Shown one piece after another: positions 1 through 26,061 of a DNA stretch of 26,061 nt. Within the stretch, counting starts at the first letter, position 1, and each line of letters begins with the position of its first letter. The position numbers and the translations under genes were made by a program. Source of the stretch: Promethearchaeota archaeon (GTDB lineage: Archaea; Asgardarchaeota; Thorarchaeia; Thorarchaeales; Thorarchaeaceae). The notes beneath the pieces were generated by a model. That model was not told where the DNA came from and searched no databases. It saw nothing but the letters and a program-made list of their open reading frames with translations. Location: NCBI GenBank assembly GCA_027031765.1, contig JALVPN010000190.1, positions 1-26,061 of the forward strand. Direction: 5' to 3'.

Positions 1-8257: not shown

Positions 8258-8878
8258 ATGACGCATGACGAGCTCCAGGATTTGTGGAAACGGGAAGTAC
8301 TGTCTAGTGACCTCCAGGATCTAGATGACACAACTCTTTCTAGGGCTGTCCAGTTCGTTTCAGCCATACGTGTTGCAGTCGCGGATGCCGACCCGTCTGA
8401 CACCCTCACGAAGCGTGTCTTGGAACAAGAGGCGCTTGTATCAGAGTCTATATTGCGCGACCTCCTTGAGCTGCGCCAGATTAAGATTCTCAGGGCTGCT
8501 CTTTCAGGGCAGCAGCCTAGCGGTCAGATGATTCTGGCTGAGGAGGAACTACATGCTCGCGTTTCGCGTGCCATTGCTAGTCATCAAGACTTCATGTCCG
8601 ACTGCACCGAAGGTGGGCCGCAGGCTGTCATCGCGCGCCCGGAAGCACATGGGGACGCCACAGGAAGTCCGACAACTGAAAATGACGGGAAGATGAGTTA
8701 TCTACTTGTCCGGTTTCTCAAGGATGTTGATACCCCCGTTGTGGGTTTGGACGGTCTGACGTATGGCCCATTCAGAGAGAACGATATTGCAACAATCCCC
8801 TTGGCAAATGCACGCGTCTGGCTCAGGGACCGCACTGTCGCAAGGGTCGATATCCGTTGGCTTGAAAGAGGTGAGTGA
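8258..8878 (+). CDS. GINS15/Gins51 subunit
   Basis: Helical A-domain (ILRDLLELRQIKIL) and B-domain VRFLKDV..VGLDGLTYGPF.ENDIATIPLANA; directly follows priS. Confidence 0.88.
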   Translation: MTHDELQDLWKREVLSSDLQDLDDTTLSRAVQFVSAIRVAVADADPSDTLTKRVLEQEALVSESILRDLLELRQIKILRAALSGQQPSGQMILAEEELHARVSRAIASHQDFMSDCTEGGPQAVIARPEAHGDATGSPTTENDGKMSYLLVRFLKDVDTPVVGLDGLTYGPFRENDIATIPLANARVWLRDRTVARVDIRWLERGE

Positions 8879-8879
8879 G

Positions 8880-9176
8880 ATGGCCTCGCCACATGAGGAG
8901 CTTGCAAGTGTCATGAGGTTCGTTGAGGATTACTGGAGGGGACTGGACGCGGAGCTCAAGCGTCTTGAGGTGCTCCTGTCAACGGTCTTCCGTCTCACGA
9001 GTGGCCAAGGCCCCGCGACACTCGAAAAGTTGGTTGGTGACCCCCACCAGATGAAACAACAGGTCATCACAGCTGCTGCTAGGATTAGACAGGATACTAA
9101 GCTGTATCACGCCCGGCTGAGGTCGCGTCTCGAACGTCTCCATGACCAACTACTGTCGGTCGAGGGAAAACGCTAA
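8880..9176 (+). CDS. Hypothetical alpha-helical/coiled-coil protein (98 aa)
   Basis: ATG 1 bp after the gins15 stop, with GAGGTGAG SD; amphipathic helices. Confidence 0.7.
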   Translation: MASPHEELASVMRFVEDYWRGLDAELKRLEVLLSTVFRLTSGQGPATLEKLVGDPHQMKQQVITAAARIRQDTKLYHARLRSRLERLHDQLLSVEGKR

Positions 9177-9211
9177 GTGGTACCACATGGCCCAGTATTG
9201 TTGGTGAAGAC

Positions 9212-9409
9212 ATGCGGACGGCCCGGGACTGGATACTCGTCGGCGGGTGGGCTCTATGTGTCATCCTCGCATTGTGGAGCAGCTTCCTCTACCCGATGAA
9301 TGAAGCGCCCATCTTGGATGTTGCCCTATACGCGGTCGGTATCATCGTGATTTCCTTCCTGATATTCCTCCTAATCTGCCGCCATGCATCGCCGACTCCT
9401 TCGTCCTGA
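9212..9409 (+). CDS. Small membrane protein with two predicted TM helices (65 aa)
   Basis: GGTGA SD; two hydrophobic stretches (WILVGGWALCVILALWSSFLY; VALYAVGIIVISFLIFLLIC). Confidence 0.7.
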   Translation: MRTARDWILVGGWALCVILALWSSFLYPMNEAPILDVALYAVGIIVISFLIFLLICRHASPTPSS

Positions 9410-9430
9410 CGTCCCGCCCTGCCCCTAGTT

Positions 9431-9440
9431 CTCTCTTTTT
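9431..9440 (+). terminator. Pyrimidine/T-tract, possible terminator of the pcn-priS-gins unit
   Basis: CTCTCTTTTT about 20 bp after the last stop; archaeal terminators are oligo-T tracts. Confidence 0.35.
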
Positions 9441-9450
9441 GTCCCCTCTG

Positions 9451-9463
9451 GAAACTTTTAATA
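9451..9463 (+). promoter_or_regulatory. Putative BRE-TATA of the hdr operon
   Basis: GAAAC followed by TTTTAATA, about 65 bp upstream of the hdrC ATG. Confidence 0.55.
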
Positions 9464-9528
9464 TTCGCCTGGGGTCGGTCCTCGCACCTATCGACTGTCC
9501 GGGATTATGCCCGTGGTGGTGTACTCTT

Positions 9529-10071
9529 ATGTCAGAAGCTGGAGAACACAGTACCACCCCAGTCACACTCGTAGACCCCATCGACATCTCCACTCTGGAT
9601 CCGCACTTCCGGAATGAGATCCGTAGTATGCCAAATGGTGACGACCTCTATGCGTGTTTTGCATGCACCACCTGCACGGCGGCATGTCCAATTGCATGCC
9701 AGTGGACATACAAGCCCCACCAGCTCATCCGTATGATTCTACTTGGCATGCGCAACGAGGTGCTGTCAAGCAAGGAAATCTGGGAGTGCCTTACATGTTT
9801 TCAGTGTCAGGAACGCTGCCCGCAGGGCGTCCGGGTCACAGACATCATCTTTGACTGCAAGAACCTTGCTGCTGAGGAAGGCCTAGTCCCAGAAAATATA
9901 CTGGGCCTTGGGCGTCAGCTCCTCGAGTCCGGTCAACTGTATCAGGTCACAGCCGACTGGGAACGGGAGGATTTGGGGCTTGAGCCTGAAGTCCCTGGCC
10001 TTGACCCTGAGCCTATGAAGGCAATCCTACACGGCACCCGAACTGGTCGACTTGTTGGGGGTGGTGACTAG
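9529..10071 (+). CDS. hdrC: Heterodisulfide reductase subunit C
   Basis: CFACTTCTAACP and CLTCFQCQERCPQGV ferredoxin motifs; PHQLIRMILLG; adjacent to hdrB. Confidence 0.92.
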   Translation: MSEAGEHSTTPVTLVDPIDISTLDPHFRNEIRSMPNGDDLYACFACTTCTAACPIACQWTYKPHQLIRMILLGMRNEVLSSKEIWECLTCFQCQERCPQGVRVTDIIFDCKNLAAEEGLVPENILGLGRQLLESGQLYQVTADWEREDLGLEPEVPGLDPEPMKAILHGTRTGRLVGGGD

Positions 10072-10072
10072 G

Positions 10073-10939
10073 ATGCCGACGTATAACCTGTACATGGGCT
10101 GCAGTGTCCCGGCGAATTACCCCAACTATGAGATCTCAATGCTCAAGGTTGCTGAAGCGCTTGGGATTGACCTAGTGTACATGGAGGGGGTGGGCTGTTG
10201 TGGGAGCCCAAACCTCCGTGCAATCGACTACTTCGGCTGGTTGCTAGTAAACGCACGTACACTTGCTATTGCAGAGAAATCGGGGCATGACGTTGTCACC
10301 CCGTGCAATGGGTGCTTCGGCTCGTTGAAGGACGTCCATCACTTTCTACTGCATAACTCGGAGTACCGGACGCGTGTGAACGAGGAGCTCAACTCTGAGG
10401 GCCTTGAGTTCACAGGTCGAGTACGTCCGCGTCACTTTATCGAGGTCCTGTACACTGATATCGGGATTGATGCAATCCGCGAGAAGGTGACCCGTCCACT
10501 TGACGGTGTCGGTATCGCCATCCACTATGGGTGCCACCTCCTCCGCCCCGCTGATGTGACCGAGTTCGACCCGGCCATTCTTGACGAGCTTGTCCGCGTG
10601 ACCGGCGCGACCGTTGTTGAGTACCCGCTCTGGAAGCAGTGTTGTGGTGCCACGGTGCTGCCTGTCAACGAAGCACTTGCAGTCCGACTGGCACGTGACA
10701 AGCTGAAATCAATCAAAGAGGCCGGCGCATCCTTCATCACGGTCGTCTGTCCAGCCTGCGGTAACCAGCTCGACCTGCAACAGCTGGGCCTCAAGACCTC
10801 ATACGGCGAGGTGTACGACTTGCCAGTACTGCTGTACCCACAGATACTGGCACTTGCGATGGGGATGAGTGAAGATGAGATTGGGCTTGAGATGAACCGA
10901 GTCCCTGCACAGCCCATCCTTGAGCATCTCACTGGCTGA
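10073..10939 (+). CDS. hdrB: Heterodisulfide reductase subunit B (CCG family)
   Basis: Two intact CCG domains: MGC...CCGSP...PCNGC and HYGCH...CCGAT...CPAC; also QLDLQQ and PQILALAMG. Confidence 0.93.
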   Translation: MPTYNLYMGCSVPANYPNYEISMLKVAEALGIDLVYMEGVGCCGSPNLRAIDYFGWLLVNARTLAIAEKSGHDVVTPCNGCFGSLKDVHHFLLHNSEYRTRVNEELNSEGLEFTGRVRPRHFIEVLYTDIGIDAIREKVTRPLDGVGIAIHYGCHLLRPADVTEFDPAILDELVRVTGATVVEYPLWKQCCGATVLPVNEALAVRLARDKLKSIKEAGASFITVVCPACGNQLDLQQLGLKTSYGEVYDLPVLLYPQILALAMGMSEDEIGLEMNRVPAQPILEHLTG

Positions 10940-10950
10940 GGTGGACTGAG

Positions 10951-12201
10951 ATGGTCGGCCCTGTTCTGATAGTGGGGGCGGGGGTCGCCGGGATGACGGC
11001 GGCTGTTGAACTTGCTGACGCAGGAGTCCACACAGTCCTTGTAGAACGTCTCTCTACTGTGGGCGGCAATGCCCTCCGACTATACAAGGCCTTCCCAACA
11101 GATGACTGCTTCTTCTGTTTCGAGGGAAACCGGTGGCGCCCCGGAATCCGCAAGTGCTTCTACAGGAGCGCACTGACCGACCAGCCCAATATCGACCTGC
11201 GGGTCAACACCACTGTTGTCGATATTTCAGGAACCCCCGGCTCCTTCACAGTCCGTCTGCGCACAGAACCGACCTATGTCGACCCAAAGAAGTGCATCCT
11301 ATGCGGCCTGTGTACCACTCGTTCTGAGGCCTTCAAGTTGAGCTCGCCCCAGTGCCAGCCCCAGACTGTTTCGGTAGACCCGACACTGCTGGACGACGAG
11401 GCACGCAGGGTCGCATCTGAGTGCCCGACGCATGCCATTGACTTGGACGCGACGCCTTCTGAGGACACACTAGTGGTATCAGACATTGTGATTGCCACGG
11501 GATACCATGAGTTCAAGCCCCAAGGTGTGCAGGAGTACGGCTATGGGGAGCACCCGAATATTATCACACAACTGGAGTTGGCCGAGATGCTCGACCCCAC
11601 TGGGCCGTCCGGGGGTGTCCTCCTGCGTCCATCCGATGGCGCCCCTGTGGAGCGGGTCATGATGGTTCAGTGCGTCGGTAGCCGTAGCGTGGACCATTTC
11701 CCCTTCTGCTCCAAGATATGTTGTGTCTTCGCACTGAAGCATGCTAACATAATCGCGCAGGAGCACAATGGGATCCGTGTGGATGTGGTCTACATGGATA
11801 TCCGCACCTACGACCGTCACGAGCGGTACTACCGCATGGCACGTAGGGCTGGTGTTGGCTTTATCCGTGGCAGGGTCTCCCGTGTAGTCCCACGCGATGA
11901 TGGTCGGCTGGATGTGGTCATTTACGACTCCCTCCTAGACCAGTATCTTCAGTACGAAGTCGACCTCTTTGTACTCTCATCCGCTCTGGAGCCGTCCGAG
12001 GGGACTGCTGCCCTCATATCACAACTCGGCCTACAGGACCGAAGCGGTTTTGTCGCCCCTGTTGAGGACGGGTCTGTTGATGGTGTGATGGCGGGAGATC
12101 ACGTATTCGTGTGTGGGACAGCCCTTGGGCCCGCCGAGGTGCCAGAGAGTGTTACACAGGCAAGAGCAGTAGTAAGTAGAATCCTTCAAGGTGGGGTGTA
12201 A
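10951..12201 (+). CDS. hdrA: Short HdrA-family flavoprotein (QmoA-like size, 416 aa)
   Basis: Starts directly with Rossmann GAGVAG; has FPTDDCFFC, VIATG and QCVGSR..FCSKICC. No N-terminal Cys domain and no C-terminal ferredoxin. Confidence 0.88.
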   Translation: MVGPVLIVGAGVAGMTAAVELADAGVHTVLVERLSTVGGNALRLYKAFPTDDCFFCFEGNRWRPGIRKCFYRSALTDQPNIDLRVNTTVVDISGTPGSFTVRLRTEPTYVDPKKCILCGLCTTRSEAFKLSSPQCQPQTVSVDPTLLDDEARRVASECPTHAIDLDATPSEDTLVVSDIVIATGYHEFKPQGVQEYGYGEHPNIITQLELAEMLDPTGPSGGVLLRPSDGAPVERVMMVQCVGSRSVDHFPFCSKICCVFALKHANIIAQEHNGIRVDVVYMDIRTYDRHERYYRMARRAGVGFIRGRVSRVVPRDDGRLDVVIYDSLLDQYLQYEVDLFVLSSALEPSEGTAALISQLGLQDRSGFVAPVEDGSVDGVMAGDHVFVCGTALGPAEVPESVTQARAVVSRILQGGV

Positions 12202-12205
12202 GAAG

Positions 12206-14362
12206 ATGGCCGAGAAGTCTGCTGTATTGCTGTGCACGTGCGGTGGTCAGCTCAACTTGGACTACGAAGCCCTTGTAGACCGGCTTGGCGAGATGGAGTT
12301 GGCAGGGCATGTCGAAGTGCATGACCTTGTCTGCCAGCCTGATGGCCTTGATGTTGTCAAGCGCCTCCTTGCTGAGCATGGCCGGCTTGTCATTGCGGCG
12401 TGCACGTCCCAGAAACTGAAGCCACGGGTCGATATGGCCCTCCAACATGATGGCGTGACAGCCCCACTCATCACCTACGTCAACATCCGTGAACAACTGG
12501 CTTGGGTTCACAAGCCGTCTCCGGAGGCGACCGAAAAGGCTCTCGACACAGTCCATGGTGCCATCTCTCTGTCCGCCCTTGCAGAGCCCCCTTCCGTTGT
12601 ATGCAAGGATCTGCCACGTCACGTTACTATCATCGGTGCCGGAATTGCAGGCCTTGAGTGCGCTGTCAACCTCTCCCGCCTTGGCTACTCCGTGGCCCTG
12701 CTGGAGCGCTCGGACGAAGTGGGCGGTCATCTCCGCAGGCTCCCTGTGATAGCACCCACCGGGCGTTCTGGCCCTGAAGTCCTCGGGCCACGTATTGATG
12801 CTGTGATGTCCAGTGACCGGATTGACGTCATGCTTGGTGTAGATGTCAAGTTTGTCGAGGGAGAGGTGGGATCCTTCAAAGTCCACTATACGGCAGATGG
12901 TTCCCAGGAGGATGGCGTAATCGAAACATCAGCTGTAGTCCTCGCAATGGGCTTCAAAGAGTTCAAACCCACCATGATGGACGAATACGGGTATGGACGG
13001 AACCCCGATGTGATAACGCAGTACGAGCTGTCCACCATGTTGTCCGAGGGCCGTCTGGAACGTCCATCTGACGGTGGTTCCGTGAAAGAAGTAGTGATGG
13101 TGCAGTGCGTGGGCAGCAGATCTGAACAGTTCAAGCGTGACTGCAGCAAGCTCTGCTGCACCTTCGCTATTGACAATGCCCTTGAGCTACTGGAACGTGA
13201 CCCTGCCATTCGCGTTCATATAGTATACATGGACATCCGGGTTCCCTTTGAGAATGAGGCTGTCTACCGCGAGTCCCGAGAAAAGGGGGTCGACTACATC
13301 AGGGGCCGTGTGTGTTCAGTATGGCAGTCTGGCAACAACACATACCTCCGACTGTATGACTCGCTCATGGATCAGTACTTCCAGTTGTCCCCGGACTTGG
13401 TGGTGCTCTCATCTGCACTACTGCCCCCTGATGGTGTGGAAGAGCTGGCTGAAACACTGGGCTATGCTGTCGAGTATGACGGTCACGTGAAGGAACTGTA
13501 CGGAAAGCTCCGACGGGTCGAAACACGTCGCCGTGGTGTGTTTGCCATCGGAGCTGTGACGGGCCCCCAGTTCGTTTCGGAGGCAATCACTGATGCACAG
13601 GCTGCTGCTCTCCTCGTGCACGCCGAGCTCCAAGGTGGCCGTATTGAAACAGTGCCACGTGGTGCTGTACTCGACTTGGACTCCTGTGTGGGCTGCAGTC
13701 TATGCGCCCAGCACTGTCCACGTGGTGTACCACTGATGATTGAGCAGGACGGGGGAGCCGACGAGACCGAGAAAATCCAGTTCAAGGCCGCCATAGACAT
13801 CCTGAACTGTCATGCATGTGGTGTATGCCAGAGCCTATGCCCCTCCGGTGCAACGGAGTTGAACTTCCTGACCAACGAACAGTTATGGGCACAGACTAAG
13901 GGCGCACTGTCCCATGCAGGACGTGACCGCCCTGTGACCCTGTGCTTCTATTGTGAGGAGTGCGCAGCCTCGACAATTGACATTGCTGGTACACTCCATA
14001 TGGAGTATCCCGCAAGCACTCGCCTAATACCGGTCCCCTGCGCGGGGCGCGTTTCAGCAATCGACATCTTGCGGGCCTTCGAATACGGCGCAGCCACCGT
14101 GATGATTGCGTCATGCGAAAAGAACCGTTGTCATATGGGTGGTACAGGGAACGAGATTGCACAGGCGCAAGTCGATGTAACAAAGGAAATCCTGTCTGCA
14201 ATCGGGTGGGACTCAAGACGCGTGGAGATGTACCGGATGTTCAGTGCGGAGCCTGAGCGTTTCAGGTCTGCCATAGCCGAGATGGTTGAACGTGCACATG
14301 ACCTTGGCCCAACACCTGTGCACTTGGGCACGGCTGGTCAGTGGAAGGAGGTCGTTTCATGA
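12206..14362 (+). CDS. hdrA: Long HdrA-family flavoprotein fused to ferredoxin and MvhD (QmoB-like architecture, 718 aa)
   Basis: N-terminal LLCTCG, GAGIAG, QCVGSR..CSKLCC, CVGCSLCAQHCP and CHACGVCQSLCP, then an MvhD domain (CFYCEEC, VPCAGRV, SCEKNRCH). Confidence 0.9.
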   Translation: MAEKSAVLLCTCGGQLNLDYEALVDRLGEMELAGHVEVHDLVCQPDGLDVVKRLLAEHGRLVIAACTSQKLKPRVDMALQHDGVTAPLITYVNIREQLAWVHKPSPEATEKALDTVHGAISLSALAEPPSVVCKDLPRHVTIIGAGIAGLECAVNLSRLGYSVALLERSDEVGGHLRRLPVIAPTGRSGPEVLGPRIDAVMSSDRIDVMLGVDVKFVEGEVGSFKVHYTADGSQEDGVIETSAVVLAMGFKEFKPTMMDEYGYGRNPDVITQYELSTMLSEGRLERPSDGGSVKEVVMVQCVGSRSEQFKRDCSKLCCTFAIDNALELLERDPAIRVHIVYMDIRVPFENEAVYRESREKGVDYIRGRVCSVWQSGNNTYLRLYDSLMDQYFQLSPDLVVLSSALLPPDGVEELAETLGYAVEYDGHVKELYGKLRRVETRRRGVFAIGAVTGPQFVSEAITDAQAAALLVHAELQGGRIETVPRGAVLDLDSCVGCSLCAQHCPRGVPLMIEQDGGADETEKIQFKAAIDILNCHACGVCQSLCPSGATELNFLTNEQLWAQTKGALSHAGRDRPVTLCFYCEECAASTIDIAGTLHMEYPASTRLIPVPCAGRVSAIDILRAFEYGAATVMIASCEKNRCHMGGTGNEIAQAQVDVTKEILSAIGWDSRRVEMYRMFSAEPERFRSAIAEMVERAHDLGPTPVHLGTAGQWKEVVS

Positions 14363-16656
14363 ACGGGAGGCACAAGACACAGTCACTCCCACCAAAGCGG
14401 CAGCGCATGCTTGAGATGATTCTGGCTCTGGGTGGTCTGAAGGAGGCTGAGGCCATCCCCCCAGGTAAGGTCTCCGAGGCCCTGGAACAACTGCGCCGAG
14501 AACTGGTGCCCCTCCTTGAACCGGTACTCTCGTTTCCCGACCAGTACTACACTGAGTTCTTGGATGTGATTGAGCGGACTGCCATCCTCGACCAGGTGAC
14601 GGATGAATCAATCGTCCGTGACGCCATCTCCAGTATCGAGAGTGTTGCTCTAGACGACAGGTCTGAAGATGTCGGCCGGCTCTTGTCCCTCCTGCAAAGT
14701 GCTCTCTCCGAGTCGGTGCATGAGGGGCCCACCTCGCCAACGGAGCGGGCCCCTAACATTGTCGGCGCCCTACAGGAAATCGCTGTGCTGGTCGACGAGA
14801 TTGCGGGTGCGGTGTCCAACTTTGAAGAGGCCGCCCGTCACACTGCCCAAGAAGCTGCTGCAAGCCTGGGCTCTCTCGTGTCTTCCTTTGAAGAGATACG
14901 GTCTGTGGTGGATGAGAGTGCTGCGTCTGCTCTCGAACGGATTGCAAAACTCGGGACGTCCCTACGCTATGGGCCACTGATGCGTGCAGTTGCCCAGATC
15001 AGACGTGCCCATGCTGATGGTCGCATTGATGATGCACGCCTGTCACAACTGGTCTCGCAGAACATAGTCCACGAGCTGATTCGGGGGCTGATACTGTTTG
15101 TCCTGCGTCAAATCGGCCCGCAGACGGTTGTCAGGATTGCTGAACTCCTGCACTTGCCACCCGCAGAAGTACAGGGGGCAATCGTCAGCATGATTGACCG
15201 TGCTGAGGTCGAGATTGTTGCGGTTGAGGACTCATCACCTGTGTTCTCAAGAGTGCTGCCCCGTACGCCCGCCTCTACGGTGATACTCAAACAGGCTGTC
15301 CAGCAGCTCCGTGGTGCGGTCAAGCTGTTTGACGACGACACACGTCAAATGATTGACGACGACACACGTCAAATGATTGACGACTCACTGCAACGCATGA
15401 CCGCTCTCTTGGAGAGGCTCCAGCTCCTAGGAGAGTTTGACGAGTCGGTGCTCTCAGAATCTGTAACACGTCTACGTGAGCTGGTCTCCTCAGTCCTCGA
15501 GAGCGCATTGAAGCAGGCATCATCCCAGAACATGGAAGACCTCCAACTCCTTATTGCAGCGGGGCTGGAGGCATTTGCCCGGTTCCGCCTCAAGATTGCG
15601 CTCGAAAAGGGCCCCTCCCTCGTCACGGGCACAAACGTGTATGGCGAACGGCTGGATCCCCAAGTATACGAGCGACTGATGGACACCTATCTTGAGAACG
15701 AGCTCGAACGTGGCACTATCCTGGTTCTGATTAGGAAGCTGGGGGCAATGACTGCAGCAGACCTTGCCCAGCGTACCGGAATCCCTCAAGACCGCGTGTT
15801 CCGACACCTGCTGCAGATGAAGCGGGCCGAGCTCCTCACTATCGCAGGTGAACGCGACGGCTATGTGCTCTACGATGTGCCACACGTGCCCAGCGAGGTC
15901 GAGATTGCACTTGGGACGGTGTGTGGTCTGATTCCGGAACTAGAACGGGCGAGTCATGAAGTGAAGCAGATTGTAGACAATCTACGGGCTGAGGATATCG
16001 GCCGTCTCGCATCTGCACTGGATGTCTTCTCCCGCGCATGTGACCATCTCAAGAAAGTCACAATCGGAGGTACCGTAGTCGGCGAGAGTATTCTGACAGC
16101 CGTAGAACCGAAGGTGCGGAGTGCAGTGGGAATAACACTGAGGACACGCGCCAAGCTCCCGACCACCCGCCCCAAGGTTACAGTTGACGAACTTGACGCC
16201 GTTGATGTCCCCTCCGTGTTGGACGAGTACAAGTCGATGATGGGATACGCCCCTCTCGTAGGGTTCGGCACGGTCAACTGGGATCAGTCCAAGTGCCTCG
16301 GCTGCAAGTCCTGTGAAATTGCGTGCCCTGAGGACGCAATCTATCTGAGGCCTGTGTTCGACATCGACAAGGTGATTGTCATGTCCGAAGAACAGCTCGC
16401 ACGCCTCCCAGTCCAGCGTGCACTGTTCTATCAGCTAATCCGCAAACTGGCGGCAACGCGCCCTTCCGAACCCATTACACTACAGAATGACATCCCCGGC
16501 ATTGGCCATGTCCAAGTCGACCTGCACCTCTGCATTGGGTGTAGGACCTGTGTCAGACGTTGCCCGGGCCCAGAGGATGGCGCGCTCGAACTGGAGCTCA
16601 AGTGGACTCTTCCTGAGGTCGTCCGCCAGCTCACAGCTCTCTCCCCTACAGAATGA
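14359..16656 (+). CDS. Uncharacterised 765-aa protein: helical regions, two winged-HTH modules and a C-terminal 2x[4Fe-4S] ferredoxin
   Basis: ATGA overlap with the hdrA-mvhD stop. HTH-like segments at about 15073-15252 and 15700-15876; CLGCKSCEIACP and CIGCRTCVRRCP. Confidence 0.85.
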   Translation: MNGRHKTQSLPPKRQRMLEMILALGGLKEAEAIPPGKVSEALEQLRRELVPLLEPVLSFPDQYYTEFLDVIERTAILDQVTDESIVRDAISSIESVALDDRSEDVGRLLSLLQSALSESVHEGPTSPTERAPNIVGALQEIAVLVDEIAGAVSNFEEAARHTAQEAAASLGSLVSSFEEIRSVVDESAASALERIAKLGTSLRYGPLMRAVAQIRRAHADGRIDDARLSQLVSQNIVHELIRGLILFVLRQIGPQTVVRIAELLHLPPAEVQGAIVSMIDRAEVEIVAVEDSSPVFSRVLPRTPASTVILKQAVQQLRGAVKLFDDDTRQMIDDDTRQMIDDSLQRMTALLERLQLLGEFDESVLSESVTRLRELVSSVLESALKQASSQNMEDLQLLIAAGLEAFARFRLKIALEKGPSLVTGTNVYGERLDPQVYERLMDTYLENELERGTILVLIRKLGAMTAADLAQRTGIPQDRVFRHLLQMKRAELLTIAGERDGYVLYDVPHVPSEVEIALGTVCGLIPELERASHEVKQIVDNLRAEDIGRLASALDVFSRACDHLKKVTIGGTVVGESILTAVEPKVRSAVGITLRTRAKLPTTRPKVTVDELDAVDVPSVLDEYKSMMGYAPLVGFGTVNWDQSKCLGCKSCEIACPEDAIYLRPVFDIDKVIVMSEEQLARLPVQRALFYQLIRKLAATRPSEPITLQNDIPGIGHVQVDLHLCIGCRTCVRRCPGPEDGALELELKWTLPEVVRQLTALSPTE
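15331..15384 (+). repeat. Perfect 24-bp tandem duplication (DDDTRQMI x2)
   Basis: GACGACGACACACGTCAAATGATT at 15331-15354 and 15355-15378, plus a partial third copy GACGAC. Confidence 0.95.
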
Positions 16657-16661
16657 GGGGC

Positions 16662-16669
16662 TTTTTATA
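16662..16669 (+). promoter_or_regulatory. TTTTTATA: TATA for a leaderless downstream ORF and/or T-tract terminator of the hdr operon
   Basis: Lies 5 bp after the stop at 16656 and about 25 bp before ATG 16693. Confidence 0.45.
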
Positions 16670-16692
16670 GAGGTGTGACGACACGCACAGGT

Positions 16693-16995
16693 ATGCAAGA
16701 CGTAGAGGTAGAAGAGGGCGATCCCCGTAAGAAGCTGAGCGAACTGGGCGCTAACTTTTCCAGTGCAGTTCGCGACCAGTTTGTCCACCTCGCTGTTTCG
16801 GCCCTGCGGTGGGGCAAGATTGATATCACTGGATGGTCCGAGGAGCCACTGCGGCTGCTCCTGTCAATCAGTCATGACCAAGAAATGATTCTCTCAGTCA
16901 AGAATGGCGACCGGGAAATGACCGTCATGAAGCCTTCTCCAGGCCCCATGCTTGAGTGGCTGGTTCACGACCTACTCCGTTCCTCCTCTGGATAG
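16693..16995 (+). CDS. Hypothetical protein (about 100 aa)
   Basis: Protein-like composition and TATA at leaderless distance; alternative GTG start at 16675. Confidence 0.65.
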   Translation: MQDVEVEEGDPRKKLSELGANFSSAVRDQFVHLAVSALRWGKIDITGWSEEPLRLLLSISHDQEMILSVKNGDREMTVMKPSPGPMLEWLVHDLLRSSSG

Positions 16996-17225
16996 TTCCT
17001 GTTGCTACCACCGGCCTCCACATATTCCCTGTTCGCCTAGGCCACCGACATACACAGCACTATGCTGGGCTGCATGACAACATTGTGGCTACAGATTACA
17101 CACCCAGACTTCATGCCAGCAGTTTCTCGTTCACACCACCCGGCCGGCCCCCCGCAAGTCTCTACGGTTCGCAGTCCGAAACGCTACATTTATCTTGCTT
17201 AACGATAGTGAAGTACGTGAGGAAA

Positions 17226-18434
17226 ATGAACGAGGAAACCAAGCAGATTGTCAAGCAGGCAATCATCCGGCTCCACAGTGGCGAAGACCCATCAGTAATA
17301 CGGGCTGAGTACGGAGAGGTCCTCCGTCGTACAAGCCCTCATGAGATTGCACGAATCGAGGAGGAGCTCATCCGCGAAGGCATGACACGAGAGCAGGTAC
17401 GTGAACTGTGTGATGTCCACCTTGCAGTGTTCCAAGAGGCCCTGCACCAATCATCGACCCGTGCTCCTCCTGGACATCCTGTCCACACACTAATGTCCGA
17501 GCACGACACGCTGTTAGAGCTCGCAAATGAACTGCGTGGACTGAGCAGTTCTCTGGTCAAGGGGCGAACTGATATTCAGTCCGGCCTGAAACGACTACGG
17601 GAGATTGTAGTCCTCCTAAAGGCCTCGACATCCCACTACCTCCGTGAAGAGAATGCCCTCTTCCCCTTCCTGGAGAAACACGGTGTGAGCCAACCGCCTG
17701 CAATCATGTGGATGGAACATGACAAAATCCGCGAAACTGAGAAGCATCTGTTCGGACTCGTCGATGACAGTGATGAGCAGCTGGTCGCAAACATGCCTCT
17801 GATAGCAGAGTCCTCTCTCGCTCTCAGTGAGATGCTGGCCAGCCACTTCTTCAAAGAGAACTCGATACTCTTTCCGACTGCCATGCGTCTAATCAGACAG
17901 GATGAGTGGAGTGTTATCGGTGATGAGTTCAACTCGATTGGCTTCTGTCCGTTCACCCCCGACTCGGCACAGAGCGGCACAGCAGGGGTGGAGCAGGAGA
18001 GGGGACAGGAACAGGTGCAGGGATCAACTGGTGATGAGATTGAATTTGACACGGGTAGCATGAGCAGAGAGGTTGTCGAGGCGATTTTCAACACACTGCC
18101 CGTTGACCTCACATTCGTAGACGCCGGCGACCGCGTCAGGTTCTTCAGCGACTCTGGTGGCCGAATATTTGTCCGCTCCAAAGCAGTCCTCGGTCGTGAA
18201 GTCCGGAGGTGCCATCCCCCAAAGAGCATCGATGTTGTGGACAGGATTCTGGACGACTTCAGGACTGGGCGTAGGGACTCTGCTGAGTTCTGGATTCGTT
18301 TACATGGGCGCTTGATATACATCCGGTACCTTGCACTCCGCGACAAGAGTGGCCAGTACCTTGGGTGCTTGGAGGTCACGCAAGATGTCACTGACATCCA
18401 GCAACTACAGGGCGAGAAACGTCTGCTCGACTGA
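17226..18434 (+). CDS. DUF438 / hemerythrin-like / PAS domain protein
   Basis: IIRLHSGED..EI..IEEELI..G...LCDVH (DUF438); HPVHTLMSEH, HYLREENALFP, MEHD and KENSILFP (hemerythrin); LPVDLTFVD..CHPPKS (PAS). GTGAGG SD before ATG 17226. Confidence 0.92.
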   Translation: MNEETKQIVKQAIIRLHSGEDPSVIRAEYGEVLRRTSPHEIARIEEELIREGMTREQVRELCDVHLAVFQEALHQSSTRAPPGHPVHTLMSEHDTLLELANELRGLSSSLVKGRTDIQSGLKRLREIVVLLKASTSHYLREENALFPFLEKHGVSQPPAIMWMEHDKIRETEKHLFGLVDDSDEQLVANMPLIAESSLALSEMLASHFFKENSILFPTAMRLIRQDEWSVIGDEFNSIGFCPFTPDSAQSGTAGVEQERGQEQVQGSTGDEIEFDTGSMSREVVEAIFNTLPVDLTFVDAGDRVRFFSDSGGRIFVRSKAVLGREVRRCHPPKSIDVVDRILDDFRTGRRDSAEFWIRLHGRLIYIRYLALRDKSGQYLGCLEVTQDVTDIQQLQGEKRLLD

Positions 18435-18680
18435 ACCACACGAAGTGTCAGGCCACCTCCTCCCCAGCCATGGATTGAGTCGAGTCCCGCACTGATCCAA
18501 TGGCCGGGCCAACCCCCTCTGTCACTCCCCCTCCATGACATCTGTGCCGGACTGAGTGCTGCTGCTTTGGGAGGGTCATAGACTTGTGAATGTCTACTTG
18601 GGGGATGTCCATCTGACACCTATCTGGTATGTCCCGGTGTGTCCGGCCCCCTCGCGCTGCCACCCTCTGGAGTTGCATCT

Positions 18681-18693
18681 CAAAGAATATATG
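18681..18693 (+). promoter_or_regulatory. Putative BRE-TATA for stand-alone mvhD
   Basis: CAAAG followed by AATATATG, about 45 bp upstream of the ATG. Confidence 0.4.
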
Positions 18694-18738
18694 GCGCACT
18701 AGACCCAACTGCGCAACACGCACAGAGGCTGGTCAGTG

Positions 18739-19149
18739 ATGCCCCCCAAGGACATGAACATCATTGTGTTTGGCTGCATGCAGTGCATGTATGCTGCTGC
18801 TGACCTTGCAGGGACAATGAAGCTCCAGTACGATGTGAGTGCCCGGATTATCCGCATGCCATGCACCGCCCGTCTCGACATAAACTTCATCTTGAAGGCA
18901 TTGCAGGAGGGGGCGGACGGTGTCCTTGTCGTCGGGTGTCATCCCGGTGACTGTGCATACAAGACGGGGAACCTTGGTGCAGAACGTCGTGTGCGGTTCG
19001 TGAGGCGACTGATTGGGCAACTCGGCCTCGACGAGAACAGGGTAAAGATGGTATTCGTGAGCGCTGCCGAGGGCGACAAGTTTGCGGCTGAAGTGAACCG
19101 CTTTGCGGAGGACATCCGGGCAATCGGGCCCAATCCAATCCGTCTTTGA
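18739..19149 (+). CDS. mvhD: MvhD hydrogenase iron-sulfur [2Fe-2S] subunit
   Basis: GCMQCMYAAADLAG, IIRMPCTAR, GADGVLVVGCHPGDC, VSAAEG and LGP-like IGPNP end. Confidence 0.95.
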   Translation: MPPKDMNIIVFGCMQCMYAAADLAGTMKLQYDVSARIIRMPCTARLDINFILKALQEGADGVLVVGCHPGDCAYKTGNLGAERRVRFVRRLIGQLGLDENRVKMVFVSAAEGDKFAAEVNRFAEDIRAIGPNPIRL

Positions 19150-19204
19150 AGGTGGGGGCGGCACGCCTGATGTTGTGCACCTTGTGATAGACTTAAGGTC
19201 ATCC

Positions 19205-20083
19205 ATGCACTGTCCTGGTTGTTCCAGTGCGATAGAATACAGACCCACATGTGGGGGAATACAACTGTCAAGAGGTTCAAAGACGAGATACCCTCTCCGA
19301 AGTCGTGTACGGGATTTCCTTGGCGAGAACCAGCTATGTGTTCTTGCATTTGATGCGCTAGAGAGTGACGTCGAAGTACAGGTGCTCCTTGAGGACTCCA
19401 ACCGGATGGCCATTGACCGTATGGGCTATTCAGACCATGGCCACACACACTCGCTAATCGTTGTGATGAACGGGATACTTCTGCTCCGCCAGATCGTGCG
19501 GGGGATTGAGCCGACAATTGTCCAGGAGAAGACCGGCAGCATGCAGGATGCAGAACTGATTGTACTGATGGCCTCGTACCTGCACGATGTGGGAATGGTC
19601 GTTTCGCGCTCGAACCACGACATCTTCACCGTTGTCATCTCTAGCCCCATAATCGACCGTGTCCTTGCACAGGTGTATCCCAAAGACCGTCGGAAACAAG
19701 TGCATGTCCGTGGCCACATCCTCCATGCCATCTACTGTCACGACCAAGCAGCAAGACCTCTCACAGTCGAGGCCGGAGTGGTCGGCATTGCTGATGCCCT
19801 CGATATGACAAAGGGCCGTGCCCGGATCCCGTTTGAGGCTGGGAGTGTGAATATCCACTCTGCATCTGCAATGGCAATTGAACAGGTCCGCATATGCGAG
19901 GGGACGGAGAAGACAGTGCGCATCGAGGTGACAATGAGCAACGCATCCGGCATTTTCCAAATCCAAGAACTCCTGGAGAAGAAGATACGGAATGCTCCGT
20001 TCCTGACCGATCACATAGAGCTGTATGCGGTGATGTCTGGCACCAGTGAGCGCATAATAGAGGAGGAGCTCCGTATTCTGTGA
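19205..20083 (+). CDS. HD-domain metal-dependent phosphohydrolase (start uncertain)
   Basis: MGYSDHGHTH, YLHDVG, IYCHD, IADALDM and GRAR motifs. Confidence 0.85.
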   Translation: MHCPGCSSAIEYRPTCGGIQLSRGSKTRYPLRSRVRDFLGENQLCVLAFDALESDVEVQVLLEDSNRMAIDRMGYSDHGHTHSLIVVMNGILLLRQIVRGIEPTIVQEKTGSMQDAELIVLMASYLHDVGMVVSRSNHDIFTVVISSPIIDRVLAQVYPKDRRKQVHVRGHILHAIYCHDQAARPLTVEAGVVGIADALDMTKGRARIPFEAGSVNIHSASAMAIEQVRICEGTEKTVRIEVTMSNASGIFQIQELLEKKIRNAPFLTDHIELYAVMSGTSERIIEEELRIL

Positions 20084-20188
20084 CCCCGTTTCCCTTCTGC
20101 ATCCGTTCATAACATCATGTATATATGCATCACATCGTGCATGTCCCGTGTCGTCCGAGATTGAATACCGCTGTCTGAGGGCTGTCCA

Positions 20189-20626
20189 ATGAAGCTAGAC
20201 CCCATCGACCTCCAAATTATCTCGTTGCTACAGGAGGACGGCCGACGCTCTTTCTCTGAAATTGCAGAGGCGGTCGGTCGGACTGAGGTCACCATCCGGC
20301 GCAGGGTGCGTCGTCTAATTGACGAAGGGGTCATCAAGCGCTTCACCGTTGTAATCGACCCGCTGAAAATTGGTCGCCAGATACAGGCGATAATACGTGT
20401 CAAGACAGTCATGAAGGAGGCATCTGGCATCGCCGAGAAGGTACGCGAATACGACGAGGTCAATGAGGCCTACTTCCTAGACGGCGCTTGTGGAATCCTG
20501 CTCAAAGTCACTGTGAAAGACCTGTCCGAGTTACGTCAGTTCCTCGAGTATCGACTCGGCAAGCTGCTTGGTGTCAGTGAAGTTGAGACCTGCATCGTGC
20601 TCGAAGACATAAAGCCCCCCTACTAG
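20189..20626 (+). CDS. Lrp/AsnC family transcriptional regulator
   Basis: LDPIDLQIISLLQEDGRRSFSEIA HTH followed by a RAM domain. Confidence 0.95.
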   Translation: MKLDPIDLQIISLLQEDGRRSFSEIAEAVGRTEVTIRRRVRRLIDEGVIKRFTVVIDPLKIGRQIQAIIRVKTVMKEASGIAEKVREYDEVNEAYFLDGACGILLKVTVKDLSELRQFLEYRLGKLLGVSEVETCIVLEDIKPPY

Positions 20627-20630
20627 AGGC

Positions 20631-21056
20631 ATGCCCAGCTTGGCCTTAGTAATCAGAGTGTCAAGGTCGCAGATGCAGGCGCTCTATACGCATGCGACAA
20701 GATGTTTCCCAACAGAGAGTGTAGCCCTGCTCTTTGGTCACTATGACGATGGTGTGGCCACTGTCACGCGGGTCGAGTGCGTCGAGAATACGGCCCGCTC
20801 CACGGTGCGGTTCTCAGTGAACCCTGAAACACAGTACCGCCTGTTGGCTGAGGCCGAAGAGCTCGGCGAGTCGCTCGTTGGGATTTTCCACTCGCATCCT
20901 GCTGGCCCACACCCCTCTTCGACTGACCTGCACTACATGCGTCTCAACCCCGTCGTCTGGATTATTGCATCCATGACTGACGGGCACTGGCAGACCGCTG
21001 CGTTCCGCCTGAGGGACGACTGCCTCGTGTCAGTGGACATTGAGCTCTACTGTTGA
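20631..21056 (+). CDS. JAMM/MPN+ (Mov34) metalloprotease
   Basis: N-terminal Glu (PTESVALL) and FHSHPAGPHPSSTD, matching HxHx7Sx2D. Confidence 0.92.
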   Translation: MPSLALVIRVSRSQMQALYTHATRCFPTESVALLFGHYDDGVATVTRVECVENTARSTVRFSVNPETQYRLLAEAEELGESLVGIFHSHPAGPHPSSTDLHYMRLNPVVWIIASMTDGHWQTAAFRLRDDCLVSVDIELYC

Positions 21057-21364
21057 GATACCCCTAATGCCTTCAGTGTCCCCGATGTCTTGATTGGCTC
21101 GAACGAGACATACGTGTCCCCGACCCTGAACAACAGTGAAGCTGCACTTATGACCTCCTCCAGCGTGCTGAGGGTACACCCGACCACTCCGTCACCCGTT
21201 TCAGGGTCATAGACGGTCAGGAACAGTTTCGAGTCCGCGACTAGGACTTCCCCATAGAGTGACATCAGGCTTTTTCTCATCGCCTTCACGAGCGTGCTCC
21301 TATCGGGACACGCATCACTCGCGTGTAGCTTGAACTTCACATATCGCTTCCTGTCCCGTTTCAT
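21047..21364 (-). CDS. rnp2: RNase P protein Pop5/Rpp14
   Basis: RKRYVKF N-terminus and KTSGTLKAL C-terminus; overlaps the rpp30 stop. Confidence 0.85.
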   Translation of the reverse strand: MKRDRKRYVKFKLHASDACPDRSTLVKAMRKSLMSLYGEVLVADSKLFLTVYDPETGDGVVGCTLSTLEEVISAASLLFRVGDTYVSFEPIKTSGTLKALGVSQQ

Positions 21365-22059
21365 GCCTCCTCGCCCCTTTGAAGTATCTCAATACCCGGG
21401 TAAACATAGTCCCCCGACAGACGTTTCTCGTTCGTTTCGATTAGGCTGAGCGGGATATCTGCAATCGCCAATCTGGCCTGTTCGCAGTTGAGCCCCACCA
21501 CTCTGCCAGCACACTGCATCGCCATCGGGGCTCTCAACATAATTGGTCTGCTAGCGCCGCTCGCTACAACCACTGGCATCCCTTCTGCGGTCGCAGTCCG
21601 CACCATCTCCCTGAAGGCCTTCAGCATCTTGGCCCTCGCCAGTCCCCGGTATTCCAACAGTGGTGCGATGGGGATCTCCAATGCGGTGCCGAACTCGGCT
21701 GCAAGCCGGGCTGTACTCTTGCGTAGTCTCTGGTCGTAGTGCGGCCCGTATGGCATAATGATGTCAACACGCGGGTCTTTTGCAGCCCAGTTGGCGATGT
21801 CGGTGGTCTTCAAGGGGGCGGCGATGAGAGCGGTGCGTTCTCGCATCCTCCTGACCCGTTGTTTCATTTGCGAGAGACCCGACTCCTTCAGGTTCAGCCT
21901 TGCCACAAGGATGAACCCATCATCAAGTCTCCTTATTGGTGGCCGCATTGTCATCTGGAGCGTCATCCCGGAAAGGCCGAGCCTCCTTGCCATTCCGATA
22001 AAGGATTCGATGTCATCACCACTCCTAACCGATGTATTGAGGTCTATTGTCTTCGGCAT
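21361..22059 (-). CDS. rnp3: RNase P protein Rpp30
   Basis: DPRVDII, TALEIPI and VVASGASRPIMLRAP; synteny with rpl15e and pop5. Confidence 0.88.
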   Translation of the reverse strand: MPKTIDLNTSVRSGDDIESFIGMARRLGLSGMTLQMTMRPPIRRLDDGFILVARLNLKESGLSQMKQRVRRMRERTALIAAPLKTTDIANWAAKDPRVDIIMPYGPHYDQRLRKSTARLAAEFGTALEIPIAPLLEYRGLARAKMLKAFREMVRTATAEGMPVVVASGASRPIMLRAPMAMQCAGRVVGLNCEQARLAIADIPLSLIETNEKRLSGDYVYPGIEILQRGEEA

Positions 22060-22062
22060 GGT

Positions 22063-22521
22063 TCACAGCCCCTTCCTTTCTATCTGTTCTTTCAGCACTG
22101 TTTGCAGTTCGTCACGCGGGCACCGTCCCCTATGAACAATATGTATTCTGAGGCTTATGACATCGGAGTCTGCGCCGAGCTGCAGCACGCCGCGATATGC
22201 CTCCTGTTTTGCTAGTCTTATGAATAGTGTGCAGTCCTCATCGAGCCGCCTGTCAAGTGTGTTGTCAAGGGATACACAGTCAGACGGCCCGAGCCGTCTG
22301 AGAATATCGTTAAATGCCGTGCTACACTCCTCTTTGCCCCTCAATGTGACCTCTACAACAGTTATCGGGTCGTGGCTGTAGCCTGTTGCGGACGTTTCGT
22401 GTGAGTGCGCTGCCCCACGAATCTCCTCTGGAAAGACATTCAGCACAGCCTGACGCACCCGTGCAACGACCTCTGTGGCACGGGCATATGCGCGGGCCTG
22501 AATCCAGTCAACTGATACCAA
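22063..22521 (-). CDS. DUF54-family predicted RNA-binding protein
   Basis: ARAYARATEVVARV, GYSHDPI and LFIRLAKQEAY; known position between rpl15e and rpp30. TTG start at 22521 (GTG 22545 alternative). Confidence 0.8.
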   Translation of the reverse strand: MVSVDWIQARAYARATEVVARVRQAVLNVFPEEIRGAAHSHETSATGYSHDPITVVEVTLRGKEECSTAFNDILRRLGPSDCVSLDNTLDRRLDEDCTLFIRLAKQEAYRGVLQLGADSDVISLRIHIVHRGRCPRDELQTVLKEQIERKGL

Positions 22522-22559
22522 GCTCCGTCCCCCATGGTGGGACACGGCGCCCGTAGCAC

Positions 22560-23141
22560 CTACTTCCCGCGGTTCCTGTTCCGGCCCAGAGATGGCCTTA
22601 TCTTCTCGGCACCGCGTCCTCTCCTTCGAAGCCCCCTGCTCTTCTTCCCGGCTGATGTGAGGCCTCTGCTCTCGCGTCCCTTGTGGGCCGGGTCACAGAT
22701 CCACGAGATGTGTGGGTCATTGTAGACTACCGGGTGGTTGGGGTCCACGAGGATGACTTCATACCACACCCACTTGTGATCCGAGCCCACCCAGTACGAG
22801 TTGAGCACTCTCAGGTTCGGGTATTTCCTAGCGGCCCGTTCCTCTGCAATCCACTGGCGCGACTTCTGAGGTGTGTACTTTCTAACACCAAGGCTCCGTG
22901 GTTTTCTTCCCATTCGCGGTCGTGGTTTTTCTCGGGGCCCACGTCCTGTTCTGACTCTTACAACAATGTACCCCTGCTTGGCCTTATAGCCAAGTGACCG
23001 GGCGCGCCCAAGACGTGTTGGTCGTTCAAGCCGGACGATTGACGCCTGTTTCCGCCACACTATGAGTCGGCTCCTTACAAGCTCCGACCTTTCCCTCTGG
23101 TTCTGTACCCATGTTTCGTTCATGTGCCTGTACGCTGACAA
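22560..23141 (-). CDS. rpl15e: 50S ribosomal protein L15e
   Basis: ERPTRLGRARSLGYKAKQG, AEERAARKYPNLRVLNSYWVG and RGLTSAGKK; TTG start (SAY) or GTG 23147. Confidence 0.98.
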   Translation of the reverse strand: MSAYRHMNETWVQNQRERSELVRSRLIVWRKQASIVRLERPTRLGRARSLGYKAKQGYIVVRVRTGRGPREKPRPRMGRKPRSLGVRKYTPQKSRQWIAEERAARKYPNLRVLNSYWVGSDHKWVWYEVILVDPNHPVVYNDPHISWICDPAHKGRESRGLTSAGKKSRGLRRRGRGAEKIRPSLGRNRNRGK

Positions 23142-23147
23142 TATCAC

Positions 23148-23269
23148 ACCGTCCTTTGTAGCAGTTGCTACATTGTTTGTGGTTCAGCCCAATGGGCCAC
23201 ATCCCGCGGACGTGTCCGCCAATACAAAGGCGGCCTGTCTACTACTTGTGACTAGACTGGCTGGGGCCC
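23148..23269 (-). ncRNA. Candidate structured 5' leader of rpl15e (r-leader)
   Basis: Four consecutive hairpins plus alternative closing stems, lying between a TATA box and the start codon. Confidence 0.45.
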
Positions 23270-23283
23270 GGTCACTACCGTTT

Positions 23284-23291
23284 GCTTAAAG
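23284..23291 (-). promoter_or_regulatory. Putative TATA box of the rpl15e operon
   Basis: CTTTAAGC on the minus strand, about 145 bp upstream of the start; the same TTTAAG core occurs at the serA promoter. Confidence 0.5.
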
Positions 23292-23326
23292 ATGTACCGC
23301 TTTGTCCCCTGGTACTGTACCATAGC

Positions 23327-24241
23327 TTACTTGGCCACTGCCCCGATTATCTTCTTTGCAGCAAGTCCGCCGACCCTCTCCTGTGCTTCTCTTGTTGACG
23401 ATGAGAGGTGTGGTGTAGCGATGACCCGTGGGTGCTTCACAATAGTCCAGTCCTTCGGTGGTTCCTCCTCAAACACGTCAAGTGCTGCGCCTGCAATCTT
23501 CCCCTCGTCCAGCGCTGTCAGGAGAGCCGCCTCATCAACAACACCACCCCTTGCCGTATTGACGAGGTATGCCGTCGGCTTCATGACTTCGAGCTCGTGT
23601 GACCCAATGAGCCCCCGGGTCTGTGGGAGCAGCGGGACGTGTAGTGTAACATAGTCTGCCTCTCTCAGGAGCTCCTCCAGCCCAACGCGCTCAGCACCTA
23701 TCGACTCACAGGCCTCATCAATATCAATCACATCATATGCCAACACACGCATGCCCAGTGCCACAGCACGCCGCCCGACCTCCTGTCCAATCCGCCCGAA
23801 CCCGATGATGCCAAGGGTCTTCTGCCATAGTTCTGTCCCACTCAACTTCTTCTTCTCCCATCGCCCCTCCTTCATGGAGCCGTCTGCCCTTGTTATGTTC
23901 CTTGAGAGTGCGAACATGAGCGCAAAGACCATCTCGGCAACTGAAACAGTCGGTGCCTCTGGAGTGTTGAGCACCTGGATCCCGCGCTCCTTGGCTGCTG
24001 CCTGGTCCACATTGTCCAGTCCTACTCCTGCCCGCACTATCACCCGCAGAGCATCGGCTGCCTCAATCACCTCCCGTGTGACCTTCGTTGCGCTCCGTAC
24101 TATTATCCCATCAAACCCCTTAATCTGTTCCTCCAGTGGGCCGTCCTTGGTCTTGTCCCTTATGACAACATCCAGGCCTGCCTGTTTCATCTCGTCAATT
24201 GCTGTTTCCGCAATGGGGTCTGCAACGAGTACACGTGCCAC
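23327..24241 (-). CDS. serA: D-2-hydroxyacid dehydrogenase, SerA-like (short form without ACT domain)
   Basis: VRSATKV, RAGVGLDNVD, GIIGFGRIG, NTARGG, DVFEEEP and ATPHL; GTG start after GGTGGAGG. Substrate not provable from sequence. Confidence 0.85.
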   Translation of the reverse strand: MARVLVADPIAETAIDEMKQAGLDVVIRDKTKDGPLEEQIKGFDGIIVRSATKVTREVIEAADALRVIVRAGVGLDNVDQAAAKERGIQVLNTPEAPTVSVAEMVFALMFALSRNITRADGSMKEGRWEKKKLSGTELWQKTLGIIGFGRIGQEVGRRAVALGMRVLAYDVIDIDEACESIGAERVGLEELLREADYVTLHVPLLPQTRGLIGSHELEVMKPTAYLVNTARGGVVDEAALLTALDEGKIAGAALDVFEEEPPKDWTIVKHPRVIATPHLSSSTREAQERVGGLAAKKIIGAVAK

Positions 24242-24291
24242 CTTCTCAATGCCTCCACCATATTGTTGGGCCACGCCAGCTGCCTCGTGAA

Positions 24292-24297
24292 CTTAAA
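24292..24297 (-). promoter_or_regulatory. Putative TATA box for the serA-like gene
   Basis: TTTAAG on the minus strand, about 50 bp upstream of the GTG; SD at 24252-24259. Confidence 0.45.
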
Positions 24298-24354
24298 CCT
24301 GTCCATCCGAGTGCGGGGGTTGGCCTCCCACTCCGGTACACGGTGTCATGGGCC

Positions 24355-25572
24355 TCACCCCTTTGCACTCACTATCTTTATCACGTCTCTGTCCTTCAAG
24401 ACATGTTTGTCAGACACCCTCATCTTTGTCCTGGCATCAATTGCATGTATGAAGGACTCCATCAGTTCTGTATGGATGTAGCCGGCAAACTCCTTTGCAG
24501 TGGTGCCCTCTGGCACCAAGTAGACATCGGGGAGGACGTTCCCGTTCGCATCAGACAGTGTGTTCGCATCATGGACCGGATAGACTGTTATCATCTTCAG
24601 GACATCGAACACTGCGCTGTTAATCGTCTTCTGGACTCCCGTCCCCCCGTACCTTCCAAGGAGTTCCTCTCTTATCCTCTCCAGTTGAGCCACCTCCCCG
24701 TCCTTGAGGCTGTCCTTCTCGAGGAATGTGAAATCGTCATCACCGGGTATGTACCTGATCACCCCCCGTCGGTCCAGGTCTCTCAGCACCCTCTCGGCAA
24801 GCGCACTTACTGGCACCACCACCGTGTTTTCCAGCTCCTCTCTCAGCCGCCTGTAGTTATCATCAGCACCAGGCCGGTCAATCTTGTTCGCTGCAACCAC
24901 TATTGGTTTGGAAATCCGGCGCAGCACCCCTACGAACTCTCTAAGGTCTTCCTCCGTCCAGTTGCCCGCGTCCTCAGCACTGAGCCCCGAGTCCCGGATT
25001 GCCCTCACTATGTGTCCGCGCGTTATCTTGAGCCCTGAAAACTTGTCGAGCAACAGTGCCTCAAGTCGTGCACCCTCTGCACGGATCCTACCAGCAATGC
25101 GTCTCCAGTCCCTAGAAACAATCCCAAACATCCACTCGGTGAGCTCTTCTTCCAAGAACCGCACATCCTCTAGCGGGTCGTGAGTCCCGGCGCTCACCTC
25201 CTGTCCCTCAGCATCGAGGGCCCCGCTCGCATCAACAACGTGAATGAGGACATCGGCCTGCCTCAGGTCGTCAAGGAACTTGTTCCCCATGCCACGTCCC
25301 CTGTGTGCCCCGGGTACAAGCCCCGCAACATCGATGAGTTTGACCGGCACCAGTCGGACACCGTCTATACAGATGGAGTTCTGAGGGTTGTCTTTCACAC
25401 CGAACTCTCTGCACACACACTCCGTCCTGGCATGGGCCACCCCAATATTTGCATCGATGGTCGTGAACGGGTAGCTGCCGACCTTGAACTCTGTCATGCA
25501 TGCAGCATTTGTAAAGGAGGTCTTTCCACATGACGGCTTTCCAACCACACCAATGCTAAAGCTCGCTCCCAT
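24355..25572 (-). CDS. ychF: Obg-family translation-associated GTPase/ATPase (archaeal YchF/Ygr210 type) with TGS domain
   Basis: [35 protein letters not shown] and a C-terminal TGS domain (FAGYIHTEL). Confidence 0.92.
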
Positions 25573-25694
25573 CTCTGATCACGTGCTCCTGTCATTCAAT
25601 TACCGGTGCCTAGTCATAAATCGCCCGTTGAGCTCACACGCCGATTCGTTTTTATTGAATCAGAATTCATATCAACACACTGCTCAGAGGAGCC

Positions 25695-26061
25695 ATGGTC
25701 GAATTGGTAAAGGTCTGTGTCACATCCACTGCTCCGAGTCTTGATGCCACTGTGGACATGCGTTTCGGTCGCTGTGCATACTTCATGGTCGTCGACACCG
25801 AGACCATGGAGTCAAATGCCATACCAAATGATGCTGCTTATGCATCGGGTGGTGCCGGCATCCGTGCAGCACAGACGGTGGCGTCCCTCGGCGTCGGGGC
25901 CGTCATAACAGGGAGTGTGGGCCCGAACGCGATGCCCGCTCTCAGCGCCGCTGGTATTGACGTGTTCACAGTTACCGGTGGGACAGTACGCTCTGCTGTA
26001 GATGCCTTCAAGCAGGGCGCCCTCTCACCCCTCACTTCTCCCGGTGCTTCACATGCAGGGC
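25695..26061 (+). CDS. NifB/NifX-family (dinitrogenase FeMo-cofactor-binding-like, MTH1175-type) protein, 3'-truncated
   Basis: Translated by hand because it is absent from the ORF track: MVELVKVCVTS...RFGRCAYFMVVD...GGAGIRAAQ...AVITGSVGPNA; GAGGAG SD. Confidence 0.9.
   Translation, partial: MVELVKVCVTSTAPSLDATVDMRFGRCAYFMVVDTETMESNAIPNDAAYASGGAGIRAAQTVASLGVGAVITGSVGPNAMPALSAAGIDVFTVTGGTVRSAVDAFKQGALSPLTSPGASHAG

What the first reader, a model, noticed from the sequence alone, without database searches (positions are those of the whole stretch)
14359..16656. 765-aa double-wHTH plus ferredoxin protein translationally coupled to an HdrA-MvhD fusion
Seen: an ATGA overlap with hdrA-mvhD, and an internal duplication ELxRGxILxxxRxxGxxT (about aa 239 and 448), each copy followed by an HTH-like segment and a beta wing. 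Long helical spacers separate the modules, and a C-terminal CxxCxxCxxxCP pair is split by a roughly 65-aa insert. Recalled but not searched: the second module (AFARFRLK..TNVYGE..) resembles the HTH tail of some extended MvhD proteins. Inference: this may be an undescribed Hdr-associated subunit that couples Fe-S redox state or electron flow to DNA binding (a redox-sensing regulator inside the complex), or a scaffold and electron-entry module occupying the place of the usual MvhAG/Fdh/Flx partner.
Basis: partly seen in the sequence, partly recalled or inferred. Interest (0 to 1): 0.78.

Follow-up and report, generated by a model that had tools for sequence, protein, structure and literature searches.

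The report
Asgard Hdr iron-sulfur adaptor subunit
This 765-residue protein is a real, conserved but uncharacterised iron-sulfur subunit of the heterodisulfide-reductase-type (Hdr) energy enzyme of Asgard archaea. Its two DNA-binding-like winged helices most likely dock protein partners rather than regulate genes.

Summary
The ORF at 14359-16656 overlaps hdrA-mvhD by ATGA. It has two related winged-helix (wH) modules, long helices and two intact CxxCxxCxxxCP motifs 68 residues apart.

It is not an orphan. Full-length relatives occur in 84 of 85 genomes of the window's own family (Thorarchaeota by NCBI names) and, at 21-29% identity, in Hel- and Lokiarchaeota. They almost always sit directly after HdrA-MvhD, even where hdrCB has moved.

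The second wH module belongs to an uncurated family. Elsewhere that family is the tail of long MvhD proteins or a small gene right after mvhD, in front of the electron-donor genes. One example lies on another contig of this genome.

In some Thorarchaeota the wH1 region is replaced by a GltD-type NAD(P)H flavoprotein. A co-fold puts the ferredoxin domain on the MvhD and C-terminal ferredoxin part of HdrA (score 0.87, best control 0.00).

Best reading: an electron-entry/adaptor subunit. A redox-sensing DNA-binding regulator is unlikely, because wH1 and both wings are acidic.

The scan reached the same reading before on homologues in other genomes. No paper in the held library describes the protein.

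The parts
14359..16656 (+). Gene X: 765-aa Hdr-operon wH/ferredoxin subunit (P0001)
   Evidence: The frame is open. Full-length homologues have E down to 1e-252. The gene is single-copy in the genome.
14359..14362 (+). ATGA start/stop overlap with hdrA-mvhD; GGAGG lies 7 nt upstream, at 14347-14351
   Evidence: Sequence read. The same 4-nt overlap occurs in L001, L003 and L005.
14359..14796 (+). N-terminal conserved helices (aa 1-146), retained in the 972-aa GltD variant
   Evidence: BLASTP aligns X 8-146 with P0122 8-141. The model predicts helices here that pack with the 513-600 hairpin, but overall model confidence is low.
14797..15633 (+). Variable 'head' (aa 147-425): acidic helices, a basic stretch at 196-236, wH1 and further helices. 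In some Thorarchaeota it is replaced by a GltD-type NAD(P)H flavoprotein.
15031..15258 (+). Winged helix 1 (aa 225-300)
   Evidence: Pfam AlkZ-like wH hit at 173-296. VIA-align Z 9.0, rmsd 1.1 A to 4kmf_A. Module profile E 5.8e-13. Recognition helix and wing are acidic.
15329..15384 (+). Perfect 24-nt tandem duplication (2.3 copies) giving DDDTRQMI twice. It is an 8-aa insertion specific to this genome, in a helix-linker of the head.
   Evidence: TRF score 112, 100% matches. The insertion is absent from the 17 aligned homologues.
15541..15888 (+). Hdr/MvhD-associated wH module (aa 395-510): the FRLK helix, the NVYGE(K/R)LDP loop and an ArsR-like wHTH. It is the most conserved part of X.
   Evidence: ArsR/HlyU E 3.6e-6. 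VIA-align Z 11-12. Module profile E 1.4e-40.
15889..16158 (+). Helical hairpin (aa 511-600)
   Evidence: AF2 pLDDT is about 85-93 here.
16201..16653 (+). 2x[4Fe-4S] ferredoxin domain with a roughly 68-aa insert (aa 615-765). Cys motifs are encoded at 16294-16329 and 16531-16566. This is the predicted contact surface with MvhD and the C-terminal ferredoxin of HdrA.
   Evidence: Pfam Fer4 families. Eight invariant Cys. The fold matches PFOR delta at Z 10.0 and PsaC at Z 9.9. The co-fold interface is X 647-655, 667-673, 683-715 and 729-740.
12191..14362 (+). hdrA-mvhD fusion (QmoB-like long HdrA), the predicted binding partner of X
   Evidence: Pfam FlpD at 584-706, Fer4 at 493-554; NCBIfam HdrA2 E 1e-135.
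10951..12201 (+). Short HdrA (QmoA-like, 416 aa)
   Evidence: NCBIfam HdrA/HdrA2 over positions 142-556.
9439..10939 (+). hdrC (probable ATG at 9530) and hdrB, the first genes of the operon; a TATA-like TTTTAATAT lies near 9455
16662..16669 (+). T5 run and TTTATA directly after the stop codon of X: the probable operon end, and possibly the promoter of the next gene
   Evidence: Sequence read. The function is inferred only.

Best explanation
X is a stoichiometric iron-sulfur subunit of a soluble complex made of a QmoA/QmoB-like HdrA pair plus HdrBC. It stands where other Hdr systems carry their electron-donor module (MvhAG, Fdh, FrhB, Flx).

How it most likely works:
1. The C-terminal 2x[4Fe-4S] ferredoxin domain uses its conserved ~68-residue insert as a clamp. 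It sits on the MvhD domain and the C-terminal ferredoxin domain of the long HdrA. This extends the electron wire: X clusters to MvhD [2Fe-2S] / HdrA ferredoxin clusters to the HdrA flavin.
2. The N-terminal helices and the 513-600 hairpin form a helical core.
3. The wH2 module is the same module that is fused to, or encoded right after, MvhD elsewhere. It acts as a protein-docking element at the MvhD/donor junction.
4. The central 'head' (aa 147-425, with wH1) is the exchangeable input part. In some Thorarchaeota it is replaced by an NAD(P)H-oxidising GltD-type flavoprotein.

In the canonical form found in this window the physiological donor or acceptor is unknown. It could be soluble ferredoxin or a recruited dehydrogenase.

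Shown: the domain make-up, the conservation and the gene linkage. Supported by a model only: the contact with MvhD/HdrA. Inferred: the direction of electron flow, the role of the wH domains and the partner.
For: 1. Linkage. In the 58 same-family genomes where both list coordinates, the end of HdrA-MvhD and the start of X lie on one strand 20-70 nt apart, or on abutting contig ends, in 57. The Hel/Lokiarchaeota homologues (21-29% identity; names) still follow HdrA-MvhD although hdrCB has moved downstream.

2. Restricted, collinear family. A profile of aa 1-612 finds only 75 proteins at E<=1e-3 among 1.84 billion representatives. The long ones are all ~735-760-aa collinear relatives or the 972-aa variant.

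3. Natural domain swap. P0122 (972 aa) sits at the same locus. It keeps X 8-146 and 426-760 (54% identity) and carries Fer4_20 + Pyr_redox_2 in between. That insert matches the NAD(P)-binding GltD family at E 1.7e-133.

4. The wH2 module is Hdr-specific. It occurs in four other arrangements:
- as the tail of 256-aa MvhD proteins (L027, L028);
- as a 121-aa gene between mvhD and frhB (L029);
- as a 122-aa gene after hdrB (L028);
- as a 77/78-aa gene between mvhD and mvhG, on contig C115 of this very genome and in other Thorarchaeota.
In L027, L029, L069 and L070 it follows the order [short HdrA][long HdrA][MvhD]; the L028 copy follows hdrB, and L063 is cut before the short HdrA.

5. Co-fold of HdrA-MvhD 480-723 with X 380-765. 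ipSAE is 0.87 in three runs and the best of 3 controls is 0.00. That mark was reached by 58 of 80 solved complexes and by 2 of 110 mismatched pairs. The runs share at least 73% of contacts, and partner pLDDT is at least 62. The interface is the ferredoxin domain of X and its insert against the HdrA ferredoxin motifs and MvhD.

6. All eight cluster cysteines are invariant.

7. Precedent. In the cryo-EM structure of class II benzoyl-CoA reductase, the wHTH of the long MvhD adaptor BamF contacts the donor-side subunit BamI (bioRxiv 10.64898/2026.04.10.717634).

8. Charge. The wH1 helix and wing and the wH2 wing are acidic. The mini-wH has an aromatic 'recognition' helix and an acidic wing.
Against: - No biochemical or expression data exist for any member.
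- The co-fold is a model. Solved Mvh/Fdh-Hdr complexes contain MvhD next to Fe-S donor subunits, so the pass may partly reflect likeness to them. It also used my own alignments.
- Predicted interface residues of X are not more conserved than the rest of the ferredoxin domain (1087 of 5000 random samples were as conserved).
- wH2 was not in the confident interface, so its partner is unknown.
- The wH2 recognition helix keeps conserved basic residues (R479, H483, K488, R489), and its nearest solved relatives by sequence are ArsR-type DNA binders.
- X evolves faster than its partner: about 50% identity to family members against 70-76% for the HdrA-MvhD tail.
- In one genome (G325) an unrelated gene separates hdrA-mvhD and X, so translational coupling is not obligatory.
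- Homology of wH2 to the BamF wHTH itself was not tested.
Confidence: 0.7

Rival explanations
1. X is a redox-sensing transcription regulator. Its ferredoxin clusters report the redox state of the Hdr complex or of the ferredoxin pool. Its wHTH domains bind DNA, for example the hdr promoter, and so adjust expression.
For: Both wH modules have the canonical fold, and wH2 is closest by sequence to ArsR/HlyU repressors (E 3.6e-6; Z 11-12). Pfam MarR_2/HTH_5 pass or approach their cut-offs at 454-495. R479, H483, K488 and R489 on the wH2 recognition helix are invariant. A basic stretch at 196-236 carries +4 to +8.
Against: - X has been an operon-internal, translationally coupled 750-aa protein since before the Thor/Hel/Loki split. 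That is the pattern of an enzyme subunit, not of a regulator.
- The wH1 helix and wing and the wH2 wing are acidic.
- The same module is fused to MvhD or wedged between mvhD and donor genes.
- A variant swaps wH1 for an NAD(P)H flavoprotein.
- The BamF wHTH is a protein interface.
- The protein as a whole is strongly acidic.
Confidence: 0.07
2. X is a loosely associated, dedicated ferredoxin-like carrier or an assembly/maturation factor. It meets HdrA-MvhD only transiently and is not part of the mature enzyme.
For: X evolves faster than HdrA-MvhD: about 50% against 70-76% identity. Interface residues are not specially conserved. G325 tolerates an inserted gene between the two. Much of X is modelled with low inter-domain confidence (pTM 0.40).
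Against: The start/stop overlap in nearly all genomes points to equimolar synthesis. The co-fold score is high with zero controls. The GltD variant makes sense only if X is wired into the complex. At 765 aa with a conserved helical core, X is far larger than a diffusible carrier needs to be.
Confidence: 0.15
3. X is a degenerate relative of multi-winged-helix transcription factors with Fe-S domains (RPC62/RPC39- or TFE-beta-like). It lies next to hdr genes by chance or through inherited synteny.
For: Foldseek's top match for the full-length model is human RPC62 (E 3.7e-3). Pfam HTH_9 (RPC82) gives weak hits in two distant homologues, P0130 at 1.4e-5 and P0138 at 1.8e-3. The operon lies beside replication and transcription genes (tfs, PCNA, primase, GINS) in Thorarchaeota.
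Against: TM-scores are 0.08-0.14 with rmsd around 30 A. The Fe-S domain is a standard two-cluster ferredoxin, not the single-cluster TFE-beta/RPC39 type (established knowledge; motifs). Linkage to HdrA-MvhD survives in Hel/Lokiarchaeota, where the flanking genes differ.
Confidence: 0.02

Closest known systems
Long MvhD adaptors: Asgard 256-aa MvhD with a wH tail (uncurated), and BamF of class II benzoyl-CoA reductase (Geobacter metallireducens; bioRxiv 10.64898/2026.04.10.717634)
   Same: They carry the same wH module as X aa 395-510: an FRLR helix, NVYGEKL and an ArsR-like wHTH (profile E 1e-7 to 1e-8). The module sits at the junction of MvhD and the donor module. In BamF the wHTH is a protein-protein interface with the donor-side subunit BamI.
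   Different: X has no MvhD/FlpD domain of its own; that domain is on the preceding HdrA-MvhD fusion. X adds a second wH, about 400 residues of helices and a two-cluster ferredoxin. Sequence homology between wH2 and the BamF wHTH was not tested, because no BamF sequence was at hand and BamF is not in the PDB copy.
Electron-input modules that dock on MvhD: MvhAG hydrogenase (5ODC), FdhAB (7BKB), FrhB, FlxABC
   Same: X occupies the same operon position, after MvhD, and has the same predicted contact partner. Its Fe-S clusters are placed to hand electrons to MvhD and the HdrA ferredoxin domain. The GltD-carrying variant is a complete NAD(P)H input module.
   Different: Canonical X has no catalytic site: no hydrogenase, molybdopterin, flavin or F420 domain was detected. 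It is therefore a relay or adaptor, not a dehydrogenase.
HdrL / GltD(NfnB)-containing HdrA proteins of Desulfobacterota and ANME (known from genome analyses; cited from my own knowledge and from earlier scan notes)
   Same: In both, an NAD(P)H-binding GltD-type module is wired to an HdrA/MvhD system. The 972-aa variant of X is functionally analogous.
   Different: In HdrL the GltD module is inserted into HdrA itself. Here it is inserted into a separate subunit that keeps the helical core, wH2 and ferredoxin of X.
ArsR/SmtB- and MarR-type winged-helix repressors (e.g. HlyU 3JTH, SmtB 1R1T)
   Same: The fold of wH1 and wH2 is the same (Z 9-12, rmsd 1-2.5 A). The wH2 profile matches HlyU at E 3.6e-6.
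   Different: Those are small dimeric stand-alone DNA binders with basic helix and wing. Here the wH domains are embedded in a 765-aa acidic Fe-S protein. The wings are acidic, the wH1 helix is neutral to acidic, and the genomic behaviour is that of an enzyme subunit.
QmoABC of sulfate reducers, and qmoAB-hdrCB clusters of Gram-positive sulfate reducers (established knowledge)
   Same: Both have a short HdrA (QmoA-like, 416 aa), a long HdrA with a C-terminal MvhD (QmoB-like, 723 aa) and HdrC/B-type subunits.
   Different: No Apr or Sat genes lie nearby. An X-like subunit is not known from Qmo systems, and none was found outside Asgard archaea in 1.84 billion representative proteins.

Membership tests
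Asgard Hdr-operon wH/ferredoxin subunit (uncurated family; NCBI names it '4Fe-4S dicluster domain-containing protein') | Full-length collinear homology over about 735-765 aa | tested here: met
   50-53% identity over 97-100% of the length to more than 100 proteins. The profile covers positions 8-597 of the distant members.
Asgard Hdr-operon wH/ferredoxin subunit (uncurated family; NCBI names it '4Fe-4S dicluster domain-containing protein') | Gene lies directly downstream of an HdrA-MvhD fusion | tested here: met
   ATGA overlap in the window. 57 of 58 family genomes. The Hel/Loki loci L020, L024 and L030.
Asgard Hdr-operon wH/ferredoxin subunit (uncurated family; NCBI names it '4Fe-4S dicluster domain-containing protein') | Two CxxCxxCxxxCP motifs separated by a conserved insert | tested here: met
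   C646-P657 and C725-P736. All eight Cys plus L683, P684, P702, G714 and G716 of the insert are invariant in 40 sequences.
Two-cluster bacterial-type ferredoxin domain (Pfam Fer4 clan) | Eight Cys in two CxxCxxCxxxCP motifs and the ferredoxin fold | tested here: met
   Fer4_6 at 1.5e-11, Fer4 at 5e-11 and Fer4_7 at 4.6e-9, all above their cut-offs. Fold matches to PFOR delta 9bt4_H (Z 10.0) and PsaC 8jjr_c (Z 9.9). Cluster binding itself cannot be tested here.
ArsR/MarR-type DNA-binding transcription regulators | Winged helix-turn-helix fold | tested here: met
   wH2 at Z 11-12 and wH1 at Z 8-9, with rmsd 0.9-2.5 A. MarR_2 scores 28.3 bits against a cut-off of 27.
ArsR/MarR-type DNA-binding transcription regulators | Positively charged recognition helix and wing | tested here: not met
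   The wH1 helix is -2 (family median 0) and its wing is -2. The wH2 helix is +2 but its wing is -2 (family median -1). The result is by sequence only; no surface calculation was possible.
ArsR/MarR-type DNA-binding transcription regulators | Sequence-specific DNA binding | not testable with these tools
   Needs EMSA or ChIP.
Long MvhD / BamF-type adaptors | MvhD (FlpD, PF02662) [2Fe-2S] domain | tested here: not met
   X has no FlpD hit. The domain is on the preceding HdrA-MvhD protein, at aa 584-706.
Long MvhD / BamF-type adaptors | C-terminal wH extension homologous to X wH2 | tested here: met
   Asgard MvhD-wH proteins P0148 and P0155 and the L027/L028 256-aa proteins match profile positions 376-491. 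Homology to the BamF wHTH itself was not tested.
Subunits bound to MvhD / HdrA C-terminal ferredoxin domain | Physical contact with HdrA-MvhD | tested here: inconclusive
   The co-fold supports binding but does not show it: score 0.87, best of 3 controls 0.00, and a mark reached by 58 of 80 solved complexes and 2 of 110 mismatched pairs. The runs agree in at least 73% of contacts and partner pLDDT is at least 62. Likeness to solved Mvh/Fdh-Hdr complexes may contribute.
RPC62/RPC82-like multi-wH transcription factors | Overall structural similarity | tested here: inconclusive
   Foldseek E 3.7e-3, TM 0.08-0.14, rmsd about 30 A. One wH matches 2xub_A at Z 9.9.

The most novel reading that the evidence does not exclude
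X is bifunctional. While wired into the Hdr complex through its ferredoxin domain, wH2 keeps a basic recognition helix with invariant R479, H483, K488 and R489. It binds nucleic acid in a redox-dependent way. The electron-bifurcating enzyme would then itself report the redox state of the cell to the hdr promoter, or to an RNA. That would be an enzyme-embedded Fe-S transcription factor in the archaeal lineage closest to eukaryotes.
Probability: 0.07. Interest if true: 0.85.

Novelty: new variant of a known kind. Interest (0 to 1): 0.55.

Why it matters
Hdr-type flavin-based electron-bifurcating complexes are central to the energy metabolism proposed for Asgard archaea, and so to syntrophy models of eukaryogenesis. 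What feeds electrons into the hydrogenase-less Asgard Hdr operons is unknown.

This protein is the conserved fifth subunit of that operon in almost every Thorarchaeota genome searched, and in Hel- and Lokiarchaeota. It therefore marks the place where the unknown donor or acceptor plugs in. The GltD-swapped variant gives a directly testable case: an NADPH-dependent Hdr.

The analysis also defines an uncurated winged-helix module that accompanies MvhD in five different architectures. The module probably helps decide which donor module an HdrA/MvhD core accepts.

Annotation pipelines call these proteins 'ferredoxin/MarR family transcriptional regulator'. That label is probably misleading.

Tried and rejected
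- Pairwise BLASTP of wH1 against wH2 found no similarity (E 34). Only profiles show the relation.
- The full-length AF2 model is poor (pLDDT 65, pTM 0.40). Foldseek against the PDB gave nothing at E<=1e-3 for either model. The helical parts give only generic four-helix-bundle matches at Z about 10, below the level that is meaningful for helical proteins.
- A profile of aa 1-612 against PDB sequences gave only chance-level helical hits, the best at E 0.0066.
- Long MvhD against PDB sequences matched only short MvhD chains of 129-141 aa. No BamF or long-MvhD structure is held.
The module's range outside Asgard, and its homology to the BamF wHTH, therefore stay untested.
- The word-based search with the MvhD tail found only close Lokiarchaeota relatives. 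Cluster names gave no taxonomy for the small module proteins.
- ESM Atlas by features scored 0.76 or less, so it gave no lead.
- Sequencing runs: no RNA holder is listed. One hydrothermal-vent metagenome DNA run holds the stretch and is probably the source sample.
- Conservation of predicted interface residues against the rest of the ferredoxin domain showed no enrichment (1087 of 5000).
- Acyl-CoA dehydrogenase as the donor was considered, because ACAD plus a cupin follow X in most Thorarchaeota. It was set aside. ACAD is absent here (the next genes are a 100-aa ORF and a DUF438-hemerythrin-PAS protein) and at the Hel/Loki loci. The acyl-CoA/enoyl-CoA couple is also too positive to drive disulfide plus ferredoxin reduction (established thermodynamics).
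- Literature searches found no paper in the held library that describes this protein.

Full report
**1. What is there**

Window 14359-16656 (+) is an uninterrupted 765-codon frame. Its ATG overlaps the TGA of the preceding hdrA-mvhD gene (ATGA, 14359-14362), and GGAGG lies 7 nt upstream.

The gene is the last of five tightly packed genes:
- hdrC: 9439/9530-10071
- hdrB: 10052-10939
- short QmoA-like HdrA, 416 aa: 10951-12201
- long QmoB-like HdrA fused to MvhD, 723 aa: 12191-14362
- X: 14359-16656

Directly after the stop codon of X come a T5 run and TTTATA (16662-16669). X therefore probably ends the transcription unit.

Pfam finds two Fer4 motifs (C646-P657, C725-P736), MarR_2/HTH_5-type hits at 454-495 and an AlkZ-like winged-helix hit at 173-296. 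NCBIfam has no full-length model for the protein.

**2. The observation**

The two 'ELxRGxILxxxRxxGxxT' segments do not align by BLASTP, but their family profiles do: hhalign 91-93%, E about 1e-6.

I built a profile of the Hdr-associated winged-helix module (A6). It includes wH2 sequences but no wH1 sequences. Searched against the whole 2.95-Mb genome, it ranks wH2 first (E 1.4e-40), wH1 second (5.8e-13) and a 77-aa protein third (1e-9). All ordinary wHTH proteins of the genome score 2e-4 or worse. An old internal duplication is therefore the best reading.

Both segments model as winged helices: Z 9.0 for wH1 and 12.1 for wH2, at rmsd 1.1 and 1.3 A to a Zalpha domain.

A perfect 24-nt tandem duplication (15329-15384) adds DDDTRQMI once more. 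It is private to this genome.

**3. Family and linkage**

X has more than 100 full-length relatives at 50-53% identity. NCBI and JGI name them '4Fe-4S dicluster domain-containing protein' or 'ferredoxin/MarR family regulator'. They come from Thorarchaeota and from MAGs labelled Promethearchaeota, Hod- or Sifarchaeia.

In representative genomes, 84 of 85 members of the window's own family have it. Families f17-f19 carry collinear ~745-aa relatives at 21-23% identity over aa 1-612. NCBI names those relatives Hel- and Lokiarchaeota.

A profile of aa 1-612 finds only 75 proteins at E<=1e-3 among 1.84 billion cluster representatives. The family is therefore narrow and Asgard-specific as far as these data go.

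I compared the coordinates. In 57 of 58 family genomes, X starts 20-70 nt after the matched end of HdrA-MvhD on the same strand, or on an abutting contig end. The exception is G325. There a 523-aa protein made of many HTH repeats is encoded on the opposite strand between the two genes, and X is intact.

In Helarchaeota the order is short HdrA, HdrA-MvhD, X, hdrC, hdrB. hdrCB has moved but X has stayed with MvhD. This is the signature of a subunit.

**4. The second winged helix is an Hdr-specific module**

The small proteins hit by the profile match only positions ~380-500. That stretch is an amphipathic 'FRLR' helix, a GNVYGEKL loop and an ArsR-like wHTH ending in PLY. The module occurs in these settings:
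- As the C-terminal tail of 256-270-aa MvhD proteins (L027 and L028; Lokiarchaeota by name).
- As a 121-aa gene overlapping the end of mvhD and preceding frhB (L029).
- As a 122-aa gene after hdrB (L028).
- In shortened form, as a 77/78-aa gene between mvhD and mvhG.

The last arrangement is found on contig C115 of this very genome: HdrA, MvhD, mini-wH, MvhG, MvhA. Two other MAGs have it too, one labelled Thorarchaeota and one Odinarchaeota. There the full order is HdrL-like, hdrC, hdrB, short HdrA, long HdrA, mvhD, mini-wH, mvhG, mvhA. The mini-wH family aligns to the module profile at hhalign 97%, E 4e-11.

At most of these loci the order is [short HdrA][long HdrA][MvhD][wH][donor genes]; the 122-aa gene of L028 instead follows hdrB.

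The 'recognition helix' of the mini-wH is DLVVWNLMGMLRWG and its wing is GEE.HE. That is not a DNA-binding surface.

**5. A natural domain swap**

In at least seven genomes of the family (G317, G318, G341, G347-349, G352) the gene at the same position encodes a ~972-aa protein (P0122). It keeps X 8-146 and X 426-760, the latter at 54% identity. In place of aa 147-425 it carries Fer4_20 + Pyr_redox_2. That insert is a complete GltD/NfnB-type NAD(P)H oxidoreductase (NCBIfam E 1.7e-133).

The constant parts are therefore the N-terminal helices, wH2, the hairpin and the ferredoxin. The head containing wH1 is exchangeable for an NAD(P)H input module. In the low-confidence full-length model, the N-terminal helices and the 513-600 hairpin pack together, which would explain this. 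I regard that point as inference.

**6. Contact with HdrA-MvhD**

I co-folded the HdrA-MvhD tail (aa 480-723, alignment of 33 sequences) with X 380-765 (alignment of 40). The result:
- ipSAE 0.87 in each of three runs, and 0.00 for the best of three controls.
- That mark was reached by 58 of 80 solved complexes and by 2 of 110 mismatched pairs.
- The runs share at least 73% of contacts, and partner pLDDT is at least 62.

On X the confident interface is 647-655, 667-673, 683-715 and 729-740. These are the two cluster motifs and the insert between them. On the partner it is 498-508, 525-531 and 549-553 (C-terminal ferredoxin motifs) plus 623-631, 656-673 and 709-718 (MvhD).

Caveats:
- This is a model.
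- I used my own alignments.
- Solved Mvh- and Fdh-Hdr complexes place Fe-S donor subunits on MvhD, so the pass may partly reflect that likeness.
- The interface residues are not more conserved than the rest of the domain.
- wH2 was not in the confident interface, so its partner remains open.

**7. DNA binding?**

By sequence, the wH1 recognition helix (-2; family median 0) and wing (-2) are acidic. The wH2 helix is +2 with invariant R479/H483/K488/R489, but its wing is acidic. The whole protein is strongly acidic, except for a basic stretch at 196-236.

The nearest solved relatives of wH2 are ArsR/HlyU repressors (E 3.6e-6). DNA binding therefore cannot be excluded.

One structural precedent exists for a wHTH on a long MvhD adaptor: BamF in the cryo-EM structure of class II benzoyl-CoA reductase. 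There the wHTH 'interfaces with BamI', linking the donor module to the HdrA-like core (bioRxiv 10.64898/2026.04.10.717634). I could not test whether the BamF wHTH is homologous to this module.

**8. Verdict**

X is best explained as an Asgard-specific Fe-S adaptor or electron-entry subunit of a QmoAB-like HdrABC/MvhD complex (confidence 0.7). The rivals are:
- a transient carrier or assembly factor (0.15)
- a redox-sensing DNA-binding regulator (0.07)
- an RPC62/TFE-like factor (0.02)

The physiological donor of the canonical form is unknown.

No paper in the held library describes the protein.

Earlier follow-ups in this scan reached the same reading on homologues in other genomes. I arrived at the linkage, the MvhD-tail homology, the GltD variant and the BamF precedent from my own calls before reading those notes.

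- the mini-wH between mvhD and mvhG on another contig of the same genome
- the genome-wide ranking of wH1 by the module profile
- the controlled co-fold
- the G325 exception

Noticed in passing
G000 contig C115 = L063:1024-3201: The same genome carries a second Hdr cluster: HdrA, MvhD (148 aa), a 77-aa winged-helix mini-protein, MvhG and MvhA ([NiFe] hydrogenase). The 77/78-aa family was found in 38 proteins at E<=1e-3, mostly from Thorarchaeota-labelled MAGs. At the three loci examined it sits between mvhD and mvhG (with a 4-nt overlap with mvhD in L069 and L070), and it has no Pfam family.
   Followed up: yes
window 15329-15384: A perfect 24-nt tandem duplication (2.3 copies) inside X adds an 8-aa DDDTRQMI repeat that the 17 aligned homologues lack. 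It looks like a recent slippage event in a linker between helices.
   Followed up: partly
window 16675-18434: In most Thorarchaeota, X is followed by acyl-CoA dehydrogenase plus a cupin. Here it is followed by a 100-106-aa ORF with no family (16675/16693-16995) and a 492-aa DUF438 + hemerythrin + PAS_10 protein (16956-18434). The latter is a likely O2/NO/iron-sensing protein whose first ~100 residues match nothing. The two frames overlap by 40 nt.
   Followed up: no
L071 (G325:C492:17000-25500), 3072-4643 minus strand: This is the one family genome in which hdrA-mvhD and X are not adjacent. A 523-aa protein built of many HTH repeats (Sigma70_r4/HTH_38/HTH_18 hits) is inserted between them on the opposite strand. 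X and the downstream ACAD are intact.
   Followed up: partly
window 5963-9176; L001, L003, L005: The hdr operon is embedded in a conserved replication/transcription neighbourhood (TFS-like Zn ribbon, a Ten1/RPA3-like ORF, PCNA, primase PriS, GINS51 and a small ORF). This neighbourhood is syntenic in the three relatives examined (L001, L003, L005/L006), so part of the local synteny reflects shared ancestry rather than function.
   Followed up: no
L020 1-3487; L024 1-3642; L027 3494-6955; L028 6994-10005: The Hel-/Lokiarchaeota loci carry additional 1000-1150-aa double-HdrA (HdrA-HdrA-MvhD) fusions. L020 and L024 also show tiny 48-57-aa gene calls with FlpD hits, which may be split, selenocysteine-containing or mis-called mvhD genes.
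   Followed up: no
G378:C151:6306-8084 and G391:C52:105-3284: Here X-like matches lie in open frames of 1161 and 1114 aa. These may be further insertion or fusion variants beyond the 972-aa GltD form.
   Followed up: no
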